Notes under the pieces: model-generated | Seen by the model: the letters and a program-made list of their open reading frames with translations, nothing else | Databases searched by the model: none | Told to the model about the DNA's origin: nothing | Translations under genes and position numbers: made by a program | Origin: an uncultured Planctomycetales bacterium | GTDB lineage: Bacteria > Omnitrophota > Gorgyraeia > Gygaellales > Profunditerraquicolaceae | Length of the DNA stretch: 64,000 nucleotides | Reading direction: 5' to 3' | NCBI GenBank assembly: GCA_964645795.1 | Contig: CAZYCL010000002.1 | Coordinates: forward strand, 16,352 to 80,351 | Part shown: positions 1-64,000 of the stretch, piece after piece | Layout: every line of letters starts with the position of its first letter | Position numbering within the stretch: position 1 is the stretch's first letter

Positions 1-792
1 GCCGGCCAGGAGCTTGACTATCTGGAACTGGGCGAAGTTGGTATCCTGGAACTCGTCGACCAGGATATACCTGAACTGCTTCTGATAATTGCTTAAGATA
101 AGCGGGTGCTCGCGCAGGAGTTTTAGGGCAAGGTAGAACTGGTTTCCGAAGTCCACCAGGCCATTCTTGGCCAACAGGTCCAGATACCTGCCGTAGGCCC
201 TGGCCAGCTCTTCCTGCCGCACAGCTTCTTCCTTCAGGGCCCGGTCCTCGGGTTTATCGACCGAGGCGGCTTTAAGCCCGGCAGCAAAATCAATATAGTC
301 AGAGGCGGATATATCCTCGTCCCTTGCGCGGTTAAAAAGGGTTATGAGGGCCTCCACGAAGCGCGTGGGGTCGGCCAAGGGACGAAAGTATGAGAGCTCA
401 AACTCGAAAAGATGCTCGCGAAAGAAAACCGCGGACTCGGGCCTGGTCAGGACCTTGAAATCGCTGTCTAAGCCGGCGATAAGGGAGTTTTCGCGCAGGA
501 CCCTGTCGCCGAAGGCATGGAACGTAGATATCCAGATATCGGTGTAACCGTAGGGCAGGAGCACGTCCACCCTTTCGGTCATTTCCCTGGCGGCCTTATC
601 CGTAAAGGTAAGGGCCAGGATCTCATTGATCCTGCAGATCCCCTGCGAGATAAGCCAGGCAATACGCCGGGTGATCACCGTGGTCTTGCCCGTTCCGGCT
701 CCCGCGATGATCAAAAGCGGGCCCTCGGAATGCGTCACCGCTTCTTTTTGCTGGGGGTTGAGATGTTCGGTTATGTCTACCCGGTCATTCAT
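1..792 (-). CDS. UvrD/PcrA-family DNA helicase, N-terminal part; the gene continues beyond the window start
   Basis: Minus-strand translation from the ATG at 790-792 reads MNDRVDITEHLNPQQKEAVTHSEGPLLIIAGAGTGKTTVITRRIAWLI. This is a Walker A/helicase motif I of the UvrD type, and the frame stays open to position 1. Confidence 0.8.
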   Translation of the reverse strand, partial: MNDRVDITEHLNPQQKEAVTHSEGPLLIIAGAGTGKTTVITRRIAWLISQGICRINEILALTFTDKAAREMTERVDVLLPYGYTDIWISTFHAFGDRVLRENSLIAGLDSDFKVLTRPESAVFFREHLFEFELSYFRPLADPTRFVEALITLFNRARDEDISASDYIDFAAGLKAASVDKPEDRALKEEAVRQEELARAYGRYLDLLAKNGLVDFGNQFYLALKLLREHPLILSNYQKQFRYILVDEFQDTNFAQFQIVKLLAG

Positions 793-806
793 CGCTGTCT
801 TGCTCT

Positions 807-836
807 ATTATAATAGGCAGTTATTTGCCTTGACAA
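807..836 (-). promoter_or_regulatory. Putative sigma70 promoter for the helicase gene (TTGTCA-18-TATAAT). The ATG lies about 14 nt after the -10 box, so the mRNA would be nearly leaderless.
   Basis: The reverse complement of 831-836 is TTGTCA and that of 807-812 is TATAAT. The -35 hexamer is part of the palindrome CTTGACAAG, which is shared with the plus-strand promoter. Confidence 0.35.
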
Positions 837-857
837 GCCGATATTTTTTTGTATACT
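830..857 (+). promoter_or_regulatory. Putative sigma70 promoter for rpmB (TTGACA-16-TATACT)
   Basis: TTGACA sits at 830-835 and TATACT at 852-857. A GAGGTG Shine-Dalgarno follows at about 872-877, with the ATG at 885. Confidence 0.45.
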
Positions 858-884
858 TTAACTCTACGGAATTGAGGTGAAAAA

Positions 885-1112
885 ATGCTTAAAATTTGCG
901 CTATATGTAAAAAAGGTGAGTTAACGGGCAAACGCATCTCCAGAAAAGGCCAGTATAAGGCTAAGGGCGGTACGGGCAGCAAGATCGCGCGCTGGACCAT
1001 GCGCAAGTTCCTTCCTAATCTGCAGAAGCTGCGTATCATAGTAGACGGAATACCCAAGCAGGTATATATCTGCACCAAGTGCATCAAAAAAGGAAACTTC
1101 CAGAAAGCCTGA
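885..1112 (+). CDS. rpmB: 50S ribosomal protein L28
   Basis: The 75-aa product is basic and reads MLKICAICKKGELTGKRISRKG...FLPNLQKLRIIVDGIPKQVYICTKCIKKG, the L28 signature with its C-x-x-C pairs. A good SD precedes it. Confidence 0.85.
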   Translation: MLKICAICKKGELTGKRISRKGQYKAKGGTGSKIARWTMRKFLPNLQKLRIIVDGIPKQVYICTKCIKKGNFQKA

Positions 1113-1114
1113 TC

Positions 1115-2803
1115 CTACTTCAAGAAAATATCTTTGGCTTCCAGTATGAGAGAAGACTCACCCTGCCAGGTGTCTAACCTCGGGGTATAGACCAGGTCAA
1201 ATTCCTCAGCCGCCTCCAAGCTTTCTTTCAAGGGCGCCATGCCGAAGCCGATCACCTGGTGCGTAAAATCCCCGTCAGTTACCCAGAATTTAAGGGTGTC
1301 CCGGCTTAGCTCCTGAATGCGGCTTTTTAGCTTCAAGCTGCGGCTTAAAAAAAGCGGCTCGGGGTTTCCGGCGCCGAAAGGCTCAAGCCGCTCCAGCTCT
1401 CCCACCAGCCTTTCGTTTATTTCACAAAAACCAAGCTGCGCGTCTATGTCGATGCTGGGCAGAAGGTCTTCGACAGTCAGCTCTTCGCGGGCAAAACGGT
1501 TGATGCTTTCGCGAAAATCTGCGATATTGTCGCGGGTGATCACCAGGCCCGCGGCGTGGCTATGCCCTCCGAAAGAATCAAGCAACCCCTGACACTCGGA
1601 CAGGGCGCGGAACAAATGAAAGTTCTTTATCGAGCGGCCCGAGCCCTTACAAAGCTCTTCGTTAAGGGAAATGACTATCGCCGGGCGGTAAAACCTGTCA
1701 GCCAGCTTCGAAGCCACAATACCCAGCACGCCGTGGTGCCAGTCTTCCTTGGCTATGACTATGACCTTATGCTCCTTGAAGTTCACTTCCCGGTTGATAA
1801 TATGCTCGGCCTCCTCCATAATCTTATTCTCGATCTTCTGACGCTGGCGGTTATGCAGCTCGACGATCCTGGCAAGCTCCGAGGCGTTATCGGCATTTTT
1901 GCTCATCAGCAGCTCGAATGACACCTCGGCCTGCCCCATGCGTCCGGCGGCGTTGATACGCGGGCCCAGGATAAAACTTACGCTGCTGGAGCCAAACTTC
2001 CTGTTCTTTATCCCGGCGCTCTCGATAAGCGCCTTAAGCCCGGGGCGGCTGGTGCGCGCAAGCCTCAACAGTCCTTCCTTGGCGATGATCCTGTTTTCAT
2101 CCACCAGCGGCACGACATCCGCGATGGTGCCCAAAGATACCAGGTCCAGCTCCTCCAACAACTCATCTGCGGCCAGGGCCTGACAGAACTTGTAAGCTAC
2201 CCCGACTCCCGCCAGCTCCTTAAAAGGATACGGGCAGCCGGCTATCTTGGGGTTGATTATCGCCGAAGCCTCGGGCAGCTCTGGCGTACGGGGCTGGTGA
2301 TGGTCGGTAACGATAACGCGCACGCCGCGAGAAACCAGTTCTCTTATCGGGCGATGATCGCTTATGCCGCAATCGGCGGTTATCAGGAGGCTGACGTGGC
2401 GGGATTGCGCCATCTCCAGGGCTTGCCTGCCAAGGCCGTAACCCTCTTTGATCCTGTTGGGAAGGGCGTGTATCGTCTGAATGCCCAAGCGCTGGAATGT
2501 CTCTTTAAGCAGCGCCAGGGAAGTTATCCCGTCGACATCGTAATCCCCGAAAAGCATGATCCCGGAGCCGCGGGAGGCCTCGCTCTTGACCAGCTCCACG
2601 GCCTTTTGCATATCGGAAAAGATGAACGGGTCGCGCAGGTCCCCGGTAGAGACGTTCAGGAACCTTTCTGCATCTTTTGTCGATCTTATGCCGCGATTGT
2701 AAAGGATGGCGCAGAGCGTTTTAGAGACGCCGAGGTTTTTTACGGCCTCGGCTTCAAAGATGGGGTCACGAAACGCTAAATTGAGGATTTTGTGAGTATG
2801 CAT
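1115..2803 (-). CDS. recJ: Single-stranded-DNA-specific exonuclease RecJ
   Basis: 562 aa with DHH-family motifs (LFGDYDVDGITS, VIVTDHHQP) and a DHHA1-type C-terminal region, giving the RecJ architecture. Confidence 0.9.
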   Translation of the reverse strand: MHTHKILNLAFRDPIFEAEAVKNLGVSKTLCAILYNRGIRSTKDAERFLNVSTGDLRDPFIFSDMQKAVELVKSEASRGSGIMLFGDYDVDGITSLALLKETFQRLGIQTIHALPNRIKEGYGLGRQALEMAQSRHVSLLITADCGISDHRPIRELVSRGVRVIVTDHHQPRTPELPEASAIINPKIAGCPYPFKELAGVGVAYKFCQALAADELLEELDLVSLGTIADVVPLVDENRIIAKEGLLRLARTSRPGLKALIESAGIKNRKFGSSSVSFILGPRINAAGRMGQAEVSFELLMSKNADNASELARIVELHNRQRQKIENKIMEEAEHIINREVNFKEHKVIVIAKEDWHHGVLGIVASKLADRFYRPAIVISLNEELCKGSGRSIKNFHLFRALSECQGLLDSFGGHSHAAGLVITRDNIADFRESINRFAREELTVEDLLPSIDIDAQLGFCEINERLVGELERLEPFGAGNPEPLFLSRSLKLKSRIQELSRDTLKFWVTDGDFTHQVIGFGMAPLKESLEAAEEFDLVYTPRLDTWQGESSLILEAKDIFLK

Positions 2804-2920
2804 GAGTTACGACTTATCCCTTACGCTTACCTGATTAAAAGATCGGGCAGGGGTAAGGGATGAATTCGGTCATAAGCTTACGTTCGCTCGCTGCGCTCAT
2901 TCCGTAAGCTTATACCTCAT

Positions 2921-4558
2921 TCACATTTTTTCGGGCTTAGAGACTCCCAAAAGGTCAAGGCCGGCGGCCAGGACCTGGCGCACGGCGTAAATGAGACAAA
3001 GGCGGGCGTTGCTAAGCTGCGCATCCTGCCCCAGGACGCGATGAAGGTCGTAAAACTTATGGAAAGCCTCAGCCAGCTCCTGCAGGTATACCGTAAGCAT
3101 ATACGGATCTAAGGTGCTAAGGCATATGTGAAGCGTGGAAGGAAAAGCCAGGGCCTTTCTCATCAGCGCTATCTCTTCGGCCTCATTCAAAACGGAAAGG
3201 TCCGCATTCTTATCCAGCCCCGAAGAGTTATTATTGAGTATGTTGGAGATCCTGGCGTGGGCGTATTGGACGTAAAATACGGGATTCTCGGCTGTCTGCT
3301 TCTTGGCGACCTCGAGGTCGAAATCGAGGTGGCTGGAGGTGCGCCGCATGACGAAGAAGAACCTGGCGGCGTCCTTGCCCACTTCGTCAAGCACTTCACG
3401 CAGGCTGATATACTGGCCTTTGCGCGTAGACATGTGCAGGATCTTGCCCGCCCTGTAAATGGTGGCCAGCTGCACGATAACTACCGAAAGCGCATCCGAG
3501 GGATGCTCGAAAGCCTGAACCGCCGCATTTATGCGGCTGATGTAGCCGTGGTGGTCAGGGCCCCAGAGGTTTATCAATCGCTGGAATCCGCGCTTGAACT
3601 TGTCCTGATGGTAGGCGATATCCGGGGCAAGATAAGTCAAGGCCCCGTCGCTCTTAACTACCACCCGGTCTTTGTCGTCGCCAAACTGCGTGGACTTGAA
3701 CCAAAGGGCGCCTTCCTTTTCATAAAGCAGGCCTCTTTTCTTCAGGTATTCGAAAGCCTCCTCGATCTTGCCGCTCCTGGCCAGCTCTTTCTGCGAATAC
3801 CAGCTGTCAAAGCGCACGCCGAAATCGCAAAGCTCCTTCTTTATCGTCTCCAGGATCCTTGCCGCGGCAAAATCACCCAAGTCCCGGCTCTGGATCTTAA
3901 GCCCGCTGGCCTGCCTGGCCAGATCGTAAATATAGTCGCCCTGATAAAAGTTCTCTGGAAAATCGTGCTTTTCGCCGGCCAGCTCTTTGGCGCGCAGCTC
4001 CACGGACGAACCGAGTATATTTATCTGGTTGCCCTCGTCGTTAAGATAATACTCCCGCTGCACGCGAAAACCCAGAAACTGCATTATGTTGGCCAGGCAA
4101 TCACCCACCGCGGCCTGCCGGGCATGGGCAACGGAAAGCGAACCGGTGGGATTGGCGCTGACGAACTCTATGAGCACCTGCCTGGAGTCGCCGGCGTCAT
4201 ATCTTAGGGCCTCTATGCCGGAGTGCAGAATCTCGGATATCCCGCGCAGGAAGTAACGTTTATCAAAATAAAAGTTTATAAAACCTGCGCCTTCCGCCCG
4301 TATCTGCGCGATGTAATCCTTGAGCTCTCCCTTGTTTAGATCTTGTGTTAACTTTTCGGCGATCTCGCGGGCCACTTCGATAGGCGGCTTTTTCAGGGGT
4401 TTGGCCAGCCGCATCGCCAGGTTAGTGGAAAGGTCCCCGAACCTGTTGTCGCAGACGGCATCAAGCAGGATCTGCGTACTGCCTGAAACCTCAAACCCGA
4501 GGTCCTGGACTGCGGTGTTTATCGCCCGGATAAGCGAATCCTGAATGTCTATTTTCAT
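2921..4558 (-). CDS. argS: Arginyl-tRNA synthetase
   Basis: Class I synthetase with the HIGH-type motif (VSANPTGSLSVAHARQAAVGD) and an ArgRS anticodon-binding C-terminus. The start is set at the internal MKIDIQ; the longest ORF extends to 4600. Confidence 0.9.
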   Translation of the reverse strand: MKIDIQDSLIRAINTAVQDLGFEVSGSTQILLDAVCDNRFGDLSTNLAMRLAKPLKKPPIEVAREIAEKLTQDLNKGELKDYIAQIRAEGAGFINFYFDKRYFLRGISEILHSGIEALRYDAGDSRQVLIEFVSANPTGSLSVAHARQAAVGDCLANIMQFLGFRVQREYYLNDEGNQINILGSSVELRAKELAGEKHDFPENFYQGDYIYDLARQASGLKIQSRDLGDFAAARILETIKKELCDFGVRFDSWYSQKELARSGKIEEAFEYLKKRGLLYEKEGALWFKSTQFGDDKDRVVVKSDGALTYLAPDIAYHQDKFKRGFQRLINLWGPDHHGYISRINAAVQAFEHPSDALSVVIVQLATIYRAGKILHMSTRKGQYISLREVLDEVGKDAARFFFVMRRTSSHLDFDLEVAKKQTAENPVFYVQYAHARISNILNNNSSGLDKNADLSVLNEAEEIALMRKALAFPSTLHICLSTLDPYMLTVYLQELAEAFHKFYDLHRVLGQDAQLSNARLCLIYAVRQVLAAGLDLLGVSKPEKM

Positions 4559-4610
4559 TTCTTTAAGGCGGAGTAACTTCCGAGGTAGGCAACAGAGCAA
4601 AAAATAGGGC

Positions 4611-4973
4611 CTATTTCAGGCTCCTGGGGATCCTGACCCTTTTGGCATCGCTCCACAAGCGCTCCAGGGCGTAAAAATCCCGGACAGGCTTGTGGAACAC
4701 GTGAACTACTACCGAAGAGAAATCCACGACGATCCATCCGGACTCGTCGTTGGCCGGGATACCCGAGAGCGGCCTGATCCCTTCTTTTTCCAGCTCATCC
4801 CTGATGCCGTGGGCAAAGGCATTGACCTGCCTCAAGGATGTGCCGCTGGCGATAACGAAATAATCGCAGAGGCTGGAAAGCCCGCTCAGATCCAGGACTA
4901 AGACGTTCTGCGCTTTCTTTGCCCTGGCTAAAAGCGCGATCCTTAAGGCTAGTTTTTTTGTGTCTGTCTTCAG
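4611..4973 (-). CDS. rsfS: Ribosomal silencing factor RsfS (Iojap family). The start codon is uncertain because no in-frame ATG, GTG or TTG lies upstream of the conserved region.
   Basis: The conserved RsfS core reads ...VLVLDLSGLSSLCDYFVIASGTSLRQVNAFAHGIRDELEKEG...WIVVDFSSVVVHVFHKPVRDFYALERLW. The frame is open from 5015 down to the TTG at 4835. The N-terminal homology needs a start near 4950-4975 (CTG or ATA). Confidence 0.7.
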   Translation of the reverse strand: MKTDTKKLALRIALLARAKKAQNVLVLDLSGLSSLCDYFVIASGTSLRQVNAFAHGIRDELEKEGIRPLSGIPANDESGWIVVDFSSVVVHVFHKPVRDFYALERLWSDAKRVRIPRSLK

Positions 4974-4995
4974 AGGTTCCTTCTTCTGGTTAGTC

Positions 4996-5145
4996 TCTAT
5001 TTTTTGCCCAGTATCTTATACATTCCGGTTCCGCAGCTGGGGCATTTTCCTTTTACCGCCGCGCGGCCGTTTTTCATCGTCACCTTCTGCTCGTCCTTCA
5101 TTTCTCTGCTAGCTTTGCACTTTACGCAATAACCTTTCTCACCCA
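4996..5145 (-). CDS. Small zinc-ribbon protein of about 49 aa (DUF5679-like), absent from the ORF track
   Basis: The ATG at 5143-5145 is preceded by AAAGGAGGAATCGA. The product is MGEKGYCVKCKASREMKDEQKVTMKNGRAAVKGKCPSCGTGMYKILGKK, with two CxxC pairs. Confidence 0.6.
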
Positions 5146-5179
5146 TTCGATTCCTCCTTTAGTAAGTCAACTAGTTAAA

Positions 5180-5207
5180 ATGATACCACAAAAAGAAAAA
5201 CAATCAA
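5180..5207 (-). promoter_or_regulatory. Possible extended -10 promoter (TTGATT-16-TGgTATCAT) for the small zinc-ribbon gene
   Basis: The reverse complement of 5180-5185 is TATCAT with TGg immediately upstream. The -35-like TTGATT is at 5202-5207 and overlaps the end of the upstream CDS. Confidence 0.25.
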
Positions 5208-6221
<1,014 letters not shown>

Positions 6222-6223
6222 AT

Positions 6224-7489
6224 CTAGGACCCTATCCTTTTATGGATCTCTTTTTCATAAGGCTTAAGCTCGCCGATCAAGGCCAGGTTTATCTTGTCTT
6301 TCTTAAAAAGGTACTCCGCGGCTTCCTTTATGTGATGGCGGCCGATCTTCTCTACTTCCCGGTTGATCTCCTGCAGGCTGTAAGTCTTGTCCAGCGCCAC
6401 CGTCGAATCCCCTATCCAGAGCATGTGGTCCATGGTGTCTTCCAAGGCAAGGCGCAGCTGCCCCACGTAATAGTCCTTGGCGCGCTTGAGCTCATCCGCA
6501 GTTACGGGCTTCTCCCGCACCAGCTCAAGCTCTTTTAGTATGAGGCTCAATGCCTGGGCGGTCTTTTTATTATCCGTGCCGGCGTGCACCAGGAATGCCC
6601 CGGTATCGGCGTAGCGCTTAACCTGCGTGCCGATCTCGTAAGCCAGCCCGCGCCTCTCCCTTACTTCTTCGAACAGCCGGCTGGACATATTCGCGCCCAA
6701 TATAATATGCAGGAGCGAGACAGCATGGTGCAGCGGATGGCCCCGCTTGAAACCATGAAAACCTATGGCCATATGAGTCTGGGCGGTTTTCTTATGCAAA
6801 AACTTTACCTGCGGCATATCCTGGCTCTCTATGGCTGAGAAGAAAGTCGCCTTCTCGCTCTTTTTGAGGCCCGAGAACGCCTGGCGGCTTAGCTCAAGCA
6901 ACATCTCGTGTTCAAGGTTGCCTGCTGCCGCGATCACCAGATGCGAAGAGGAGTAATGCTGGTTTCTATAGGCCGCCAGGTCTTTGCGGGATATCGAACC
7001 AACGGTGGATTTCCTGCCGATGATCGGACAGCCCAAAGGCTGGTCCGGCCAGAGCAGCTCATCGAGCAGCTCATAGACATGGCTTTGCGGCAGGTCTTCA
7101 TACATCTTTATCTCTTCGAGGATCACCGTTTTTTCTTTTTCTATGTCGGACGGCTTTAATAAAGGATGCAGCATCATATCCGAAAGTATCCTGAACGCAA
7201 GCCTAAGATATTTAGCGGGGACCTTGGCCAGATAACAGGTATTTTCTTCCGAGGTAAATCCGTTGAGGTTTCCGCCGATGCCTTCGATCTCCTCTTTTAT
7301 CCTGCGGCAGGAGTATCTGGGCGTGCCCTTGAAAAGCATGTGTTCGAGAAAATGCGAAATGCCCTTCTGCTGGAGCGTCTCAAGACGGCTGCCCACGCGC
7401 ATCCACAGCCCAAGGGTGACCGATTGCATCAAGGGCATCCTGTGGGTAACCAGGGTCACGCCGTTTGCCAGCTTGGTCTTTCTATACAC
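6224..7489 (-). CDS. M16-family zinc peptidase (pitrilysin-like)
   Basis: Inverted zinc-binding motif HFLEHMLFKGT (HxxEH) near the N-terminus; 421 aa. Confidence 0.85.
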   Translation of the reverse strand: MYRKTKLANGVTLVTHRMPLMQSVTLGLWMRVGSRLETLQQKGISHFLEHMLFKGTPRYSCRRIKEEIEGIGGNLNGFTSEENTCYLAKVPAKYLRLAFRILSDMMLHPLLKPSDIEKEKTVILEEIKMYEDLPQSHVYELLDELLWPDQPLGCPIIGRKSTVGSISRKDLAAYRNQHYSSSHLVIAAAGNLEHEMLLELSRQAFSGLKKSEKATFFSAIESQDMPQVKFLHKKTAQTHMAIGFHGFKRGHPLHHAVSLLHIILGANMSSRLFEEVRERRGLAYEIGTQVKRYADTGAFLVHAGTDNKKTAQALSLILKELELVREKPVTADELKRAKDYYVGQLRLALEDTMDHMLWIGDSTVALDKTYSLQEINREVEKIGRHHIKEAAEYLFKKDKINLALIGELKPYEKEIHKRIGS

Positions 7490-8279
7490 GAACGTCTCCT
7501 TTCAAAGCGCTTACGAATCTGCCCAGGCGCCTAAGGGCGCCCTTTTTACCCAGGCCTTCCCCGATCTTCTTGACGATAGCGCTGCCTACGATCACGCCGT
7601 CGGCAAAAGCCTGCACCTGCCTGACCTGGCTTGGGGTTGAAACCCCGAAGCCCACGCATACGGGATTCCTGGTCAGGCGCTTTAAGGCCGATACTTTTTT
7701 CTTGAGTTCTCCGGCAAGCGCCCTTCGCTGGCCGGTCACCCCTGTCAGCGATACGTAATAAATAAAGCCTCTCGCGCGGCGGCAGATATTCCTGGCCCGA
7801 TCTATTGAGGTGGTCGGAGACACAAAAGAAATGACGTGCAGCCCGAGCTTATCGGCGGATGCCTTAAACTCTTGCGCCTCCTCCTGCGGCAGGTCCGGGA
7901 CGATCACCCCGTCCACTCCGCTTGCGCAGGCGGCATTGATAAAACGCTCCTGCCCGAAGGAAAACACCGGATTAAAATAAGTCATAAGACATATCGGGAT
8001 ATCGACGCTGGCGCGCGCCCTCCTGACCATGCGCAATATCTTATCGAGGGAAACCCCCTTTTTTAACGCTGCCTTCGAAGCCTCCTGTATAACCGCGCCG
8101 TCGGCCATCGGGTCGGTAAAAGGCACCCCCAGCTCAACGATGTCCACGCCGATACGTTCAAACTCGACCAAGAGCGCCTCGGTCATTTTAAGGCTGGGGT
8201 AGCCGGCGCTGATAAAAGCGATAAATGCCTTCTTGCCGCATTTGCGCAGTTCTTTGAATTTTGAGTCGATGCGGTTCAT
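7482..8279 (-). CDS. trpA: Tryptophan synthase alpha chain
   Basis: 265 aa TIM-barrel TrpA with conserved GVDIVELGVPFSDPMADG and YFVSLTGVTG regions. Confidence 0.9.
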   Translation of the reverse strand: MNRIDSKFKELRKCGKKAFIAFISAGYPSLKMTEALLVEFERIGVDIVELGVPFTDPMADGAVIQEASKAALKKGVSLDKILRMVRRARASVDIPICLMTYFNPVFSFGQERFINAACASGVDGVIVPDLPQEEAQEFKASADKLGLHVISFVSPTTSIDRARNICRRARGFIYYVSLTGVTGQRRALAGELKKKVSALKRLTRNPVCVGFGVSTPSQVRQVQAFADGVIVGSAIVKKIGEGLGKKGALRRLGRFVSALKGDVRV

Positions 8280-8282
8280 GCT

Positions 8283-9464
8283 TTACTCTACCTTCAAATA
8301 CTTCGTAACTATACCCATATCCTTGTCTCCCCTTCCGGACAGACATACTATGACCAGTGAATTCTTCTTTATCCTGCCCCTGTTATTAAACAGGTAAGCC
8401 AGCGCGTGCGCGGACTCCAGCGCCGGGATTATGCCCTCTTTCTCCGACAGGATCCTGAAGCCATTGAGCGTTTCTTTATCGCTTACCGCCGCGTATTCAG
8501 CGCGCCCGATCCTGTTGTAATAGGCGTGCTCCGGGCCTACGCCGGGATAATCAAGCCCCGCGGATATCGAATGCGTAGGCAGTATCTGGCCGTCCTTGTC
8601 GTAGAGTAGGTTGGATTTTGAGCCATGTAGGACGCCGATTTTTCCCACGACAATGGTCGCTGCATGCTCTCCCGGACCTCTGCCTCTGCCTCCGGCCTCT
8701 ACCCCTATAAAAACCACCTTTTTGTCTCCGAAGAAAGGATGAAACAACCCCAAAGAGTTGCTGCCGCCTCCCACGCAGGCAACCAGATAATCCGGCAGCC
8801 TATTCTCTTTCTTGAGGATCTGCCGCCTGGCTTCCCGGCCGATCACTGCCTGAAGATCGCGCACGAGGGCCGGATAAGGATGCGGCCCGGCGACGGTCCC
8901 GATGACATAATGCGTAGTTCTGACATTGGTCACCCAATCCCTTAACGCCTCGGTCATCGCATCTTTAAGGGTCCTTGAACCGCTCTTTACGGGGATAACC
9001 CGGGCGCCTAATAGCTTCATGCGGTAAACATTAAGGGCTTGACGGGCGATATCCTCTTCTCCCATATAAACGTCGCATTCAAGACCGAAGAGACTGGCCA
9101 CTGTAGCGGTGGCCACGCCGTGCTGGCCGGCTCCGGTCTCGGCGATAACGCGCCGCTTCTTCATCCTTAAAGCCAGAAGCGCCTGTCCGATGGTATTGTT
9201 GATCTTGTGCGCCCCGGTGTGTAAAAGATCCTCTCTCTTCAGATAAACCCGAAAACCCAGGATTTTGCTTAAGTTGGCGGCATAGTAGAGGGGAGTGGGC
9301 CTGCCGGCATACTCCTTGAGATAATAATCGAACTGACCAAGAAACTTCTTGTCGCGTCTGGCCCTGGCGTACTCCCTTTCCAGCTCTTCCAGCGCATACA
9401 TCAACGTCTCGGGTACGAACTTGCCTCCGAACTCTCCGAAATGCCCTTTTTTATCCGGCAACAT
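8283..9464 (-). CDS. trpB: Tryptophan synthase beta chain
   Basis: 393 aa; PLP-site motif HTGAHKINN and [10 protein letters not shown]; an AGAGGA SD lies 5 nt upstream. Confidence 0.95.
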
Positions 9465-9479
9465 ATTTCCTCTTTGCTT

Positions 9480-9517
9480 GGGGACTGTTCTTGGGACCTG
9501 TCCCCAGAACCGTCCCC
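9480..9517. repeat. GC-rich imperfect inverted repeat (about 17 bp arms) in the trpF-trpB spacer, immediately 5' of the trpB SD
   Basis: GGGGACTGTTCTTGGGAC / CTG / TCCCCAGAACCGTCCCC; the arms are complementary apart from two mismatches. Confidence 0.5.
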
Positions 9518-9522
9518 AAATC

Positions 9523-10137
9523 CTATCTCTTGGCTGCTTTTATGAACTCATCGACTTTCTTGTGGTCTTTTTTGCCTCGGCGCTCCTCGACTGAACTGGA
9601 GACATCTACCCAGTCCGGAGATACGCACTTAATGGCCTCAGGTACATTCCTGGCAGTAAGCCCTCCGGAAAGGAATATCACTTTACCTGCCAAATCGATC
9701 TGCCTGATCAGCTCCCAGTCGAACTTCTCTCCCGTGCCTCCGGCCTCACCCTTTACATAAGTATCAAAAAGATAGGCGAAGGTATCGTAGCGCAGCGCTC
9801 CCCTTAAATCCCTTTTTCTGTCGATCCTGAAGGCCTTGATTATTTTTTTACCCGCGAACTTGGAGCAGAACTCAGGGCTTTCGTCTCCGTGAAACTGAAG
9901 CATGTCGAATTTACAAAGCTGGTCGACCCAGCGGATATTGCTCTCCTTCTCATCGACAAAAACGCCGACTTTCAAAACTTCTTTATCCAGGCGGCTGGTT
10001 ATCTCGGCCGCTCTTTTGGGGGTTATATAACGGGCGCTCTCTTTATAGAAGAGGAAACCCAGGGCATCTGCTCCCGAATCAACAGCTGCCCGGGCATCTT
10101 CAAAATTAGTTATCCCGCAGATCTTTACCTTGACCAT
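9523..10137 (-). CDS. trpF: Phosphoribosylanthranilate isomerase
   Basis: Start set at the [10 protein letters not shown] motif, which is the second Met; the longest ORF begins at 10158. Confidence 0.85.
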
Positions 10138-10173
10138 ATGGTTATCTTGTCTCGTCATGCCATCTTGTCTTTC

Positions 10174-10202
10174 GCAAAAAAATCTCTCAAAGATTTTTTT
10201 GC
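10174..10202. repeat. Perfect 11-bp palindrome GCAAAAAAATC / 7-nt loop / GATTTTTTTGC in the trpC-trpF spacer, an A7/T7 hairpin
   Basis: Read directly from the sequence. It is followed on the transcript by a twice-repeated AGACAAGAT. Confidence 0.55.
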
Positions 10203-10265
10203 AGACAAGAAAAACTCGGCCCAGCAGTTTAGGCTCCTTTTAGCCGCTTAAGCTGTGGCCTCATT

Positions 10266-11063
10266 TCACCATCCCATGATCTCTTCGACCCTGGCGCGGA
10301 TATCGGGGCTTTCCATGAAGGCCTGTCCGATAAGCACGGCGCTTACTCCCAGTATCTTTAAAAATAACACATCCTGGCGGCTCTTTAATCCGCTCTCTAC
10401 CACCACCGTCTTATCTTTGGGTATCAGGATATAGAGCCTCTCGGTGGTCTTGGGGTCGACCTCCAAAGTATGCAGGTCGCGGTTATTGATCCCGATCACC
10501 GGCACGCCTTTCAAGGCAAGTATTTTCTTAAGCTCTTTTTCGGCATGGACCTCAACTATATAATCGAGATCCAGGGAGTCGGCAACACTCATAAGCTCGA
10601 CCAGCTGATCCTTGGTAAGGAGGTCGGCGATAAGCAGGATCGCGTCGGCCCCGAAGGCCCGGGATTCGTATACCTGATAAGGATCGAAGATAAAATCTTT
10701 CCTGAGCAACGGCAGCTTTACGGCAGCCTTTATCTCTTCGAGAAAGCCGAGTGACCCTTGAAAATGATCTTCTTCAGTCAAAACCGAGATCGCCTGCACC
10801 TCGGCTTCTTCGTAGATGCGGGCGATATCCAGATGGTTGAAATCCTGGCGGATTATCCCCGCTGAAGGAGAGGCTTTCTTTATCTCGGCAATAAGGGATA
10901 TCTGCCTGGGTTTGGATATCGCCTCCTTAAACGCGCGCGCGGCAGGCAAAAGGCTTATCCTGTCTTTGAGCTGCTCTATCGGCAGGGCCTGCATAGCGGC
11001 TGCCAGCCGCTCCTTTTTCCTGACCACGATCTCTTTAAGCCCGTCTTTTTTGGCCATGATCAA
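10266..11063 (-). CDS. trpC: Indole-3-glycerol phosphate synthase
   Basis: 265 aa; IAEIKKASPSAG and LLIADLL motifs of IGPS. Confidence 0.9.
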   Translation of the reverse strand: MIMAKKDGLKEIVVRKKERLAAAMQALPIEQLKDRISLLPAARAFKEAISKPRQISLIAEIKKASPSAGIIRQDFNHLDIARIYEEAEVQAISVLTEEDHFQGSLGFLEEIKAAVKLPLLRKDFIFDPYQVYESRAFGADAILLIADLLTKDQLVELMSVADSLDLDYIVEVHAEKELKKILALKGVPVIGINNRDLHTLEVDPKTTERLYILIPKDKTVVVESGLKSRQDVLFLKILGVSAVLIGQAFMESPDIRARVEEIMGW

Positions 11064-12079
11064 ACCGTTTCGTTAGAATACTTCTTTAATAGCTCAAGCT
11101 TCTCCATGGCCCTGCCTTTATCTACGGACTCCGCGGCCAAAACTATCCCTTCCCTGATCGAGGCTGCCTTGTCTGCGGCGTATATGGCGCAGGCGGCGTT
11201 AAAGAGCACTATATCGCGGCACGGCCCCTTCTTGCCTTCTAAAACCTGCCTGGCTATAGAAACATTCTCCTCAGTCATGCCGCCGAGAATGTCTTCGGGT
11301 CTTGCCTTCTTGAATCCGAAATCCTGCGCAGATATCGAGTACTCCTTAAAAGACCCGTTTATTACCTCGCAGACTTTGGTCCCGGCGGTAGTCGTTACTT
11401 CATCCAGGCCGTCATCTCCGTGTACGACCATTACATGGCGCGTTCCCAGGTTATGCAGGACCCGCGCCAATACCGCAACCCATTCGGGGCTGTAGACGCC
11501 GATGAGCTGATTGGTCGCCCGCGCGGGGTTGATGAGGGGTCCGAGCATATTAAACATCGTTCGCCTGCCGATTTGTTTGCGCGCCGGCATGACATGCTTC
11601 ATCGCCGGATGCAGGTTGGGCGCGAACAAGAAAGCGATGCCTATCTCTTCCAGACAGCGCTTGATCCTATCTTTATTCATGCTTATATTGACGCCCAGGG
11701 CTTCCAGGATGTCGGCGCTGCCGCATTTACTGGAGACCGAACGGTTGCCGTGTTTGGCGACGGTCACCCCCGCCCCGCTTGCCACAAAAGCGCAGACGGT
11801 AGAGATATTAAAAGTCCCCTTTTTATCGCCGCCTGTCCCGCAGGTATCGAGGATATTGGGCCTGTCCACGATAATAGGTTCGACATACTCAAGCATCACC
11901 CCGACCGCCGCGGTAAGCTCCTCGACCGTCTCGCCTTTATCGTTCAAAAGCGTAAGGAACTCGACGATATCGGCGGTAGAGCCGACGCCGCTGAATATCT
12001 CCTGCATCGCCGCCTGCATATCCGGCCCCTTCAGATCAGCCTTCTGCGCCAGCCGGTTTATCGCTTCTTTTATCTTCAC
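11060..12079 (-). CDS. trpD: Anthranilate phosphoribosyltransferase
   Basis: 339 aa; CGTGGDKKGTFNIST glycine-rich PRPP loop. Confidence 0.9.
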   Translation of the reverse strand: MKIKEAINRLAQKADLKGPDMQAAMQEIFSGVGSTADIVEFLTLLNDKGETVEELTAAVGVMLEYVEPIIVDRPNILDTCGTGGDKKGTFNISTVCAFVASGAGVTVAKHGNRSVSSKCGSADILEALGVNISMNKDRIKRCLEEIGIAFLFAPNLHPAMKHVMPARKQIGRRTMFNMLGPLINPARATNQLIGVYSPEWVAVLARVLHNLGTRHVMVVHGDDGLDEVTTTAGTKVCEVINGSFKEYSISAQDFGFKKARPEDILGGMTEENVSIARQVLEGKKGPCRDIVLFNAACAIYAADKAASIREGIVLAAESVDKGRAMEKLELLKKYSNETV

Positions 12080-12080
12080 G

Positions 12081-12653
12081 CTATCCTTTTATTTTGAGAA
12101 AATTAGCCAACAGGTCCTTGCCGGCAGCAGTCAGTATCGACTCCGGGTGAAACTGCACTCCCCAGACCGCGAAGTCCCTGTGTTTTAGCCCCATTATCTC
12201 TTTATCCGCACGCGTATAGGCAACGACCTTCAGACACGAAGGCAGCCCTTTTCTTGCGACGACCAGCGAATGATACCGCGTGGCCTCAAACGGGTTATCA
12301 ATGCCTTTAAAGATACCTTTTGCGTCATGATAGACAAGCGAGGTCTTGCCATGCATAAGGCTTTTAGCCGATGAGATCTTTGCCCCGAAAACATGGCCTA
12401 TTGCCTGGTGCCCAAGGCAGACGCCTAGTATCGGGACCTTGCCCGAGAACTCCCTTATCAGCTCGCATGAGATCCCGGCATTCTCGGGTCTACCCGGCCC
12501 GGGGGAGATAACTATCTTGGCCGGCTTTAGCCTTGCGGCCTCCTCAACGGTTATCTTATCGTTCCTGACGGTCTTAACCCTGGCGCCCAGCTCTCCCAAA
12601 TACTGCACGAGGTTGTAGGTAAACGAATCGTAATTATCTATCATCAATATCAT
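12081..12653 (-). CDS. trpG: Anthranilate synthase component II / class I glutamine amidotransferase (TrpG/PabA type)
   Basis: GATase catalytic triad context ([10 protein letters not shown], and H with E near the C-terminus). The start is set at the [11 protein letters not shown] Met, which abuts the murA stop. Confidence 0.85.
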
Positions 12654-12654
12654 G

Positions 12655-13917
12655 CTATTCCTTCTCTCTCCAGATCTTTGCCCCGAGCTTATCAAGCTTA
12701 TCTTCGATATTCTCGTAGCCCCGCTCAAGATGATAGATCCTGGAGATGGAGCTCTTGCCCTTGGCAGCCAGGGCTGCCAGAACTAAACACGCGGATGCGC
12801 GCAGGTCCGAGGCCATGACCGGCGCACCCGAAAGGCCTTTTATCCCCTCGACTATCGCGTGGGGCCCTTCCCTCTGAATATGGGCGCCCATACGGTTAAG
12901 CTCGGCGACATGCATGAACCTGTCGGGGTAGATCTTTTCGCTGATTATGCTTACCCCCGGGGTAACGCTCATCAGGGCCATGAACTGCGCCTGCATATCC
13001 GTGGGAAAACCCGGAAAGGGGAGTGTCGTGATATTTATTGACTTCAACTGTTTCCTGTAAGCCGCGCGCACCCAGTTATCGCCTGTCTTTATAAAAGCCC
13101 CTGCCTCACGCAGCTTGTCGATAAGCGCACCCTGGTGGTCGACGCGGACATTACGGATAGTCACGTCCCCGCGGGTGATGAGCGGGGCGATCATCAGCGT
13201 GCCGGCTTCTATCCTGTCCGGGATGATGGTATGCGCAACACCCTTGAGGCGCTTGACGCCCGTAACCTCGATAAGCGGCGTGCCCTGCCCTTTTATGCGC
13301 GCGCCCATCTTGATAAGGAACTCCGCCAGATCCACTACTTCGGGTTCGCATGCCGCCGACTCTATAATGGTCTTGCCTTCTGCCAGCGTCGCTGCCATCA
13401 TCACGTTATCGGTGGCCAGGACGGAAGAGCCGAATACGCCTCCCAGATAAGTATAACAGCCTTTAAGACGCGGGGCCTTGGCGCTTACGTAGCCGCCTTC
13501 GATGTCGATGTCGGCACCCAGGGCCTTCAGGCCTTTTAAATGCAGGTCAACGGGACGTACGCCGATAACGCAACCGCCGGGAAGGGAAACCTTGGCTTTT
13601 TTGAGCCTTCCCAACAACGGCCCCAGTACGCAGAATGACGCGCGCATGGTTGCGACAAGCTTGTAGTCGGCTACGTGGTTAAGCTTTCCGCAAGAGCTGA
13701 CCTGCGCCACGCCTCTGTTGAACTCGACGGTCTTGCCGAGGGCACGCAGGATCCTAAGCATGGTAAGGGTGTCTCTTAAGTTCGGCACGCCCTTTATCAC
13801 GCAGGGCTCGTCGCTCAACAGCGTCGCCGCCAATATCGGTAAAGCTGAATTCTTGGCTCCCGAAACGACAGCCTCACCTCTTAAAACCACTCCCCCCTCG
13901 ATCACCAATTTGTCCAT
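12655..13917 (-). CDS. murA: UDP-N-acetylglucosamine 1-carboxyvinyltransferase
   Basis: 420 aa EPSP/MurA fold with the active-site Cys in [20 protein letters not shown]. Confidence 0.9.
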
Positions 13918-13927
13918 TGCCCGTCCC

Positions 13928-14704
13928 TCATTTAGTGGTTTTGGCCCTTAAGGTCAGGACCCTGTCAAGATCATTGTAGTCTTTGAAAACCTTTATCTGT
14001 GCATACTCCGGGTAACTCCGGAAAATAGCGGCCACCTCCTGCGCCTGGTTCCATCCGATCTCCATGGCCAGCAACCCCGCGGGCGCGAGATGAGCCGCAG
14101 CCCCAGCCGCTATGCGACGGTAAAAATCCAGCCCGTCGCTGCCTCCGTCAATTGCCGATACCGGCTCAAAGGCTATCTGTGCACCAAGTCCTGGGATATC
14201 GCCGCTGGCAACATACGGCGGGTTGCTTATGATAAGGTCAAAGGGCGGCTGGGCATCAAGAGAAGCAAAGATATCGCTTCTGATAAAATCAATGGCGGCG
14301 GCGTGCCTTAGCGCATTCCTTGCGGCGGTATCCAGGGCTTGGCGCGAGATATCCACGGCCGTGACTTTAGCGCCTTTAAAATGCCTGGCCAGAACAACGG
14401 CGATGCAACCTGAACCCGTGCCGATATCCAAGATCCTGGAGTACGGGCCCAGCTCCAATGCTTTTTCTATCAATATCTCCGTCTCCGGCCGCGGTATAAG
14501 CACCGAACGACTGACCTCAAACTCCAAACCGAAGAAATCCGCCCTCCCCAGTATGTACTGCAAAGGCTCACCCTCAAGCCTTCTTCTGAACACCGAAGAA
14601 GCAAATGCTGCCTCCTCTTTCGTAAGGGGCAGCTTGCGCCTGGCATAAAGCCCGGCCCGATCGCATTTAAGCATATGACTGAATAACAATTCCGCCTCGT
14701 TCAT
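13928..14704 (-). CDS. prmC: Release-factor glutamine N5-methyltransferase
   Basis: NPPY motif (IISNPPYV) and SAM-binding motif DIGTGSGCIAV. Confidence 0.85.
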   Translation of the reverse strand: MNEAELLFSHMLKCDRAGLYARRKLPLTKEEAAFASSVFRRRLEGEPLQYILGRADFFGLEFEVSRSVLIPRPETEILIEKALELGPYSRILDIGTGSGCIAVVLARHFKGAKVTAVDISRQALDTAARNALRHAAAIDFIRSDIFASLDAQPPFDLIISNPPYVASGDIPGLGAQIAFEPVSAIDGGSDGLDFYRRIAAGAAAHLAPAGLLAMEIGWNQAQEVAAIFRSYPEYAQIKVFKDYNDLDRVLTLRAKTTK

Positions 14705-15768
14705 GATTTCGCCTGCTGTTTTCTCTCTTGCTCGGCCCTGAGCAGCGCATCCGATAATTCATCCAGATCGCCTTCCATGGCCGCCTCCAGCCTATGGGTG
14801 GTAAAGTTTATTCTGTGGTCGGTGATCCTGCGGTCGGGAAAGTTATAAGTGCGGATCTTTTCGCTGCGGTCACCGCTGCCGACCTGGATCTTTCTTTCCT
14901 GCGAGATCTTCTTGGCCTCGGATTCGATCTTGGCTTCCAGGAGCTTGGCGCGCAGTATCCTCATGGCCTTGATCTTGTTCTTGTTCTGGGAACGCTCATC
15001 CTGACAGGCAACAACTACCCCCGAAGACAAATGCGTGATCCTTACTGCCGAATCCGTCTTCTGCATATGCTGGCCGCCGGGGCCGCTGGAGCGGTAGGTC
15101 TCGATTTTGAGATCCTTGGGTTCGATGACCAGATCGATCTCCTGAGGCTCGATAAGTATCGCTACCGTAGCCGTAGAGGTATGGATCCTGCCCTGCGCCT
15201 CGGTCTCCGGCACGCGCTGCACTCGATGCACGCCGCTCTCAAACTTAAGCCTCCTGTAGGCGTCCTTGCCTTTGACGCTGAAAGTCACCTCTTTCAGGCC
15301 CCCGATCTCAGTCTGATTCAGCGACATCGGCTCGATACTCCAGCCTTTTATCCCGGCATACATCGTATACATACGGTAAAGATCGGCGGCAAATAACGCC
15401 GCTTCCTGTCCGCCGGTGCCCTGCCTGATCTCGACGATCACGTCGCGTCCGGCATCCTTGTCTTCGCCGGCCAGGAGCTTTTTTATCTTGTCCTCATTCT
15501 CCGCCCGCCGCGCCTCCAGCTCCACAAGCTCTCTCTTAGCCAGCTCCACAAAATCGCGCTCATGCTTGTCTTTCAATACCAGGCCGAGATCCTCTATCTC
15601 TTTCTCGATCTTTCGCTGCTCGCGAAATAACGAAACCGGCCCTTTAAGATCGGAAAGCTCTTTGGCCAGGCGGTTATACTGCTCCTTGTCGGCAAAGATC
15701 CCGTGGTCTGCGAGCATCCGCTCGATCTCTTCGTAGCGCTTTTCCATTTTCTGGAGTTGATCGGTCAT
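14701..15768 (-). CDS. prfA: Peptide chain release factor 1
   Basis: GGQ motif (SGPGGQHMQKT) and an RF1-type PxT tripeptide, here PET, in RVQRVPETEAQGRIHTS. Confidence 0.9.
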   Translation of the reverse strand: MTDQLQKMEKRYEEIERMLADHGIFADKEQYNRLAKELSDLKGPVSLFREQRKIEKEIEDLGLVLKDKHERDFVELAKRELVELEARRAENEDKIKKLLAGEDKDAGRDVIVEIRQGTGGQEAALFAADLYRMYTMYAGIKGWSIEPMSLNQTEIGGLKEVTFSVKGKDAYRRLKFESGVHRVQRVPETEAQGRIHTSTATVAILIEPQEIDLVIEPKDLKIETYRSSGPGGQHMQKTDSAVRITHLSSGVVVACQDERSQNKNKIKAMRILRAKLLEAKIESEAKKISQERKIQVGSGDRSEKIRTYNFPDRRITDHRINFTTHRLEAAMEGDLDELSDALLRAEQERKQQAKS

Positions 15769-15851
15769 TTAATGAACGCTTGACTGTCTAACACAAAGTG
15801 TGAGTAAGTCGATGCGTGAATTAACCCCGCCATTTTGGCATGGGCATGGTT

Positions 15852-16052
15852 TTATTTCTTGCCGTACTTCCTCATGAATTTATCCACGCGTCCTGCGGAG
15901 TCCACGAACTTCTGCCTGCCGGTAAAGAACGGATGGCACTTGGAGCAGATCTCCACGCGGATGCTGGGTTTGGTAGAGCGCGTGCGAATGGTCTCTCCGC
16001 AGGCGCAGACGACGGTGCTCTCCTTGTAATTCGGATGGATTTTGTCTTTCAT
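15852..16052 (-). CDS. rpmE: 50S ribosomal protein L31
   Basis: 66 aa reading [11 protein letters not shown]...CACGETI...[10 protein letters not shown], the zinc-ribbon form of L31. Confidence 0.9.
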
Positions 16053-16176
16053 TACTCTCTCCTGTTTTGATTATTTGACTTTGTCGCCTCTCTCCAGGTC
16101 ACAATGTCACCGGAGACTTGGCGGCCACTTCAGTCCACTGCTTGGGTGACCTGGTGAGACTCAAAATTGATTATCC

Positions 16177-17433
16177 CTATTGATTCATGCTGCCCAGGAA
16201 CTCCTCGTTGTTCTTGGTCTTGCCTAACTTTTCTATCAAGAGCTCCATGGCCTCGACGTTGCTGAGCTCATTAAGCACTTTGCGCAGTATCCAGGTCTTC
16301 TGCAACACGTCGCTCTTTACCAGCAACTCCTCGTGCCGGGTGTTAGAGCGCTTAATATCGATGGCCGGGTAGATCCTTCTCTGAAAAAGGTTCCTGTCCA
16401 GCTGGGTCTCCATGTTGCCGGTACCCTTGAACTCTTCAAAGATGACTTCATCCATGCGGCTTCCGGTATCGACAAGGGCCGTAGCGATGATGGTGAGGCT
16501 GCCCCCTTCATCGATTGCCCGGGCAGCGCCGAAAAACCGCTTGGGCCGTTGCAGGGCGTTGGAGTCGATGCCGCCGGAAAGAACCTTGCCGCTGTGCGGC
16601 ACTACCGAGTTATAGGCCCGGGCCAGACGCGTAATGCTGTCAAGCAGCACTACCACGTCGCGCTTATGCTCGACCAGGCGCTTGGCCTTCTCCAGGACTA
16701 TCTCGGCGACCTGCACGTGGCGCTCAGGCGGCTCATCAAAGGTCGAAGAGATGACTTCGCCCTTGACGTGTCTTTGCATATCGGTGACCTCTTCCGGACG
16801 CTCGTCGATCAAAAGCACTATAAGGGCCACGTCGGGATTGTTTGAGGTGATGGCGTTGGCCAGCTTCTGCAGGAGGACGGTCTTGCCGCTGTAAGGCTGG
16901 GCTACGATCAGGCCGCGCTGCCCCTTGCCGATCGGCGTCAAGAGCTGCATGATCCTCATCGATACCTCCTCGGGCTTGGTCTCCAGGTTAAACGCCTCCC
17001 GGGGATAGACGGGGGTAAGGTTGTCGAAGAGAACTTTTTCTTTGACGTCATCCGGGTTCTCAAAGTTCACCGCCTCAACCTTGAGCAGCGCAAAATACTT
17101 CTCTCCTTCTTTGGGCGGACGGATCTGGCCGCTGACGGTATCCCCGGTGCGCAGGTCGAACTTGCGTATCTGGGAAGGCGAAATGTAAATATCGTCCGGA
17201 CAGGGCAGATAATTGTAATTGGGGCTGCGCAGGAAACCAAACCCTTCGGGCAGTATCTCCAGGACCCCTTCGCCGAACATCAACCCTTCCTTCTCGGCCT
17301 GGGCCTGCAGGATCTTGAATATCAGGTCCTGCTTCTTCATGCCGCTGATGCCGTTGACGTTCATTTCTTTCGCCACCTTGTTAAGTTCGGTGATCTTCAT
17401 GTCTTTAAGATTTCGGATATCCAACTTCTCCAC
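16177..17433 (-). CDS. rho: Transcription termination factor Rho
   Basis: RNA-binding N-terminus ([28 protein letters not shown]), Walker [16 protein letters not shown] and the Q/R loops. The start is set at a GTG preceded by AAGGAGG; the longest ORF reaches 17484. Confidence 0.85.
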
Positions 17434-17499
17434 AACTACCTCCTTGACGAGCCGCGCAGCATTATTAGAGCCGCGCAGGGTCACCCCTCCGTGCCTGCC

Positions 17500-18129
17500 T
17501 CAACGGCATAAGAGGGATAACAATTTTTCGAATAACTGCTTCACCTGTTTTCTTGTTTTGCTTATCGGACCGTTGTTGTCTATGATAAAATCCGCGTTAA
17601 GCGCTTTTACGCGTAAAGGCATCTGCGAGCGGATCCTCTCTAAAGCGCCGGCCCTTCCCAAAGCGGGCCTTTTTTTCAGGATGCGGCCTATCTGCAGCTT
17701 TTGACTTGAGACCACGACTACCGTGCGGTCAACCTGCTTATCAAAACCGACTTCGAAAAGCAGAGGCGCATCCACGACGACCAGACCCCGGCCGCCTTCT
17801 CTTATTCTTTTTTTTATGCCCTTGATTATCTCGGGATGAATAAGACGGTTGAGCCTGCTTAAAAGGCCCTTGTTGGCGAAAACATGTCGCCCGAGCCGGC
17901 CGCGGTCTATGGAGCCGTCTGCGGCCAGGAAGTTTCTGCCAAACTGCCTGACTATCCTTTTATGAACTTTGCTGCCGGGAAGCAGCAGGCGGTGCCCGAT
18001 CTCATCGGCGTCAATGACGCGCGCACCCAAAGACCGCAATAACCGCACGACCGTGCTCTTGCCGCTGCCGCAGCCCCCGGTTACGCCGACGACTAAAAGC
18101 GCTTTTTTAGCCGGAGTTGGCTTTCGCAT
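17500..18129 (-). CDS. coaE: Dephospho-CoA kinase
   Basis: P-loop GVTGGCGSGKST at the N-terminus; about 200 aa. Confidence 0.85.
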   Translation of the reverse strand: MRKPTPAKKALLVVGVTGGCGSGKSTVVRLLRSLGARVIDADEIGHRLLLPGSKVHKRIVRQFGRNFLAADGSIDRGRLGRHVFANKGLLSRLNRLIHPEIIKGIKKRIREGGRGLVVVDAPLLFEVGFDKQVDRTVVVVSSQKLQIGRILKKRPALGRAGALERIRSQMPLRVKALNADFIIDNNGPISKTRKQVKQLFEKLLSLLCR

Positions 18130-19495
18130 AAAGCTGTATGTATTTCTTTGCCGATTCTTTCCAGGAAAAATTATAACTCATAGCAAGCCTTACGAGGCTG
18201 GCCCATTTTTCTTTATCCCGCCAAACCTTCGATGCCTTCTGCAGGGTCTTGAGCAGCGCGCTCTGGCGGTACTCCTCAAAGACAAAACCATTCTTTCTGT
18301 TGACGGTGTCGGCAAGCCCGCCGGTCTTAAAGACCAGGGGGATCGTTCCGTACCTGAATGCGATCAGCTGGCCCAGGCCGCAGGGCTCATACTTGGAAGG
18401 CATAAGGAAGATATCGCTGCCGGCGTAGATCTTGTGCGCCAGGGGATCGTCGAAACGGATGTTCAAAGACATGACCTTGGGGTTCCTGCGGCAGGCCTGC
18501 TCCAGGATCTTCTGGTACCTCAGGTCCCCTGAACCCAGGATCACCAACTGCAAACCCATCCTGCAGACATCATCGATAACTTCGGAAAGTATGTCCATCC
18601 CTTTCTGCTCGGCCAGCCTTGAGACTACGCCGACTACGGGCACATTATCCTTGCGGGGCAGCCCCACCGCTTTCTGAAGCTCGGCTTTGCAGAACTGCTT
18701 GTCCTGGAAATTGTCCGCGGAGTAATTCTGGGTGATGAACCTGTCGGTCTGAGGGTTCCATATGGAATAGTCGATGCCGTTAAGGATGCCTGACAGGACG
18801 TTGCTGCGCTTGCGCAGGATCCCATCCAGCCCAAAACCGAACTCCTTGGTCTGGATCTCCATGCTGTAGGTGGGGCTGACGGTATTTATGCGGTCCGAGA
18901 ATACCAGGCCCCCCTTTAATATGTTGACCCTGCCATAAAACTCCAGGCCTTCTACACCGAAAAATTCCCAATCAAGTCCGAGCTTGGGGAATTCGCTCTG
19001 GGCAAACAGCCCCTGATAACCTATGTTATGGACGGTAAGGAGCGTGGAGGTGGATTGAAAAAACGGGTCTTTGGAGTACAGGCTCTTCAGGTATACCGGT
19101 ATGAGAGAAGCCTGCCAGTCATGCACGTGAATGATGTCGGGCTTGAACTTTATCTCTTTTAAAAGCTCCAGGCTTGACCGGCAGAAATAAGAAAACCTGT
19201 CGAGGTTATCGGGATAATCGCCGTTCTTGTCTGTGTAAAGTGCTTCGCGGTTGAAGTACGCCTGGTTCTCGACGAAATACACCGCGATGTTCTTGCCGAT
19301 AAGGGCAGAAGAGAAGTTTCTGCTTACCTTCTTTATCTTGAACCTGGAATCGCTGATGCATTTATACCTGGGCATCACCAGGACAACCTGGTGGCCTTCG
19401 TCCTCCAGGGCCAAAGGTAGCGCTCCGGCAACATCGGCCAGGCCTCCGGTCTTGGCAAAAGGTACTATCTCGGATGCGGCAAAGACTATCTTCAT
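18107..19495 (-). CDS. glgA: Glycogen/starch synthase (GT5)
   Basis: N-terminal KTGGLADV motif and a GT-B C-terminal domain. Confidence 0.85.
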   Translation of the reverse strand: MKIVFAASEIVPFAKTGGLADVAGALPLALEDEGHQVVLVMPRYKCISDSRFKIKKVSRNFSSALIGKNIAVYFVENQAYFNREALYTDKNGDYPDNLDRFSYFCRSSLELLKEIKFKPDIIHVHDWQASLIPVYLKSLYSKDPFFQSTSTLLTVHNIGYQGLFAQSEFPKLGLDWEFFGVEGLEFYGRVNILKGGLVFSDRINTVSPTYSMEIQTKEFGFGLDGILRKRSNVLSGILNGIDYSIWNPQTDRFITQNYSADNFQDKQFCKAELQKAVGLPRKDNVPVVGVVSRLAEQKGMDILSEVIDDVCRMGLQLVILGSGDLRYQKILEQACRRNPKVMSLNIRFDDPLAHKIYAGSDIFLMPSKYEPCGLGQLIAFRYGTIPLVFKTGGLADTVNRKNGFVFEEYRQSALLKTLQKASKVWRDKEKWASLVRLAMSYNFSWKESAKKYIQLYAKANSG

Positions 19496-22038
19496 TATCC
19501 GGTCTCCTCCATGTCTAACCAGTTTTTCCCTTTCTTGACACTCACCCTCACCGGGACATCCAGCCCCAGCACATTTTCCATCCTGTCTTTGGCCAATTCC
19601 CTGAAACTTAACAGCTCTTTTTCCGGCACGTCGAAGACCAGCTCGTCATGTATCTGCAGGATCATCCTGGACTTCAATCCCTTTTCCTTGATCAATCTGT
19701 GTATATCGACCATCGCCAGCTTTATCAGGTCGCTGGCAGAACCCTGTATAGGGGTATTTATGGCCTGGCGTTCGGCGAACTGACGGATACCCGGGTTTTT
19801 GTTGTTTATATCCGGTATATACCTCCTGCGGCCGAGGATCGTGGTAACGAACCCGGCTTTACGCGCCCTCTCCACCTGCTCTTCCATGTACAGCTTGACG
19901 CCGGGGTAGCGGATAAAATAAGCATCGATGAAACTCTGGGCCTCTGAGGCGGAAATACCCAGGTCCCGGGAAAGCCCGTAAGCGGTCAAGCCGTAGACGA
20001 TGCCGAAGTTCACGCGCTTGGCCGTCTCGCGCAGGTCTTTAACGACCTGGCTTTCCTCCAGGCCGAAGATGAGGGCGGCGGTCGCCTTATGGATATCCTT
20101 GTCATCCCTGAAAGCGGATACAAGGCGCTGGTCCTTGGATATGTGCGCCAGTATCCTTAATTCTATCTGAGAATAATCGCAGGATAAAAGACAGCTATGC
20201 TCCGACAGCGGGACCACCGCCTGCCTTATCCTGCGGCCGATCTCGGTCTTGACCGGGATGTTCTGCAGGTTCGGATTAGCGGAGCTCAAGCGTCCGGTCT
20301 CGGTGCCCGTCTGATTAAAAGACGAGTGCACCCTGCCCGTGGCCGGATCAACCAGCTGCGGAAGCGCGTCTATATAAGTATTCTTAAGCTTTGTCAGCTG
20401 CCTGTATTCGAGCAACAAAGAGGGCAGCTTGTGTTTATCCGCCAGCCTCCTTAAAACCTCTTCGTCGGTGGAGGGGCCGGTCTTGCTTCTTTTTATTACC
20501 GGAAGCTTCAATTTTTCGAATAAGACCGAGGCCAGCTGCTTGGGGCTGTTAATATTGAACTGGGTGCCGCTGGACTCGTAGATATCGGCGATCAAACCTA
20601 TCAGCTTTTTCTCGATCTGGGAAGAAAGTCCCTTGAGCAGCTCCAGGTCCAGCTTTATCCCGCAGCTCTCCATCTCCGCCAGGACTTCTTCCAGGGGCAT
20701 CTCCAACTCGAAAAAAAGCTTGGACAAAGACTTCTCGCCCAGCTTATCTTCAAGCCCGGGCCTTAAGCGGATGATCGCATCCAGGGCCTGCCCTGAAGCA
20801 AGCCGGCGCGTATCCAAGCGCTCCTGGAGATAATCCCAGGCCAAATCCTCTATCCTGTATGCGGAGCTTGAAGGGTCTAGCAGCCAGGCGCAGATCATGG
20901 TATCAAAATATAATCCCTGTAAGCATATGCCTTCTTTTTCAAAATCTACCTTTATGGCTTTAAGGTCGTGGCCGAGCTTTTTTATCCGCGGATCGGAAAA
21001 CAGCTCTTTTAGGGCAGCGGTTGAGCGCGGGCGGCAAAGACTATCCTGCGCGCCCAATACAAGGCTACCACCCTCCTCTCTCCAGATATAAAGCTCCTTT
21101 GACTGGCGGGCAAGCCTGTCAATCTCGTCCTCCTGCACCGGCTTTAGTCCCCCTTCGCCACTCTTTTCCTGCGGCGCGGGTATTTCTTTTAAAAACTTCT
21201 TGAACTCCAGGCGCTTGAATATCCTGAAGAGCGCCTCGTAATCGGGGGGCTTGGCCTTGAGCTTCTCGGGATCGAAATCAAGTTCCAGCCTGTCGTTGAG
21301 ACCGACCAGCTCCCGGTTAAGCTTGAGCATATCCAGATGCGCGTTTACGCAATCGCGCGTCTTTTCCTTTTTTATCCTGTCCCGGCCCTTAATAAGGGCT
21401 TCCAGCGAGCCGAACTCCCGGATAAGCGCGCTCGCCGTGACCTGGCCTATCCCGGGCAGATTTGGGATATTGTCAACCGAATCCCCCATAAGCGAGATCA
21501 TATCCGGGATCTGGCGGGGAAGCAGGCCGTAGACCTGCCGGACTTTCTTTTCATCGAAAAGCATATCCTGCTGCTTATTGGGGCTTAATACGCTGACGTC
21601 TTTATCTACCAACTGCAGCATATCCTTATCAGAGCTTACGATGACTACCTTAAAGCCCTTTGACTTGGCTTGAACGGCAAGCGTGGCGATGACATCATCG
21701 GCTTCAAAGCCTTCTTTCTCAAAGATCGCCATGCCGTAAGCAGAGATGATCTCTTTAATATAAGGAAATTGGCTGGTTAGCTCATCCGGCGCCGCAGGCC
21801 TGTTTATTTTATACTCGGCGAACTTCTTCTGCCTGAAGGTATCCCGGGAGACATCGAAACACACCCCTATATATGCACAATCGTAATCCCTGAGCAGCTT
21901 CTTGAGCATCCCCACGAACCCGTATATGGCGCTGGTGGGCTGGCCGAAAGAGGTAGAAAGATTCTGCCTCTGCAGGGCGTAAAACGCGCGGTAACAGAAA
22001 GCTGTGGCGTCAATCAGGTATACTTGCCTTGATCCCAT
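19495..22038 (-). CDS. polA: DNA polymerase I
   Basis: 847 aa with a 5'-nuclease N-terminus, a 3'-5' exonuclease-like middle region and polymerase motifs A/B/C (DYSQIELR, RRxxKxxNFGxxYG, HDE). Confidence 0.9.
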   Translation of the reverse strand: MGSRQVYLIDATAFCYRAFYALQRQNLSTSFGQPTSAIYGFVGMLKKLLRDYDCAYIGVCFDVSRDTFRQKKFAEYKINRPAAPDELTSQFPYIKEIISAYGMAIFEKEGFEADDVIATLAVQAKSKGFKVVIVSSDKDMLQLVDKDVSVLSPNKQQDMLFDEKKVRQVYGLLPRQIPDMISLMGDSVDNIPNLPGIGQVTASALIREFGSLEALIKGRDRIKKEKTRDCVNAHLDMLKLNRELVGLNDRLELDFDPEKLKAKPPDYEALFRIFKRLEFKKFLKEIPAPQEKSGEGGLKPVQEDEIDRLARQSKELYIWREEGGSLVLGAQDSLCRPRSTAALKELFSDPRIKKLGHDLKAIKVDFEKEGICLQGLYFDTMICAWLLDPSSSAYRIEDLAWDYLQERLDTRRLASGQALDAIIRLRPGLEDKLGEKSLSKLFFELEMPLEEVLAEMESCGIKLDLELLKGLSSQIEKKLIGLIADIYESSGTQFNINSPKQLASVLFEKLKLPVIKRSKTGPSTDEEVLRRLADKHKLPSLLLEYRQLTKLKNTYIDALPQLVDPATGRVHSSFNQTGTETGRLSSANPNLQNIPVKTEIGRRIRQAVVPLSEHSCLLSCDYSQIELRILAHISKDQRLVSAFRDDKDIHKATAALIFGLEESQVVKDLRETAKRVNFGIVYGLTAYGLSRDLGISASEAQSFIDAYFIRYPGVKLYMEEQVERARKAGFVTTILGRRRYIPDINNKNPGIRQFAERQAINTPIQGSASDLIKLAMVDIHRLIKEKGLKSRMILQIHDELVFDVPEKELLSFRELAKDRMENVLGLDVPVRVSVKKGKNWLDMEETG

Positions 22039-22093
22039 TCAAATTTATCCGGAAATTCACCAATTTAGGAAGGAATCCTGCGGTTGTGGTTTG

Positions 22094-22870
22094 CTATCTG
22101 GTCAAAAGCCTCTTCTGGACCTTCTCGATGAAGTTATCGATCGCCTTATTTTTGGGGTCAAGCAGGTGCGCATCGATAGCCTGACTTAAAGCCTTTACCT
22201 CTTCTCCTTTTTTGAAGCTTTCCTTTGCCATGGTAAAGAGGTCCCTGGACTGCTCATGCGTATCCTTTCGCAGCACCTCTTTCTTCTGCTCGACTTCGCG
22301 TATCAGCCCCAGGACCTGCCTTTCCTTGCTTTCTTCCGGGCTGACAGATGTAATCAACCCTATATCGACGCATCTGGCCCTGGCCTTCTCGGTCCAGGGG
22401 TCATTGGCTAAGCCAAGGTCGGCTCTTTTCTTCCAATAATATGCCGCCTTGTCCAGGTCGCGTTTAGTCTCGTAGAAAAGCGCAAGGTTTGAGTAGGCGC
22501 TTAGGAAATTCGGGTCCGTCTTTATCGACTGCAGATATGAGTTTTCCGCGCGCTCTAACTCTCCGTTAGCCTCATAGATGATACCCAGGTCATTATAAGC
22601 TATTGCGTAGGCCGGATCAAGCTCTACCGCTTTCTGATAATAGGCCAGGGCCTTGCGCAGATCTCCCAGATTCTGAACCTGGAGCCCCTGCTGCCGGTAA
22701 ATCCTGGCCTGCTCCTGCTGCATCGAAAGCTGCGGCTCGCTCCTGTCCGTTTTTGTGCCGCCGGCAACGGCCTCGGCAGAAAACAGAAAAAAGAAGATCA
22801 GCGGCGCATATCCGCAGGCAAATAATGAAGTTATAAATTTTGTTTTCTTGGGGAGGGGCGGAATGAACAT
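22094..22870 (-). CDS. TPR-repeat protein with an N-terminal signal or lipoprotein-like sequence
   Basis: Hydrophobic N-terminus with a Cys (LFACGY) followed by several 34-aa TPR units (AYYQKAVELDPAYAIAYNDLGIIY...). Confidence 0.7.
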   Translation of the reverse strand: MFIPPLPKKTKFITSLFACGYAPLIFFFLFSAEAVAGGTKTDRSEPQLSMQQEQARIYRQQGLQVQNLGDLRKALAYYQKAVELDPAYAIAYNDLGIIYEANGELERAENSYLQSIKTDPNFLSAYSNLALFYETKRDLDKAAYYWKKRADLGLANDPWTEKARARCVDIGLITSVSPEESKERQVLGLIREVEQKKEVLRKDTHEQSRDLFTMAKESFKKGEEVKALSQAIDAHLLDPKNKAIDNFIEKVQKRLLTR

Positions 22871-22883
22871 TTGTATTGAAATT

Positions 22884-22911
22884 ATTATACTCTAACCGCT
22901 TGTTACGTCAA
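22884..22911 (-). promoter_or_regulatory. Putative sigma70 promoter (TTGACG-16-TATAAT) giving a near-leaderless TPR mRNA; the 6-bp palindrome CGCTTG..CAAGCG overlaps the -35
   Basis: The reverse complement of 22884-22889 is TATAAT and that of 22906-22911 is TTGACG. The ATG at 22870 is only 13 nt after the -10. Confidence 0.3.
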
Positions 22912-22933
22912 GCGAAATTTGAAAGTATATATA

Positions 22934-23848
22934 TTATCTGGCTTCAAGGCCTTGCACGCAATCTATGACTGAACCATCTTTCCTGAATCCGAGCCGGTAC
23001 GCTGCCACTTTTGAGGCGATTTGCGAACAAAGAACGACTTGCTTGGCCAGCCTTTCCCTGTCCCAGAAGGCCGCAAAGATATACGAAGAAAGCGTTCTGA
23101 AGGCGCAAGCCGCAGGAACTCCGGTGATCCTGTTTTTGCGGCAATGGTAAATGAAAAAGATCTTTTTAAGAAGGGCGCTGCCGGTTATGGATGCGGAGTA
23201 ATCGCTGAAGTTGCCGTGCCAGGGCGTGCCGTGCATAAGAAATCCGCCCTTGCCTGCGGTGATCAGCACGCGGTCGTCGTTAAAAACGCGGGCATTCGAA
23301 GACCTCCCCCATATACCGGCGATGGTAGATTTGCCTGCCCCGGAACGGCCGCAGAAGATCATGCCGCTGGCTTTCTTTTTGTCTATCCCGGCGCAGTGCA
23401 CGATCACTCCGCCCCTATCCGCATAATAACCGATGAGCATGATATGGATGCAATCGTAAATGAGGTCTTCGCACGACCAACCAAAGCGTTTTTTACCGCC
23501 GTCCATATAAACCGCGGCCTTCCTGTAATCCGGGGTTAAGACCATCACCTTCTTCCTGGCGGCAAGGCGCTGCCGGAAGATAAAATACCCGTCTTTTTTG
23601 AATGCCTGCCAAGCGGTCTTGTCCCTTAAAGGATGGATAGTGGTAAACACGGGTTTAGCGCCTTTAAGCAGGTCTGACGGCAGGTCGCTCTTGGGCATTA
23701 TCCGCATACTGCACTGCGAAGGCTGGCGCCCCCGGTAAATAAAGCGCGGGTACTTGAGGAAAGCCGGCGCATCTTTGATGTCGGAGCGGGCACGCTCGCT
23801 CTCCAGCCGCAACACAACATCCCCGATCTTAAGCCTTACTGTTTTCAC
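22934..23848 (-). CDS. HprK-fold P-loop kinase-like protein, last gene of the peptide-maturation operon
   Basis: P-loop GRSGAGKST preceded by GVIVHCAG and followed by NDDRVLI, matching the arrangement of the HPr kinase C-terminal domain. The start is set at a GTG that overlaps the upstream TGA as GTGA. An alternative ATG at 23944 would overlap rSAM-3 by 100 nt. Confidence 0.6.
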   Translation of the reverse strand: MKTVRLKIGDVVLRLESERARSDIKDAPAFLKYPRFIYRGRQPSQCSMRIMPKSDLPSDLLKGAKPVFTTIHPLRDKTAWQAFKKDGYFIFRQRLAARKKVMVLTPDYRKAAVYMDGGKKRFGWSCEDLIYDCIHIMLIGYYADRGGVIVHCAGIDKKKASGMIFCGRSGAGKSTIAGIWGRSSNARVFNDDRVLITAGKGGFLMHGTPWHGNFSDYSASITGSALLKKIFFIYHCRKNRITGVPAACAFRTLSSYIFAAFWDRERLAKQVVLCSQIASKVAAYRLGFRKDGSVIDCVQGLEAR

Positions 23849-24894
23849 GATGCCGTCCTTTGCGCGCAGGCCTGCGCCAGATCGCAATAATAGGCAACCG
23901 CTTTGTGCATATCGCCGCTCTCCAGAAGCGCCCTTCCCGGACAACGCCTGCAGCTATCCAGAAACTGGCAGGGCGCGCACGGTGAATCTTTTCTAAAATC
24001 CTGGCTGATAAGCCGGCTCAACGCCCTCATCCCTTTTTCAATCCCGTACCTGCCCAGATCGAAGCTGGGGGTTCTCACGGCAGTGCAGAGAAACATCCTG
24101 CCGCAGGGATCTACGCCAAAGCCGTCTCTTGCGGCATTGCACCTGAATAGCCTGCGGTTGCGGCCTTTGGGAGCTTGGTTTGCGCCCCTGCAAAACTCCG
24201 TATCCAGGCCCAATGAACCGTCCAAGCGGATTAAACTCGACGCATCCAGGCGGAGCGCGCAGACAGAGCTGTCGCGGTCAAGACGCGGCAAGATCAATGA
24301 CGATACCTGGTAGCCACAGCCGAGGCCGGCGGCAAAACTTTTGATCCGGTTCAACTCCTGATGGTTATCCTTTAACGCCATGCTTTTTATCTTAAAAGCG
24401 ATACCCGAAGCTTTAAGCATCCCGATCGAAGCCATGACCCTTTTGAGCACTCCCCGCCCGCCGGATATCCGGTCCAGCTTATGCGGATCAAGGCTGTTAA
24501 GCGTCAGCTCCACGCAAAAAGGCTTATGCATCTCTAAGACCCCGATCACCTCTTTATCGATAAGCATGCCGCTGGTGAATACCGTAATGATAAAACCCTT
24601 GCTGTGGGCATAAGCATAAATATCCGCAAAGTCGCTTCTGGCTAAAGGGTCTCCGCCGGTAAGGCCCAGCCAGAGTATGCCGTAATCATAAAGCTTATCC
24701 AGGACGGCGAACACCTTCTTTGTGGAAAGCTGGCGCCTTATAAATTGCCTGCGGTTGTAACAGTCGCTGTAACAATACCGGCAGTGCAGCGGGCAGGCAA
24801 AGGTCAGCTCAAACTGGCAGAGGGCCGGCCGCCCAAGCCTGCGGCTTGCCTTATGCGCCTGAAAGCTGAAATCTTTATACTCGAGATTGCGCAT
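23845..24894 (-). CDS. Radical SAM/SPASM-domain peptide-modifying enzyme, paralog 3
   Basis: CPLHCRYC (CxxxCxxC) near the N-terminus and a Cys-rich C-terminal SPASM region (CNAARDGFGVDPCGRMFLC...CAPCQFLDSCRRCPGRA). The start is set at the MRNLEYKDF Met, homologous to the starts of the two paralogs. Confidence 0.8.
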   Translation of the reverse strand: MRNLEYKDFSFQAHKASRRLGRPALCQFELTFACPLHCRYCYSDCYNRRQFIRRQLSTKKVFAVLDKLYDYGILWLGLTGGDPLARSDFADIYAYAHSKGFIITVFTSGMLIDKEVIGVLEMHKPFCVELTLNSLDPHKLDRISGGRGVLKRVMASIGMLKASGIAFKIKSMALKDNHQELNRIKSFAAGLGCGYQVSSLILPRLDRDSSVCALRLDASSLIRLDGSLGLDTEFCRGANQAPKGRNRRLFRCNAARDGFGVDPCGRMFLCTAVRTPSFDLGRYGIEKGMRALSRLISQDFRKDSPCAPCQFLDSCRRCPGRALLESGDMHKAVAYYCDLAQACAQRTAS

Positions 24895-25972
24895 CTTTCT
24901 TCTTGCGGACAAGGTCCCTGGTAAACTGCGCCTGCTTACGGTAATACGGGTCGCAGCTGAAAAAACTGCCGTCATTAAGGTAGGCCCTGGCCGGACACCA
25001 GCAGCAGTAATCGAATACATCGCAGCTCAAACACTCCCAATCAACAGGCGGTTTTATGCGGTCACAAGAAGCCTTGAGCTCCTGCCATCCGGCGGCAAGC
25101 CCTCCCCGCAGTATATCGTAGCCCGGATAATCTATCTGAGTACAAAAGTTCATCCTGCCGCAGGCATCCACGCTAAAATGCGATTGCGCCACGCCGCAGT
25201 TAAAGATGCTTTCTTTGAACCTGCGCCTTGACACAACCGGCCCGTTCTTTTTGCCTGTGCCCGGATTATTGAACATTTCCGGATAGCAGGCCCGGCGCAA
25301 TAAATAGCTCTCTTTGGGCGAAAGCATCCGGCGCATATGCGTCTTTGAACCGTCCAGGCGCGGCAAGAGCTCATTATCCAGGCGATAAATCACGCCGAGC
25401 TTGCGGGCAAAGGCGTTGACCTTGGGTATCTGGGATACATTATCCTGCATGCCGCAGGATTTTAGGGAAAAAGGCACCTTGTTCCTGCGCAATAATCTTA
25501 TGGCCCTGAAGACCTTTTCCGCCGAGCCCCTGACCCCGCTTATCGAATCAAATATTTTTTCATCCATCGCATGGACCGTTATGTCGACCTTATTCAAAGA
25601 TAACCTGCCCAGGGCCGCAGCCGTCTTTTCATCGATGAGCGAGGCATTGGTCAGGACGATCGTCTGCAAACCCAGCCTTTTGGAGTAATCGAGTATATCG
25701 AAGATATCTTTTCGTAAAAAAACCTCTCCCCCGGTAAATCCGACAAAGATGACCCCGATATCCCTCATCTGTTCCAATATAGAAAATACCTGCCGCCCGG
25801 AAAGCTCTTTGCCGGCCTTTAGAGACCTTCTTTCCGGAGGCAGGTAACAATGGAGGCATTGGAAGTTGCAGCGGTAGGTCAGCTCAAAGGCCGCCCTCAA
25901 CGGCAGCCTTTGCTCTAGCGAGACGCTCGATAGGCCCCTTACAAACTCCTTATAATCAAGCTCTTTTATCAT
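24875..25972 (-). CDS. Radical SAM/SPASM-domain peptide-modifying enzyme, paralog 2
   Basis: CNFQCLHC motif and SPASM cysteines (CGVAQSHFSVDACGRMNFC...CLSCDVFDYCCWCPARA). It overlaps paralog 3 by 20 nt. Confidence 0.8.
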   Translation of the reverse strand: MIKELDYKEFVRGLSSVSLEQRLPLRAAFELTYRCNFQCLHCYLPPERRSLKAGKELSGRQVFSILEQMRDIGVIFVGFTGGEVFLRKDIFDILDYSKRLGLQTIVLTNASLIDEKTAAALGRLSLNKVDITVHAMDEKIFDSISGVRGSAEKVFRAIRLLRRNKVPFSLKSCGMQDNVSQIPKVNAFARKLGVIYRLDNELLPRLDGSKTHMRRMLSPKESYLLRRACYPEMFNNPGTGKKNGPVVSRRRFKESIFNCGVAQSHFSVDACGRMNFCTQIDYPGYDILRGGLAAGWQELKASCDRIKPPVDWECLSCDVFDYCCWCPARAYLNDGSFFSCDPYYRKQAQFTRDLVRKKKDAQSRV

Positions 25973-27039
25973 TATCCTTTTAGGTCCAAACCCGAAAGCT
26001 GCCTCTTTCTGGCCTTAGCCAGGCGGCAGTAGTAGGGCACCGGCGCATGGTTATCTGCGGTCTCCAGATACGCGCGCTCAGGGCACCAACTGCAGTAAAC
26101 CCGCAGCCTGCAGCCTGAGCATTTTGACGCCTTGCGAAAAACCTCTTGGCTTAATCCTGCCAATTTTTTATAAAAAGCCCGCTTAAAGCCTGTCTTTAGC
26201 AGGCTTGATGAACGCTTGGAGCTTATATTGCAGAACTGCAGCCTGCCGTCGGGAGTCAGGAAGAACGAATACTGCCAGCTGTTGCAAAAGTACAGGAACC
26301 TGCCGGGCCTGGACCTTTTGCGTATCTGATGGCTGCTCTCGAGTAACTGCTTGCACATCTGGGCATCTTTTTCTTCTATAGAAATTATCTCTTTGGGCTC
26401 CAGCCTCCACAGGCAAGGCGTTTTATCTCGGTTAAGGCGCGGGAAAACAAATGCATCGAATTTGAACCTCCCCTTTCCCAAAAGCTTTTCGCTGAAAGCC
26501 TTAAGCCTGAGAACGTCATCTTTATTATGCTTTAGGCCGATGCATTTTACCACTGCGGGTATCCCTGCCTTTTTCAGGGCACCAAGCGCAGTCACGCTTT
26601 TATTAAACGAGCCACCAACCCCGGTAACCGATTCATGCGTTGCGGCGCTAGAACCGTAGAGGCTCACCTCTACCGCAAAAGGGGGATGCTGCCTGAAAAG
26701 ATCAAGGAGCTCATTGTTTATAAGCGTAGCATTGGTGAAGACCGTGACCAGAAAGCCTTTCTTTAAGGCGTACCTGTAGATGGCCGGGAAATCTTTATGT
26801 AAAAGCGGCTCTCCTCCGCTAAAGGTTAGCCACAGGCAGCCTCCGGACCTTATATCATCGAGGATCTTTTTCCATCGGCCAAACCCCAGCTCCCTCAAAG
26901 ATACCAGCGGCTTACCATGGTCACAGGTAAAACAATGCACGCATTTAAGGTTGCAGCGGTAGGTAAGGTTAAGGGTGGCTTCCAACGCTCCTTTATTCTG
27001 GCAAGCGCAGGCAAACTGGCGGTAGGCTAACTCCTGCAT
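25972..27039 (-). CDS. Radical SAM/SPASM-domain peptide-modifying enzyme, paralog 1
   Basis: CNLKCVHC motif and SPASM cysteines (CNSWQYSFFLTPDGRLQFC...CSGCRLRVYCSWCPERA). Its stop overlaps the paralog-2 start as TAATG. Confidence 0.8.
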   Translation of the reverse strand: MQELAYRQFACACQNKGALEATLNLTYRCNLKCVHCFTCDHGKPLVSLRELGFGRWKKILDDIRSGGCLWLTFSGGEPLLHKDFPAIYRYALKKGFLVTVFTNATLINNELLDLFRQHPPFAVEVSLYGSSAATHESVTGVGGSFNKSVTALGALKKAGIPAVVKCIGLKHNKDDVLRLKAFSEKLLGKGRFKFDAFVFPRLNRDKTPCLWRLEPKEIISIEEKDAQMCKQLLESSHQIRKRSRPGRFLYFCNSWQYSFFLTPDGRLQFCNISSKRSSSLLKTGFKRAFYKKLAGLSQEVFRKASKCSGCRLRVYCSWCPERAYLETADNHAPVPYYCRLAKARKRQLSGLDLKG

Positions 27040-27049
27040 AGGAAAGGTA

Positions 27050-27331
27050 TTAAACCAACGCTTTTATGTCTTTGAGGTCTTTAAGGAAAGGTGTCAGGGA
27101 CGCATCCAGTGTTTCCGGCCCCACCGCGTACTCTCTGAGGATTATCCTTTTTATCGAAAAAATATCCTTTTTCCCGTCGAACAGGCTCCAGATGCGGGCG
27201 CCGACGGCATCGAGGGTGTATATACAGTCTGCGTCTTTTGAGCTCTTATAAAGCGGGACCAGGATCGTTTCCTGTCCGAAAACGCGGGTAACGACCTCCG
27301 GGTTTTTCTTATATATATAGGAGTCTTTCAT
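27050..27331 (-). CDS. PqqD-family peptide chaperone (stand-alone RRE domain)
   Basis: 93 aa with the typical PqqD pattern (...ETILVPL...YTLDAVGARIWSLFDGKKDIFSIKRIILREY...LDASLTPFLKDLKDIKAL). Confidence 0.7.
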   Translation of the reverse strand: MKDSYIYKKNPEVVTRVFGQETILVPLYKSSKDADCIYTLDAVGARIWSLFDGKKDIFSIKRIILREYAVGPETLDASLTPFLKDLKDIKALV

Positions 27332-27361
27332 TAGGCGGGTACTTGCGTCCGGCTCCGTTCT

Positions 27362-27583
27362 TTAGGTGTTTACCGCGCTTATCGAGCCGCCGGTACCGCA
27401 ATTGTTGATCCAGCACATCGAACCGACAGGATTATTGAATACCGACTTGGTACCGACCGAACAACAGGCCAGGACCGCCTGCTCGGGATTAAGCCTGATC
27501 CTGGTGATCTCTGGATTGCGCCAGGCTTTTTTGGCTGGGGACTTCTGCCTTGCGCTTCGATGACCGCTCTTGCTGGTCGGCAT
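27362..27583 (-). CDS. Candidate RiPP precursor peptide of 73 aa, with a basic PqqA-like leader and a Cys/Gly/Ser-rich C-terminal core
   Basis: The ATG is preceded by AAAGGA-N8. The leader segment KKAWRNPEITRIRLNPEQAV resembles the PqqA recognition motif W-x-x-P-x-h-x-x-h-R-L-x-x-E. The core is CCSVGTKSVFNNPVGSMCWINNCGTGGSISAVNT. The gene lies 30 nt upstream of the PqqD gene. Confidence 0.5.
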   Translation of the reverse strand: MPTSKSGHRSARQKSPAKKAWRNPEITRIRLNPEQAVLACCSVGTKSVFNNPVGSMCWINNCGTGGSISAVNT

Positions 27584-27624
27584 AGATGATCCTTTGTAAT
27601 AAGGCTGGATGCTTACCTAGTTAT

Positions 27625-27653
27625 ATTTTAATGTATGGCCAAATAAAGGTCAA
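27625..27653 (-). promoter_or_regulatory. Near-consensus sigma70 promoter (TTGACC-17-TAAAAT) driving the precursor/PqqD/rSAM/kinase operon
   Basis: The reverse complement of 27648-27653 is TTGACC and that of 27625-27630 is TAAAAT, with an exact 17-nt spacer. The precursor ATG is about 40 nt downstream. Confidence 0.45.
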
Positions 27654-27660
27654 GTATAAA

Positions 27661-29847
27661 TTATAGCAGCGGCGGCATCTGGAGCGCCGGATGTTTTACT
27701 TTTTCAAGGTATGTCAGAAGCCCGCTGGATGTGGTAGCCACCGTCTCATCGGCAATGCGCTCCAGCAGGTCCGGTACGCCTTCTTCCTGGCAGCGCTTCT
27801 TGAGCTTATCGGACAAGACCTCTTTTAGCTCTTTAGGCATCCAGACCACGCGCCTCAAGCCTCCCTCTGCCCGGATGAACTTCTTGCTTACTACATAAAG
27901 CTTTCCCACCCCCAGGAACCCCGGCGTTTGCACGCCTCCGCCGACCGAACCGGCAAGAGTGGTAAAATTCATACCGCAGGGGGTCATGCCTACGTAGTCG
28001 CGGTTGACCACGATCACCCCGTTAGCTTCGGGTATTATCGCCACAATGCACTCAAAGCAGCCGCATGAAGACTGGGGTCCTTCCATCATCGAATACATGC
28101 TGACCTGCTCTACGGTCTTGTTGGATTTGGAGTAGATAAACTCATCTATGCTCTTCCATTCTCCGATGCGCTCATCGACCAGCCCGTTTTTGATTATCGG
28201 CTGGTTCGGGCCGGTAGGCATGATCTCAAATGATGCCTTGGCGTCAAGCCATGAGTAGGCCCCGCAAAGCCCCAGCCTTTCCGGGGTAATAATGCAGACA
28301 TGATTCGGGGCGAACGACTGGCACAAGAGGCATGAGTAAAAAGTATCGACGCTCTCGTCGGTCATCCCGGCCAGGCGCTCATCCCGCTCATCATAGGAGA
28401 GCTTGGCCTTCTCCAGCAGCTTCTGGACATCCTCCTTGCCGGTATATAGCTTGACCTGCACCTTATCGACGATACTGCCGTACTCCTGATGGAGCATTGC
28501 ATGAAGGATCACCCCGATATGCTTGAGGCGAAAGCCCTTGGCAAAGGCGTCCTTGGAGATCCTTATCCAGTTCATGTCGCGCTGGCCTACGTGCATAATG
28601 CCCATGGCGTAGTTGATAAAACGGTGGATCTGCCTTTCCAGTATGGGCTCGAAATCCTTCTGGGTCTTCCTGCCTGCCACCTCGACGATTATGGCCAGGG
28701 GCATGGACTTTTTTCCCGGCGCCAACTTATCGATATCTGGCCCTATGATCTCTATCTTGGCGTCATCGACTTCATTTAGCTGGCGGCAGTAGAGGTATTC
28801 GAAAGAAAGCTCGCCCTTCCCGCCGAATTCGACATAGAGCTGTTCTTTCCTCACCCTCTCGCCTTCGAATGCGGCCGCGTATGATACCGGGACATCGATG
28901 TTGGCGACTTTTACCTTCAGACCCCGCACCTCGATGCACTTGGCGGCAAGCTTGCCGTAATCCTTTTCGACAACCAATGCCTCGTATGAAGTAGTTTCGA
29001 TCTTCGCCAGCTCCGGCACATCCAGGTCCGATATGATCGGAAAACCCAGGGCCAGCGCCCCTAATCCCGTGGCCACGATCACCTCATCGACGTGGCTTAA
29101 AAGCACTACAAACGCCGGAACCTTTTGACGGCTATACTCCAGGATCCTGGCCCACTCTCCGCTCTTAAGCCCTCCATACATCAGCGGCGCTCTTATCGCC
29201 CAGTTGACCGCGTATATCGCCGAAAGGTAGTCTTGGCCGAGAGGCACGATATAATTTTCCAGCCCCATCTCCACTTTCTGGTCTTCCAGCTGCTTCTTAA
29301 GGCTCAAGCCGTCTTTGCTCCCGGCCAAAAGACAGACAATGCTCCTGGCCTGAAAATCCCGCACAAGCCTTACTGCCGAATCCGCATCTTTGGCCGGACC
29401 AAGGATCACCGCGATACCGGCGATGCGTCCGTCTACCAGCTGGATACCCAGAGACCGCAGCAGCGTATCCGACAAGAACCCTGCGCAGCCCTCCTGCGGG
29501 TGGCGTTTTTGCGCATACTCCAGCGCCGCCAGGAGCTCTTCGCACAAAAGCGTTGCCAGCCCTTTGTTAAGCATGCCCGAGAGGGCACCCAGATATAATC
29601 CGTTTGAAGCAGGTTTATTCGAAGATAATTTTTTTGCGTCATCCAGGATCCCGCGGCAATCGCCGAGGCTCCTGGCTTCTCTGTGCAAAAGGGCGTCGGC
29701 CAAAGGCAGGTAGTAATTGGTCTGATCGAAGCTCAAGGGGTCTTGGCCGCCTTTCTCTTTTATGCGCCTATCCAGCGCATCTTCGGTAAGGCCCAATATC
29801 GCCTCTGCCCCCCTGGTCCCCAGTTGCACTAAGATGTCTGTTGACAT
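27661..29847 (-). CDS. acsB: Acetyl-CoA synthase (CODH/ACS beta subunit, AcsB/CdhC type)
   Basis: 728 aa with extended similarity to ACS, including the A-cluster cysteines (CLLCQSFAPNHVCIITPERLGLCGAYSW and the Cys-Gly-Cys motif SSCGCFEC). Confidence 0.9.
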   Translation of the reverse strand: MSTDILVQLGTRGAEAILGLTEDALDRRIKEKGGQDPLSFDQTNYYLPLADALLHREARSLGDCRGILDDAKKLSSNKPASNGLYLGALSGMLNKGLATLLCEELLAALEYAQKRHPQEGCAGFLSDTLLRSLGIQLVDGRIAGIAVILGPAKDADSAVRLVRDFQARSIVCLLAGSKDGLSLKKQLEDQKVEMGLENYIVPLGQDYLSAIYAVNWAIRAPLMYGGLKSGEWARILEYSRQKVPAFVVLLSHVDEVIVATGLGALALGFPIISDLDVPELAKIETTSYEALVVEKDYGKLAAKCIEVRGLKVKVANIDVPVSYAAAFEGERVRKEQLYVEFGGKGELSFEYLYCRQLNEVDDAKIEIIGPDIDKLAPGKKSMPLAIIVEVAGRKTQKDFEPILERQIHRFINYAMGIMHVGQRDMNWIRISKDAFAKGFRLKHIGVILHAMLHQEYGSIVDKVQVKLYTGKEDVQKLLEKAKLSYDERDERLAGMTDESVDTFYSCLLCQSFAPNHVCIITPERLGLCGAYSWLDAKASFEIMPTGPNQPIIKNGLVDERIGEWKSIDEFIYSKSNKTVEQVSMYSMMEGPQSSCGCFECIVAIIPEANGVIVVNRDYVGMTPCGMNFTTLAGSVGGGVQTPGFLGVGKLYVVSKKFIRAEGGLRRVVWMPKELKEVLSDKLKKRCQEEGVPDLLERIADETVATTSSGLLTYLEKVKHPALQMPPLL

Positions 29848-30746
29848 AACGAGCTTCCCCTTTCGAGGCTGGCGATAAGGTTTTTGGCTACGATGACCCC
29901 TTCATTGCAGGACTCCTCCCAGCTCTTGCTTTCGCCCAGCTTATCCTCCAGGCAACAGACGCTGCCGCAGGCAAAAATGTTATCGAGATTGGTATGCATG
30001 AGCTCATCCACGATGATGTAACCGTCTTCAGCCCTGATCTGCGAGTCTTTCAGGAATTCAGTGCAGGGCTTATAGTTGCCGGCAAAAAGTATTAGGCTGG
30101 CTTCTATGGCCTTGCCGCTGGATAGCTTGTAAGCTTTTAACTCCGCCCCCTCCCCGATGATCTCGGTAAGAGTGGAATCGGCAATCCACTCGGAGTTCTG
30201 CGGCAGCTCTACGTCGGCCGGTTTGGGGGAAGCGATCACCTTTATGTGTTTGCCCGTCTTCGATATCGCCTCATGGAAGCCGAGGGCGGTCCCGGAGTCG
30301 GCGATAATGCAGACTGAGTCGATTATCTGCAGCCTCTCCCTCACAGCCTCAAACTGTTCCAGATTATATAAGGTAAAAACGCCGTTCTTGGTCTTGCCGG
30401 GGATATCGGGCAGGATGGTCTTACGGCCCGAAGCGATGATCAGAAAATCGTAGCTGATCCTGGTGTTATCCTTAAGGCAGACCCTTTGTTTATGCTCTTC
30501 GATACGGCTGACAGATGCGCCTTTTACCAGCTCTATATTGTTATCCCTGTAAAAAACCTCTTCGCAAAGAAAGAGGCCTTTTTCTTCAACAGAACCCCTT
30601 AAAAAATCCAGCAATAAACACTTGTTGTAAGGCAGGCAGTTTTCCTGCGTGAGCACCGTGATCTTGGCTGCTGCGGAAGAGGCGGCCAAGGTCTTGGCTG
30701 CCGAGAAACCGGCGGCGGAGTTTCCGATGATGAGTATTCTGTTCAT
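29829..30746 (-). CDS. FAD-dependent pyridine-nucleotide-disulfide-oxidoreductase-family protein (short, two-domain)
   Basis: N-terminal dinucleotide-binding motif ILIIGNSAAGFSAA and a second Rossmann motif VCIIADSGTALGF; 305 aa. Confidence 0.7.
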   Translation of the reverse strand: MNRILIIGNSAAGFSAAKTLAASSAAAKITVLTQENCLPYNKCLLLDFLRGSVEEKGLFLCEEVFYRDNNIELVKGASVSRIEEHKQRVCLKDNTRISYDFLIIASGRKTILPDIPGKTKNGVFTLYNLEQFEAVRERLQIIDSVCIIADSGTALGFHEAISKTGKHIKVIASPKPADVELPQNSEWIADSTLTEIIGEGAELKAYKLSSGKAIEASLILFAGNYKPCTEFLKDSQIRAEDGYIIVDELMHTNLDNIFACGSVCCLEDKLGESKSWEESCNEGVIVAKNLIASLERGSSLCQQTS

Positions 30747-30751
30747 GTTTT

Positions 30752-31621
30752 CTACAGGCCCGCGGCGTCCAGCACCAGGGGCACGTTTTTATTCCAACCG
30801 ATAGGCATGATGTGTATGCCCTGGCACAAAGGCCTGAACTGCCTGATAAGACGGCTGGCGATATCCACGGACCTGGCGACCTTATCCTGCGCCGACTCCA
30901 TCTCCCGGATAAGCCTCTCCGGCACGGTTATACCGGCGACGTTCTTGTTGACGAACCGCGCCATGGAGGCGGACTTTAAAAGAAGCACCCCGGCAAAAAC
31001 CTTGACCTTGAGATGCCGAATCTTGTTCATGAAAATCTCCAGGACCTCCGGTTCAAATACGGCCTGGGTTTGAAAGAACTCCGCTCCCGCGGCAACTTTC
31101 TTTTCCATTTTGATGATCTGCGGCTCCAAGGGCTCTGAGCCGGGGTTGACCACCGCCCCTACGCAGAACTTAGGCGCAATGCCCTCCAGCTTGTTGCCGT
31201 TCATGTCCCGGCCTTCCTGGATCATTTTTACAACCTGAAGCAGCTGCACGGAATCAAGATCAAAAACGGGCTTGGCCTGGGGATGGTCGCCGAGCATCGG
31301 ATGATCTCCGGTAAGTATAAGCAGGTTCTCGATGCCCATGGCCGCGGCGGACAATATATCCGACTGCAGCGCCAGGCGGTTGCGGTCGCGGCAGGCCAGC
31401 TGATATATCGGCTCCAGCCCTCTCTGTTTAAGGAGTGCGCTTACGGCAAACGAACCCATGCGCATCACCGAGCTCTGAAGCTCGGTGACGTTAATAGCGT
31501 CAACCCTGTCACGCAGAAGCTCGGCTTCTGCCAACACCAAAGACGGGTCGCTGCCCTTTGGCGGACCGATCTCGCAGGTAACGATGAAATCGCCCGACTT
31601 TATTCTTTCTTTGAATGTCAT
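30752..31621 (-). CDS. metF: Methylenetetrahydrofolate reductase
   Basis: MTHFR TIM-barrel signatures (FIVTCEIGPPKG, ILTGDHP). The start is set at MTFKERIKSG; the longest ORF reaches 31786. Confidence 0.8.
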   Translation of the reverse strand: MTFKERIKSGDFIVTCEIGPPKGSDPSLVLAEAELLRDRVDAINVTELQSSVMRMGSFAVSALLKQRGLEPIYQLACRDRNRLALQSDILSAAAMGIENLLILTGDHPMLGDHPQAKPVFDLDSVQLLQVVKMIQEGRDMNGNKLEGIAPKFCVGAVVNPGSEPLEPQIIKMEKKVAAGAEFFQTQAVFEPEVLEIFMNKIRHLKVKVFAGVLLLKSASMARFVNKNVAGITVPERLIREMESAQDKVARSVDIASRLIRQFRPLCQGIHIMPIGWNKNVPLVLDAAGL

Positions 31622-32268
31622 TGCGGCTGCGCGGCTATATTCTGACCTTGGTTGATCCTTGCCGATAATAACCTGTAGGCGTAAGCCTGGGCTACCATAG
31701 TCAGCGGTATGGTAATAAGCATCCCCAGCATAAGGGCCAGGAGCCCGGCGATATTTAGAAGCATAATGACCAGATACAGCACACAAAGCTGGCCCTTAAA
31801 ACCACTGGTAAGGACGCTGCTTTTCTTCAACGCTTCGATCGGCCCGGCTTCCTTATCTACCACCAGATAAGCGCTGAGGCTGAATTTTATGCCCCAGACA
31901 ATCCCGGGAACTATCAACAAAAATAATCCCAGTATCGTGATCAAACCCACCAGCAGCGAGGCAGCGAAGAATTTAAAGAATAGGCGCGCATGCATATAAA
32001 GGTCTTCCACTCTGACCTCTTGTGCGTCGTGAAGCTTGAGCGCTATCTTGATCAACCCGATCTGCATGACCATGCTCACCGCATACGAGAATAGCGCGAC
32101 TACCAGGCCTACCGGCTGACGGCCCTCGGACATCTTCTGCAGTATATAGGTCACCACCTCTACCGAGGCATAAACAAGTATCGTTCCCAGGACAATCGCC
32201 AGATTACCCCTGACCCTTGCCCAGGCAAAACTCAAAGCCTCGCCCACACGGATAACCTTTTCTTGCAT
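31618..32268 (-). CDS. Integral membrane protein of unknown function (6 predicted TM helices)
   Basis: 216 aa, strongly hydrophobic with repeated TM segments; no catalytic motif recognised. Confidence 0.5.
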   Translation of the reverse strand: MQEKVIRVGEALSFAWARVRGNLAIVLGTILVYASVEVVTYILQKMSEGRQPVGLVVALFSYAVSMVMQIGLIKIALKLHDAQEVRVEDLYMHARLFFKFFAASLLVGLITILGLFLLIVPGIVWGIKFSLSAYLVVDKEAGPIEALKKSSVLTSGFKGQLCVLYLVIMLLNIAGLLALMLGMLITIPLTMVAQAYAYRLLSARINQGQNIAAQPQ

Positions 32269-32285
32269 CTGGCCCTCCCTCTGGT

Positions 32286-33134
32286 TTATGATGACTGCGC
32301 AAGCTCGGCAGCTTCTACGAGATTGCGCATAAGCATGACCACCGTAAGCGGCCCGACTCCGCCGGGAACCGGAGTGATATAGGCGGCCCTGGTCCTGGCC
32401 GTCTCAAAATCCACATCACCAACTATATTAGCCCCCACCCGGTTAATGCCCACGTCAATTACCACGGCCCCCTCCCTGATCCAGGGACCCTTTATAAGAT
32501 GCGCCTTTCCTGCCGCCACCACCAGGATCTCTGCCCTTTCCACATGCTCCTGGAGCTTGTCCGCAAGAGACGTACCTATATGGCAGACCGTCACCGTAGC
32601 CAACCTCTCCACCAACATCAGGGCCAGAGGCTTGCCCACGATCTCGCTGTGCCCGACGATAACCGTCTCCTTGCCTTTAAGATCCATGCCGGTGGATTCG
32701 ATGAGCGCCATCACTGCCGCCGGCGTACACGGCAGGATGCGCCCCTTGCCAAAAACCAGCATCCCAACGTTGTGCGGATGCAGCCCCTCGACGTCCTTAT
32801 CTGCGGGTATATAGCGGCTGATCTTCTTCTGATCGATATGCGAAGGCAGGGGCATCTGGATGATCACGCCGTTTGTCTTCTTATCGGAGCCGGCTTTCAT
32901 CAAGAACCCGGCAAGCTCCTCCTCGCTTACGTCTGACTTAAAAGCATGGAGGCGGTAATCGATACCCAGCTCTTCGGCGCACTTCTCCTGACTCTTGACG
33001 TAACTGGCCGAACCGGGATTATCGCCTACCAGGATGCTTACCAGAACAGGCCTTGCCGCTAAAGCCCTGACCCGACAAGCAAGCTCCGCTTTGATCTTTT
33101 GGGCGATAGGCCTAGCCTCTAACAACTTTGCCAA
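32286..33134 (-). CDS. folD: Bifunctional methylene-THF dehydrogenase / methenyl-THF cyclohydrolase
   Basis: 282 aa with FolD motifs (SYVKSQEKCAEELGI, PGGVGPLTVVML). Confidence 0.9.
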   Translation of the reverse strand: MAKLLEARPIAQKIKAELACRVRALAARPVLVSILVGDNPGSASYVKSQEKCAEELGIDYRLHAFKSDVSEEELAGFLMKAGSDKKTNGVIIQMPLPSHIDQKKISRYIPADKDVEGLHPHNVGMLVFGKGRILPCTPAAVMALIESTGMDLKGKETVIVGHSEIVGKPLALMLVERLATVTVCHIGTSLADKLQEHVERAEILVVAAGKAHLIKGPWIREGAVVIDVGINRVGANIVGDVDFETARTRAAYITPVPGGVGPLTVVMLMRNLVEAAELAQSS

Positions 33135-33675
33135 TTTTCTCCTCCACCAGTTTCCTGGTTTTCTTTACCAGCGCCTCTTTGTGAAGCAGCTCTTTGCGCA
33201 CAGCCTTAGACAGCCTTTCGTCCTTTAACGCTTTAAGGTTTATCTCAACATTAAAGTAGGCTGAAGTAAAGGCTGCCTCCAGCATTATCGCCGCCACGGC
33301 TACATCGCTGATAAGGTTGACGTTCCCTTTTTTTATGAGGGCCGGGCACAGGCGCATGCCCTCATACGAAAGCCTGCATACCATAAGCGGAACATCCAGC
33401 GCATCCCTGATATTCCTGCTCTTATAAGCGACCACGTCAAGGTCGATGAGCCTGGTCAGCTCTTCGCGAAGCTTCTCGCAGCGATTAAGCATCTTCCTGA
33501 GATCCGCATCGTAAGAGGAGTAACGGGGCTTACCGACGGTGAAATTAACCACCATGCTGATAAGAGAGGCGCCCATTGCCGCGCTCATGGCCGCAGCCGA
33601 GCCGCCCCCCGGAGCGGCAAGCTTTGCCGCCAAATCCTCAAGGTAGGTGTTCAGATCCCGGTCCTTATAATCCAT
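33112..33675 (-). CDS. Cyclodeaminase/cyclohydrolase-domain protein (FtcD C-terminal-domain-like; methenyl-THF cyclohydrolase FchA type)
   Basis: 187 aa, all-helical, with the AAPGGGSAAAMSAAMGASL motif typical of the formiminotransferase-cyclodeaminase family. Confidence 0.7.
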   Translation of the reverse strand: MDYKDRDLNTYLEDLAAKLAAPGGGSAAAMSAAMGASLISMVVNFTVGKPRYSSYDADLRKMLNRCEKLREELTRLIDLDVVAYKSRNIRDALDVPLMVCRLSYEGMRLCPALIKKGNVNLISDVAVAAIMLEAAFTSAYFNVEINLKALKDERLSKAVRKELLHKEALVKKTRKLVEEKIGKVVRG

Positions 33676-33701
33676 ACTGACCTCTTTTTATAAACCTGGG
33701 T

Positions 33702-34058
33702 TTAATCCGCGTCAAAGGCATTCTTGATCAGATCGGCTTTCTTTGCGGGTGCGCCGATTATCGATACCACATCAAATCGCGCGCGATGGTCCAGGAGCCC
33801 GTTCTTTTTCAGGTAATCCAGAGCGCAGTTTTGCATCCGGCGGCGCTTGGAAAAATCCAGCGCCTCTTGCGGCAAACCAAATCTATCGCAACTGCGGCTC
33901 TTGACTTCCACAAAACAGTAACACTGCCCGTCCCTGGCGATGATGTCGATCTCCCCGTATGGCGAACGGTAGTTCCTTTTCAGGATCCGGTAACCGCTCT
34001 TCTTGAGAAGATCCAAAGCAAGCCTCTCGCCGTCCCTGCCTTTTTGTTGATTAGACAC
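33702..34058 (-). CDS. YraN-family (UPF0102) putative endonuclease
   Basis: 118 aa with GERLALDLLKKSGYRILKRNYRSPYGEIDIIA...FVEVKSR. Confidence 0.75.
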   Translation of the reverse strand: MSNQQKGRDGERLALDLLKKSGYRILKRNYRSPYGEIDIIARDGQCYCFVEVKSRSCDRFGLPQEALDFSKRRRMQNCALDYLKKNGLLDHRARFDVVSIIGAPAKKADLIKNAFDAD

Positions 34059-34653
34059 AAGAGAAGCTCCTGCGATGGATAAAACTCGGGCCCAGCGACC
34101 TCAAAACCTTCCTGTGTAAAGCAGTAGGATAGCCTTTATGACGAGAGAATCCGTATCCGGGAAACTGCCTGTCATAATCGTTCATGATATCATCGCGGCT
34201 TACCTTTGCCAGGATCGATGCACAGGCAATGCTTCTGGACCTGGCGTCACCCTTTATTATGCAGCTGTGGGCAAAAGGTATGTCCGGTGGGACATTACCG
34301 TCTATGAGCACGTGCACCAGAGACCGGTCAGCTAATACGGCCTTGGCGGCAAGCTCCTCTATCGCCCGGCGCATGGCCAGCCTGGTCGCCTGCAGGATAT
34401 TGATCTCATCGATGGTTTCATGGCCGACGCAGGCAATGCCGTAGTCGCATTTAGCGACGATCTCTTTATAGGCCTTCCTGCGCTGGGCATCCGTGAGTTT
34501 CTTGGAATCGTCGATACGGCAGCTAAATCCTTCTTCGCTTAATATCACGGCGGCAGCTACAACCGGACCGGCTAAAGGGCCGCGTCCGGCTTCGTCCACT
34601 CCGATAAGCGTAGTAAAACCCTGCCTTTTGAACTTTCGCTCGTAATAGAGCAT
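34051..34653 (-). CDS. rnhB: Ribonuclease HII
   Basis: GVDEAGRGPLAGPVV catalytic motif; 200 aa. Confidence 0.85.
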   Translation of the reverse strand: MLYYERKFKRQGFTTLIGVDEAGRGPLAGPVVAAAVILSEEGFSCRIDDSKKLTDAQRRKAYKEIVAKCDYGIACVGHETIDEINILQATRLAMRRAIEELAAKAVLADRSLVHVLIDGNVPPDIPFAHSCIIKGDARSRSIACASILAKVSRDDIMNDYDRQFPGYGFSRHKGYPTALHRKVLRSLGPSFIHRRSFSCV

Positions 34654-34714
34654 TGCGCTAACGTGGGGAGTTAAGGGATTTATCGGGTTCGGTGGGCCTT
34701 ATAACGGACAGGGC

Positions 34715-35083
34715 TTAAGCGCTGGCCTTCTCTTTTTCTTCTCTGTCCTTGATCTTGGTCGCGCGCTTACCGACCTTCTCCCTCAGATAGTAAAGCTTGG
34801 CCCTTTTTACCTTGCCCCTGCGCACTACTTCGATACGTTCGATGCTGGGCGAATAGAGAGGGAACACCCTCTCGATGCCCTCTCCGTATGAGACCTTGCG
34901 TATGGTAAAGCTGGTATTGACCCCTGAGCCCTTCCTGGAAATGACCACGCCCTCACAGGGGTGCAGGCGTACCTTATCAGAGCCTTCCGGTATCTTGGTC
35001 AGGACCTTTATTGTGTCTCCTACGCCAAAGTTGGGCAGCTCTTTTTTCAGCGTTTCGGCATTGATAAGCTTTAATTTATCCAT
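34715..35083 (-). CDS. rplS: 50S ribosomal protein L19
   Basis: 122 aa reading ...FGVGDTIKV...[22 protein letters not shown]...[22 protein letters not shown]. Confidence 0.9.
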
Positions 35084-35774
35084 CTGGTGTTTCTCCTTTC
35101 AAAAGGTCCGGCCTTCTTTTTCTGGTGCGGCTGTGCGCCTGTTCTTTTCTCCAGGCCTCGATCTTCTTATGATCTCCGGTCAAGAGGAGCTGCGGCACCT
35201 TCATGCCCCTGAAATCAGCCGGCCGGGTATAGTGGGGATATTCTAATAGATTACCTTCGAATGACTCAAAATTCAAGGAATTTTTATCGCCCAGCACCCC
35301 CGGTATCAGCCTCACGACCGCATCAACTACTACCATAGCGGCGCACTCCCCCCCGGTAAGCACGTAATCCCCTATAGATATCTCTTCGTCTGCCAGGCGT
35401 TCTGCCACCCTCTCGTCAATCCCTTCATAGTGGCCGCATATTAAGATAATACTTTTATATTTAGATAATCTCAGGGCCCGCTTCTGATCGAACCTTTGCC
35501 CTTGGGCCGAAAGCAGAATGACGCGGCTATTGCGGCAGGCCGGTATTTCCTTTATCGCCTCCACAGCCCGGAATATCGGCTCAGGGCTCATCACCATGCC
35601 CGAGCCTCCGCCAAAAGGACGGTCATCGACCTTGCGGTGCTTATCCAGCGTGTAATCGCGCAGGTCATGCACATAAACCTTAAGCTTCTTCTTTTCCTGC
35701 GCGCGCTTGAGAATAGAATCATTGAGCACGGGGCCGAACATCTTCGGGAATATGGTTATTATGTCGATGCGCAT
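35076..35774 (-). CDS. trmD: tRNA (guanine37-N1)-methyltransferase
   Basis: SPOUT/TrmD motifs ([31 protein letters not shown]). Confidence 0.9.
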
Positions 35775-35781
35775 ACTTAAG

Positions 35782-37864
<2,083 letters not shown>

Positions 37865-37877
<13 letters not shown>

Positions 37878-38017
37878 GATTTATCCTCCGGCTTCTGATT
37901 GCAGCAGCATTTGGAGTTTTTGGCCTTCTCTTTCAGATTCTTGTCTAGATTAGAAAATAACCGGCTTAAAAACCCTGCTAACTTACCCTTTTTCTGGTTC
38001 TTATCAAACTGGTTCAT
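37865..38017 (-). CDS. Small Cys-rich peptide of about 50 aa, translationally coupled to the permease; absent from the ORF track
   Basis: The ATG is preceded by AAGGAGG-N6. The product is MNQFDKNQKKGKLAGFLSRLFSNLDKNLKEKAKNSKCCCNQKPEDKSCCS, and its end overlaps the permease GTG start. Coordinates are accurate to about 1 nt. Confidence 0.4.
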
Positions 38018-38041
38018 GGCTTCCCTCCTTTTATCCTTAAC

Positions 38042-39031
38042 CTACAATATTAGCATAGCGTCGCCATAGCTGTAAAATCTATATTTTCGTTCGATCGCCT
38101 CCCGGTAAGCCCTATGGGCAAGCTCTGTGCCGGCAAATGCGCAGACCAGCATGAAAAGGGTGGTTTTGGGAAGATGAAAGTTTGTGACTAGGCAATCGGC
38201 AAGCCTGAAGTTGAAGCCCGGATAAATAAACAGATCGGTCCTGCCCTCGCTTATTCCCGCCGCATAGGCCTCCAGAGCCCGCAGAGTTGTGGTGCCGACA
38301 GGTATTATACGCCTGTTGCCCCTGCGCGCCTCATCGATCATCGCACGGGTCTTTGCGGGGATAAAGAAACTCTCGCCCTCCATTTTATGTTTAGAGGGGT
38401 CTTCGGTTTTTACCGGCCTGAAGGTCCCCGGACCGACATGCAAAGTCAGATACCCTATATCCACGCCGCTGCCCCTGATTGCCGAAAGCAACCCCTCGGT
38501 AAAATGCAGTCCTGCGGTAGGACTGGCTATCGCTCCGTCGTTCTTGGCATATACGGTCTGATAATCCTGCCGGTCGGATTCCTGCGGCTCCCTTTTTATA
38601 TAAGGAGGCAGCGGCATGACCCCTGCCTTATAAATTTCTTCAACGCTGCCGGCTTCAAATGCCAATTTGTCTCTGGCGATTATCGTGGCGTTAACGCCGG
38701 TCCCATCGAAGCTTATCTTTTCCGAGAGCTTGAGTCTGGCGGGCTTAAGCATTGCCTGAAATACAAGACCGCCCAGATGAGAAATAAGCAGCGCTTCCAC
38801 CCTGCCTCCGGTCTTGCGCCTGCCCAGCAGCCTGCAGGAAAGGACCCTGGTATCGTTTAGCAGAAGAAGGTCACCCTTGCTTAGATACAGCGGCAGGTCT
38901 TTAAACTGCCTGTGGGCGATATCTGCCGAATGCCTGTCTAAGACCAAAAGGCCTGCCTTGTCTCTGTCTTGGAGAGGATGCTGGGCTATCAGCTTGCCTG
39001 GAAGGTGGTAATCAAAACTGGAGAGTTTCAA
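38042..39031 (-). CDS. queA: S-adenosylmethionine:tRNA ribosyltransferase-isomerase
   Basis: QueA motifs (FDYHLPGKLIAQHP, GTTTLRALE). The start is uncertain; a TTG near 39031 is used, while the longest ORF to 39148 would overlap the upstream gene by 137 nt. Confidence 0.8.
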   Translation of the reverse strand: MKLSSFDYHLPGKLIAQHPLQDRDKAGLLVLDRHSADIAHRQFKDLPLYLSKGDLLLLNDTRVLSCRLLGRRKTGGRVEALLISHLGGLVFQAMLKPARLKLSEKISFDGTGVNATIIARDKLAFEAGSVEEIYKAGVMPLPPYIKREPQESDRQDYQTVYAKNDGAIASPTAGLHFTEGLLSAIRGSGVDIGYLTLHVGPGTFRPVKTEDPSKHKMEGESFFIPAKTRAMIDEARRGNRRIIPVGTTTLRALEAYAAGISEGRTDLFIYPGFNFRLADCLVTNFHLPKTTLFMLVCAFAGTELAHRAYREAIERKYRFYSYGDAMLIL

Positions 39032-40154
39032 TTTTGCATCCGGGGTAGTAGTAGCTGATGATCTCTTCGGCGCTCCTGCCAAGCTTGGCCTGGAAGTAGG
39101 CGCCCCATTGGCAGAAGCCCACGCCGTGGCCCCAGCCAAACCCTTCAAAGATCACGTCTGCGTCGGCCATGGTCAGGGAGAAGTTGGTGCTGCGCACAAG
39201 GTTAGCCCCCAGCGCCAGGCGGAAATCCTTAGCCGGTATCTTAATGGCGTCTTCTTTGCTTTTTATGCTTATGTCGGTGATGCGTCCGGAACGGTCCCTG
39301 TCCAGGATGGCTATCTCCTCAATAGCGCCTACCTTATAACCTGCCTGGCGCAGCTTATCGGCCATCTGGAGCCTTGAACAGACATAAAACCATCTGTAAT
39401 GCGGCGCTTGCTTGCAAAAACCGCAAGGAACGCCTTTGAGCGGCTCAAGATCCGTGTTCCAGAGCAGGCCGGCATCTTCCGTATGCCCGGCGCAGGTAGC
39501 ATGAAAATAGGCCGGGAGTATCTGATTTTTATACAGGATAACCTTGCCTTTGGTCTGGTCTACGGCATCGTTGGTCCGGTAGCGTTCGGAGGTCTTGCCC
39601 CCGTATACCTGCGAAAAGACATCGCTGGTAGCGTCAAAATCCTTGGACTTATTCTGCTGGGCCAAAAACAGCGCGAAGGTGCGCGAAACGATGGCCTGAG
39701 CCTTAATCGCCTCTATCGGCCAATAGTGGGATATCTCATGATAAAGTATGCCCCTGACATAATCCTCCAGCTCTATGAAATTTACCGCATAAAGTGCGTT
39801 ACGGCCTCTGCGCAAAAACTCTATCCTGCCCCTGAATTTTCTGCCGTTAAGCGAAACATGCCCGTTGGGATCGGCGGCCTGAATAAAGATCTTGTCCTTG
39901 CCAAAGCTTTTTTCTCCAATAGTTATCCCGCCGGAGTATGCGCTGACAAAAGAATTCAGGTTTTTTGCGCGAAAGAAACAGCGCTTGCCGCTAATATCCG
40001 TAACCTCGTAATACCCCTTGATGTTTACATTGATCCTCGAGGCATCGCGCATGACCGCCACGCGGATGTACTTCTGGGCGAAGGCCGGGGTAAAAGGGCC
40101 AAGCACTATGACGACGCCTAGAATAAAATATCTTATTTTCTGGAGAATAACCAT
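39012..40154 (-). CDS. SpoIID/LytB-domain protein
   Basis: 380 aa with an N-terminal signal/TM segment and a SpoIID-like region (...YHATCAGHTED...). Confidence 0.7.
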   Translation of the reverse strand: MVILQKIRYFILGVVIVLGPFTPAFAQKYIRVAVMRDASRINVNIKGYYEVTDISGKRCFFRAKNLNSFVSAYSGGITIGEKSFGKDKIFIQAADPNGHVSLNGRKFRGRIEFLRRGRNALYAVNFIELEDYVRGILYHEISHYWPIEAIKAQAIVSRTFALFLAQQNKSKDFDATSDVFSQVYGGKTSERYRTNDAVDQTKGKVILYKNQILPAYFHATCAGHTEDAGLLWNTDLEPLKGVPCGFCKQAPHYRWFYVCSRLQMADKLRQAGYKVGAIEEIAILDRDRSGRITDISIKSKEDAIKIPAKDFRLALGANLVRSTNFSLTMADADVIFEGFGWGHGVGFCQWGAYFQAKLGRSAEEIISYYYPGCKIETLQF

Positions 40155-40348
40155 AGCGCAAGACTCAGGATCACGCTGATTAAAAGCGAGGTCGTCAGAG
40201 GAAAGTAGATGGTGAGGTTTTCTTTCTTTATCAGGATATCTCCGGGGAGCTTTCCCAGAAAAGGGATCCTGTTAAAGAAGGCGCACAGAAACCCCAGGCC
40301 CAGGAGCAGCGCTCCGAAAACAATCAGCATCTTTGCCAAATACGCCAT
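40133..40348 (-). CDS. DUF2905-family small membrane protein
   Basis: 71 aa with two TM helices and the GKLPGDI motif. Confidence 0.6.
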   Translation of the reverse strand: MAYLAKMLIVFGALLLGLGFLCAFFNRIPFLGKLPGDILIKKENLTIYFPLTTSLLISVILSLALWLFSRK

Positions 40349-40887
40349 TACCTCTTTCTCCTTGCCGACCTTTCAATATCGGAATAAACGCAACCGCAAT
40401 ACTTCTGGCAATACAGGCCCGTTGCCCTGGCCTCTTCGTGGGCCTTGGCAAAACCCGGGCGGAAGTCTTCATAATAAAACCTTACTCCCGCATCCTTTTC
40501 TGCCTCCTCCCCCAGCTTTTTTATCATCTCCTGGCTCTGATAAGGGCTGACCAGAAGAGTAGTCGTGAAGGCATCGAATAATTTATCCTTGGCGCACCTT
40601 GCGGCCTGTTCAAGACGTAGCGACCAACAGATAACGCACCTCTGGGGGCTGTTCTCTTTCATATTCACCGCGCGGAAGAATTCGGTAGGCTGATACTCGG
40701 GTATAAACAGCTCCAGGCCTGCGCGCAGGGCAAAATCCTCGGCCGCGCGCCTGCGCAGCTTATACTCACCGTAGGGATGGACGTTGGGATTGTAAAAGAC
40801 CCCGGAGACTGAATGACCGGATTCCTTTAGCCGGCGTAAGGGATATATGGCGCATGGCGCGCAGCATATGTGAAGCAGGAGCTTCAT
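40348..40887 (-). CDS. queH: Epoxyqueuosine reductase QueH (DUF208)
   Basis: Begins LLLHICCAPCA and has further Cys (CVICW, CQKYCGC), the QueH signature. Confidence 0.8.
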   Translation of the reverse strand: MKLLLHICCAPCAIYPLRRLKESGHSVSGVFYNPNVHPYGEYKLRRRAAEDFALRAGLELFIPEYQPTEFFRAVNMKENSPQRCVICWSLRLEQAARCAKDKLFDAFTTTLLVSPYQSQEMIKKLGEEAEKDAGVRFYYEDFRPGFAKAHEEARATGLYCQKYCGCVYSDIERSARRKR

Positions 40888-40892
40888 TTGCT

Positions 40893-41024
40893 AACCCCTG
40901 CGCCTGCCTGAAGGTTTGTTGGCGCCCAATCCCCTCTTAAATATCCGCCTAAAACAAAAGGCAGCCATGCCCAGGATAAAAAACCAGGAGACCGCCATAA
41001 ATACCCAGCCCCACGGCTTCATCT
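40893..41024 (-). CDS. Possible small hydrophobic peptide of about 43 aa
   Basis: The ATG is preceded by GGGGAAG. The product MKPWGWVFMAVSWFFILGMAAFCFRRIFKRGLGANKPSGRRRG ends 4 nt before queH. It could be non-coding. Confidence 0.25.
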
Positions 41025-41041
41025 CTTCCCCTTTCGAAACA

Positions 41042-42253
41042 TTAGAGATATATCATATCACCGGAATGAAAAAGCGAAAGGAATAAAAGCAGATAGTCCT
41101 TAAGGTGGCGCGTCAGCAGGAAATTATTCTTGACGTGCTCCTTGCCGTTCTCTCCCAGTCTTCTGGCGTAGGCGGGACTATTGAGGATCTGCTTTATCGA
41201 AAATGCAGCACCCTCCACGGAGTGGCAAAGTAGCCCCGAGTATTTATGCTTGATCTGAAGCGGTATGCCTCCGACATTAGAGGCTACTACCGGCTTGGCT
41301 TTCCAGAGGGCTTCGGAGACCGTCAGGCCAAAACCTTCGCGCAGGGACTTCTGCAATATCACGTCTGAGGCCCTTTGCAGGGCGTTGACTTCGATGTCGT
41401 TATGCGGCAAGAGCAGCACGTGTATATCTTTGTCGCCCTTAGCCCTTTCCCGCACTTCATCCAATACCTGCAGCCCTTCGGGATCGTCGCTGGCAGTGCC
41501 TCCCGCAAGGACCAGCTGGCAATCGATATACTTTTTGACCCGGGAATACGCCTGTACTACGCCGACCGGATCTTTTAGCCGGTCAAAACGGGAGATCTGG
41601 GTGATCATGGGCTTATCCCTGGTCAGGCCGTATTTAGCCAGGACCGCACTGATCGTTTCCTCCGGCAGCTCCCTGTTTTTATCGCTTAACGGGTCGATCG
41701 AAGGAGCGATCAAGAACTGCCTTATGGGCAGGGGCCGGGAGAAAGAAGGAGCGGAGAAAACGGATGCGTCGTAACTTTTGATGAAATCCATCAGGAAACC
41801 CCATACCTGTTGGTTGGGATTGGAGACGTCGATATGGCAGCGCCAGATCCATTTATTGGAAGCCTTCTTCTCGATAAGCGCGATAGGTTGGGGGTCGTGA
41901 ATAAAGACCACGTCTCCGTAAGTTTCCACCTCTTCGATGTTCTTGCGGCTGGTCTCCATGAAGGCCTCGAAGTCCGCATCGCAAATCGGCTCCTGTTTGC
42001 CGTGAAGCAGATTATGGAACTTCTTGGTCACGTCAAAAAAACGCTCGCCGCCCTTGATCAGGTCCCAGCGCGCATCCACCCCCAGTTCTTTAAGCAGCGG
42101 GACCATGCGGTTGAGTATTTCGGCCACCCCGCCGCCGACCGAAGTGGAGTTGATGTTCTGGATGACCTTGCCTTGGAGCTTCTCGGCAAGCATCTTAAGG
42201 CCATCGACCAGTTCGCTTCCGATTATGGGAGTATAATCCTGTAATCCTGCCAT
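41042..42253 (-). CDS. treT: Trehalose glycosyltransferring synthase (TreT-type GT4 glycosyltransferase)
   Basis: Collinear with TreT: INSTSVGGGVAEILN, FFDVTKKFHNLLHG, WIWRCHID, ITQISRFDRLKDP and ASDVILQKSLREGFGLTVSEALWK. Confidence 0.75.
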   Translation of the reverse strand: MAGLQDYTPIIGSELVDGLKMLAEKLQGKVIQNINSTSVGGGVAEILNRMVPLLKELGVDARWDLIKGGERFFDVTKKFHNLLHGKQEPICDADFEAFMETSRKNIEEVETYGDVVFIHDPQPIALIEKKASNKWIWRCHIDVSNPNQQVWGFLMDFIKSYDASVFSAPSFSRPLPIRQFLIAPSIDPLSDKNRELPEETISAVLAKYGLTRDKPMITQISRFDRLKDPVGVVQAYSRVKKYIDCQLVLAGGTASDDPEGLQVLDEVRERAKGDKDIHVLLLPHNDIEVNALQRASDVILQKSLREGFGLTVSEALWKAKPVVASNVGGIPLQIKHKYSGLLCHSVEGAAFSIKQILNSPAYARRLGENGKEHVKNNFLLTRHLKDYLLLFLSLFHSGDMIYL

Positions 42254-42256
42254 TTT

Positions 42257-42922
42257 TTATGCGAACATCTGCGCTATTTTGATCAGAGTCAGCCTCAATT
42301 CTTCCATCGTATAAGTATAGGGGTCAAGCCGCGAGATCTTTTCCGCCAGCACTTTGTTACCCAAGGAAGAATCGATCCACCAGGAGAAATCATTGGTTGT
42401 CTTACCCAGGCGCAGGCGCGCTTCAAAGATATGGAAATAGAGAGAGTCAATGCCTACCTTCTTTAGTATTTCTACGAAATCCGCCAGATTGCTTGCCGTA
42501 TAAGAAGTAGGGAGGATAAAACTGACCGACTTTATGAAGTTGAACTCCTCTTCGCTCCTGCAGAACTTGAGCTTGCTTAAGGGGTTTTCCCCCAGGTAAG
42601 CCTCGATTATCCTTACAAACTCTTTCCTCAGGTCTTCCAGGCAGACGAACTGTATTACGTCGACACTGGCCAGCTCCTCGGCAAGCCTGTCTTCGCCCAG
42701 GGCCTCCGCCACCCAGTAAGAAAAGTCATTCGGCGGCTCAGGAGAAAAAGTCTGGTGCTGCTGAAGGAACCTGTGGGTGTGATGGTAGATGCAGGATTCC
42801 GGGACCTGCTTGACCAGGTCCAAGAGCTGGCCCAAGGTAGCGGCACGCAGCCCCGTAAGCTCGGTTAAATGAAGCCTGGTATAAAACCTGAAACCCTCTT
42901 TGGCCTGTTGATCCTGGCTCAT
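42257..42922 (-). CDS. Hypothetical protein embedded in the trehalose gene block
   Basis: 221 aa with no recognisable motif. It overlaps the otsB stop and sits 3 nt before treT. Confidence 0.5.
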   Translation of the reverse strand: MSQDQQAKEGFRFYTRLHLTELTGLRAATLGQLLDLVKQVPESCIYHHTHRFLQQHQTFSPEPPNDFSYWVAEALGEDRLAEELASVDVIQFVCLEDLRKEFVRIIEAYLGENPLSKLKFCRSEEEFNFIKSVSFILPTSYTASNLADFVEILKKVGIDSLYFHIFEARLRLGKTTNDFSWWIDSSLGNKVLAEKISRLDPYTYTMEELRLTLIKIAQMFA

Positions 42923-43725
42923 AATCTGGCGACCCTCAGCTCAAAAAACCTGTTCAACAAAACCCCTGTTTCCCTGCAGTTATTCAGGTAATAATCCGAA
43001 GAGAACGCTTTCTGGGGCTTGCCCACCAAAACGGTCAGGCCTTTTCCTTTGAGCGCCCTGAACGCGTCCTCATCGGTAGAGTCGTCTCCCAGATAAACGG
43101 CTAATACCTCTTTTTCGCAAGCACGCAGCTTCTCCCGGGCCAAAAGCCACATCACGGCCTTTGCCTTGTTCCAGGACAAAGACGGCCTGACCTCAAGCAC
43201 CATTTTCCCCGCCTTTACGGCCACCCTGCCCTCCCTAACATAAGGGGCCAGGACATCACGGAACCTTTTTTTAAGCAGCGCCTGCTCGCTTTTGCGGACT
43301 TTACGGTAATGCAGGGACAACGTAAAATCTTTATCCTCAAGTATCGCCCCTTTAATGCCTTCCAGGGCGCATCTTAGCCCAAAACAGATCTCCTTGATCT
43401 GCTGCTTTAGCTGCGGGCTCATGTAGCTGTTGAACTTTATATACGGACCCTCTATCTCCATGCCGTGATTGCCGCAGTAAACGATACCTTTGAGCTGGAT
43501 CTTCTCCTTTATATCAGCCAATGACCTGCCGCTTATAATAGCCAGCCTTACCGAAGGCAGCACCGAGATGGCCGCCAGGGTAAGCCGCACCTCCTGATGG
43601 ATAAGCGCTTTCTCCGGAGAAGAGACGATAGGGGCGAGCGTGCCGTCGTAATCAAGAAAAAAATAGACGTGCTTTCCGGCAAGCTCCCGGGAGACCTTCT
43701 TCCAGTCCTTGAATAGATGCCTCAT
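42919..43725 (-). CDS. otsB: Trehalose-6-phosphate phosphatase (HAD family)
   Basis: HAD motif I FFLDYDGTLAPI, plus motifs III/IV (LGDDSTDEDAF). Confidence 0.8.
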   Translation of the reverse strand: MRHLFKDWKKVSRELAGKHVYFFLDYDGTLAPIVSSPEKALIHQEVRLTLAAISVLPSVRLAIISGRSLADIKEKIQLKGIVYCGNHGMEIEGPYIKFNSYMSPQLKQQIKEICFGLRCALEGIKGAILEDKDFTLSLHYRKVRKSEQALLKKRFRDVLAPYVREGRVAVKAGKMVLEVRPSLSWNKAKAVMWLLAREKLRACEKEVLAVYLGDDSTDEDAFRALKGKGLTVLVGKPQKAFSSDYYLNNCRETGVLLNRFFELRVARL

Positions 43726-43728
43726 CCC

Positions 43729-45960
43729 TTAAGCCTTCCTTAAAGAAACCAGCTCCGTGATTATGTCCCCGGCCCAGCGATAGACGTTGTTCTCCTTTAT
43801 CATATTGCGCATGCTTTCCATGCGTCGCGCCCTTTCTTCCATGGGCATCTCCACCGCCGTTTTTATGGTGTCGGCAAACTCCTCGATGGCGTAAGGATTT
43901 ATCTGCAGGGCATCATTAAACTCCCGGGCCGCTCCGGTAAAACGGCTCAATATCAGGACCCCGTTAAGATCGGTCTTGGAAGCTACATACTCTTTGGCCA
44001 CCAGGTTCATGCCGTCATGCAGGGAGCTTACGATACAGATATCCGCAAGGCTGTAAAACGGCAGTATCTCATCGGCGGAAAAATGCTTCTTCAAGTATAT
44101 TATCGGCATCCACTCCCCGTCGGAGTATTTCCAATTCTTTTTTTCCACCAACTCGTCGATCTCTCCCATGAGGTCATGGTAGCGTTTGATATGGGTGCGG
44201 CTGGGAGCGGCAAGCTGTACCAGGACGAATTTATTGCGGTACTGCGGGTACTTTTCGATGAACCTGTCCACCGCCATGATCCTCTCCGCCAGCCCCTTGG
44301 TGTAATCAACCCTGTCCACGCCTACGGCAACAATCTTATCCTCCAGGCCGAACTCCTTACGGATGACCTCTATCTTTTTCCTGTCGGACTCCGGGATGCT
44401 GGAAAGGCAACCCGCTACGCTGATAGGAAAAGATTTAACCATGGTTTCTTTGCCGAAACGCACCACGCTGAACTTCTCCGTATCGACCCTGGATTCAAGA
44501 AGCCTGTTTGCGGTATCAAGAAAGTTATTGCAGTGGTTCTGAACATGAAAGCCGATCAAGTCGCAGGACAACATCCCTTCCAGTATCTGCTCCTGATAAG
44601 GACAAGTGGCAAAGACCTCCGGATTCGGCCAGGGTATATGCCAAAAAATGGCAATTATGGTATCGGGACGCTTTTCCTTGATGAACTTGGGCAGGAGGGT
44701 AAAATGGTAATCCTGGACAAAGACAAACGCCGGTTTGTTCGGAAGCTCCTCCAGAAGGCTTTCGGCAAACTTGCGGTTTGCCTTCTCGTACATCTTCCAG
44801 TCGTCTTCCCGGAAGATCGGACGGGTATGCGTGATGTGACAGAGCGGCCAAAGGCCTTCATTTGAGAAACCGTAATAATAACCTTCCTCTTCTTCCTTGG
44901 TAAGCCATACACGTTTTAAGATATAGCGCTCATCCTTCGGAGGCACACCCAGCTTATTCTTGGAGTTGACGAATTTTCTATCGGCATTGCCGCTTCCGTG
45001 GCCCACCCACATGCCGCCGCAGGCGCGCAGTATCGGGTCTAGCGCCGTAACTACGCCGCTTGCCGGCCGGAAGCATTTGTAATTACCCGTGGCCTCATCT
45101 ATCACATGCATGTACGGCTCACGGTTGGAGACCACGAATAAAGCGTTATCTCCGAGCTTGGCCCTGATAAGATCACGAAGTTTAGCCTCAGTCCAGATCT
45201 CTTCTTTGGCGATGCGCTCCGCGGCCTTATCGGATACTACCCGTCGGGCAACCCGCAGGCTAAGGGCTATCTGTTCTACTTCGCTGGCAAGCTTGCCGAG
45301 GTCGTCTTTAGCCTTAATGGGATGGGGGATATCGGTCTCGCCTTTCTGGAAGTAGTGAAACCACTCCGTAAGCCTTTTAACCGGAAGGATGAATATCCTC
45401 CATTGTATAAGCAGCATGGTCAGGAGTATCAGCACCAGAAGGGTGATCAGCGATATGCTGATACGTCTCCAGAGCTCCGCAATAATCGAAAACACATAGG
45501 AAGTGTCGTAGACCACCTCGACCAGGCCCAGGATATTATTTTCTTCGTCTTTAACCGGCAAAATATAGCTATATACCGAAAGCTCCCTGAACTGCTCCAG
45601 CGATGCGCGCGGCTGTTTTTTCTCGATTATCTCTCTAAGATATGGCTTGTCCTTTTCTCTCCACTCCGCCAGCCTCTCGGTTATAGCTATTATCTTGCCT
45701 TCCTTGTCGTAGATAACGCAACCCTGAAGCCGCTCCCTGTTCTGAAAGCTCTCAACCAGGCGTTTGGCGCTCTTCAGGTCGTTTTCGGAAAAAATATGTT
45801 TTGCCGTAGCCTCGATACTCTCGTCCACCGCCCTGGCTTTCCTTTTCAAATCATCCATCAGCCGCTCTTCTTCAAAGCGGACCTGACGCACCCCGAAGAT
45901 GGCGAACACCGCGGTAACGATTATCAGTATCGGCAGTATGAACAAAAGCAGTCTTTTCAT
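43729..45960 (-). CDS. otsA: Trehalose-6-phosphate synthase (GT20) fused to an N-terminal TM / extracytoplasmic domain / TM / HAMP-like module
   Basis: Residues 1-260 contain a TM (LLLFILPILIIVTAVFAIFGV), a soluble domain of about 140 aa, a second TM (ISISLITLLVLILLTMLLIQW) and a HAMP-like helix pair. From about residue 270 the sequence is GT20 OtsA (FVVSNREPYMH ... WHIPWP ... SLHDGMNLVAKEY). Confidence 0.85.
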   Translation of the reverse strand: MKRLLLFILPILIIVTAVFAIFGVRQVRFEEERLMDDLKRKARAVDESIEATAKHIFSENDLKSAKRLVESFQNRERLQGCVIYDKEGKIIAITERLAEWREKDKPYLREIIEKKQPRASLEQFRELSVYSYILPVKDEENNILGLVEVVYDTSYVFSIIAELWRRISISLITLLVLILLTMLLIQWRIFILPVKRLTEWFHYFQKGETDIPHPIKAKDDLGKLASEVEQIALSLRVARRVVSDKAAERIAKEEIWTEAKLRDLIRAKLGDNALFVVSNREPYMHVIDEATGNYKCFRPASGVVTALDPILRACGGMWVGHGSGNADRKFVNSKNKLGVPPKDERYILKRVWLTKEEEEGYYYGFSNEGLWPLCHITHTRPIFREDDWKMYEKANRKFAESLLEELPNKPAFVFVQDYHFTLLPKFIKEKRPDTIIAIFWHIPWPNPEVFATCPYQEQILEGMLSCDLIGFHVQNHCNNFLDTANRLLESRVDTEKFSVVRFGKETMVKSFPISVAGCLSSIPESDRKKIEVIRKEFGLEDKIVAVGVDRVDYTKGLAERIMAVDRFIEKYPQYRNKFVLVQLAAPSRTHIKRYHDLMGEIDELVEKKNWKYSDGEWMPIIYLKKHFSADEILPFYSLADICIVSSLHDGMNLVAKEYVASKTDLNGVLILSRFTGAAREFNDALQINPYAIEEFADTIKTAVEMPMEERARRMESMRNMIKENNVYRWAGDIITELVSLRKA

Positions 45961-47028
45961 TTATGACTTTTTCTCCTGTTCGTAATTGATCGCCCGGATG
46001 GGATATGGAATGATTATGCCTTCTTTGGCGTAACGCCGGTGGAGGCGCTTTATGAACTCGTGCTTAATAAGATACTGGTCCACGAACTCCAGCGCGCGCA
46101 GTATCACCGTAAAGTTTATGCTGAAAGCGTCGAACGTATGATACCGGATAAAAGGATCGAAGCCTGCCACCCCGCCCTGGACTTCCTTCATTACTTCCTT
46201 TGCCACCTCGCAGGTAACCTTCTCGACTTTTACCAGGTCACTGTCATAATGCACCCCGATGTTTATAAGGACCGCCATCTCTTTGTCCGGCAGATAAAAA
46301 TTGGTTATGATGGCCTTGGCCAGCTTTTCGTTGGGCACCAATACCACATTGTTAGGCAGCATCCTTATCTTGGTAGTACGCCAGCTTATATCGGTGACGT
46401 AACCCTCCTCTCCCGACTCTATCTTGATATAGTCGCCGATCTTTACCTGGCGGGCGGCAATGATATGGAAACCGGAGAAAAGATTAGACAGGGTATCCTG
46501 AAGCGCCAGGGCAACGGCCAGGCCTCCTACGCCAAGCGTTGCCAATATGGGGGTGACCGAAATACCCAGGCTGTTGAGTATAATAAGGATACCCAGGCCG
46601 AAGATTATTATGCGGGCTACGTTGCGGCTAAGGGACGATACTGCTACGGCCGTGCTGAACTTGCGCGCATAAAGCTTTATCAGGCCGCTGGATAAATTGG
46701 CAAGCGTAAACGTCACCGAAAGTATGCCCAGGACCAAAAGCAGGCGGCTGAGGAACTGCGCTACCGGATCGGAGACGGTAGCCGCCTTTACCCCAAAGAA
46801 TATACCCAACATGATAAACCACAGGATAAAAGGGTGCTTTATGGACCCGAGTATGACATCGTCAAGCTCGCTCTCGGTCCTCTTAGACCAACCTAACAGC
46901 TTGAAAAACAATATCTTGCGAAGTATATATCCGAAAATGACCGTTAAAAGGAAGACGGCAGCCGGGACAGCCAACATCAGAGATTTATCGAGCAATATCT
47001 GTATATAATCCTGCATTCCTACCTCCAT
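45961..47028 (-). CDS. Mechanosensitive channel, MscS family
   Basis: 355 aa with N-terminal TM helices and the MscS pore-helix/beta-domain region (GLGILIILNSLGISVTPILATLGVGGLAVALALQDTLSNLFSG). Confidence 0.8.
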   Translation of the reverse strand: MEVGMQDYIQILLDKSLMLAVPAAVFLLTVIFGYILRKILFFKLLGWSKRTESELDDVILGSIKHPFILWFIMLGIFFGVKAATVSDPVAQFLSRLLLVLGILSVTFTLANLSSGLIKLYARKFSTAVAVSSLSRNVARIIIFGLGILIILNSLGISVTPILATLGVGGLAVALALQDTLSNLFSGFHIIAARQVKIGDYIKIESGEEGYVTDISWRTTKIRMLPNNVVLVPNEKLAKAIITNFYLPDKEMAVLINIGVHYDSDLVKVEKVTCEVAKEVMKEVQGGVAGFDPFIRYHTFDAFSINFTVILRALEFVDQYLIKHEFIKRLHRRYAKEGIIIPYPIRAINYEQEKKS

Positions 47029-47088
47029 AAAAAAGCCGGCACCTGCAAATTCTGCAGATGGCCCACCTGCAACTTTTTGTGTGTTTTC

Positions 47089-47118
47089 ATTATAGGCGTT
47101 TTCCTACCGGATTTCAAT
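47089..47118 (-). promoter_or_regulatory. Possible promoter (TTGAAA-18-TATAAT) with a leader of about 70 nt ahead of mscS
   Basis: The reverse complement of 47089-47094 is TATAAT and that of 47113-47118 is TTGAAA. The leader holds direct CACCTGCAA repeats and a U-run before a GGAGG SD. Confidence 0.3.
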
Positions 47119-47194
47119 CATTTTCTAGTCTTTGATCACAGACTTAAGTCTTTAGCGCGCTAATAGTTAGCGTATAGTTCTTTGAATTACGGCC

Positions 47195-47560
47195 TCAACC
47201 TAAAAGCCTGTTTACTTTTCTAACCAGCTCGGAGATATTCTCGGATTTACAGTAATAGTCATCGGCGTCAAATACCGCCAGCTCCTGTTCTTCTACCGGC
47301 CAGACGCTTGCTACCATGACCTTTATCCCGGGAAAATCGTTCTTTATCCTCTCATAAAGATCCATCCCGCTGGAAAACGGCAGGATGAGATCAAGGATGA
47401 CCAGATCCAAACCTTCCTTTCTGAGGAGCTCCAGGGCATCCTGCTGGCTCTGCGCACTCAGACAGCAGTAACCCGCGTCTTTGAGCTTGCGGGAAAAGAT
47501 CTCTATTAAACCCCGCTCATCCTCTATGATCAGTATGCGCTTCTCCTGCTTCTTCGTCAT
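47195..47560 (-). CDS. Stand-alone response-regulator receiver protein (CheY-like)
   Basis: 121 aa; D-D-K receiver signature (ILIIEDE..., LDLVILDLILP). Confidence 0.75.
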   Translation of the reverse strand: MTKKQEKRILIIEDERGLIEIFSRKLKDAGYCCLSAQSQQDALELLRKEGLDLVILDLILPFSSGMDLYERIKNDFPGIKVMVASVWPVEEQELAVFDADDYYCKSENISELVRKVNRLLG

Positions 47561-47912
47561 GGCCTATCGTATTACGCACCAGTTTTAAGAGTGAGTGTAT
47601 CCCCTGCGACTTGTCAAAGTATCCCTGGGCATCGGGGATATGCTTCTTCTGCTCTTCGACAGGGTAAACGCTGGCAACAATTACCTTTGTGTAATTGTGG
47701 AACAGCCTGATTATCTCATAGAGCGTCACCCCGTCGACTTCCGGCATCTTGATGTCCAGGAGGACGAGGTCAAACTTTTCTTTTTTGAGCTTATCGTTGG
47801 CCTGAACGGGATCAGTCACCCCTACAACTTCACACTCCGCCGAAGACAGAAGCCTGCTGAACACCCAGTTGATCTTCTGCTCATCATCTACTATGAGGAT
47901 GCGCTTTTTCAT
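47517..47912 (-). CDS. Stand-alone response-regulator receiver protein (CheY-like)
   Basis: 131 aa; receiver signature (ILIVDDE..., FDLVLLDIKMP). Overlaps the next gene by 44 nt. Confidence 0.75.
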   Translation of the reverse strand: MKKRILIVDDEQKINWVFSRLLSSAECEVVGVTDPVQANDKLKKEKFDLVLLDIKMPEVDGVTLYEIIRLFHNYTKVIVASVYPVEEQKKHIPDAQGYFDKSQGIHSLLKLVRNTIGHDEEAGEAHTDHRG

Positions 47913-48003
47913 CTTGCCTCCTTTCTAAGCTAAAACCAGCTTATCAAACAGGCAATTAAGGACGAATGAATTTAGGATTAATTTTTCTTAATGGGCGGGG
48001 ATC

Positions 48004-49455
48004 TTAAGGCAGGGGCAGCTTTACCGTAAAGACAGAGCCCTCGCCGTAGCGGCTGGAAACCGTAACCTGGCCGCCATGGGCCTTGGCGATTGACTGACAG
48101 ATACTTAGGCCCAGTCCGCTTCCGGGTATTTCTTTGGCTTGAGGCTGGCGCGTCCTGTAGAACTTCCTGAACAGGTTCGGCAGCTCTTCTTGCGGTATGC
48201 CTCTTCCTGTATCGGCGATCAAGATATGCGCGTCGTTGCCGGAAAGCTCCAGCTTCAGGTCTATCCTGCCGCCTTCGGAGTTGAACTTCATGGCATTGTC
48301 CAGAATATTGAAGAAGAGCCTGCGCAAGGTAAGCTTATCCCCTTTTATGTATAACGGACCGGCAGGAAAGCTGCAATTAACGGTAATTTTCTTTTTGGCC
48401 GCCAGGAGCTTGGCCTGCTCGCAGATCTCGCCAAGAAACTCCGTCAGCTCGAACTCCTCGGATTTAAAGGCATCTTTTTTGAACTCGAGCCTGGTAAGCA
48501 ATAGCAGCTGATCTATGGTCACCAGCATCCTTTCGGCTTCCGCCAGGACCTCTTCCATTGCCGACTTGTACTCTTTTACGGACCTGTCTCTTTCCAGGGC
48601 CAACTCCGCCTCTCCCCGGATTATGGCCAGCGGCGTCTTTAGCTCATGAGTGGCGTAAGCAGTGAAGTCGCTCATGTACTGGAAAGAGTTCTCCAGACGG
48701 CCAAGCATATCATTAAAAGAATCGGCCAAAAACCGCATCTCTTCGTCCATACGTTCAGTCTTGAGGCGGCGGCGCAGGTCTTTGTAAGATATGCCCCTGG
48801 CCGTAATGGCGATATCCATGACGGGGTTGAGTATCCTTATGATAAAAAGCCTGCCGATGAGGCTGGCCAGGACAAGGACGATGGAAAGGCCGATGAGATT
48901 TTGTTTTAATCTGCTGGTCAGAAGATTGTGTATGCGCTCTATATCGACTCCCGCAAACAGGATGTAGGCGCCATCCCCTCCCCGGGAAACGGTCCTGCGT
49001 ATAAACCTTAACGCATGATTCTGGTGATGAAGGTTATAGATTTGGTTTCGCTGCCAGTTACTCTTATAAAAAACCGCCTTTATCTGCTCGGGGATGTTCT
49101 CCGTAACGTATATGAGCCTGCCCGCGCTATCCAAAACGCAGACATAAAGCTCGTCATTAGCGGGATAAGAAGCGGCCTGGGCCGCATCATCCTGGCTATT
49201 TTTAAGCAGCTCGATGCGCGGCGTAACTCCTTTTACCGCCGAGACCAGCGCATCCGCATCCGCTTTCTCAGCCGATAATCCGCTGCTAATAGCAAAGGCT
49301 ATCTCTTCTGCCTTAAGCTGGAGCGTGGCGTCCACATGCGAGTAGAGGCTGCGGTACAAACTGATAAATAAAGCCCCCCTGTAGATAATAAGGATCCCCC
49401 CGAGGATAAGAACATATAATACCGTGATCTTGAATTTTATGGAGCTAAACTTCAT
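48004..49455 (-). CDS. Sensor histidine kinase (TM / periplasmic / TM / HAMP / HisKA / HATPase_c)
   Basis: H-box ATHELKTPLAIIRGE, plus N, G1 and G2 boxes (DTGRGIP, GSGLGLSI). Confidence 0.85.
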   Translation of the reverse strand: MKFSSIKFKITVLYVLILGGILIIYRGALFISLYRSLYSHVDATLQLKAEEIAFAISSGLSAEKADADALVSAVKGVTPRIELLKNSQDDAAQAASYPANDELYVCVLDSAGRLIYVTENIPEQIKAVFYKSNWQRNQIYNLHHQNHALRFIRRTVSRGGDGAYILFAGVDIERIHNLLTSRLKQNLIGLSIVLVLASLIGRLFIIRILNPVMDIAITARGISYKDLRRRLKTERMDEEMRFLADSFNDMLGRLENSFQYMSDFTAYATHELKTPLAIIRGEAELALERDRSVKEYKSAMEEVLAEAERMLVTIDQLLLLTRLEFKKDAFKSEEFELTEFLGEICEQAKLLAAKKKITVNCSFPAGPLYIKGDKLTLRRLFFNILDNAMKFNSEGGRIDLKLELSGNDAHILIADTGRGIPQEELPNLFRKFYRTRQPQAKEIPGSGLGLSICQSIAKAHGGQVTVSSRYGEGSVFTVKLPLP

Positions 49456-49457
49456 TT

Positions 49458-50126
49458 TTACATCTTAAGAATATATCCTACGCCGCGGATGGAGCTTATC
49501 AGGTTGGTCTTAAATCCGGAGTTTATTTTCTTACGCAGGTTGTTGATATGGACATCGATGACGTTGGAGAAGCTGTCGAAATCCTCATTCCAGACATGCT
49601 CCGATATCATCGTACGGGTGATGACCTCGGTGGGATTGAGCATAAAATACTCCAATAACGCGTATTCTTTGGCCGTAAGCGGGATCGGTTTTCCGCATCG
49701 TCTTAGCTGACGCGTAAGCTGATCCAGCTCCAAATCCTCGAATTTAAGCAAGCTGGTCTTCTGCTTCCTGTTCCTGCGTAAAAGCGCCCTGACCCGGGCC
49801 AGGAACTCCGAAAAAGCAAAAGGCTTGGCAAGGTAATCGTCCGCCCCGCAATCGAGTCCGACAACCGTATCCCTGACGCCGTCTTTGGCGGTAAGGATCA
49901 GCACCGGGGTATCGATCTCTTGTTTCCTGAGTTTTCGGCAGACGGACAGGCCGTCTTCGCCCGGCAACATTATATCCAGTATGATAAGGTCGTAGGGGTT
50001 GGTCTCTGCCAAAAACAGGGCGTTTTCGCCGTCATAGGCCAGGTCAACCACGTAACGCGCCTCTTTCAGGCCCCTGCGGATGAAGCTGGCGATCTTTTTT
50101 TCGTCTTCCACTACCAGGATTCTCAT
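49458..50126 (-). CDS. OmpR-family response regulator
   Basis: Receiver domain (ILVVEDE, LIILDIMLP) followed by a winged-helix DNA-binding domain. Confidence 0.85.
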   Translation of the reverse strand: MRILVVEDEKKIASFIRRGLKEARYVVDLAYDGENALFLAETNPYDLIILDIMLPGEDGLSVCRKLRKQEIDTPVLILTAKDGVRDTVVGLDCGADDYLAKPFAFSEFLARVRALLRRNRKQKTSLLKFEDLELDQLTRQLRRCGKPIPLTAKEYALLEYFMLNPTEVITRTMISEHVWNEDFDSFSNVIDVHINNLRKKINSGFKTNLISSIRGVGYILKM

Positions 50127-50131
50127 GGCAA

Positions 50132-51025
50132 TTACCTGTGCTTGAAATACACGACGCAGTCGCAGCCGGAGTACTCTTTTATCAAACGGCGCTCGAGATT
50201 CTCAGCCAGAAGCCTGGCCTGCCTTACGGTGAGCTCCCCGCTGACCAGCAAACAGACGTCCAAAAACAGTTTGCGACCGGCTTTTCTTACCCGGACGCGT
50301 TCGATCTCCAGGACATCAGAGCCTTGCTGACAGGCAAGCTCTCTTATCTTCTCCTGGATACCCGCTGATGGAACGGCATCAAGCAGTTCGCGGATGTGCG
50401 CGGGGATACTAAGAAGCGGTATGCGCACCAGCAATAAAGCCAGCAGTATCGCCATCACCGGATCGACATAAGGGGTAATCCGGGTAAACCCGAGCCTACC
50501 CAGGACCGCGCCTGCCAAAAAACCCAAAAACATACCCAGGGAAAATGCGGCATCGATGAACCAGTGGGAAGAAGAAGTCTTAAGCACCGATGAGCACACA
50601 TACCGCGAGACTTTTCTAATGTAGAGGCCCAGGGCCAAAGCGATAAGACAGGTAGAGAGCGCGGCCAGGACCGGGATATCGTAACGGACGATATCTTCCG
50701 GATGGATGATATCCTGAAGGGCGAACTTAACGCCCAGGAGGCAGGTTATTATGATCGCGGCGTTCTGCAGGAGGACCGTCAACGGCTCATACTTATCGTA
50801 TCCGAAATTGAACGAATCATCAGGCGGTTTGCCGATCTTTTGGATTATGCGGCGGACAAATACTGACACCAGCACGATCACCAGCCCCGTGGATGCATCC
50901 AGCAACAGGGTCACGGAATCGCAGATTATCCCGGCGGCCAGCGAAATAAGAAAAACCACCGCCGCCCCCGCCACAGACACGCCTGCCGCAAAATCCTCTC
51001 TGCTACGCTTAACGTTGTTGTCCAT
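50132..51025 (-). CDS. Cation diffusion facilitator (CDF) family transporter
   Basis: 297 aa with six TM helices, conserved Asp/His in TM2/TM5 (DSVTLLLDAS ...), and a C-terminal cytoplasmic domain. Confidence 0.8.
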   Translation of the reverse strand: MDNNVKRSREDFAAGVSVAGAAVVFLISLAAGIICDSVTLLLDASTGLVIVLVSVFVRRIIQKIGKPPDDSFNFGYDKYEPLTVLLQNAAIIITCLLGVKFALQDIIHPEDIVRYDIPVLAALSTCLIALALGLYIRKVSRYVCSSVLKTSSSHWFIDAAFSLGMFLGFLAGAVLGRLGFTRITPYVDPVMAILLALLLVRIPLLSIPAHIRELLDAVPSAGIQEKIRELACQQGSDVLEIERVRVRKAGRKLFLDVCLLVSGELTVRQARLLAENLERRLIKEYSGCDCVVYFKHR

Positions 51026-51041
51026 GTGCGCGATCTTCGAG

Positions 51042-52103
51042 TTAAAACAGTTCTTTTTGTTTCTCGCTTTTTATATTGAAGTGATCCAGGGCAAGACGTG
51101 TGGCTGTGCGCCCACGCGAAGTCCTTTTAAGATATCCGGCCTTAAGCAGATAGGGCTCAACGGTATCGGTTATGGAATCGACTTCTTCGTTGAGGCTGGC
51201 GGCGAGGGCTTCGACGCCTACGGGGCCGCCGTTATAGGTATCTATGACGAGCCTGAGTACCTTACGGTCCATCTCGTCAAGCCCGGCCTTATCTATCCCT
51301 AAACTTTCAAGGGTGGCGCAGGCAGAGGCGATATCGATCTTCTCCAGCTTCTTTACCTGTATGTAATCGCGCACCCGGCGCAAAAGGCGGTTGGCTATCC
51401 GGGGGGTACCTCGCGAACGCCTGCCTATCTCCTCGGCTGCCGCCTCGTCTATGCGCACACCCAGGCTTTTAGCAGATGAGCCTATGATCTCGGCCAGATC
51501 TGCGACCTTGTAAAAATCGAGATTGTAAAATAAACCAAAGCGGCTGCGCAAGGGTGCTGCCAGGAGGCCGCTGCGGGTGGTAGCGCCAACCAGGGTAAAA
51601 GGCTTGAGGTTGAATTTTATCGTCTTGGCGTAAGGGCCCTTATCGATGACGAAATCGATCTGGAAGCTTTCCATCGCCGGATACAGAAACTCCTCGACAA
51701 CCTTGGAAAGCCTGTGGATCTCATCGATAAAAAGCACGTCTCCCTTCTCAAGGTTGGTAAGTATGCCTATAAGATCTCCGGCGCGCTCGATGGCCGGACC
51801 GCTGGTCGAAGTGATCTTGGAGCCCATTTCGTGGGCGATGATATGGGCCAGCGTAGTTTTGCCCAGGCCCGGGGGGCCGCTTAACAACACATGCTCCAGC
51901 GGCTCCTTTCTTTGGGCGGCGGCCTGGATGGCGATCTTTAAGTTATCCGCCATGTCCTTGTGGCCTACAAAATCAGAGAGCCTGCGTGGCCGCAAGGAAA
52001 GATTCAAAACCAGGTCTTCCTCTGACTCCTGGGGCCTAACCAGCTGTGTCGGCTGCGCAGGAGCCTGGCCCTTGAGCAGCGTCTGCCTGTCTTCCCGGCT
52101 CAT
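51042..52103 (-). CDS. ruvB: Holliday junction branch-migration helicase RuvB
   Basis: AAA+ motifs: Walker A LLSGPPGLGKTT and Walker B VLFIDEIHRL. The N-terminal extension overlaps scpA by 68 nt, so the true start may be internal. Confidence 0.9.
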   Translation of the reverse strand: MSREDRQTLLKGQAPAQPTQLVRPQESEEDLVLNLSLRPRRLSDFVGHKDMADNLKIAIQAAAQRKEPLEHVLLSGPPGLGKTTLAHIIAHEMGSKITSTSGPAIERAGDLIGILTNLEKGDVLFIDEIHRLSKVVEEFLYPAMESFQIDFVIDKGPYAKTIKFNLKPFTLVGATTRSGLLAAPLRSRFGLFYNLDFYKVADLAEIIGSSAKSLGVRIDEAAAEEIGRRSRGTPRIANRLLRRVRDYIQVKKLEKIDIASACATLESLGIDKAGLDEMDRKVLRLVIDTYNGGPVGVEALAASLNEEVDSITDTVEPYLLKAGYLKRTSRGRTATRLALDHFNIKSEKQKELF

Positions 52104-52860
52104 CTTTACTCTCCAAGCTTTTCTCCTCTAACGGAGTGATATTCTCGGTGTTGCGCACGATCTCTATCTCCTCAAACGGTGCTTTCTGGACGGCGATTAT
52201 CTCCTTCATCTTGATAAGCTCCAGCACCGAAAGGAACGTCACGATTATCTCGATCTTGTTCTTTGACTTGTCGAACAGCTGCGACAACCTTAACCTCGGC
52301 TGCACTAACAATAGATGCAGGAGCGAGTGCACCTTCTCCTCGACAGTAAACTCATCCTTGATGACCTCATAAAAGATCTCTTTGGGTATGTCTTTGAGCG
52401 CCTGAGAAAAAGCGCTTATCAGATCAAAGATGCTTGCCTCAAAGTACGCTGGCCTCTCCTGGGGCAGGTCCTTTAATTCTACCTCGCTCTTCGGCCGCTT
52501 AAAAACCTCCCGCTGCGCTTCTTCTCTTTTACGCAGCTCTTCGGCGGCCTGCTTGTATTTCTCGTACTCCAGAAGCCGGCGGACCAGCTCTGCGCGAGGG
52601 TCCTCTTCCTCCTCGGCCTGGGCAGACTCTTCCACGGGTAAGAGCATCTTGCTCTTTATCTGCATGAGTGTGGCCGCCATAACCAGGAATTCGCCGGCCA
52701 CCGACAGGTCCAAAAGCTGCATTAGGTTGAGATACGCCAGATACTGTTCGGTAACTTTAGCGATAGGGATATCGTAAATATTGAGATGGTCCTTCTTGAC
52801 CAGATATAAAAGAAGATCAAGGGGGCCTTCGAACATCTCCAGCTTTATTTTGTAGGACAT
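52036..52860 (-). CDS. scpA: Segregation and condensation protein A (kleisin)
   Basis: Begins YKIKLEMFEGPLDLLLYLVKK and has a C-terminal winged-helix region. Confidence 0.8.
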   Translation of the reverse strand: MSYKIKLEMFEGPLDLLLYLVKKDHLNIYDIPIAKVTEQYLAYLNLMQLLDLSVAGEFLVMAATLMQIKSKMLLPVEESAQAEEEEDPRAELVRRLLEYEKYKQAAEELRKREEAQREVFKRPKSEVELKDLPQERPAYFEASIFDLISAFSQALKDIPKEIFYEVIKDEFTVEEKVHSLLHLLLVQPRLRLSQLFDKSKNKIEIIVTFLSVLELIKMKEIIAVQKAPFEEIEIVRNTENITPLEEKSLESKDEPGRQADAAQGPGSCAADTAG

Positions 52861-53002
52861 ATTAAAAAGTTTATTGATTACGGTGATTTCAAAATGATCC
52901 CGGTGATCAAGCCGTTGCGTGTTAAGTATATTAATCTAGCATTGTATCTGCATAACCTCTTTTTAAATCACTGTAATCGCTTTTAAAACCACTACGATCA
53001 TT

Positions 53003-54025
53003 CTAAATATTAAGTATTTTTCTCACCTCTGCCATCGTCTTCTGCGCCGAGGCCCTCGCCTTTTTATTGCCCTCTTCCAGGATGTCGCGCAGGCGGCCTT
53101 TCTCTTTTAGTATCTGGCGGCGCCTTTCCTGTATCGGCTCAAGGTGTTTTATGATTATCTCGGCCAGCTCTTTCTTGCAATCCGTGCAACCGATGCCGGC
53201 CCGCAGGCAAAGCTCGCTTATCTGGAGAGCGCGTTGCGGGGCGAATAACTCGTAATAACCGTGGAGATTACAAGCCTGGGGATGGCCGGGATCGCCGACC
53301 TTTACCCTTGCCGGATCCGTAAACATGCTCGATACTTTCTTGCGGATATCCTGAGGTTCATCGGAAAGGGCGATGAAGTTATTGTAGCTCTTGCTCATCT
53401 TCCTGCCGTCAAGACCGGCCAGGCGAGGCTGCTTGGTAAGCAGGGCTTGCGGTTCAGGGAAGATATCGCTCCTGTAGAGATGATTGAACTTCCTGCAGAT
53501 CTGGCGGGCCAGCTCCAGATGCGGCAACTGATCTTCGCCTACCGGCACGGCCTCGGCCCTGTACAAGAGTATATCCGCCGCCTGCAGGACAGGATAACCC
53601 AGAAACCCGTAAGTACTAAGATCCCGGTTAGCCACTTCCCTGAGCTGCTCCTTGTAAGTAGGGCACCTCTCCAGAAGCCCCAAAGGCGTAATCATGGAAA
53701 ATACCAGGTAGAGCTGGAGGTGCTCGGGGATGACGGACTGGATGAAGATGACCGACTTCTCCGGATCTATGCCGCAGGCAAGCCAGTCCGCGACATTATC
53801 GATAATATTGTCTTTGAGCCCTGAGGGGTCGGCGTATTCGGACATCAACGCATGCCAATCCGCGACCATAAAATAACAGTGGTATTCTTCCTGAAGAACC
53901 TTCCAGTTATTCAGCGCGCCCAAAAGATGCCCCAGATGGAGCCTGCCCGTCGGACGCATGCCGCTTAAGATTACCTTTTTCATATGATCGCAATAATAAT
54001 TCGGGGTCACCGGGTCACCGGACAA
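53003..54025 (-). CDS. trpS: Tryptophanyl-tRNA synthetase
   Basis: HIGH-type motif (TGRLHLGHLLG) and KMSKS. Confidence 0.9.
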   Translation of the reverse strand: MSGDPVTPNYYCDHMKKVILSGMRPTGRLHLGHLLGALNNWKVLQEEYHCYFMVADWHALMSEYADPSGLKDNIIDNVADWLACGIDPEKSVIFIQSVIPEHLQLYLVFSMITPLGLLERCPTYKEQLREVANRDLSTYGFLGYPVLQAADILLYRAEAVPVGEDQLPHLELARQICRKFNHLYRSDIFPEPQALLTKQPRLAGLDGRKMSKSYNNFIALSDEPQDIRKKVSSMFTDPARVKVGDPGHPQACNLHGYYELFAPQRALQISELCLRAGIGCTDCKKELAEIIIKHLEPIQERRRQILKEKGRLRDILEEGNKKARASAQKTMAEVRKILNI

Positions 54026-54068
54026 ACGGCTGACTTGGCGACTTTGTGCCTTAGTGGCCTTATTAAAA

Positions 54069-56300
54069 CTATTCTAGTTTGCGCAGTATCTTCTGTGTCT
54101 CGAAGGCCTCGATTACGTCGCCTTCTGCGATCTGATCGTATCCGGCGATGCTCATGCCGCATTCAAAACCTTCCGCCACATCCCTTACATCATCTTTGAA
54201 GCGCTTGAGGGATGAAAGCTTGCCTTCGTGAATGACCTCTCCGTTACGCACCAGGCTTACCTGCGACTGGCGGTTGAATTTACCCTTGGTAACATAACAG
54301 CCGGCGATGATGCCGCGGGTCAGCTTAAAGACCTTGCGGATCTCCGCCCGCCCCAAGAAAACTTTCTTGAGCTTCGGCTCAAGCATGCCTTCGATCGCCG
54401 CCCTCAATTCGTTGGCCAGCTCATAGATAATATTGTAGATCTTTACGTCTATGCCTTCCTTATCGATCATCTCTTTGGCCCGCTCATCCGCCGAGATATT
54501 AAAACCCATGATCAGGGCGTCGGATGCTACCGCCAGCACGACGTCGGAAGTATTTATGTTACCTACCCCGCTATGTATCAGCTGGATCTTGATCTCCGTC
54601 GCGGGTATCTTGGATATCACGTCCTTTATCGCCTCCAGCGACCCCTGTACGTCGGCCTTAAGGATTATCTTAAGCTCCCTTATTTTTCCTTCTTTTATCT
54701 GGATATGCAAATCCTCAAGGCTTACGCGCTTGATAGGCATCGTGGAGAGCTCTCTCTGGGCCTGCTGCCTCCTGGCTGCGATATCTTTTGCAAGCTTCTC
54801 ATCCTCTATAACGTAGAACTGTTCTCCTGCCTCGGGCACTTCGGTAATACCGAGGACCTCCGCTGCTACCGATGGTCCGGCGCTGGCGGTATTCCTGCCG
54901 CGGTCATCGAACATGGCCCTGATCTTTCCGTAGAAGTTACCCACCACTATATTATCATTCAGGCGAAGAGTGCCGTTCTGGACAAGAAGAGTGGCTACCG
55001 GGCCCCTGCCTCTCTCCATTTTTGCCTCAATCACTATCCCTTTGGCGCTACGGTCGGGGTTTGCCTTAAGCTCGAGCATCTCAGCCTCAAGCAGGATCAT
55101 CTCCAGAAGATTATCTATGCCTTCTGCGGTCTTGGCTGAGACCGGCACGACAATGGTCTTGCCTCCCCAATCCTCGGCAAGCAGGTCTTTGGACTGGAGC
55201 TGCTTCTTGACCCGGTCCGTATCCGCCTGAGGCTTATCAATCTTGTTCAGGGCTACGATTATAGGCACGCCGGCGGCCCTGGCATGGTCGATGGCCTCTT
55301 CTGTCTGAGGCATAATGCCGTCATCGGCGGCAACCACCAGGACCACTAGGTCCGTGACCTGCGCACCGCGGCCGCGCATGGCGGTAAATGCCTCGTGTCC
55401 CGGGGTATCCAGGAAAGTTATCTCGCCTTTCTGCACCCTGACTCTATAGGCGCCGATATGCTGGGTGATACCGCCATGCTCTGACTCGGCGACCTTGGTC
55501 TTGCGGATAGCATCAAGAAGCGAAGTCTTGCCATGATCGACATGGCCCATGAAAGTTACTATGGGAGAGCGCGCTTTCAGTTTTGAAGGGTCGTCTTGCT
55601 GCTCGTGAAGCTGGAAAGCCTGTTCGTCCTGGGTAAGCGCTTTTTTGATGACGCATTTATATTTGGCGCATATCTTCTGCAGCACATCTTCCTGCAGGGT
55701 ATGGTTGATGCTGACCATCACTCCCATGCCCATCAGGTCCTTTAAGATCGCCGACGGCTTTTCCTGAAGCTTCACTGCCAGATCCTTGACCGTGATCGGC
55801 AGCTCCAGCTCAACTTCACGCCTGCCCGCAGGAATGCCGGGCTCAATTGGGGCCACAGCCTGGGGTTCTGGCGTTGCAGGCTTGACAGGCGCGACGGACT
55901 TTACGACATGCTTATGAACAGGCGGCTTGTGTACTTCCGGCCTGGCCGGTGCCTGAGGCGCGGGTATCTCGATCTTGGGACGCTCTTCTATTTTAGGCTT
56001 TGGAGTATGGACTGCCGGCCGGACAACCGGCGCAGCCACAGCCTCCTTGGGGGCCTCTTTAACTACGGCAGCCTGCGGATGATGCTTGGGCGCCACGTGC
56101 CTGGCCGCAGAAGGCTCAACCTTAGCCTTGATGGCAACCTTGGGTTTTAGGCCGGCAGTTTTCTTTTCGGCCGGCGGCTTAGGCGCGATCTTCTTTGCGG
56201 CCGGGGCTTTTACGGCCGCAGCCTTCTTTATCCTGGGTTTCGCATCGACCGGTTTCTTGGCCTTATCGACGGCTGCTTTTATTTTTTTATCCTTGATCAT
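54069..56300 (-). CDS. infB: Translation initiation factor IF-2
   Basis: Low-complexity A/K/P-rich N-terminus followed by G-domain motifs ([18 protein letters not shown]) and C-terminal IF-2 domains. Confidence 0.95.
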
Positions 56301-56323
56301 AACTCTCTTCTTTCCGGGATTAT

Positions 56324-57586
56324 TTATTTAGCTTTTTTGGCTTGTTCAATAATCTTCTCTGCCTTCTTCTGCCCTATCCCTTTTATCTCCAGGAGCCCCT
56401 CGACCCCTGATTTCAGTATATCCTCTATGGATGCTATCCCCGCCTCTTTTAGGCTCTCCATGGTCTTCTGGCCTATGCCATCAAGCTCCGCAAGAGACAA
56501 ACGCGCTTCTTTCTTTTTCCTTCCTTTGGGTTTTGCCGCGGCTTCTAAGGGCAGCTCCTGTGCAGGCGCCGGCTCCTGAGCGGATGCGTCCTGGGCAAGG
56601 GTAACCGCCTCTTGCGCCGGACCTTTGCCCGCGCTGTCTTTGGTGCGGATATCCAACTCCCAGCCTACAAGCCGGGAGGCCAGGCGCACGTTCTGGCCGT
56701 GTTTGCCGATAGCCAGCGACAGTTGATCGTCGGCAACGATCACTTCGGCCTTCTGCGTCTCTTTGTTCAGTTTTATCTCGCAGACTTGAGCCGGAGAAAG
56801 CGCGGCCTTAATATACTCCCTCATATCCTCGTTGAAGCGCACGATATCGATCTTCTCCCCGTGCAGCTCCGTGACAATGTTCCTGACCCGGTTGCCGCGC
56901 ATACCGACGCATGCCCCCACGGAATCCACCTTGTCGTTCTTGGATAAGACTGCGATCTTCGTGCGCTCGCCCGGCTGGCGGGAGATGGATTTTATCTCCA
57001 CTATCCCCTCATATATCTCCGGGACTTCAAGCTCGAAAAGCTTCTTAACGAAGCTGGCGTGGGTGCGCGATAGTATTATCTGGGCCCCCTTGGACTCCCG
57101 TCGCACATCCACGATATAGGCGCGGATGCGCTGCCCCTGCCTGAACTCCTCCTTCGGTGACTGTTCGCGCTTAGGCAGTAGCCCCTCGGCCTTTCCCAGG
57201 AGGTCTACTACGATATTGCCTTTTTCAAAACGGTAGACCGTGCCGCTGACGATCTCGCCTACCTTTCCCTGGAACTCATTGAAGACCACGTCCTTTTCCG
57301 CTTCCCGGATCTTCTGGATGATCACCTGGCGGGCGGTGGAAGCGGCGATCCTGCCAAAGTCCACTGCCGTTACTTCTTCCTCGTTGCGGAAAACCCTGAT
57401 CTTGGCCGTGACCCTGTCCAGGCTGACTTTAAGCTCTTCCTCGGGCTTGACGTCTATTACCTTCCTGGCCGCGCTTAACAAAGCACTCTCTATGGCCTCG
57501 ATCAATACGTCCTTCTTTATGCCCTTCTCGCGCTCTATCTGTTCGACTATCGCCAATAATTCCTGACTCATCTTGGGTCTCTCCAA
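56324..57586 (-). CDS. nusA: Transcription termination/antitermination protein NusA
   Basis: S1, two KH domains and a C-terminal HhH acidic repeat region. Confidence 0.95.
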
Positions 57587-57588
57587 TC

Positions 57589-58047
57589 CTAAAATAACTG
57601 TTTTGCCTTATTGACCTTTGACAGGGGTATCCGAATCGGACCGCCCTCGCCTACCAGAATGAGCGCTTCCTCATCGGCTGAACCGATCGAGCCTTCCCAC
57701 TCCAGCTTATCCTCCACCTTATCATTCAAAAAAACCCGCACCCGCCTGCCCAGACAACGCAAAAAATCGCTTTTATCCCTCAATGGGCGATCGAGCCCGG
57801 GAGAAAATACCTCTACGATATAAGAACGTTTTATAAGCTCCTGCTCTTCGATGGCCCCGGATATAAAACGGTTAAGCTCCAGGCATTCCCGCAGGGTTAT
57901 CCCGCCCGCGGGCCTGTCCGCAAGTATCCTGACCGCATACCGTTCACCTTCAAATCTAACGGAGAAATCCACCAGTTGGAGATTTCTGGCTTGGAGCATG
58001 CCTTGGACCAAATCCCGTATTTGCTGGCAAACAAGGGCATCCGTCAT
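57589..58047 (-). CDS. rimP: Ribosome maturation factor RimP
   Basis: 152 aa; conserved position directly upstream of nusA, with a RimP-like N-terminus. Confidence 0.8.
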   Translation of the reverse strand: MTDALVCQQIRDLVQGMLQARNLQLVDFSVRFEGERYAVRILADRPAGGITLRECLELNRFISGAIEEQELIKRSYIVEVFSPGLDRPLRDKSDFLRCLGRRVRVFLNDKVEDKLEWEGSIGSADEEALILVGEGGPIRIPLSKVNKAKQLF

Positions 58048-59286
58048 CTAAAACCCCTTTATCTGAGAGACGATCTCTTGACTGGATGCCACTATCTTCT
58101 GCTGTGTCCGGCGCGTCTTTAACTCTATCTTGCCCTCTTTTAGCGAGCCCTTTCCCACGATCACCTGCAAAGGTATCCCCAAAAGATCCGCGTCCTTGAA
58201 CTTCACTCCCGGCCTTTCGTCCCGGTCATCGCATAATACCTCGACGCCCTGATCCCCCAGCTGCCGATAAACGGAAAGCGCCGCTTCCATAATCGCAGTA
58301 TCCTGCACATCAAGGGGCAGGACGATAACTTTGTAGGGACTTACCTGGGCCGGGAATATGATCCCGTCCTTATCGTGGTTTTGCTCGATTATCGCCGAAA
58401 CCAGCCTTGAGACGCCGATGCCGTAACATCCCATGATCACCGGCTGCTGCCGGCTATGCGCGTCGAGGAAGTTTACGTCTAAGGCACTGGTATACTTAGT
58501 CCCCAGCTTGAATATATGCCCGACCTCAACGCAGTGCGTCTCTTCGAGCACAACCTTACAAACCGGGCATGACTGCTCCTGATTTACTGCGGGCCTGGAG
58601 TAGCCGCATTTCGGACAGGAAAGAACAATGTCTTCCCCGCTTTCCGTAGCCACCATAAACTCATGCGAAACATCTCCGCCCATGACCCCGCTGTCCGCCT
58701 CGCTGACAAGCGCCTTTATGCCGCAACGGCCAAATATCCGGTTATAGGCGGCCTGCATCGCCTTATAGCTTTTATCCAAACCCTCCTGGTCCTTATCGAA
58801 GCTGTAGGCGTCCTTCATGATGAACTCGCAGCTGCGCACCAGACCGAAACGCGGCCGCATCTCGTCGCGGAACTTGGTCTGGATCTGGTATAATATAATG
58901 GGCAGCTGACGATAAGAAGAGATGTGGTTTTTTACCAGCTCGGTTATCACCTCTTCGTGGGTCGGGCCAAGGCAGAGGCTCCTGCCGCGCCTGTCCTTGA
59001 AAGCGAACATTATATCGCTGATCACCTTATCGCGCCCAGACTTCTGCCAAAGCTCCTGCGGCTGCAGGGCGGGTAGCAATACCTCTGCCGCGCCCGCTGC
59101 ATCCATTTCCTGACGCACAATCCTCTCGATATTATCAAGCACCCTTAAGCCCAGGGGCAGATAAGAGTATACCCCGGCCATGAGCATGCGCACCAGGCCC
59201 GCGCGCAGCATAAGCTTATGACTGACAGACTCCGCCTCCTGCGGCGTCTCTCTTAAGGTCGGAATAAAGCTCTTGGTCCAGAACAT
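58048..59286 (-). CDS. proS: Prolyl-tRNA synthetase (short form without an inserted editing domain)
   Basis: Class II motifs plus a bacterial-like N-terminus (FIPTLRETPQEAESVSHKLMLRAG). The start is set at MFWTKS. Confidence 0.85.
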   Translation of the reverse strand: MFWTKSFIPTLRETPQEAESVSHKLMLRAGLVRMLMAGVYSYLPLGLRVLDNIERIVRQEMDAAGAAEVLLPALQPQELWQKSGRDKVISDIMFAFKDRRGRSLCLGPTHEEVITELVKNHISSYRQLPIILYQIQTKFRDEMRPRFGLVRSCEFIMKDAYSFDKDQEGLDKSYKAMQAAYNRIFGRCGIKALVSEADSGVMGGDVSHEFMVATESGEDIVLSCPKCGYSRPAVNQEQSCPVCKVVLEETHCVEVGHIFKLGTKYTSALDVNFLDAHSRQQPVIMGCYGIGVSRLVSAIIEQNHDKDGIIFPAQVSPYKVIVLPLDVQDTAIMEAALSVYRQLGDQGVEVLCDDRDERPGVKFKDADLLGIPLQVIVGKGSLKEGKIELKTRRTQQKIVASSQEIVSQIKGF

Positions 59287-59293
59287 CTTTCTT

Positions 59294-60553
59294 TTACTCT
59301 CTCCTGAACTGGTCGTGCGAAATATCAAGCCCCACTTTTCTAAACAGCGGATAGAAAACAGGCTCAATGCCCGTGGACTTCCACCTGCCGCTGATGGACC
59401 CTTCGGCGCTCACTTTCTCTATATCGTAGATGAATATGTCTTCCAGCGATGCCTGGCCGTCTTTTATGCCGTTGACCTGGGTAATATGCGTGATCTTCCT
59501 TGAGCCGTCGATAAGCTGCTCCTGCTGGACGATAAGATTGAGGCTGGAGGCGATCTGACGGTGTATTGCTTCAAGGCTCAAATGTATGCCGGAGGTCAGG
59601 ATCATCGTCTCCAGGCGATAGAGGACCTCCTGAGGGGAATTAGCGTGAATTACGGAAAGCGCTCCGCGGTGTCCGGAGCACATCGCCTGAAGCATATCCA
59701 GCGCTTCCCCGCTTCTCATCTCGCCCAAAATCAGCCTCTGCGGACGCATGCGCAGCGAGTTCTTGAAAAGGTCCCTGATGGAGATCTCGCCTTTGCCCTC
59801 GATGTTGGGCTGCTTGGTCTCAAGCCTCACCACATGTTCCTGGGCCAGGTGCAGCTCCGCGGTATCCTCAATGGTTATAATACGCTCATCGTGACCTATA
59901 TAGGAGCTCAATACTCCGACGGTAGTAGTCTTGCCGCTGCCCGTCGCACCGGCAAACATGATATTGACCTTGGCCTTGATGCAGGCGACCAAAAAATCCG
60001 CCATCCTCTGGTCCATGGTCCCCAACGCCACAAGATCTTCCACCTTCTTTATTTCCTTTAAGAACTTTCTGATGGTAACGGTCGGGCCGTCCAGGGCCAG
60101 CGGCGGGATGATGATATTTACGCGCGAGCCGTCCTTTAAAGAAACATCGGTATAAGGATAAGATTCGTCGACCCTCCTGCGGGTGACGCCCAGGATCTTC
60201 TGGACCATATACATAAGCTGCTGCTCGTTATCGAAGGCCGCCTTGACAAGCTGCTTTTTGCCGTGGCGCTCGACATACACCTTCTTGGGCCCGTTGATCA
60301 TGATCTCGGTGACGGTGGGGTCCTTCATGAACTCCTCGATCGGGCCCAGCCCCGAGAATTCGTCGAGCATCTCGCCGATTATCCTCTGCTTGTCTTCTTC
60401 GGTTAAGCTCCCCCTTGGCCGCGAGACTATAGAGTCCAGCACCTGCCTTATGGCGCACCGCAGCTTGTCCTGGTCGCGCATGTTGTCAAAGGCGGAAAAA
60501 TCAAAACGTGCAAAAAGCGCTTCTCTTATCCTGTCCTTGAGTGTCCCTGCCAT
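59294..60553 (-). CDS. CpaF/TadA-family secretion ATPase (VirB11-like), genomically orphan
   Basis: Walker A FAGATGSGKTT; the flanking motifs and the C-terminal domain are typical of Flp-pilus CpaF. Confidence 0.8.
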   Translation of the reverse strand: MAGTLKDRIREALFARFDFSAFDNMRDQDKLRCAIRQVLDSIVSRPRGSLTEEDKQRIIGEMLDEFSGLGPIEEFMKDPTVTEIMINGPKKVYVERHGKKQLVKAAFDNEQQLMYMVQKILGVTRRRVDESYPYTDVSLKDGSRVNIIIPPLALDGPTVTIRKFLKEIKKVEDLVALGTMDQRMADFLVACIKAKVNIMFAGATGSGKTTTVGVLSSYIGHDERIITIEDTAELHLAQEHVVRLETKQPNIEGKGEISIRDLFKNSLRMRPQRLILGEMRSGEALDMLQAMCSGHRGALSVIHANSPQEVLYRLETMILTSGIHLSLEAIHRQIASSLNLIVQQEQLIDGSRKITHITQVNGIKDGQASLEDIFIYDIEKVSAEGSISGRWKSTGIEPVFYPLFRKVGLDISHDQFRRE

Positions 60554-61612
60554 TTATCTCTCCAGTTCTTTCATTAAAACGCCGATGCAATCTTCTGCGC
60601 CGATCTTTCTGACCGGTTTGCCGGCTTTGAATAAAAGAGCTTTGTCCTTCCCGAATGCCACTCCGATATCGGCTCCCCTGGCCTCGCCGGGACCGTTAAC
60701 TACGCAGCCCATAACGGCTATTTTCTTATGTTTTAAACTGCGCCCGTTAATAAGGGCTAACTGTTCTTCCAATTCCCTTACTATCTTGATCAGATCGACT
60801 TCACAGCGGCCGCAGGTAGGACAGCTTATGACCTCCGGACCGAAGCTACGCAATCCCAGGGCCTCCAGGATCGCCCTTGCCGCCTTTATCTCTTGTTCCG
60901 GGGTATCGGTCAAAGATACCCTTACGGTATCACCGATGCCCTCCATCAGCAAGGCCCCCAGGGCGACAGCCGATTTTATCGCCCCGCCATAAGGGGCGCC
61001 CGTAGCGGTAACGCCCAAGTGCAGCGGATAATCGCAGCGTCCGGCGATCAGACGACAAGCGTCTACCGTATCCATCACGCTCGAACCCTTAAGCGAAACG
61101 ACGATATCATAAAACTTCAAGCTTTCTATCAGCCGCAGATAATCCAGGCAGCTTTTTACCAATTGCCTGGCAAGCGGCACTCTTTTTAGAACCCCTCCTC
61201 TTATCGAACCGGAGTTGACCCCTACGCGCAAAGGGATCCCGGCCTGCTTCAGTGCGCTGACTACCTGGCGCACCTCTTCTTTTTTATAAATATTGCCCGG
61301 ATTAAGCCTTATTTTATCGGCGCCGCTGTCTATGGCCTTAAGGGCAAGCTTATAATCAAAATGGATATCCGCTACCAACGGCATGCGTATCGCGCGCTTT
61401 ATGGCCCGTATTGCCAGGGCGTCTTCTGCGTCCTTTATTGCTACCCTGACGATCTCGCAGCCGCAGCCTTCAAGCGTCCTGATCTGGGAGACGACCTTAT
61501 CGACGCGCGAGGTCTTTTCCTTGGCCATCGACTGTATGGCCACGGGAAAGCCTGCCCCCACCGAGACGCTGCCGATATGGATTACTCTGGCCTTCCTTCT
61601 TTTTAGAGGCAT
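60554..61612 (-). CDS. ispG: 4-hydroxy-3-methylbut-2-en-1-yl diphosphate synthase (flavodoxin)
   Basis: GcpE TIM-barrel with C-terminal [4Fe-4S] cysteines (CPTCGRC ... C). Confidence 0.9.
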   Translation of the reverse strand: MPLKRRKARVIHIGSVSVGAGFPVAIQSMAKEKTSRVDKVVSQIRTLEGCGCEIVRVAIKDAEDALAIRAIKRAIRMPLVADIHFDYKLALKAIDSGADKIRLNPGNIYKKEEVRQVVSALKQAGIPLRVGVNSGSIRGGVLKRVPLARQLVKSCLDYLRLIESLKFYDIVVSLKGSSVMDTVDACRLIAGRCDYPLHLGVTATGAPYGGAIKSAVALGALLMEGIGDTVRVSLTDTPEQEIKAARAILEALGLRSFGPEVISCPTCGRCEVDLIKIVRELEEQLALINGRSLKHKKIAVMGCVVNGPGEARGADIGVAFGKDKALLFKAGKPVRKIGAEDCIGVLMKELER

Positions 61613-61619
61613 ATAAAAC

Positions 61620-62699
61620 CTACTTGCCGATAAATCCCGAGATCCTGTCTCCGAATATCCTGACTATATCATGGTAAGTGACAAAGAGAGCCAGAAAGAT
61701 AATGAAGCTGACCCCCGCACGGTTGATGATGCGCTCGGTCCGCTCGCTTATATATCTGCCCCTTATCTTCTCAACCCCCAGCAGGAATATGTGTCCGCCG
61801 TCAAGTATGGGCAGCGGCAGGAGATTGAATATCGCCAGGCTTATGCTTAGGATCGCCACCAGGCTTAATACCGCCACAAACCCCAGACGCGCGGCCTGGG
61901 AGGTGATCATGAAAATACCCAGCGGACCGGCCACGGAATCCTTAAAAGGGATCTTGCCGCTTATCATATACCAAAGCCCCTTCAGAGTGATCGTAGTAAT
62001 CTCGCCGGTCCTGACAAATGCCGCCCACATGGATTTGGCCGCTGTGTACTTGAGGATAACCACGTCTTCATGAGGGGTTATGCCCAGGAGGCCGACCTTC
62101 TTTTTCTGGCCCAGCGCGTCATCCAGCCCCTTCTCCTGTATGGTTATGTCCACGTCCAGGCTGCGTCCGGAACGCAGGATGGTCACGCGCACCTTTTCGG
62201 ATGCCCTTCTTTTATGAATCTCGGCCTGCAGGCTCTCCCAATACTCCACCGGCTTGCCGTCTACCGCAATTATCTGATCGTTTACCTGGACGCCGGAGCT
62301 CTGAGCCCCAAACCCGTCTACCAGGCCTCCTACTTTAGTGGTAAGGGCAGGGTAGCCTATCATGAATATGAACCAAAAACATATTATGCCCATCATATAA
62401 TTGAGCAGCGGCCCGGAGAATATTATCCAGAAGCGCTTGCCTACAGGCTTAGAGAAGTACTCGTCCTGCTCGCCCTTGCATTCGTTAAGGCTGTCACCGG
62501 CCAGCTTCACATACCCGCCGAAAGGAAACAACCCCAAGCTATATTCAGTCTGGCCTTTCTTGACCTTATAGAACTGGGGGCCAAAACCGATGGAAAACTT
62601 CTCCACTTTTACTCCCGCTTTACGGGCGGCAATAAAATGCCCGAACTCATGGACTACGATGAGTAGCCCCAGAATGACGAAAAAGATCACAAAACTCAT
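61620..62699 (-). CDS. rseP: RIP metalloprotease RseP (site-2 protease, M50)
   Basis: HEFGHFIAA zinc motif, an internal PDZ domain and a C-terminal LDG motif. Confidence 0.85.
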   Translation of the reverse strand: MSFVIFFVILGLLIVVHEFGHFIAARKAGVKVEKFSIGFGPQFYKVKKGQTEYSLGLFPFGGYVKLAGDSLNECKGEQDEYFSKPVGKRFWIIFSGPLLNYMMGIICFWFIFMIGYPALTTKVGGLVDGFGAQSSGVQVNDQIIAVDGKPVEYWESLQAEIHKRRASEKVRVTILRSGRSLDVDITIQEKGLDDALGQKKKVGLLGITPHEDVVILKYTAAKSMWAAFVRTGEITTITLKGLWYMISGKIPFKDSVAGPLGIFMITSQAARLGFVAVLSLVAILSISLAIFNLLPLPILDGGHIFLLGVEKIRGRYISERTERIINRAGVSFIIFLALFVTYHDIVRIFGDRISGFIGK

Positions 62700-62701
62700 T
62701 T

Positions 62702-63859
62702 TTAATTCATCCTTGCGATCGCTTCTTTTGCCCTTACCCTGGCATGCCTGTCTGCCTCCAGCACATCAGCCAGAGCCGGCCGGGACATGATCCTGTGCCT
62801 GGAAAGGACTCTTTCGATAACCTTGGGAATGGCGCTGAAAGCAAGCCTGCCCCTGAGAAACTCCTCGACCGCTACTTCATTGGCGGCATTCAACACTGCC
62901 GGGGCCGTCCCCAGCTGTCTGGCTGCCTCGTACGCTAAGGCCAGGCAGGGGAATTTATCCATATCCGGGGATTCGAAGTGGAGCTGCTTAAGGGCGTAGA
63001 AATCCAGCCACTTGCCCGAACTGTTATCCAGCCTCCTGGGATAAGAGAGCGCGTATTGTATGGGTATGCGCATGTCTGTTTGCGACAACTGCGCCATTAC
63101 CACCCCGTCGCAGAACTCTACCATCGAATGCACGATGGCCTGCGGGTGGATAACGGTCTTGATCTTTTGCCAGCCCACATCGAACAAAAACATCGCCTCC
63201 AGCACTTCCAGCCCCTTGTTCATAAGGGTAGCCGAGTCCACGGTGATCTTTTTACCCATCTTCCAGCGCGGATGCCTCAATACCTTCTCAAGGCAGACTT
63301 TTTTCAGCTGCGACTTCTTAAGCTTAAGCAGCGGCCCGCCGGAAGCCGTCAGGTATATCCGGCGCAATCTCTCTTTATCCTCTCCGTCCAGACACTGCCA
63401 GATCGCGGACTGTTCGCTGTCAACAGGCAGGATCCTCGCTTTGCTTCTTGAAGCGGCCTGCCAGATAATCGGTCCTGCCATGACCAGGGCTTCCTTGTTA
63501 GCCAGGGCCACTTCCTTACCGCACTCGACTGCCTTTAACAGCGGCTTAAGGGCCCCGGAGCCGCTGATGGCCAGCAGCACCTTGTCTGCCTGGCTGTATA
63601 ACATCCCGCAATCATAGGCTTCATCGCCGCAATAAACCTTTACGCAAGAAGGCAGCTTCTTCTGAAGCCTTGATCCGGCCCCATAGTCCTGCACGCAGAC
63701 AACCCGGGGCGCAAACTCCCTGATCTGCCTGTATAAAAGAGCGGTATTGGTTTTGGCGCTCAAGGCAACAACCTTGAACTCACCCGGGAAACGCCTTACT
63801 ACTTTAAGCGCACTTTCTCCGATCGAGCCGGTAGAACCGAGGATCGCGATACGCGTCAT
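62702..63859 (-). CDS. dxr: 1-deoxy-D-xylulose 5-phosphate reductoisomerase
   Basis: N-terminal NADPH-binding motif [13 protein letters not shown]; 385 aa. Confidence 0.9.
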
Positions 63860-64000
63860 CTCATCAAAATGTTTATGTAAAAATAAAACGCCGGGGCCGT
63901 AAAAAGAAGGCTGTCTATTTCATCGAGTATCCCGCCCATCCCGGGAAGCAGCCCCCCGGAATCCTTGACCCCGCAATCCCTTTTGATCAGCGACTCGGAA
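63856..64000 (-). CDS. cdsA: Phosphatidate cytidylyltransferase, C-terminal fragment; the gene continues beyond the window end
   Basis: The minus-strand frame open to the window end reads ...[32 protein letters not shown]. Its stop overlaps the dxr ATG as ATGA. Confidence 0.7.

Follow-up and report, generated by a model that had tools for sequence, protein, structure and literature searches.

A compact operon of six genes in an uncultured Omnitrophota bacterium is real, and it is predicted to make a modified peptide. It lies on the minus strand at 22934-27583 of the window (the whole 64-kb stretch of DNA that was analysed), where six co-directional genes follow a promoter-like site in the order 73-aa precursor, PqqD-family protein, three radical-SAM/SPASM enzymes (rSAM1, rSAM2 and rSAM3) and a P-loop protein of the HprK/PEPCK fold. 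We believe that this is probably an accessory RiPP operon, in which PqqD guides the modification of the peptide by the radical-SAM enzymes and the C-terminal Ser or Thr is phosphorylated. Judging from the comparative data, the RiPP pathway is genuine, and the operon belongs to a large unstudied family. The new finding is a rule in the precursors of this family, which almost always end in Ser or Thr.

The operon and its enzymes

The six minus-strand ORFs had been described in an earlier note on this DNA and all of them are present where it placed them. It was also right that every junction is 30 nt or less or overlapping: going from the promoter there are gaps of 30 nt and 10 nt, and then overlaps of 1, 20 and 4 nt. 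The putative promoter, a sigma-70-like TTGACC-17-TAAAAT on the minus strand at 27625..27653 (10/12 matches), sits within the 77-nt gap behind the acsB stop. Its sequence and position stand as the note had them, but the site is not statistically significant by itself, with 7 such sites in 6.1 kb vs 4.2 +/- 1.6 expected. The orthologous, syntenic locus L085 keeps the TTGACC -35 box at the same position, together with a -10 that is rich in A/T.

The same note had the block wedged between polA and acsB. This is correct for acsB, which is directly upstream of the operon, but on the other side a backbone TPR gene (22094-22870) with its own promoter separates the kinase gene from polA. Three syntenic relatives have acsB, the TPR gene and polA without the cassette, so the operon is accessory, a 4.7-kb insert with acsB on one side and the TPR gene on the other. 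We found no peptidase, exporter or nucleotidyltransferase in the operon or elsewhere within the 64-kb window.

The stand-alone PqqD-family protein (93 aa, 27050-27331, minus strand) is presumed to be the leader-binding RRE. PF05402 upholds its identity with 40.7 bits (gathering score 23.4; E=3e-10), and orthologues in related loci are 43-54% identical. Among NCBIfam models it matches the Bacillus lasso PqqD chaperone best, but weakly, with 24 bits where the cut-off is 80.

The three maturases, also on the minus strand, are rSAM1 at 25972-27039 (355 aa; PF04055 E=5e-20), rSAM2 at 24875-25972 (365 aa; E=1.6e-20) and rSAM3 at 23845-24894 (349 aa; E=9e-18). Gene callers start rSAM3 at MRNLEYKDF, and a longer ORF that reaches 25020 is an upstream extension. 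Each enzyme has the N-terminal CX3CX2C that had been claimed for it, with PF04055 E values of roughly 1e-18 to 1e-20 and a Cys triad that is invariant in orthologues. In rSAM1 the triad is C29/C33/C36 and the seven conserved C-terminal Cys are at 252, 270, 307, 310, 316, 319 and 338. All three orthogroups retain seven C-terminal Cys, as the proposed SPASM regions would have it, but the Pfam SPASM model itself (PF13186) did not match the rSAMs. With the TIGR04085 SPASM model (cut-off 27 bits), rSAM3 passes at 31.0, and rSAM1 (23.6) and rSAM2 (20.9) fall below. All three lack an RRE domain of their own. Their best NCBIfam matches are AhbD, NirJ2, PqqE and MftC, at 80-96 bits vs cut-offs of 265-650, so they do not score as cofactor-biosynthesis enzymes, which the earlier note would have taken as a refutation. 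Among solved structures, SkfB (E=3.6e-14) and CteB (5wgg) are some of the closest to them in sequence.

The three rSAMs fall into three orthogroups that are stable across about 20 Omnitrophota/Elusimicrobia loci. In a NJ tree rSAM2 and rSAM3 each make up a monophyletic group, and the rSAM1 group is nearest to the single rSAM of a simpler cassette found in other phyla (PqqD, one rSAM, precursor and kinase). Orthologues of rSAM2, at 33-51% identity, are present in all Omnitrophota-type loci.

The last gene (22934-23848, minus strand) encodes a kinase-like protein of 304 aa, and its GTG start overlaps the rSAM3 stop as GTGA. The HprK-fold call, with a P-loop GRSGAGKST, is borne out: the P-loop is G167-T175 at 23324-23350, and the protein is structurally similar to the HPr kinase/phosphorylase-PEPCK fold and retains both the Walker A and the DD motif. 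The Walker A lysine, the DD(R) motif and an upstream His, which are the marks of HprK/P catalysis, are all invariant. Precomputed annotation assigns the window protein (P0001) and most of its homologues to the Pfam family ScmC (PF27840). It is far below every curated NCBIfam cut-off for named HprK-like families. It scored 27.7 bits against ScmC TIGR04249 (cut-off 125, which 0 of 27 + 10 homologues reach) and 28.4 bits against HprK_rel_B (TIGR04355, cut-off 200), and HprK_rel_A (TIGR04352, cut-off 200 bits) gave no match to it. The earlier note's pointer to HprK-related kinases A and B beside PqqD and rSAM genes was a good lead, but membership in TIGR04352 or TIGR04355 does not hold.

The precursor and its C-terminal residue

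The precursor gene is at 27362-27583 on the minus strand and has AAAGGA 7 nt 5' of its ATG. From motif conservation we take residues 1-38, MPTSKSGHRSARQKSPAKKAWRNPEITRIRLNPEQAVL (27470..27583), as the leader, and from an ACC-type pattern we take residues 39-73, ACCSVGTKSVFNNPVGSMCWINNCGTGGSISAVNT, as the core (27362..27469 with the stop codon), which would put the boundary after AVL. The stretch of the leader that is conserved is approximately residues 18-38, KKAWRNPEITRIRLNPEQAVL. The family leader motif KKAW..P.ITRIRLNPEQAVL, followed by a variable Cys-rich core, is found in about 100 related loci, and jackhmmer showed that it is kept in 85 precursor-like ORFs of the kinase-anchored ones. 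In the precursor alignment (A2), P24 is invariant and L31, P33, A36, V37 and L38 are each conserved at >=90%. With the precursor profile, at least 4508 proteins were retrieved from databases, all of them named 'hypothetical' and without a Pfam domain.

Gene callers overlook these precursor genes, yet they are conserved. The precursor in L085 is identical to the window precursor at 34/69 residues, 14 of these with synonymous codon changes, and within the leader at 18/24 residues, 8 of them via synonymous changes. The 73-aa ORF is therefore kept beside orthologous clusters, which was a check that the earlier note had proposed. Its count of four Cys, one Trp and one Lys in the core is also correct. 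The core fits the ACC-type pattern A-C-C-x3-6-[KR]-x5-12-C-x3-6-C-x6-11-[S/T], which is common to L085 and 16 metagenome loci. In general the cores of related loci are hypervariable, and there are cases of multiple precursor paralogues. For two precursors of the family there is a weak match to the StsA sactipeptide model (E=0.0014).

The window precursor ends in Thr73, which fits the family-wide rule. A C-terminal Ser or Thr is present in 75/79 unique locus precursors vs a background of about 15%, and the four that lack it are truncated ORFs, 29-43 aa long. It is also present in 120/120 of the best database matches and in 21/21 ORFs retrieved by pattern. Across the hypervariable cores this is the only conserved Ser/Thr position. 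We believe the best-supported role for the linked kinase would be phosphorylation of Thr73, because the C-terminal Ser/Thr is near-invariant, the catalytic residues of the kinase are conserved and the lasso kinases offer a precedent. The C-terminal residue could instead serve another enzyme, such as an rSAM working at the C-terminus like MftC, or it could be a recognition element for a peptidase or exporter.

Related systems and distribution

The earlier note could not place the layout in any characterised RiPP class, but it has already been catalogued computationally, and its nearest relatives are the SynChlorMet (SCM) cassette and Pfam ScmC. SCM has the same types of parts (ScmC, the PqqD-like ScmD, and the rSAM/SPASM enzymes ScmE and ScmF), although with two rSAMs and not three. 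In addition to ScmC as given above, the window proteins miss the cut-offs for ScmD (TIGR04248; 20.8 vs 100), ScmE (76.2 vs 400) and ScmF (68.0 vs 400). SCM, too, has been defined only by computation, and a literature search turned up no paper about it.

Lasso precursors receive a phosphate on their C-terminal Ser from HPr-kinase homologues (PMC8498205), and the nucleotidyltransferase PsmN then decorates it (PMC9266682). This lasso module (PadeK/ThcK/PsmK with or without PsmN) likewise places an HprK-like kinase in a RiPP cluster whose RRE is of the PqqD type, and its precursors have little in common except the C-terminal Ser. The window precursor ends in Thr73 where lasso precursors end in the acceptor Ser, with Ser or Thr at 95-100% in our three independent sets. 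A nucleotidyltransferase gene also co-occurs in loci related to the window operon (PF14907; 11/21 Omnitrophota-type loci and 17/60 other loci). However, there is no lasso cyclase (Asn-synthetase-like) or B2 cysteine protease in the operon or conserved neighbours, and the core-modifying enzymes are rSAM/SPASM. The window operon would appear to work like the lasso C-terminal Ser kinase system without belonging to it.

The sacti- and ranthipeptide maturases (SkfB, CteB, AlbA, PapB) are also rSAM/SPASM enzymes that act on Cys-containing cores after leader recognition. The four conserved Cys, and SkfB and CteB as the nearest solved homologues, are suggestive of Cys S-to-C(alpha/beta/gamma) thioether crosslinks in the window family too. 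The differences are that the window RRE is a separate protein while theirs is an N-terminal fusion, that there are three dedicated paralogues vs one enzyme, and that the window family adds a kinase and an invariant C-terminal Ser/Thr. PQQ (PqqD/PqqE), mycofactocin (MftB/MftC) and GeoRSP share a discrete PqqD-family chaperone, rSAM/SPASM enzymes and compact operons free of exporters. Here too the cut-offs are missed (PqqE TIGR02109, 96.5 vs 381; MftC TIGR03962, 85.1 vs 265; GeoRSP, 83 vs 400), and the window family differs in its hypervariable cores and accessory cassette. Several features expected of RRE-dependent rSAM/SPASM RiPPs in general are there: a short precursor, with conserved leader and variable core, beside the enzymes, a PqqD-type RRE and the CX3CX2C core.

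On tblastn and blastp maps, about 80 loci from many different phyla combine PqqD, rSAM, precursor and kinase. The layout is carried by about 450 species genomes, and by metagenomic proteins in the thousands. Loci that were retrieved solely by the leader DNA pattern also have the kinase wherever their flanks allow (L095, L096, L097, L100, L101, L107 and L108). ABC exporters adjoin the cassette in 14/21 related loci, and relatives have an S24-like peptidase and an ABC exporter next to it.

We tentatively suggest that clusters of this type found a distinct RiPP class, in whose Omnitrophota branch three non-redundant rSAM/SPASM enzymes may share one PqqD and each modify the 4-Cys core differently. 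The uncultivated phyla in which the class would be widespread are Omnitrophota, Elusimicrobiota, Acidobacteriota, Chloroflexota, Desulfobacterota and Nitrospirota. If the C-terminal Ser/Thr is indeed phosphorylated, this modification, so far known only from lasso-peptide tailoring, would be a portable module that serves radical-SAM peptides too, and a family of thousands of unannotated precursors would be defined. Missed precursors could be found by the rule of a leader ...L.PE(E/Q)AVL..C... with a C-terminal Ser/Thr. The Omnitrophota branch is a compact and tractable test case (4.7 kb with one precursor, one chaperone, three rSAMs and one kinase) that could reveal how several rSAMs share one RRE and divide the labour on one core, and its product would be a first defined natural product from a phylum without cultured producers.

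Proposed pathway and alternatives

Gene content, folds, motifs, conservation, synteny and the C-terminal Ser/Thr rule are observations, and each chemical step that follows is inferred. In the pathway we favour, PqqD would bind the conserved leader, as expected from its family, and present the 35-residue core to the three rSAM/SPASM enzymes, each of which would install a modification via a 5'-deoxyadenosyl radical. If we had to guess, the products would most likely be Cys-to-carbon thioether crosslinks on the four conserved Cys. The number of Cys does not track the number of rSAMs (3 in the one-rSAM cassette, 3-5 in the three-rSAM type), so at least two of the three enzymes may do non-thioether chemistry. 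The kinase would phosphorylate the C-terminal Ser/Thr, in parallel with its homologues on lasso precursors. Leader removal and export would be left to functions encoded outside the operon and the window.

It is unlikely that the P-loop protein is something other than a peptide kinase, such as an ATP-dependent scaffold or chaperone, a phosphorylase/phosphatase, or an activator of the C-terminal carboxylate or backbone (for cyclisation, for example), as the catalytic marks are invariant and the co-occurrence with PF14907 mirrors the kinase and nucleotidyltransferase pair of the lasso peptide pseudomycoidin. Dehydration by way of a kinase is well established in class III/IV lanthipeptides, and the earlier note had suggested it for this operon, whose core is rich in Ser/Thr and Cys: internal Ser/Thr would be phosphorylated and eliminated to Dha/Dhb, Cys attack would give lanthionine-type rings, and the rSAMs would add other modifications. 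We find this quite unlikely because there is no lyase or cyclase domain in the operon or conserved neighbours, only the C-terminal Ser/Thr position is conserved across cores besides Cys, and the established HprK-like RiPP kinases act on a C-terminal Ser.

In another reading the peptide is not secreted but gives rise, inside the cell, to a peptide-derived redox cofactor like PQQ or mycofactocin, which might serve the neighbouring Wood-Ljungdahl genes. A stand-alone PqqD with rSAM/SPASM enzymes, PqqE and MftC among the best NCBIfam matches, an operon and window without exporter or peptidase, and acsB immediately upstream all fit such a role. We nevertheless regard it as very unlikely, with scores 4- to 5-fold under the PqqE and MftC cut-offs, a cassette that is missing in three relatives sharing the backbone, and hypervariable cores, precursor paralogues and adjoining ABC exporters that are the signature of secreted peptides. 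One last alternative, in which these genes are neighbours without a common function or the 73-aa ORF arose by chance, and the rSAMs act on a non-peptide substrate such as heme or another cofactor, is effectively refuted already. The ORF is uncalled by gene callers, its exact sequence was not found in a collection of 15 billion proteins, and AhbD and NirJ rank near the top of the HMM matches; however, those scores are far under the cut-offs, the ORF is conserved with synonymous changes, and the leader motif recurs beside the same enzyme set.

Layout and genomic setting of the cassette

The window DNA bears out six minus-strand open reading frames where the earlier note had placed them: the precursor (27362-27583, 73 aa), PqqD (27050-27331, 93 aa), rSAM1 (25972-27039, 355 aa), rSAM2 (24875-25972, 365 aa), rSAM3 (23845-24894, 349 aa) and the kinase-like protein (22934-23848, 304 aa), whose GTG start overlaps the rSAM3 stop. 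We set the gene starts from a reading of the DNA and from gene calls on identical public contigs, which gives junctions of +30, +10, -1, -20 and -4 nt in gene order. The note's interpretation of the operon as a RiPP pathway holds. Its view that the layout could not be placed is softened, as the architecture is widespread and has been catalogued computationally.

There is a promoter-like site, TTGACC-17-TAAAAT, at 27653-27625. Such sites are not rare in the region (7 found vs 4.2 expected), and this one carries weight because it is placed in the 77-nt gap after acsB and its -35 box is conserved in the orthologous locus L085. We found no attenuator or terminator hairpin 3' of the precursor gene (RNA fold z-score -0.38). 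The minus strand holds essentially all of the long gene-like ORFs of the window (1-64000), about 55 genes in a row, and every plus-strand ORF of at least 150 aa overlaps a longer minus-strand one. An Rfam scan of the 64-kb window returned no tRNA, rRNA or other family.

The window Rho is 91-97% identical to Rho in many Candidatus Omnitrophota MAGs. The closest relative whose DNA we compared is L085, from a Logan assembly (acsB 79% and polA 66% identical), and its order is identical to that of the window: acsB, the uncalled precursor, PqqD, three rSAMs, the ScmC-like kinase, a TPR gene, polA, glgA and coaE. Three somewhat more distant relatives (L109-L111; acsB 64-71%, polA 57-60% identical) lack the cassette: about 50 nt after acsB come a promoter and the TPR gene, and polA, glgA, coaE and rho follow. 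Since these loci keep the backbone without the cassette, the six genes make up an accessory insert of 4.7 kb. We found no direct or inverted repeats flanking the insert, which would mark a mobile insertion; the only repeats come from rSAM paralogy.

The TPR gene (22094-22870) was suspected at first of belonging to the system, as it lies 3' of the kinase in both the window and L085 and is weakly like a UPF0489+TPR gene near related clusters. We rejected it as a member, and consider it backbone, outside the RiPP system, because the cassette-free relatives L109-L111 retain it between acsB and polA. The encoded protein has a segment like a signal peptide at its N-terminus (KKTKFITSLFACGYAPLIFFFLFSAEAVA|GG), and the gene has its own promoter, TTGACG-16-TATAAT, at 22911-22884. 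The cassette proteins of the window and L085 are 45-54% identical to each other, and so much more diverged than the flanking acsB (79%), glgA (69%) and polA (66%).

The precursor family and two cassette architectures

The precursor gene is not called on any public contig (L001, L002, L004 and L085 are among these loci), though the neighbouring genes are, and the exact window peptide has no match in a collection of 15 billion proteins. We conclude that the gene is real. Its orthologue in L085 is MSSKKGSGVSLSSKQRQKKAWHDPVVTRVKLNPEQAVLACCHPSYKTYIGGGSMCQSGCTYNSISASNT, and the two peptides share 34 of 69 residues, 14 of them through different codons; the leader segment has 18 identities over 24 residues, 8 of them with synonymous codon changes. 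With the window peptide as seed, jackhmmer found 85 homologous ORFs among the small ORFs of loci fetched with the kinase. A profile built from 44 of these matches at least 4508 database proteins, all of them "hypothetical" and without a Pfam domain. Searching the precursor against Pfam and NCBIfam gave no family model, only two marginal StsA matches. Precursors of this family are probably under-annotated in general.

Of 185,579 species genomes, about 450 encode relatives of the kinase-like protein, which matches 2567 representatives of 50%-identity clusters at E ≤1e-30. Mapping the window proteins onto 80 loci gave two architectures. The simple cassette has an almost fixed order (PqqD, one rSAM/SPASM, precursor, kinase) and is found in Acidobacteriota, Chloroflexota, Desulfobacterota, Nitrospirota and others. 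The next gene is usually that of an S24-like peptidase (41/60 loci), sometimes fused to a PF14907 nucleotidyltransferase or to a GNAT, and the precursor consensus is ..KKPY.KPE...V.LRPEEAVLG.CK....GP....C.....C...GS. The three-rSAM type is found in about 21 loci, from Omnitrophota and a few Elusimicrobia. Here the gene order varies, there are 1-4 precursor paralogues with hypervariable cores, an ABC exporter is often present (14/21), and a B12-rSAM, PF14907 or an S24 peptidase occurs in some of the loci as well.

Searching with a DNA pattern that encodes NPEQAVLACC brought in another 16 metagenome loci, whose cores match the pattern of the window, A-C-C-x3-6-[KR]-x5-12-C-x3-6-C-x6-11-[S/T]. 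The fullest of these ACC-type clusters run PF14907, ABC, PqqD, rSAM1, S24, rSAM2, rSAM3, B12-rSAM, kinase, precursor, precursor. Homologues of the S24 peptidase, ABC exporter, PF14907 and B12-rSAM are absent from the 64-kb window. Because it has its core pattern in common with these fuller clusters, the window operon is a pared-down member of the ACC-type branch.

Some loci hold departures from these layouts. Truncated precursor-like ORFs of 29-43 aa lie in L010 (2615-2731), L012 (2576-2692 and 1057-1146) and L007 (8920-9051), with an intact leader, a short core and an end that is not Ser or Thr; they are probably decayed paralogues. L105 (and also L104) has two ACC-type precursor genes at 669-1097 and no maturase gene on its 5.6-kb contig, and the precursors adjoin genes for a membrane protein and for a secreted protein rich in Cys (2486-3274). 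Either the gene order is different there or precursors need not be encoded beside their enzymes. Many three-rSAM clusters adjoin a gene for a UPF0489 (arginase-like, PF12640) + TPR protein (L096, L099, L101, L103, L106-L108, L005, L006, L010, L013, L018, L020 and L023). Cores next to it have 8.3% Arg vs 4.7% (Mann-Whitney p=0.0017, on samples that are not independent); the cores of the window and L085 have no Arg, and these loci have no UPF0489 gene either. The protein might be a peptide arginase or a deiminase-type tailoring enzyme.

PqqD and the radical-SAM enzymes

A Pfam search bore out the PqqD assignment (40.7 bits vs 23.4) and the Radical_SAM domain of all three rSAMs. Each of these has the CX3CX2C motif together with seven Cys towards the C-terminus, and about 19 orthologues per enzyme keep these seven. 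The SPASM assignment made for all three in the earlier note is less clear-cut than it was taken to be: NCBIfam TIGR04085 (cut-off 27) is exceeded by rSAM3 (31.0) but not by rSAM1 (23.6) or rSAM2 (20.9), while Pfam SPASM matches none of them, even with the C-terminal domains isolated. The rSAM motif begins at residue 29-35, and there is no N-terminal RRE in any of the three, so the single PqqD must serve them all.

The enzymes fall into three orthogroups. In a neighbor-joining tree, rSAM2 and rSAM3 each form a monophyletic group, and rSAM1 lies closest to the one rSAM found in the simple cassette. The named families nearest to the three enzymes are a mixed set (AhbD, NirJ2, PqqE, MftC, ScmE/F, GeoRSP, StsB and AlbA), all far below cut-off, and among solved structures SkfB and CteB come nearest. 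Because the ACC-type cores have four conserved Cys, our default guess is that the enzymes would form thioethers on core Cys. The number of Cys does not scale simply with that of rSAMs, as the cassette with a single rSAM has three Cys as well.

Shortly before the GGE/GGD motif, 84-89% of rSAM2 and rSAM3 orthologues have a Cys, as does rSAM1 (C68). The window has V74 in rSAM2 (24875-25972) and G77 in rSAM3 (23845-24894) at this position; L085 has Thr in rSAM2 and keeps the Cys in rSAM3.

The kinase-like protein and the C-terminal Ser or Thr

Precomputed annotation assigns the kinase-like protein to Pfam PF27840 "ScmC". Its NCBIfam scores are weak (27.7 bits for ScmC, where the cut-off is 125, and 28.4 for HprK-related kinase B, where it is 200), and 37 homologues score likewise, so the whole family lies outside the curated HprK-like families. 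A PDB sequence search with the C-terminal half found nothing, and a profile search gave mostly generic ABC P-loop matches, plus HprK at E=7.6e-4. Invariant or nearly so in the family are H151, G167-x-S-G-A-G-K-S-T175, D191-D192-R193 and P209-W210-x-G212, which we take to be the H..G...G.SG.GKS...DD arrangement of the HprK/P active site.

In the kinase-anchored loci, 75 of 79 unique precursors end in Ser (65) or Thr (10), against a background of about 15% for ORFs in the same DNA, and the other four are truncated, at 29-43 aa. Among the 120 best database matches, the last residue is Ser in 119 and Thr in 1; this set is not fully independent, since the profile includes the terminal column. All 21 ORFs from the leader-only DNA pattern, whose retrieval is independent of the C-terminus, also end in Ser or Thr. 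Apart from the Cys, nothing but this last residue stays constant in the otherwise hypervariable cores.

HPr-kinase homologues of lasso-peptide clusters phosphorylate the C-terminal Ser with scant regard for the remaining sequence (PMC8498205), and in pseudomycoidin a nucleotidyltransferase then adds hexoses onto the kinase-made phosphate (PMC8498205, PMC9266682). Because the C-terminal Ser/Thr is near-invariant and lasso kinases act on this position, we propose that the window kinase would phosphorylate Thr73, the last residue of its precursor. PF14907 nucleotidyltransferase genes recur in related rSAM loci, which parallels the pseudomycoidin pair of kinase and nucleotidyltransferase by gene type.

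The operon resembles the SynChlorMet cassette in its parts list and lasso-peptide tailing in its kinase logic, but by membership tests it belongs to neither. In the searchable non-subscription literature we found no publications on SynChlorMet/ScmC, on HprK + PqqD + radical SAM, or on a kinase in sacti-/ranthipeptide or other rSAM-RiPP clusters. New here are a precursor family with its leader motif, a near-invariant Ser/Thr at the C-terminus that links this family to the kinase, an Omnitrophota branch with three rSAM orthogroups, and the accessory nature of the cassette.

A Desulfobacca locus, L053, has two different HprK-like genes (1026-1817 and 4585-5490), of which one is closest to HprK-related kinase A and one to HprK-related kinase B, together with two PqqD genes and two precursors.

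Follow-up and report, generated by a model that had tools for sequence, protein, structure and literature searches.

Closest Described Systems

In sactipeptide and ranthipeptide systems, one enzyme installs all links iteratively and the leader-recognition domain (RRE) is usually fused to it. Prochlorosins are made by a different enzyme class, the lanthipeptide synthetase ProcM. The SynChlorMet (SCM) cassette consists of ScmC, the PqqD protein ScmD and two radical SAM (rSAM)/SPASM proteins, ScmE and ScmF (NCBIfam TIGR04248-04251, Pfam PF27840). No paper using this term was found, and the cassette is apparently experimentally uncharacterised. Furthermore, two rSAM/SPASM paralogs and a PqqD protein form the GeoRSP system (TIGR04302/04303). 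Finally, HPr-kinase homologues of lasso peptide systems transfer phosphate to the Ser at the C-terminus of linear precursors, and a set of His, Lys and acidic residues is reported as essential for this activity (PMC9266682, PMC8498205).

Gene Content and Operon Structure

The window, i.e., the whole 64-kb stretch of DNA that was analysed, contains a locus with the following features, whose gene coordinates were taken from the minus-strand sequence and the ORF list.

27625..27653, minus strand: putative promoter-like site, TTGACC-17 nt-TAAAAT (consensus scan, 10 of 12 matches; consensus match only)
27362..27583, minus strand: precursor peptide, 73 aa, unannotated (ORF list)
27050..27331, minus strand: PqqD-family leader-binding chaperone (RRE), 93 aa (Pfam PF05402)
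25972..27039, minus strand: rSAM1 (rS1 clade), radical SAM/SPASM maturase 1, 355 aa (PF04055 and Cys motifs)
24875..25972, minus strand: rSAM2 (rS2 clade), radical SAM/SPASM maturase 2, 365 aa (PF04055 and Cys motifs)
23845..24894, minus strand: rSAM3 (rS3 clade), radical SAM/SPASM maturase 3, 349 aa, start MRNLEYKDF (PF04055 and Cys motifs)
22934..23848, minus strand: ScmC-family P-loop protein, PEPCK/HPr-kinase fold, 304 aa, GTG start at 23848 (ORF, Pfam PF27840)

This arrangement is best explained as a RiPP operon of six genes, coding for the precursor, PqqD, rS1, rS2, rS3 and ScmC. We favour, at a probability of about 0.6, a pathway in which three non-redundant maturases act on a Cys scaffold and ScmC acts as a kinase. 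No paper on such a three-maturase cluster was found. The earlier note on this DNA was concerned with the three rSAM genes and was silent on the precursor gene, the PqqD gene, the C-terminal Ser/Thr and a large sister family with a single rSAM.

The promoter-like site, some 40 nt in front of the ATG of the precursor gene, is the probable promoter of the operon, judged by its match to the consensus, and a Shine-Dalgarno-like site (AAAGGA) precedes the precursor ORF. The three junctions named in the earlier note, TAATG, a 20-nt overlap and GTGA, can all be read in the sequence: base 25972 is common to the rSAM1 stop and the rSAM2 start (ggaTAATGata), the rSAM3 ATG (24894) falls inside rSAM2, 20 nt before its end (24875), and the rSAM3 stop overlaps the ScmC GTG by 4 nt (tcGTGAaa). 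The gene calls of four separate Logan assemblies repeat the lengths 355, 365, 349 and 304 together with the same overlaps, and an orthologue in the related locus L005 begins at the equivalent position (MKEIQYKEF). Such tight overlaps suggest translational coupling, but the stoichiometric expression read into them is not established, and the overlap partners vary between loci.

The locus shares with the SynChlorMet cassette a PqqD chaperone, several PqqE-like rSAM/SPASM paralogs and an ScmC-family P-loop protein. It differs by having three to four rSAMs instead of two and a defined precursor family (NPEQAV leader, Cys core, C-terminal Ser/Thr), for which there is no curated model. It does not belong to the SynChlorMet equivalogs, with scores of 76/61/46 for ScmE and 68/67/45 for ScmF against 400, 27 against 125 for ScmC and 21 against 100 for ScmD. 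With GeoRSP it has in common that a single PqqD serves paralogous maturases; ScmC is not known to belong to the GeoRSP definition. Membership was rejected here as well: the rSAM model, with a cut-off of 400, gives 59-83 bits, and the PqqD model reaches 17 of the required 100. Like SkfB, CteB, AlbA and PapB, the maturases are SPASM or twitch rSAMs for Cys-containing RiPP cores offered via an RRE, whereas three dedicated RRE-less paralogs are combined here with one discrete PqqD, and thioethers are predicted. The PqqD protein matches PF05402 with 40.7 bits (E 3e-10; gathering score 23.4), and its weak NCBIfam matches, to lasso PqqD, ScmD and GeoRSP PqqD, are all below the cut-off.

The Precursor Family

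The window precursor has a Lys-rich N-terminus, a leader ...WRNPEITRIRLNPEQAV (including ...EITRIRLNPEQAV) and the core LACCSVGTKSVFNNPVGSMCWINNCGTGGSISAVNT, which contains four Cys and has Thr instead of Ser as its last residue. Loci with the enzyme trio encode homologues that share this leader; the exact sequence is absent from a collection of 15 billion proteins and is not called on the Logan contigs. At least 1,262 database clusters belong to the family, each of them labelled hypothetical. Its leader is conserved, and its cores are hypervariable except for three to four Cys and a C-terminal Ser/Thr that hardly varies. Four Cys, in the pattern CC-x12-23-C-x3-12-C, were found in 73 of 101 cores, with the last Cys placed tightly 9-14 residues from the C-terminus. 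Of 101 genomic ORFs, 98 end in Ser or Thr, as do 120 of 120 among the database proteins listed. At family level, the conserved terminal Ser of PadeK/ThcoK-type substrates is represented as Ser/Thr.

Three Intact Radical SAM/SPASM Paralogs

Pairwise BLASTP alignments over nearly the full length gave 32% identity for rS1 and rS3 (E 3e-58), 31% for rS2 and rS3 (E 4e-53) and 27% for rS1 and rS2 (E 7e-40). The three enzymes are collinear, with M1, L4, Y6 and F9 in common at their starts, and the paralogy that had been claimed is far above chance. None of them looks like a pseudo-enzyme, a possibility that the earlier note had raised: all three alike retain CxxxCxxC and the seven SPASM Cys in the form Cx12Gx4C, Cx2Cx5Cx2C and a final Cys. 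The reference motif is Cx9-15Gx4C ... Cx2Cx5Cx3C ... C, so that the spacing in the second block is x2 and not the canonical x3.

rS1: C29/33/36; C252, C270, C307, C310, C316, C319, C338
rS2: C35/39/42; C259, C277, C314, C317, C323, C326, C340
rS3: C34/38/41; C252, C270, C306, C309, C315, C318, C337

The radical SAM domain PF04055 was found in all three with 65-74 bits (gathering score 29.5; E 5e-20, 2e-20 and 9e-18 for rS1, rS2 and rS3). No match to the Pfam SPASM domain PF13186 was obtained at E<=0.1 for any of them, and precomputed Pfam assigns it to 2 of 120 among the rS1 homologues listed. For rS1, the only maturase of the three that was modelled (AF2, pLDDT 91), Foldseek shows similarity to SPASM enzymes across the full length, namely anSME (TM 0.71) and SuiB (TM 0.68), over about 380 alignment columns, as well as SkfB (E 1e-14) and PqqE. 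SkfB is also the best solved relative by profile (E 1.7e-32). The top PDB sequence match is PqqE for rS2 and SkfB for rS3, each with E 1e-10. The closest solved relatives include C-C cross-linkers (PqqE, SuiB) and thioether formers (SkfB, CteB) at comparable distances.

An alternative is three chemically different reactions which are not all thioethers, e.g., a Cys cross-link, a C-C/ether cross-link or epimerisation, and an MftC-like modification of the C-terminal Ser/Thr, with a role for ScmC other than C-terminal phosphorylation. PqqE and MftC models are among the top NCBIfam matches of rS2 and rS3, some core positions other than Cys are conserved (R/K at the fifth residue after CC, Q before Cys3), and Nitrospirae-type trios have three enzymes for precursors with only three Cys, one of the enzymes carrying a truncated, twitch-like C-terminal domain. 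However, all NCBIfam matches of the maturases are far below the curated cut-offs and reflect generic SPASM similarity, and strict conservation within the core is limited to Cys and the C-terminal Ser/Thr. Such a mixture of reactions is considered unlikely.

Another way to account for three enzymes is a split by substrate, each paralog serving a subset of a multi-copy, hypervariable precursor pool, as TrnC and TrnD divide the two thuricin CD peptides between them. In related genomes, 2-6 divergent precursor genes are present and often lie at a distance from the maturases (L120, L114, L105), and the window covers 64 kb of a contig that is at least 345 kb long. In the window operon and in many trio loci, however, one precursor lies beside three maturases, and leader and Cys pattern are uniform across the precursors. 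Given this uniformity, substrate classes that could correspond to three enzymes are not apparent, which makes this division of labour quite improbable.

Ancestry and Gene Order of the Maturases

At E<=1e-10, rS1 has 849 homologues. Each copy has orthologues with 39-51% identity in Verrucomicrobiota, Planctomycetota, Omnitrophota and 'Deltaproteobacteria', compared with 27-32% between the copies; the L005 orthologue of rS1, for example, scores 281 bits against 138 and 183 bits for the paralogs within the cluster. In a neighbour-joining tree of 141 homologues, drawn without bootstrap values, rS1, rS2 and rS3 form three separate multi-phylum clades. The CxxxCxxC columns are 100% Cys in every clade and the SPASM Cys columns about 100% per clade, and the clades differ in their Cys signatures. 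In rS2, the most divergent copy, the final SPASM Cys (C340) is shifted by five alignment columns throughout the clade (100%). The rS3 clade carries additional Cys, namely C45 in all members (100%) and C212 in 85%.

Gene order varies as well, with rS1-rS2-ScmC-rS3 in L005, rS2-PqqD-ScmC-rS1-rS3 in L096 and rS1-rS3-ScmC-precursor-rS2 in L066. Nevertheless, 16 of 19 related precursor-bearing loci of 5 kb or more contain 3-4 rSAM genes; two long loci, L126 and L160, have only two clear ones each. The earlier view of local tandem duplicates does not fit these data, and by sequence comparison the three enzymes are anciently diverged. Its proposal that each paralog has its own job is compatible with the separate orthologue clades, their Cys signatures and the co-occurrence of the genes.

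A larger sister group has a single rSAM per system, and one enzyme handles 3-Cys precursors there. Taken together with the Nitrospirae-type trios, this means that the number of enzymes does not simply follow the number of Cys. The single-rSAM systems also lend something to the view that the three maturases are redundant isozymes from local tandem duplication, any one of which installs all modifications iteratively as in PapB- or AlbA-type systems, and so do their collinearity and identical cofactor motifs. Redundant copies, however, would not be expected to be co-retained across phyla, and given three distinct clades and a trio kept despite shuffled order, redundancy is very unlikely.

ScmC and the C-Terminal Ser/Thr

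Precomputed Pfam assignments give the ScmC-family domain PF27840 to the identical protein, and likewise to 88 of 92 proteins retrieved. The protein has a PEPCK/HprK P-loop fold with the HPr-kinase-like residues His, Lys, Asp and Asp; the His, the P-loop Lys and the acidic pair are invariant, and the sequence resembles the HprK families weakly, with E values of 1e-6 or worse. By analogy with the lasso peptide kinases, the probable role of ScmC is to phosphorylate the precursor at its C-terminal Ser/Thr. As for PadeK, ThcoK, SyanK and PsmK, the terminal Ser is conserved across the precursor family, the cluster includes a PqqD-type RRE and related loci add a nucleotidyltransferase partner. The ScmC residues match the set reported as essential (PMC9266682, PMC8498205), and phosphorylation is a prediction here. 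In contrast to those systems, the maturases are rSAMs, and both a lasso cyclase and a B2 protease are lacking. The locus was not classed as a lasso peptide cluster, the Asn-synthetase-like cyclase and the transglutaminase-like leader protease being absent from the operon genes and from the gene families conserved around 22 related loci. In Anaerolineae, some precursors of single-rSAM systems lack the C-terminal Ser, and an ScmC with catalytic-type residues is still present.

Related trio loci additionally encode NTP_transf_5 nucleotidyltransferases, S24/S26 peptidases and ABC exporters. NTP_transf_5 is shared with the phospho-glycosylated lasso peptide cluster (PsmN), a likeness by annotated enzyme class only. 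An intracellular peptide-derived cofactor of the PQQ or mycofactocin kind would suit the lack of a peptidase or exporter in the 64-kb window, the surrounding Wood-Ljungdahl and other housekeeping genes and the PqqD plus PqqE-like gene set, but is extremely unlikely as the product given these exporters and peptidases and cores which are hypervariable and multi-copy, unlike cofactor precursors.

Proposed Pathway

In the favoured pathway of three non-redundant maturases and a kinase, PqqD would bind the conserved leader (EITRIRLNPEQAV) and offer the Cys-containing core to the maturases. We infer that all three of these anciently diverged enzymes are required and act differently, each introducing its own modification by site and/or chemistry. 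The chemistry would most likely consist of Cys-derived thioether cross-links of the sactionine or ranthionine type, a predicted linkage to which the core Cys and the thioether formers among the nearest solved relatives point indirectly. Such cross-links would rigidify the 4-Cys scaffold and leave the loops free to vary. ScmC would be an active HPr-kinase-fold phosphotransferase, with the C-terminal Ser/Thr, nearly invariant among the precursors, as its most likely target. Counting against this pathway are the mixed chemistry of the closest solved relatives, the 3-Cys precursors of single-rSAM systems and of Nitrospirae-type trios, the two rSAM genes of L126 and L160, the Anaerolineae precursors without a terminal Ser, the terminal Thr of the window precursor, the missing PF13186 match and the absence of a peptidase or exporter from the window.

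The pathway represents a widespread, uncharacterised type of peptide natural product. It resembles prochlorosin-type libraries in its conserved leader, hypervariable cores and precursor genes scattered away from the maturases, and differs in the enzyme class and in that the multi-copy precursors come from related contigs, not from this window. More tentatively, it may belong to a phylum-spanning, unnamed RiPP class in which an HPr-kinase-fold enzyme acting on the invariant C-terminal Ser/Thr is combined with one to four rSAM/SPASM enzymes, and whose trio branch performs three different reactions on a 4-Cys scaffold, at least one of them new for SPASM enzymes. If this is true, the multi-copy hypervariable precursors of Omnitrophota-like genomes would constitute a combinatorial peptide library.

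Three radical SAM/SPASM genes with overlapping junctions

The operon is located on the minus strand and encodes a precursor peptide, a leader-binding chaperone of the PqqD family, three radical SAM (rSAM) enzymes with a SPASM-type domain (rS1, rS2 and rS3) and ScmC, a P-loop protein with a PEPCK/HPr-kinase fold. The following features were assigned to the operon and its surroundings:

27661-33675, minus strand: genes for the CODH/ACS beta subunit, a pyridine-nucleotide disulfide oxidoreductase, MTHFR and a FolD-like ORF (identified by eye)
27653..27625, minus strand: promoter-like site upstream of the precursor ORF
27583..27362, minus strand: precursor ORF, 73 aa, MPTSKSGHRSARQKSPAKKAWRNPEITRIRLNPEQAVLACCSVGTKSVFNNPVGSMCWINNCGTGGSISAVNT
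27331..27050, minus strand: PqqD-family gene (Pfam PF05402, 40.7 bits; gathering score, 23.4)
27039..25972, minus strand: rS1, 355 aa
25972..24875, minus strand: rS2, 365 aa
24894..23845, minus strand: rS3, 349 aa
23848 (GTG start) to 22934, minus strand: ScmC-family gene, 304 aa (precomputed Pfam PF27840)
22911..22884: promoter-like site of the TPR gene itself
22094-22870, minus strand: TPR protein with an N-terminal hydrophobic segment, directly downstream of ScmC

The earlier note had described three neighbouring radical SAM genes with overlapping starts and stops, and this was confirmed on the minus-strand sequence. The stop codon of rS1 shares one base with the start codon of rS2 (TAATG), rS2 and rS3 overlap by 20 nt, and the stop codon of rS3 runs into the start of the ScmC gene (tcGTGAaa), where the GTG begins the 304-aa ORF ending at 22934. 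The four gene lengths and the overlaps are identical in the gene calls on four independent assemblies, which supports ATG 24894 and GTG 23848 as real starts.

The three proteins are collinear, as had been proposed, and align from residue 1 onward with a mutual identity of 27-32% (BLASTP E-values from 7e-40 to 3e-58). Each of them contains the motifs CxxxCxxC, Cx12Gx4C and Cx2Cx5Cx2C as well as the last cysteine. No copy lacking its cysteines was found, and a pseudo-enzyme among the three is ruled out, since every Cys ligand is present and conserved. The Pfam SPASM model gave no match to the three proteins. The AF2 model of rS1 (pLDDT 91) matches the structures of anSME (TM 0.71) and SuiB (TM 0.68) over the full length, as well as those of SkfB (E 1e-14) and PqqE.

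Age and distribution of the paralogs

An alignment of rS1 homologues was scanned against one genome per species, which resulted in 80 loci. The majority, spread over at least 15 phylum-level groups, encode PqqD, one rSAM enzyme, a small ORF and then ScmC. Eight loci carry multiple rSAM genes, which sort cleanly into rS1, rS2 and rS3 orthologues. These belong to Verrucomicrobiota (L005), Omnitrophota (L006), Planctomycetales (L007), 'Deltaproteobacteria' (L066), Nitrospiraceae (L036, L045 and L053) and WOR-3 (L061).

The paralogs had been regarded as tandem duplicates, a reading which did not survive comparison with these loci. The three enzymes of the verrucomicrobial locus scored 281/138/183, 131/260/158 and 204/150/286 bits against rS1/rS2/rS3. 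In a neighbour-joining tree of 141 sequences, calculated without bootstrap values, rS1, rS2 and rS3 form three separate clades, with rS1 and rS3 as sisters close to the clade of the single-rSAM systems and rS2 farther off. A local tandem duplication is ruled out by the orthologue scores and the tree; judged from their sequences, the paralogs of the window are ancient and not local duplicates.

Allowing for sequences truncated at contig ends, the cysteines of CxxxCxxC as well as C252, C270, C307, C310, C316 and C319 are conserved to 100% in the three clades. The last cysteine is C338 in rS1 and rS3 and lies five alignment columns earlier in every member of the rS2 clade, and an eighth, upstream cysteine is not generally conserved. 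Furthermore, each clade has private cysteines, like C45 in 100% of rS3.

Gene order is shuffled from locus to locus, so that the tight packing of rS1, rS2 and rS3 is one of several arrangements. Junctions often overlap, but with varying partners, e.g., a 4-nt overlap of ScmC and rS1 in L093, L096 and L160.

Co-occurrence was assessed for 19 precursor-bearing loci of at least 5 kb that include maturases. Three or four rSAM genes were found in 16 of them and two clear ones each in L126 and L160, while the remaining locus is broken off at the contig end. Four rSAM genes are present in L066, L163, L090/L091 and L006, with two rS2-type copies each in L066 and L163. In L007 and L126, an extra, very divergent rSAM-like ORF follows rS2 (44-59 bits).

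In Nitrospirae-type trios, the place of rS1 is taken by a paralog akin to the enzymes of the single-rSAM clade. Its truncated C-terminal domain is without the Cx2Cx5C block and thus resembles a twitch domain, not a complete SPASM domain; CxnGx4C and one further cysteine are retained. This form (L097 2880-3857, L117 1376-2374, L094 1158-2171, L102 2646-3767 and L090 5702-6625) is confined to Nitrospirae-type relatives.

The precursor family

The precursor ORF at 27362-27583 was overlooked by gene callers and is uncalled on all four independent assemblies, and its exact 73-aa sequence has no match in a collection of 15 billion proteins. Its leader motif, ...[KR][IV]xLNPEQA[VI], adjoins the multi-rSAM loci and is absent from the remainder of the 80 genome loci. 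A metagenome scan with the precursor alignment yielded 310 contigs, and a protein search yielded at least 1,262 clusters of the precursor family, none of which has a Pfam domain or an annotation other than hypothetical.

In a set of 101 unique complete ORFs, the core typically reads L[S/A]CC[D/S/N]xxx[R/K] ... QC-x3-11-C-x8-13-S, with 12-23 residues from CC to the third cysteine and 9-14 residues from the fourth to the C-terminus, whereas the rest of the core is hypervariable. Four cysteines are present in 73 and three in 19 of these ORFs. The C-terminal residue is serine in 94/101 and threonine in 4/101; among the matches listed, all 120 database homologues end with one of the two. It may be speculated that the leader is cut directly before CC: with V-L-[S/A] ahead of the cut, such a site would agree with the preference of S26-type peptidases for small residues at -3 and -1.

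On some low-GC contigs, two to six tandem precursor genes lie amid housekeeping genes and far from any maturase. The related metagenome contigs L120 (6465-9032), L114, L105, L103 and L088 carry 2-6 divergent copies, with maturases absent within the contig. These contigs look like a combinatorial precursor library.

Single-rSAM sister systems and ScmC

In the sister family with one rSAM/SPASM enzyme (L009-L065, e.g., L012 7649-10109), the layout is PqqD, rSAM, precursor and ScmC; cable bacteria (L047 and L077) belong here. The precursors, which are homologous and encoded between rSAM and ScmC (e.g., ...YEKPxLxxVxLxAEEVLAVGCK..C..C..GS), gave no NCBIfam model match and mostly end with Gly-Ser, except for an Anaerolineae subgroup. 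One enzyme per cysteine is ruled out by the three-cysteine cores of single-rSAM systems and the three cysteines in Nitrospirae trios.

A sequence search of the PDB with ScmC gave no match, and fold searches were therefore used. The AF2 model (pLDDT 91) showed clear fold matches, the top Foldseek matches all being PEP carboxykinases. H151, the P-loop GxSGxGK173[S/T] and the acidic pair 191/192 are conserved among the ScmC homologues examined. The HPr-kinase homologues of lasso-peptide systems, PadeK, ThcoK, SyanK and PsmK, phosphorylate the C-terminal serine of the linear precursor and may have a nucleotidyltransferase partner (PMC9266682, PMC8498205).

The Anaerolineae precursors (L035, L041, L042 and L046) end with RY, NP, GH or LP. 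The corresponding ScmC proteins keep the histidine, the P-loop lysine and the acidic pair, in which E-D replaces D-D; apart from this change from D to E, no catalytic residue is lost. These non-serine ends next to an intact ScmC are not explained by a model of ScmC as a C-terminal serine kinase.

Genomic context and accessory genes

Housekeeping genes flank the operon: acsB, MTHFR and the FolD-like ORF lie upstream, and the genes for the TPR protein and polA lie downstream. The genes at 27661-33675, directly upstream on the same strand, belong to the Wood-Ljungdahl pathway and C1 metabolism, and the best rSAM homologues come from Omnitrophota MAGs. Together, this suggests an acetogenic-type Omnitrophota genome.

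Related trio loci encode NTP_transf_5 nucleotidyltransferases (11 proteins), S24/S26 peptidases (10), ABC exporters (9 loci) and methyltransferases. A UPF0489-TPR protein is also recurrent, and the S24/S26 peptidase gene sits directly upstream of PqqD; stretches with such accessory genes are L005 2374-7194, L147 12166-14707, L066 7218-7646 and L007 6744-7241. No S24/S26 peptidase, NTP_transf_5 protein, ABC exporter or methyltransferase of this kind was found within the 64-kb window; a weak match at 16858-17157 falls within the rho gene and was dismissed as spurious. Among the accessory types sought, only the TPR protein at 22094-22870 bears a partial resemblance, in its TPR part (31% identity over 138 aa, E 3.5e-7, to that of the UPF0489-TPR protein), which may be generic TPR similarity.

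Comparison with known systems

None of the six operon proteins matched an NCBIfam model at its curated cut-off. Among named systems, the SynChlorMet (SCM) and GeoRSP cassettes come nearest. SCM, GeoRSP, mycofactocin and PQQ models scored far under cut-off, as did heme d1/AhbD, StsB, WgkB and others. SynChlorMet is a catalogued cassette of the same general kind (PqqD, PqqE-like paralogs and ScmC), but none of the four curated SCM cut-offs is reached by the operon. To our knowledge, the curated description of SynChlorMet gives its precursor as unidentified.

Literature searches for SynChlorMet or the NPEQAV motif, for HPr kinases combined with radical SAM and either PqqD or RiPP, and for three radical SAM enzymes with SPASM found nothing relevant; for Omnitrophota and ranthipeptides, titles and abstract openings indicated BGC surveys only. 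The general kind of cassette and the Pfam family of ScmC are catalogued; the operon, however, has three conserved maturases and comes with a large precursor family for which no model, name or paper was found.

Proposed pathway and its significance

The observations best fit a RiPP pathway: PqqD would bind the conserved leader, the Cys scaffold would be modified by three non-redundant rSAM/SPASM enzymes, and ScmC would phosphorylate the C-terminal Ser/Thr. A division of labour among rS1, rS2 and rS3 is suggested by the three orthologue lineages kept across phyla, the residues particular to each clade and the existence of simpler sister systems with a single enzyme. By analogy, thioether chemistry is a plausible guess, because the cysteines are conserved and SkfB and CteB are among the nearest solved relatives; C-C cross-linkers are equally close, and the number of enzymes does not track the number of cysteines.

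RiPP radical SAM/SPASM enzymes are commonly studied as single iterative catalysts. If the proposed pathway is true, three conserved, non-redundant paralogs with one discrete PqqD would be a natural system for studying the division of site and reaction specificity among near-identical folds, and could show how one leader-binding protein passes its substrate to several enzymes. ScmC-type cassettes are now assigned a precursor family of at least 1,262 clusters, and the ScmC protein gains a testable role. This family represents an untapped group of peptides in uncultivated phyla, like Omnitrophota, Nitrospirota, Planctomycetota, Verrucomicrobiota and others.

Follow-up and report, generated by a model that had tools for sequence, protein, structure and literature searches.

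Phosphorylation is rare in RiPPs, where the only documented cases are a few lasso peptides, the linear polyphosphorylated peptides (LPPs), cyanobactins and a small number of others (PMC12639078). HprK-like kinases are known experimentally in the lasso-peptide and LPP pathways (PMC6993621, PMC13381572), and the core set of LPP and paeninodin-type clusters includes a discrete peptide-binding protein together with an HprK-like kinase (PMC13381572). PsmK and, reportedly, PadeK phosphorylate the C-terminal serine of lasso precursors (PMC6993621). PsmK D158A/D159A is inactive; D158 and D159 form the predicted metal site and are equivalent to Asp191 and Asp192 of the protein described below (PMC6993621). 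LppK, the kinase of the LPP systems, phosphorylates Ser3 of the core and not the C-terminal residue (PMC13381572), so that the target position is not fixed within the class of HprK-like RiPP kinases.

A further system with the same logic as the locus considered here is the SynChlorMet cassette, which combines the P-loop protein ScmC with ScmD (PqqD-like) and ScmE/ScmF (radical-SAM/SPASM). No function of ScmC has been published in the literature searched, which likewise contained no biochemical data on any ScmC-like protein; searches for literature linking HPr kinase or HprK with radical SAM, SPASM or PqqD returned nothing relevant. Here we present the features of an ScmC-like protein encoded in a 64-kb stretch of Omnitrophota DNA (the whole of the sequence analysed, hereafter the window), together with its gene cluster, its relatives and a proposed role.

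Gene, start codon and cluster

The ScmC-like gene is located on the minus strand with its stop end at 22934, as given in a preliminary description of this DNA, and the stretch quoted there, GGVIVHCAGIDKKKASGMIFCGRSGAGKST...NDDRVLI, is found in its translation. Two starts had been proposed. The GTG at 23848-23846 overlaps the TGA (23847-23845, GTGA) of the upstream radical-SAM gene and yields a product of 304 aa with the first residues VKTVRLKIG; the longer form would create a 100-nt out-of-frame overlap with the same radical-SAM gene. These readings agree with the preliminary description, with the exception of the ATG placed at 23944, where the codon reads TTG. The start, which had been called ambiguous, is less so, because homologue N-termini, a Shine-Dalgarno-like AAGGA and public gene calls all favour the GTG. 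In 19 homologues (289-336 aa), the N-terminus falls at most a few residues away from the GTG position, the 32-aa N-terminal extension of the longer form is unconserved among homologues, and the exact 304-aa protein has already been called in public data (P0001). On inspection of the sequence, AAGGA (23860-23856) lies 7 nt 5' of the GTG, with nothing comparable 5' of the TTG.

The gene is the last in a cluster for radical-SAM peptide modification that also contains a precursor peptide and a PqqD protein (Table 1). Its placement as the terminal gene of the operon is plausible, given the 63-nt gap with a near-consensus promoter-like site that precedes the TPR gene; the gap showed no terminator-like site. 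The leader of the precursor, ...KKAWRNPEITRIRLNPEQAVL, carries a WxxPxI motif (W-R-N-P-E-I), and the core contains 4 Cys and 8 Ser/Thr and ends in ...SISAVNT, with Thr73 as the C-terminal residue. The precursor is a member of the peptide family that is found beside ScmC-like genes in most sampled loci. The best NCBIfam match of the PqqD protein was the lasso peptide PqqD chaperone (2.7e-5, under the cut-off), radical SAM enzyme 1 yielded broad sub-threshold NCBIfam matches to SPASM maturases, and the longest ORF of radical SAM enzyme 3 extends to 25020 (391 aa).

Neither a signal peptidase nor an NTP_transf_5 protein nor an ABC exporter was found within the 64-kb window, and the GC content shows no foreign-island signature. 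The TPR gene is an uncertain member of the cluster; where TPR proteins share an operon with PqqD at other Omnitrophota loci, they are fusions with UPF0489 (~500 aa) and thus differ in architecture from the 258-aa protein. The cluster abuts acetyl-CoA-pathway genes both in the window and in the related locus L005.

Table 1. Positions of the cluster genes, codons and candidate signals in the window
Feature	Coordinates	Strand	Basis and remarks
Promoter-like site TTGACC-17-TAAAAT	27625..27653	-	Consensus scan, pattern match only; gap between ACS/CODH gene and precursor gene; candidate operon promoter
Precursor peptide, 73 aa	27362..27583	-	ORF; conserved in L005
PqqD-family peptide-binding protein (RiPP recognition element), 93 aa	27050..27331	-	Pfam PqqD 3e-10
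Radical SAM/SPASM-type enzyme 1, 355 aa	25972..27039	-	Pfam Radical_SAM 5e-20
Radical SAM/SPASM-type enzyme 2, 365 aa	24875..25972	-	Pfam Radical_SAM 1.6e-20
Radical SAM/SPASM-type enzyme 3, 349 aa (public call)	23845..24894	-	TGA overlaps GTG of ScmC-like gene
Shine-Dalgarno-like AAGGA	23856..23860	-	Read from sequence; 7 nt upstream of GTG
ScmC-like P-loop protein, 304 aa, predicted PEPCK/HprK-type fold	22934..23848	-	ORF, profiles, model
His151 codon	23396..23398	-	Invariant; aligns with His before P-loop in HprK/P
P-loop G167-R-S-G-A-G-K173-S-T175	23324..23350	-	Sequence, homologue alignment
Asp191-Asp192-Arg193	23270..23278	-	Aligns with DDR of HprK/P
Promoter-like site TTGACG-16-TATAAT, 11/12	22884..22911	-	Pattern match only; between ScmC-like stop and TPR gene
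TPR protein, 258 aa, hydrophobic N-terminus	22094..22870	-	Conserved neighbour in L005

Sequence family and predicted fold

PF27840 ('ScmC') is the Pfam label of P0001 and of 88 of the 93 homologues (a precomputed label), and the family comprises 1,823 clusters (50% identity) at E<=1e-30. The preliminary description had called a kinase in a radical-SAM cluster unusual; this was overstated for a catalogued family with thousands of members, most of which, where sampled, adjoin radical-SAM and PqqD genes. Regarding the NCBIfam models, the window protein scored 28.5 bits with TIGR04355, HprK-related kinase B (E 8e-7), and 13.3 bits with TIGR04352, HprK-related kinase A (E 0.03), both against a cut-off of 200 and over residues 139-209 only. 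The second-best NCBIfam match, the TIGR04249 ScmC equivalog model, gave 27.7 bits (E 1.6e-6) against a cut-off of 125. Taken together, sequence profiles tie the protein weakly to HprK, HprK-related kinase B and ScmC; in the profile comparison that had been suggested as a check, the curated cut-offs were missed, and neither Hpr_kinase_C (PF07475) nor TIGR00679 matched the window protein at E <=0.1. Other members of the family scored 20-24 bits at most with TIGR00679 and Hpr_kinase_C, and PEPCK_ATP was also matched weakly. Overall, the similarity to characterised kinases is limited to ~60-70 residues around the P-loop and lies far under the family cut-offs. With TIGR04249, eight relatives scored <=30 bits; because these and the window protein all stay under the cut-off of this model, the profile scores place the ScmC-like protein in a sister group of TIGR04249 ScmC and not among its equivalogs. 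The window counterparts of ScmD, ScmE and ScmF are also far under their NCBIfam cut-offs.

All of 76 homologues share H151, G167, G172, K173, T175, D191, P209 and W210, and >=90% of them also have D192 and R193, a conservation that, judged from the alignment, is far beyond chance. A search of PDB sequences with the ScmC-like protein as a single sequence gave chance matches only; the family profile found HprK/P (1jb1/2qmh) at 1.2e-4, in one stretch spanning the His, the P-loop and the DDR in register. The HprK-type motif arrangement, proposed in the preliminary description from motif spacing, is thereby borne out, with the His...GxSGxGKS...DDR block aligned with that of Lactobacillus casei HprK/P. 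Differences from HprK/P are found in the N-terminal domain, in the PWHG that follows the DDR block in place of the different signature of HprK/P, and in the context, which is a peptide-modification cluster and not carbon catabolite control.

The protein is composed of a beta-rich N-terminal domain (residues 1-117) and a nucleotide-binding domain (residues 118-304). The AF2 model of the whole protein has a pLDDT of 92.3, and that of the C-terminal domain alone 92.4. In a Foldseek comparison of the whole protein with the PDB, the best 50 matches listed were all PEP carboxykinases (best E 1.3e-7, probability 1.00); PEP carboxykinase is the best match over both domains, with a query-normalised TM of ~0.5 and an identity of 10-12%. 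For the C-terminal domain, the best 50 matches listed were PEP carboxykinases and L. casei HprK/P only (probability 1.00), the latter (1kkl_B) with an E of 9.7e-5 and a TM of 0.45/0.49. TM-scores of the fold matches were moderate overall (0.45-0.56). According to these high-confidence models, the P-loop lies in the fold common to PEPCK and the C-terminal domain of HPr kinase, and the protein is predicted to have a PEP-carboxykinase/HPr-kinase-type fold. The likeness to HprK noted earlier holds for the nucleotide-binding domain, but the whole two-domain protein is nearer to ATP-dependent PEP carboxykinase, with which it shares the His...P-loop...Asp-Asp arrangement; PEP carboxykinases differ in their length (>500 aa vs ~300 aa) and in a metabolic context that is absent here. 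An ABC- or AAA-type NTPase, the unrelated fold against which the kinase reading had originally been set, is rejected: none occurred among the best 50 structural matches listed, and ABC profile matches spanned the P-loop segment only.

Loci and peptides of relatives

In most of the 80 species-level loci, from ~10 phyla, the ScmC-like gene is found on the same strand as, and beside, genes for a PqqD protein, a radical-SAM enzyme and a small peptide rich in Cys; it is adjacent to the radical-SAM gene in most loci. The scan used a 16-sequence alignment and one peptide pattern, and the number of relatives (at least 450) is a lower bound. The family occurs in Omnitrophota, Elusimicrobia, Acidobacteriota, Chloroflexota, Deltaproteobacteria and others. 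A C-terminal Ser or Thr was found in 56 of the 59 unique peptides from phmmer and in 23 of the 23 further HMM peptides (~79/82, background 14%), and the three peptides without it are truncated copies. The leaders carry a lasso-type [Y/W]xxPx[ILV] motif (W-H-D-P-V-V in L005, YxxPx[ILV] in other phyla); a [Y/W]xxPx[LVIFA] leader motif is recognised by the peptide-binding proteins of lasso and LPP systems (PMC13381572).

Many loci of relatives also contain genes for an archaeal-type signal peptidase, an NTP_transf_5 protein and an ABC exporter. (Note that the locus counts for the S24-type peptidase and NTP_transf_5 are approximate, as the jackhmmer labels were partly mixed via a fusion-protein seed, and that these identities were confirmed for the scanned representatives only.) The resulting gene set (kinase-like protein, PqqD, signal peptidase, NTP_transf_5 and ABC exporter) is that of the phosphorylated lasso peptides and LPPs; in the pseudomycoidin system, psmN and psmD parallel the NTP_transf_5 and ABC exporter genes.

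PadeK/ThcoK (paeninodin) and PsmK (pseudomycoidin) are likewise described as having a P-loop and an Asp-Asp metal site, and their systems also include a discrete PqqD-type protein and a precursor whose leader carries [Y/W]xxP and whose last residue bears a hydroxyl group. The lasso kinase systems differ from the window cluster in their lasso cyclase and B2 protease, both absent here, where radical-SAM/SPASM core enzymes are found instead; furthermore, the window precursor ends in Thr, and the HprK-related NCBIfam models reach only 13-29 bits against 200. The LPP systems share the YxxP leader with the peptides of relatives, but are described as restricted to Bacillota, contain no radical-SAM enzyme and have a kinase that targets Ser3 (PMC13381572).

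Proposed role, alternatives and significance

We lean towards the ScmC-like protein being a PqqD-guided, ATP-dependent kinase of the C-terminal Thr73 of the precursor, a reading to which we give modest confidence. The PqqD protein would bind the WxxPxI leader motif and present the precursor, the three radical-SAM/SPASM enzymes would modify the Cys-rich core, and the ScmC-like enzyme, with the P-loop Lys173 and Ser/Thr174-175, the putatively metal-binding Asp191/Asp192 and His151, would transfer phosphate. The phosphate, possibly more than one, would be placed on the side-chain hydroxyl of Thr73, and Ser would be the target in most relatives. We infer the kinase activity, the target residue, the dependence on PqqD and the order with respect to the radical-SAM steps. 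Points that count against this reading are the narrow, sub-threshold similarity to characterised kinases, the missing Hpr_kinase_C match of the window protein and the PWHG that follows the DDR block. Further such points are that the window cluster is without the peptidase, NTP transferase and exporter of the known systems, that LppK targets Ser3 of the core, and that LppK did not accept Thr for Ser (PMC13381572), whereas the window peptide ends in Thr; the invariant terminal Ser/Thr could instead serve another enzyme of the cluster.

Phosphorylation might also take place elsewhere, on an internal Ser/Thr of the core or on a leader residue, and the terminal Ser/Thr would then be kept for another role, e.g., in export, in recognition by a peptidase or as the acceptor of a radical-SAM crosslink. 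LppK, with its core Ser3, sets a precedent (PMC13381572), and the cores are rich in Ser/Thr (8 in the window, up to 19 in relatives), but the last residue is the sole Ser/Thr position conserved across ~80 peptides, and the window lineage, which has no exporter or peptidase nearby, has retained the terminal Thr along with the ScmC-like gene, which makes a non-terminal site unlikely.

Somewhat less probable again is an ATPase that transfers no phosphate to the peptide. It might bind nucleotide and serve as a scaffold or chaperone, holding the precursor for the radical-SAM enzymes, or it might activate the C-terminal carboxylate by forming an acyl phosphate. Phosphotransfer is, however, what the characterised members of the fold catalyse (PEPCK, HprK/P, the kinases of lasso peptides and LPPs), and the conserved His and Asp-Asp go beyond a simple P-loop. 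The tight coupling to radical-SAM genes (the GTGA overlap and the adjacency in most loci) would suit a scaffold, as would an N-terminal domain without an assigned function, but in some loci (e.g., L047) the ScmC-like gene is accompanied by peptidase, ABC and NTP transferase genes with no radical-SAM gene within 9 kb. Carboxylate activation would moreover leave the Ser/Thr requirement unexplained.

The phosphorylated Ser/Thr could also be an intermediate, eliminated to dehydroalanine or dehydrobutyrine and then attacked by Cys or lost to leave a C-terminal amide, the terminal residue being sacrificial. Class II-IV lanthipeptides are formed by phosphorylation followed by elimination, C-terminal amides derived from dehydroalanine are known from thiopeptides, and the cores of the present family are Cys-rich. 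We nevertheless consider such a transient activation improbable: neither the window cluster nor the set of recurrent neighbours contains a gene recognised as lyase-like, and relatives carry NTP_transf_5, whose homologue PsmN decorates a retained phosphate (PMC6993621).

A non-peptide substrate, i.e., a PEPCK-like small-molecule kinase or a regulatory-protein kinase/phosphorylase that lies beside the cluster by chance, agrees with the PEP carboxykinases as best structural matches over both domains and with the adjoining acetyl-CoA-pathway genes in the window and L005, but is very improbable for a protein of ~300 aa (>500 aa in PEPCK) whose association with PqqD, radical-SAM enzyme and peptide recurs across ~10 phyla in unrelated surroundings.

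With C-terminal phosphorylation by the ScmC-like kinase as the preferred reading, this modification would be new for radical-SAM-type cysteine-rich peptide products; HprK-like RiPP kinases as such are already known. More tentatively, ScmC-like proteins may be the hallmark of a RiPP class that is very widespread but undescribed. Its Cys-rich, radical-SAM/SPASM-crosslinked peptides would have an invariant terminal Ser/Thr, phosphorylated by a 'mini-PEPCK' kinase, and many lineages would add phosphate decoration by NTP_transf_5 and leader removal by an archaeal-type signal peptidase. Such a class would be the radical-SAM counterpart of the phosphorylated lasso peptides and LPPs. Its Omnitrophota version, with three radical-SAM enzymes and no exporter, would be a distinct sub-type. 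Should ScmC-like proteins phosphorylate the C-terminal Ser/Thr, phosphorylation would extend to radical-SAM-modified peptides, and a function would be gained for a catalogued but uncharacterised family of at least 1,800 clusters (50% identity) from many, mostly uncultured phyla. The kinase, the peptide-binding protein, the signal peptidase and the NTP transferase would then constitute a portable tailoring module that is combined with at least three core chemistries.

Gene cluster and translation start

The minus-strand ORF ending at 22934 is present in the window and contains the stretch ...GGVIVHCAGIDKKKASGMIFCGRSGAGKSTIAGIWGRSSNARVFNDDRVLI... quoted for it in the preliminary description. The cluster is colinear on the minus strand, with the gene for the precursor (MPTSKSGHRSARQKSPAKKAWRNPEITRIRLNPEQAVLACCSVGTKSVFNNPVGSMCWINNCGTGGSISAVNT) first and the ScmC-like gene last, and the GC content is even throughout the region. 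That the latter is the terminal gene, as had been proposed, is plausible because a near-consensus promoter-like site separates its stop codon from the downstream TPR gene. The PqqD-family protein has the lasso PqqD chaperone as its best NCBIfam match (2.7e-5, sub-threshold).

The start codon had been described as ambiguous between an ATG at 23944 and a GTG. The codon at 23944 is a TTG, which would give a product of 336 aa with the 100-nt out-of-frame overlap claimed for it. The GTG (23848-23846) overlaps the stop codon of the radical-SAM gene before it (TGA, 23847-23845) and gives 304 aa starting with VKTVRLKIG. On sequence evidence the start is effectively resolved as GTG, because the aligned N-termini of 19 homologues (289-336 aa) fall a few residues from VKTVRLKIG, public gene calls on seven contigs contain the identical 304-aa protein (database entry P0001), and an AAGGA motif lies 7 nt ahead of the GTG. 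The 32-residue TTG extension had no counterpart in these 19 homologues, and inspection of the sequence upstream of the TTG found no motif comparable to AAGGA. In locus L005, from a relative with a 45% identical ScmC-like protein, the radical-SAM and ScmC-like genes likewise overlap, by 14 nt.

For the third radical-SAM gene, too, the choice of start is ambiguous: its longest ORF (23845-25020, minus strand) encodes 391 aa from an ATG at 25020, and public calls use the ATG at 24894 (349 aa, 20-nt overlap with the second radical-SAM gene). Directly upstream of the cluster (27661-31786, minus strand; L005 1-4129) lie the Wood-Ljungdahl genes for acetyl-CoA synthase/CODH, a pyridine-nucleotide oxidoreductase and MTHFR; downstream are the TPR gene, polA, glycogen synthase and coaE, and the surrounding gene order is the same in L005. 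The TPR protein (22094-22870, 258 aa) contains no UPF0489 domain, and its N-terminus is hydrophobic and lipobox-like. All long plus-strand ORFs of the window (1-64000) are overlapped by longer minus-strand ORFs; the whole 64 kb is therefore apparently minus-strand coded.

Coordinates of features in the window and in loci of relatives (L numbers)
Feature	Locus	Position	Strand	Remark
Promoter-like site	window	27653-27625	-	pattern match, ahead of precursor gene
Precursor peptide	window	27362-27583	-	73 aa
PqqD-family protein	window	27050-27331	-	Pfam 3e-10
Radical-SAM/SPASM-type enzyme 1	window	25972-27039	-
Radical-SAM/SPASM-type enzyme 2	window	24875-25972	-
Radical-SAM/SPASM-type enzyme 3	window	23845-24894	-
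Shine-Dalgarno-like AAGGA	window	23860-23856	-	7 nt upstream of GTG
ScmC-like gene	window	22934-23848	-
Promoter-like site	window	22911-22884	-	near-consensus, between ScmC-like stop and TPR gene
UPF0489-TPR-type protein	L014	4291-5772
UPF0489-TPR-type protein	L019	27-1451		TPR only
UPF0489-TPR-type protein	L007	5879-7366
UPF0489-TPR-type protein	L011	527-2062
UPF0489-TPR-type protein	L026	3351-4898
Short precursor-like ORF	L008	8920-9051		38-43 aa
Short precursor-like ORF	L011	3615-3731		38-43 aa
Short precursor-like ORF	L013	2576-2692		38-43 aa

Fold and family of the ScmC-like protein

A local Pfam scan of the protein returned a sub-threshold AAA_29 P-loop match only. The suggested comparison with the HprK-related NCBIfam models did yield matches, to kinase B (TIGR04355; E 8e-7, 28.5 bits, cut-off 200) and kinase A (TIGR04352; E 0.03), as well as to SynChlorMet cassette protein ScmC (TIGR04249; E 1.6e-6, 27.7 bits, cut-off 125), but the cut-offs of these three and of the HprK/P models were missed widely. 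Other family members weakly matched TIGR00679 (HPr(Ser) kinase), Pfam Hpr_kinase_C and PEPCK_ATP. In a large protein database the protein and almost all homologues carry the precomputed label PF27840 (family name 'ScmC'), and on that label we count it as a member of this Pfam family. Searched against PDB sequences, a profile of 76 homologues matched Lactobacillus casei HprK/P (1jb1, 2qmh) at E 1.2e-4, aligning the His, the GxSGxGKS P-loop and the DDR block in one stretch; its ABC-transporter matches were limited to the P-loop segment. H151, G167, G172, K173, T175, D191, P209 and W210 are invariant in the 76 homologues, and S169, G170, A171, S174, D192, R193, H211 and G212 are kept in at least 90%.

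An AlphaFold2 model of the whole protein, built from the 76-sequence alignment (pLDDT 92.3, pTM 0.91), gave only PEP carboxykinases among the best 50 PDB matches listed by Foldseek (best E 1.3e-7, query-normalised TM-score about 0.5), with alignments covering both domains. When residues 118-304 were modelled on their own (pLDDT 92.4), the best 50 matches listed were all PEPCK or L. casei HprK/P (1kkl_B: E 9.7e-5, TM 0.45/0.49). PEPCK and the HprK C-terminal domain belong to one fold superfamily. An ABC- or AAA-like NTPase fold, which would have refuted the earlier proposal, is absent from the matches listed, the HprK-like fold proposed earlier stands, and the model places the protein in the PEPCK-like superfamily. 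As a whole it resembles a miniature two-domain PEPCK more than HprK, whose own N-terminal domain differs.

Distribution and neighbouring genes

The profile search of 1.84 billion representatives yielded 1,823 clusters at E≤1e-30 and 10,825 at E≤1e-10, and one peptide pattern alone found at least 450 relatives in GTDB species representatives. The nearest (31-36% identity) are Omnitrophota and Elusimicrobia; remoter ones include Acidobacteriota, Chloroflexota/Anaerolineae, Deltaproteobacteria, Nitrospirae and Verrucomicrobia. ORFs were called in 80 relative loci and searched with the window's proteins: PqqD, radical-SAM, small-peptide and ScmC-like genes share one strand in most, and in the Omnitrophota/Elusimicrobia version three radical-SAM genes accompany one to three peptides. 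The pairing of kinase and radical-SAM enzyme, previously considered unusual, is thus not rare and marks a large, catalogued, uncharacterised cassette family. Recurrent neighbours are a peptidase of about 150 aa (Pfam Peptidase_S24/S26) immediately 3' of the ScmC-like gene (in L085, 54.3 bits to NCBIfam archaeal-type signal peptidase I, cut-off 51.85), NTP_transf_5 (E 1e-31 to 5e-59) and MsbA-type ABC exporters.

In other Omnitrophota and Bdellovibrio loci, UPF0489-TPR fusions of about 500 aa abut or overlap PqqD or precursor genes from immediately upstream and are a possible additional cassette component; UPF0489 was found in four of five, that of L019 having TPR only. In Acidobacteriota, ORFs of 2,000-3,000 aa lie directly 3' of the ScmC-like gene (L071 9512-15850; L074 9854-18837; L076 9512-15823); the one scanned (L071) has DUF11 repeats and a C-terminal Peptidase_C25 domain. 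Fusions (database proteins P0096 and P0152; L047 9685-10905) of GNAT acetyltransferase or SAM methyltransferase with ScmC-like, and of S24 peptidase with GNAT, suggest further tailoring chemistry. Locus L047 has ScmC-like, peptidase-GNAT, ABC and NTP transferase genes, and the 9 kb upstream of it are free of radical-SAM genes. [quoted passage not shown]

Precursor peptides and proposed phosphorylation

In Omnitrophota the precursor leaders follow the pattern K(K/R)xKFKPxITRVKLNPEQAVL, and in other phyla KKPYxKPxhxxVxLRPEEAVL. Behind the leader comes a hypervariable core containing 2-5 Cys; the L005 precursor shares KKAW.DP..TR..LNPEQAVLACC and the terminal SISA.NT with that of the window. A phmmer search gave 59 unique peptides, of which 48 have Ser and 8 have Thr as the last residue (Ser plus Thr at long-ORF C-termini of the same loci, 14%), the other three being truncated copies of 38-43 aa. 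A peptide HMM found 23 more in loci seemingly without one, all ending in Ser or Thr. Apart from the Cys residues, no core position other than this terminal hydroxyl residue is conserved. The short ORFs of L008, L011 and L013, with intact leader, truncated core and no terminal Ser/Thr, are probably decayed extra precursor copies.

Two kinases of the HprK family, PadeK (as described in PMC6993621) and PsmK, phosphorylate the C-terminal Ser of lasso precursors on its side chain, and PsmK polyphosphorylates it. The D158A/D159A variant of PsmK (predicted metal site) is inactive, and a hexose is afterwards attached to the phosphate by the NTP transferase PsmN (PMC6993621). LPP leaders carry the [Y/W]xxPx[LVIFA] motif common to lasso peptides, and LppK polyphosphorylates Ser3 (PMC13381572). 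The corresponding motif is YxxPx[ILV] in ScmC-like cassettes, W-R-N-P-E-I in the window and W-H-D-P-V-V in L005. ScmC-like cassettes share the accessory gene set of both systems and add a radical-SAM/SPASM enzyme, although the peptidase, NTP transferase and exporter of lasso/LPP systems are absent from the window cluster and none was found in the 64 kb or on L005. By analogy of gene context, which agrees in part, the ScmC-like protein may work like these kinases.

The ScmC-like protein is likely to be a peptide-directed phosphotransferase of some kind. The data show the fold, the conserved residues, the gene association and the terminal Ser/Thr rule. We lean towards a full scheme, for which we infer activity, acceptor, step order and PqqD dependence: PqqD would bind the WxxPxI leader, the radical-SAM enzymes would modify the Cys-rich core, and the ScmC-like enzyme would use ATP to phosphorylate C-terminal Thr73 at its hydroxyl, by means of P-loop Lys173 and Thr175, the metal site Asp191/Asp192 and His151. 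SPASM maturases of this sort usually form thioethers. Phosphorylation at a site other than the C-terminal residue is unlikely, and an ATPase, scaffold or carboxylate-activating role a little more so. Less probable again is that the terminal residue is sacrificial, being phosphorylated and then eliminated, and a substrate other than the peptide is highly improbable.

The finding is real and the core of the earlier interpretation holds, with the three corrections to upstream codon, start and rarity. HprK-like proteins in radical-SAM clusters were not described in the literature searched; to our knowledge, the sole earlier description is the bioinformatic naming of the 'SynChlorMet cassette' in TIGRFAMs/NCBIfam. 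What is new here is a putative peptide-tailoring kinase of HprK/PEPCK fold in a radical-SAM context, in a sub-type of Omnitrophota that has three radical-SAM enzymes. Because the C-terminal Ser/Thr is invariant and the cassettes have their gene set in common with LPPs and lasso peptides, a specific and cheap experimental test is possible.

Follow-up and report, generated by a model that had tools for sequence, protein, structure and literature searches.

A 73-codon open reading frame on the minus strand of the window (the whole 64-kb stretch of DNA analysed here) very probably encodes the precursor, or substrate, peptide of a RiPP pathway whose other components are specified by the six genes downstream of it. 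The small ORF lies beside the genes of an RRE and of modifying enzymes, and in homologous clusters its counterparts combine a conserved leader with a variable core. As judged from the sequence, the pathway is one of radical-SAM peptide modification, a known kind of system.

The precursor gene (27362..27583, minus strand) starts with ATG, codes for 73 aa followed by a stop, and belongs to the CC subtype of its family; the position and translation given in an earlier note on this DNA were both recovered. The good Shine-Dalgarno sequence AAAGGA reported there is also present (27590..27595, minus strand, read from the sequence), although it lies 6 nt before the ATG and not 8 nt, and the minus strand around this ribosome-binding site reads CAAAGGATCATCTATG. 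A sigma-70-like promoter, TTGACC-17-TAAAAT, is predicted at 27625..27653 on the same strand (10 of 12 consensus matches), inside the 77-nt gap that separates the stop of the upstream acetyl-CoA synthase gene from the precursor start. Downstream, 30 nt separate the precursor stop from the start of the PqqD gene (27331), the spacing that had been claimed; these two genes are in the same reading frame. Since the gap between the PqqD gene and the first radical-SAM gene is 10 nt, and the remaining genes of the cluster abut or overlap, there is no second ORF between the cluster genes, and the peptide keeps its place as the sole candidate substrate. An Rfam search of the 64-kb window gave no match, and the hairpin in the precursor-PqqD intergenic region was not significant (z = -0.43).

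It might be thought that such an ORF arose by chance in an intergenic or regulatory region, taking into account that in an identical locus from another sample the same ORF is present and was passed over by the gene caller, and that a word-index protein search gave one homologue only. However, the pattern at synonymous sites speaks for a gene: among 132 unique family leaders, entropy amounts to 0.52, 0.39 and 1.41 bits for the first, second and third codon positions, and all synonymous codons are in use at the invariant leader residues. Hundreds of homologues, an orthologue that aligns gap-free over 60 residues at 58% identity, and the Shine-Dalgarno and promoter-like sites also stand against a chance origin. 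The codon pattern, the homologues found by profile search and the orthologue have already refuted this reading, its probability being negligible, and by the same sequence evidence the ORF is a real gene and is translated.

The single match of the word-index search, P0001, has NPxITRIRLNPEQAVLAC in common with the window peptide, and its gene is located between a PqqD gene and rSAM-rSAM-ScmC genes. Among the fetched loci, the family is represented by at least 135 unique sequences. When a library of 1.84 billion proteins was searched with a profile, 684 clusters (50% identity) were recovered, and pattern scans brought up at least 146 loci in metagenomes besides 48 in species genomes. Most members come from Candidatus Omnitrophota MAGs. 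Family genes can occur in tandem (up to 5 per locus), with about 10 loci in one MAG. The orthologue mentioned above, P0108, is a true one, its core being identical to the window core at 21 of 34 residues and its locus keeping the gene order peptide-PqqD-rSAM. The proposal of a candidate precursor has thus been borne out by the homologous clusters, which have small ORFs of the same leader beside PqqD, radical-SAM and ScmC genes; the lack of such an ORF, which the earlier note had named as refuting, was not observed. In Pfam, NCBIfam and the searchable literature, no model or paper describing these peptides was found, and this large family of hypervariable precursor peptides is apparently undescribed.

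The leader is assigned to residues 1-39 (27467..27583, minus strand) from position-specific conservation in 135 unique homologues, with a predicted boundary. Its basic N-terminus is followed by W21-R-N-P24-E-I26-T-R-I-R-L31 and then by the invariant N32-P-E-Q-A-V-L38-A39. In the family, the near-invariant leader reads K-[F/W]-x(1,2)-P-x-I-T-R-[V/I]-K-L-N-P-E-Q-A-V-L-x-C, the invariance of ITR..LNPEQ being imposed in part by the search patterns used. The strongly basic N-terminus, singled out in the earlier note, is common to the family. The predicted RRE-binding segment runs from W21 to L31 (27491..27523, minus strand) and comprises, by motif and model, [Y/W]xxPxΦ and then the β-strand ITRIR. 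That this is the kind of segment bound by RRE/PqqD domains had been suggested, and W21-x-x-P24-x-I26 does match the motif [Y/W]xxPx[L/V/I/A/F/Y], the binding site in lasso, LPP and PQQ leaders for discrete recognition proteins of the PqqD type (PMC13381572). The window motif can thus be read as the generic [Y/W]xxPxΦ recognition motif. In most family members the motif begins with F-x-P and so has one residue fewer than canonical [Y/W]xxP. In the AF2 model of a natural PqqD-precursor fusion (P0118), the equivalent segment, ITRVK, forms a β-strand of locally raised confidence (pLDDT 68-69) with disordered flanks, the model being weak overall (mean pLDDT 58; three of five models below 40).

The leader had also been said to match the PqqA recognition pattern. 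When all six frames of the window (~128,000 residues) are scanned, the long form of this pattern, W..P.Φ..ΦRL..E, occurs exactly once, as against 114 occurrences of the short form [YW]xxP.Φ, which is not specific alone. With PqqA, the window peptide has in common the aromatic-x-x-Pro-x-hydrophobic motif and a PqqD partner, and seven pattern positions of K. pneumoniae PqqA are matched by the window leader in one register (W-x-x-P-x-Φ-x-x-Φ-R-L-x-x-E), the one that hhalign also picks. These likenesses could suggest that a small redox cofactor is made from the peptide by PqqD and a PqqE-like radical-SAM enzyme, in the manner of PqqA or of the mycofactocin precursor, a reading favoured as well by the weak matches of the radical-SAM enzymes to PqqE and MftC and by a window devoid of peptidase and exporter, which would suit an intracellular product. 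Nevertheless, a search with PF08042 and TIGR02107 gave no match at E<=10 for the window peptide and nine relatives, and hhalign, run on four PqqA sequences, gave P=0.058 and a probability of 0.9%. There is no Tyr anywhere in the window peptide, hence no E-x3-Y, and homology to PqqA was dropped on these three grounds. The PqqE scores are 68-96 bits against a cutoff of 381, neither PqqB, PqqC nor a true pqqE is found among the cluster genes, and the window system differs from that of PqqA in having no pqqB/C/F genes. Furthermore, a cofactor precursor is expected to be conserved and single-copy, whereas the family cores are hypervariable and multi-copy, and many relatives have genes for a leader peptidase and an exporter. 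A cofactor precursor is thus very improbable; the short motif stands, but the likeness to PqqA reflects this common recognition motif, with no demonstrable homology.

The predicted core, residues 40-73, is CCSVGTKSVFNNPVGSMCWINNCGTGGSISAVNT (27365..27466, minus strand), delimited with the help of 36 CC-type cores and the orthologue P0108. Family conservation ends where this 34-aa core begins (C40), in agreement with the start proposed earlier. While family cores are hypervariable and contain 3-4 Cys, the spacing within the 36 CC-type cores is tightly constrained, and the window core, with 4 Cys, follows the scaffold CC-x4-K-x10-C-x4-C-x11, Thr being the last residue. At the leader/core junction, V37-L38-A39|C40 fits the -3/-1 rule of signal-peptidase-type enzymes, from which we infer a cut after V-L-A. 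The GG that had been put forward as a cleavage site did not hold: double-glycine cleavage at GTGG was dropped since GG is not conserved in the relatives and the family exporters have no C39 peptidase domain. A signal peptide was likewise discarded, the leader being hydrophilic and basic.

The other constant feature of the core is its end. Ser is the C-terminal residue in 121 of the 135 unique peptides and Thr in 9 (Ser or Thr, 96%), against a share of just 13% for Ser among core residues across the family; Ser at core position 2 or 3 occurs in only ~20-30% of members, the window core having one at position 3 (C40-C41-S42). As for the Ser/Thr residues that had been listed as possible kinase targets, the conserved C-terminal one is the best target, and the scattered internal ones are not retained. 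Phosphorylation of the C-terminal Thr is therefore what we infer for the window peptide. The fact that this peptide ends in Thr and not in Ser is an observation against C-terminal phosphorylation.

The first downstream gene encodes a stand-alone PqqD-family RiPP recognition element of 93 aa (27050..27331, minus strand; Pfam PqqD, E=3e-10), whose best NCBIfam match is the lasso PqqD chaperone, below cutoff; among solved folds, those closest to the model of a PqqD relative are lasso TbiB1-leader complexes (TM 0.84). Three radical SAM/SPASM genes follow on the minus strand: r1 (25972..27039, 355 aa), recognised by Pfam Radical_SAM and with orthologues in most family loci; r2 (24875..25972, 365 aa), identified by Pfam and by orthologues in family loci; and r3 (23845..24894, 349 aa), with an internal ATG start, as called in identical contigs. 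Each of them contains CxxxCxxC and the 7-Cys C-terminal motif C-x12-G-x4-C...C-x2-C-x5-C-x2-C...C, and none reaches the cutoff of a named radical-SAM maturase in NCBIfam (60-96 bits against 265-850). The last operon gene codes for a TPR-repeat protein (22094..22870, minus strand; Pfam TPR). Its match to the TPR portion of a UPF0489+TPR protein that related loci commonly encode is weak, and its membership of the system is uncertain.

Between r3 and the TPR gene, an ScmC-family P-loop protein of 304 aa with the HPr-kinase/PEPCK fold is encoded (22934..23848, minus strand), its GTG start overlapping the r3 stop. A local Pfam search of this protein gave no ScmC match; the precomputed match to PF27840 (PF27840.1) is found on P0014, which is 100% identical to it, and on nearly all homologues. 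NCBIfam gave weak matches to ScmC and HprK-related kinase B. Its placement needed a fold search, because phmmer against the PDB gave no match and ABC-transporter P-loops dominate the list of the profile search, in which the HprK/P 1jb1 appears at E=1.2e-3. The AF2 model (pLDDT 91.6) has PEP carboxykinases as top Foldseek matches (E=3e-7). H151, G167-T175 (GRSGAGKST) and D191-R193 (DDR) are conserved, and we take this H...GxSGxGKST...DDR series to be the HprK catalytic motifs. With the PEPCK/HprK fold, an intact P-loop and the Asp-Asp motif, the protein is HPr-kinase-like, and a kinase activity is predicted for it.

The same genes are the usual neighbours of the family: a stand-alone PqqD, three orthologous radical-SAM/SPASM enzymes and the HPr-kinase-fold ScmC protein. 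In 48 non-redundant loci of at least 6 kb, radical-SAM genes are found within 6 kb in 41, ScmC in 34, PqqD in 30, signal peptidase I in 20 and an ABC exporter in 19. The canonical order is PqqD-peptide-r1-r2-ScmC-r3-ABC-SpI, r1-r3 being orthologues of the window enzymes, and in most loci the peptide gene is directly beside the RRE gene, 0-40 nt apart, which gives about 60 neighbouring PqqD-peptide pairs. With 58 bits, the small peptidase of the relatives exceeds the cutoff (51.85) of the model for archaeal-type signal peptidase I. Many related loci have the peptidase and the exporter, and a few have NTP_transf_5; no peptidase, exporter or NTP transferase is encoded within the 64-kb window. The closest PqqD homologue lies on contigs (L005 and L006) with no family peptide, both ending just after two radical-SAM genes.

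Orphan precursor arrays occur in other RiPP families. Here, peptides without nearby enzymes were found in 7 of the 56 larger fetched loci (duplicate contigs still included), which, together with the fact that modification of the peptide is a prediction and not an observation, would fit a real small protein that is no substrate but a regulator, immunity factor or chaperone. Against this, the peptides are conserved at the N-terminus, hypervariable at the C-terminus and present as tandem paralogues, which is the architecture of a RiPP precursor and not of a regulator, the conserved part contains the RRE-binding motif with the RRE gene adjoining in most loci, and the window cluster offers no other candidate substrate. 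We consider a non-substrate role highly unlikely and return to the RiPP precursor.

A close comparison for the peptide and its kinase-like partner is offered by the linear polyphosphorylated peptides (LPP) that Popov et al. describe from Bacillota (Nat Commun 2026, PMC13381572), the precursors of which are processed by an HprK-like kinase and a SipW-like peptidase (PMC13381572). Both families show a conserved N-terminus with [Y/W]xxPxΦ, a highly variable C-terminus and one to several precursor genes per cluster, and a discrete RRE and an HprK-like kinase of the LPP type are both in the window cluster. However, LPP are restricted to Bacillota, their clusters have no radical-SAM enzymes where the window cluster has three, and their SipW-like signal peptidase I, MsbA-like exporter and NTP transferase are absent from the latter. 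The LPP leader, YxxPxVLxHQxIxFETxxS, shares only [Y/W]xxPxΦ with that of the family (..ITRVKLNPEQAVLxC). The near-universal C-terminal Ser/Thr and an RRE fold closest to lasso B1 recall the paeninodin-type lasso peptides, whose kinases act on the C-terminal Ser (PMC8498205). From these, the window system differs in its Cys-rich cores with SPASM enzymes and in a peptide ending in Thr. Neither a lasso cyclase (C) nor a B2 peptidase was found among the cluster genes or the common neighbour clusters of the family, and a lasso peptide was rejected for want of a macrolactam cyclase.

With sacti- and ranthipeptides, the window system shares SPASM maturases with the 7-Cys motif, an RRE, short cores and fixed Cys spacing, and it differs in its three paralogous maturases per cluster, in the kinase-like enzyme and in the signal-peptidase-type leader protease of the family. 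Three SPASM enzymes together with 3-4 Cys at constrained spacing are the classic hallmark of this class. The SPASM maturase motif and core Cys by which it is recognised are both apparent here, thioethers being a prediction.

We propose that the PqqD protein would bind the leader through W21-x-x-P24-x-I26 and the ITRIR strand and present the peptide to the enzymes; that the three SPASM enzymes would cross-link the core on its fixed scaffold CC-x15-C-x4-C, most likely through thioethers derived from Cys; and that cleavage at V37-L38-A39|C40 would be followed by export of the product through an MsbA-like ABC transporter. Since the window lacks a peptidase and an exporter, these two steps may be encoded elsewhere in the genome, or be absent.

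A genuine precursor could also be matured by an enzymology other than that proposed, with the Cys serving as disulfides or metal ligands, the radical-SAM enzymes carrying out epimerisation, C-C/C-O cross-linking or methylation, and ScmC acting in the way of LppK, on an internal Ser close to where leader and core meet, or being no kinase. Indeed, the LPP kinase acts on the internal Ser3 of the core and does not accept its change to Thr (PMC13381572), and the window core has Ser at that position. In addition, none of the window radical-SAM enzymes reaches a named family's cutoff, and in some relatives there are further genes (B12-radical-SAM, U32 peptidase, methyltransferase or peptide-arginase-like). 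On the other hand, the C-terminal Ser/Thr is far more conserved than any internal Ser, and the constrained Cys spacing with three SPASM enzymes points to sacti- or ranthipeptide chemistry. A different enzymology is thus unlikely, if the most plausible of the alternatives considered, and the scheme outlined above is preferred.

Like the window, the SynChlorMet (SCM) cassette (TIGR04248-TIGR04251: ScmC, ScmD, ScmE, ScmF), whose canonical hosts include Syntrophobacter fumaroxidans, Chlorobium limicola and Methanocella paludicola, combines PqqE-like SPASM enzymes with a relative of PqqD and a protein of the ScmC family, with two radical-SAM enzymes where the window cluster has three. The window proteins stay far below its cutoffs (ScmC 27.7/125, ScmD 20.8/100, ScmE 76.2/400, ScmF 68/400). 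To our knowledge, the TIGRFAMs description of this cassette identifies no precursor. Peptides of the type PYExPxVxRV...GS occur in distant ScmC cassettes and, together with those of the family, are candidates, by their sequences, for the missing SCM substrate class.

A broader reading, to which we give even chances as a whole, is that Omnitrophota and a few neighbouring uncultured lineages hold an unrecognised combinatorial RiPP library, with many hundreds of hypervariable cores on one leader, processed by the SPASM trio, by an enzyme of the HPr-kinase fold that modifies the C-terminal Ser/Thr, and by a leader protease of the signal-peptidase type, and that this architecture is also that of SCM-type substrates, the pattern [Y/F/W]x(x)Px(I/V)xRVxLxPE(Q/E)AVL..C with a C-terminal Ser marking the ScmC-cassette substrate across phyla. 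If true, this would be a new RiPP class, combining radical cross-links with phosphorylation at the C-terminus. The peptide gives the widespread ScmC-PqqD-SPASM radical-SAM cassette a concrete candidate substrate and ties this cassette to the newly characterised LPP/paeninodin module, in which an RRE, an HprK-like kinase and a signal peptidase I come together. Omnitrophota are an uncultured phylum, and their chemistry is largely unexplored. The conserved leader provides a simple handle for genome mining, useful as gene callers often miss these ORFs, and the many cores on one leader suggest that a single enzyme set could process many of them in heterologous expression.

The putative precursor gene of an earlier note is present on the minus strand of the window (27362..27583; ATG start, 73 codons and a stop), and its product is MPTSKSGHRSARQKSPAKKAWRNPEITRIRLNPEQAVLACCSVGTKSVFNNPVGSMCWINNCGTGGSISAVNT. 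The Shine-Dalgarno sequence AAAGGA, read from the sequence, is there as claimed, although it lies 6 nt, and not 8, 5' of the ATG, and a promoter-like site (TTGACC-17-TAAAAT, minus strand) is found within the 77-nt gap between the upstream acetyl-CoA synthase gene and the precursor. The PqqD gene (93 aa, Pfam E=3e-10) starts 30 nt past the precursor stop, the distance originally given, and further downstream the same strand carries the radical-SAM enzymes r1 (25972..27039), r2 (24875..25972) and r3 (23845..24894), a ScmC-like protein of 304 aa (22934..23848) and a TPR protein of 258 aa (22094..22870), the starts of r3 and of the ScmC-like protein being taken from identical contigs. A CxxxCxxC and a seven-Cys SPASM-type C-terminal motif are present in each of the three radical-SAM enzymes.

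Directly upstream of this operon, a Wood-Ljungdahl-type gene run occupies 27661..33675 (minus strand), in which acetyl-CoA synthase alpha/beta (27661..29847, minus strand) scores 984 bits in NCBIfam; the pyridine-nucleotide-disulfide-oxidoreductase-, methylene-THF-reductase-, FolD- and cyclodeaminase-like ORFs beyond it were named by eye from translations. In another assembly, a locus 99% identical to window 26990..27660 (L010, GCA_020047475.1) carries E34K within NPEQ, a motif that does not otherwise vary, and its PqqD gene is cut short by an early stop; either the sequence is in error or the copy is decaying.

A word-index protein search with the window peptide gave a single weak match, P0001 (68 aa), which has NPxITRIRLNPEQAVLAC in common with it and which is placed, in four contigs, between a PqqD gene and radical-SAM, radical-SAM and ScmC genes. 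More small ORFs with the same N-terminus were seen around genes of PqqD homologues, and scans with back-translated patterns yielded 48 loci in species-representative genomes (a set that did not include the window's own genome) and at least 146 in metagenomes. According to MAG record titles, the genome loci belong nearly all to Candidatus Omnitrophota, a few being titled Elusimicrobia, WOR-3, 'Planctomycetales' or delta proteobacterium. A profile built from the window peptide and P0001 retrieved 684 cluster representatives at E<=0.001 from 1.84 billion proteins. Family ORFs are often skipped by gene callers; thus, L141, an identical copy of the window locus, contains the ORF in its DNA, yet no gene was called. 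Over 132 unique members, the DNA that codes for the leader has an entropy of 0.52, 0.39 and 1.41 bits at the first, second and third codon position, and all synonymous codons are in use at invariant leader residues; therefore, selection acts on the encoded protein.

Family statistics were obtained from 135 unique complete peptides extracted from the scanned loci. The consensus is M-x-[K/R]-K-P-K-F-x-P-x-I-T-R-[V/I]-K-L-N-P-E-Q-A-V-L-[A/S/T]-C, in which the invariance of ITR..LNPE and PEQA..C is inflated because the retrieval patterns imposed these positions, leaving the basic N-terminus, aromatic residue, Pro and C-terminal Ser free. It is followed by C-x-C in 97 members or CC in 35, and then by a hypervariable Ser/Gly/Thr-rich stretch. 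Total Cys is 3-4 in 118 of the 135, and the last residue is Ser in 121/135 and Thr in 9/135. The window peptide is of the CC subtype, whose 36 cores carry four Cys in 31 cases, a Lys/Arg at core position 7 or 8, and gaps of 13-18 (C2-C3) and 3-10 (C3-C4) residues, with a tail of 9-13 past C4; in the window peptide these are 15, 4 and 11, and core position 7 is K46. The leader/core boundary itself is a predicted one. The GG of the window core, earlier proposed as a cleavage site, does not have this role, because it is not conserved and a C39 peptidase domain is absent from the family's MsbA-like exporter.

Judging by its sequence, the related protein P0108 (..LLWQDPVIARVKLSPEQAVLACCSVGSKIQVNDPLGSMCWAAKCGGVDSISATNT) is a true orthologue of the window peptide, with 58% identity over 60 residues and no gaps, 21/34 core residues identical, a common NT ending and the same peptide-PqqD-radical-SAM gene order. 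Conservation of the small ORF in homologous loci, the check set beforehand, thus proved positive, core and order being kept in this orthologue.

The leader had also been described as PqqA-like. The full pattern occurs once in the six-frame translation of the window, and hhalign pairs WRNPEITRIRLN with WKKPAFIDLRLG in the register proposed, so that resemblance and register stand. Homology to PqqA was rejected, since that pairing, made with approximate PqqA sequences, has P=0.058 and a probability of 0.9%, and no family member matched a model of PqqA, MftA or any other precursor at E<=10. Discrete lasso RREs (RiPP recognition elements) recognise [Y/W]xxPx[L/V/I/A/F/Y], also found in PQQ leaders and in those of LPP, the linear polyphosphorylated peptides of Bacillota (Popov et al. 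2026, PMC13381572); therefore, the resemblance is real but generic. By analogy, the motif is taken to mark the peptide as ligand of a PqqD-type RRE rather than as a homologue of PqqA. W/F/Y then two residues precede the Pro position in 15/36 CC-subtype members, and the C-x-C subtype has F-x-P.

Distant ScmC cassettes in high-GC contigs, one of them 4.5-Mb and circular, consist of PqqD, one radical-SAM enzyme and ScmC. Small ORFs just upstream of their ScmC genes (L139 7867..8052; L145 5564..5725; L146 6801..6998; L147 about 6834..7022) all have the form [K/R]-P-Y-E-x-P-x-[V/I]-x-R-V-x-[L/I]-...-C...C...C...G-S, with three Cys and a C-terminal Gly-Ser, and in three of the four (L145, L146, L147) x-P-[E/G]-E-[A/M]-V-[L/T]-G continues before the first Cys. 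These ORFs are candidate precursors for SCM-type (SynChlorMet) cassettes outside Omnitrophota, and indicate that the canonical YxxPxV, the R-V-x-L strand and the C-terminal Ser span a wider superfamily.

The ScmC-like window protein is 100% identical to P0014, a related protein bearing Pfam PF27840, and its NCBIfam matches, to ScmC and HprK-related kinase B, are sub-threshold. Among 40 homologues, 36 match ScmC, 36 HprK_rel_B, 16 HprK_rel_A and 8 true HPr kinase. An AlphaFold model from 40 sequences (pLDDT 91.6) matched PEP carboxykinases at E=3e-7, a fold class that includes HPr kinase, and a profile search reached HprK/P 1jb1 at E=1.2e-3 over a region longer than the P-loop. Little or no variation is seen at H151, G167-x-S-G-A-G-K-S-T175 and D191-D192-R193. 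The top NCBIfam match of the window PqqD protein, below cutoff, is the lasso-peptide PqqD chaperone, and the PqqD domain model of a relative superposes on TbiB1-leader complexes with a target TM of 0.84 and rmsd of about 2 Å.

Among 48 non-redundant loci, each 6 kb or longer, the genes within 6 kb of a precursor include those for radical-SAM/SPASM enzymes in 41 (some two per locus), a ScmC homologue in 34, PqqD in 30, a 155-aa peptidase in 20, an ABC exporter in 19, a UPF0489/peptide-arginase-like plus TPR protein in 14, a B12-radical-SAM enzyme in 12 and a U32 peptidase in 8. The 155-aa peptidase reaches 58 bits with the model for signal peptidase I (SpI) of the archaeal type (cutoff 51.85) and also matches SipW. 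The commonest order is [SpI][TPR]-PqqD-peptide-r1-r2-ScmC-r3-ABC-SpI, its three radical-SAM genes being orthologues of those of the window. The window holds the core set of peptide, PqqD, r1, r2, r3 and ScmC; no signal peptidase, exporter, B12 enzyme or U32 peptidase lies within its 64 kb.

Some loci are precursor arrays alone, such as the five tandem CC-type genes of L012 (7194..11088), and in L012, L027, L038, L039 and L052 orphan precursors lie out of reach of any PqqD, radical-SAM or ScmC gene. Several MAGs are multi-locus, about ten contigs of DAOWIN01 bearing family members. Orphans and multiple loci per MAG suggest processing in trans, like a combinatorial library.

Beside the clusters, a protein of ~480 aa (L035 3..1448, with homologues in 29 loci) has C-terminal TPR repeats, the only part matched by the 258-aa TPR protein of the window, and an N-terminal UPF0489 domain weakly matching the FlmR/OhkR-family peptide arginase (E=8.5e-7, below cutoff); a possible role is conversion of core Arg to ornithine. 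Several clusters are interspersed with genes of the four-helix-bundle family PF05635, '23S rRNA intervening sequence protein' (L007 9385..9831 and 12300..12500; L037 9350..9724). An NTP_transf_5 nucleotidyltransferase (PF14907), which partners HprK-like kinases in LPP and pseudomycoidin clusters, likewise appears in a few family clusters (L007 15700..16282; L139 5248..6432), a hint, by analogy, that some members may have their phosphate modified further.

In one subgroup (P0118, 214 aa; P0184; loci L048, L072, L094 and L138), gene calling gave one continuous reading frame for PqqD and precursor, with about 40 aa of Lys-rich linker separating PqqD from MKFRPEITRV... It would be unusual for an RRE to be fused to its own precursor, and the fusion could instead be artefactual, through misassembly or a frameshift in low-complexity DNA. 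The window genes also share one frame, in reversed order, with a stop and 10 codons between them. The P0118 model is weak (mean pLDDT 58), with ITRVK as a β-strand (68-69) flanked by disorder in the linker (about 40) and in the core (about 30); its agreement with addition of the leader strand to the RRE sheet is only suggestive.

From the observed gene family, its genomic setting and the folds of its enzymes, a pathway can be proposed in which both modification types are predicted ones. PqqD would bind W21-x-x-P24-x-I26 and the ITRIR strand and deliver the peptide to the enzymes, r1, r2 and r3 would introduce cross-links into the CC...C...C scaffold, Cys thioethers being the most plausible kind, and ScmC may phosphorylate the C-terminal hydroxyl residue (Thr73 in the window peptide), as HPr-kinase homologues do in paeninodin-type lasso peptides, on the C-terminal Ser (PMC8498205). 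An alternative target would be an internal Ser, by analogy with LPP, where phosphorylation is on such a residue (PMC13381572). Signal peptidase I, where present, would cut off the leader: the V-L-[A/S/T] that precedes the first Cys would fit the -3/-1 rule of this class, and in LPP the RRE presents the cleavage site to the peptidase (PMC13381572). The MsbA-like pump would export the product.

No equivalog cutoff of the named families was reached by the system's proteins, no Pfam or NCBIfam model matched the family peptides, and a limited literature search, which does not itself prove novelty, found no paper on them. With the LPP/paeninodin module the system has in common the RRE, HprK-like kinase, SpI and exporter, and with SCM-type cassettes the radical-SAM/SPASM enzymes; it thus joins that module with SCM-type enzymes. 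On sequence grounds, the system is assigned to the RiPP pathways, as one in which the precursor family is putatively new and the enzymes are combined in a new way.
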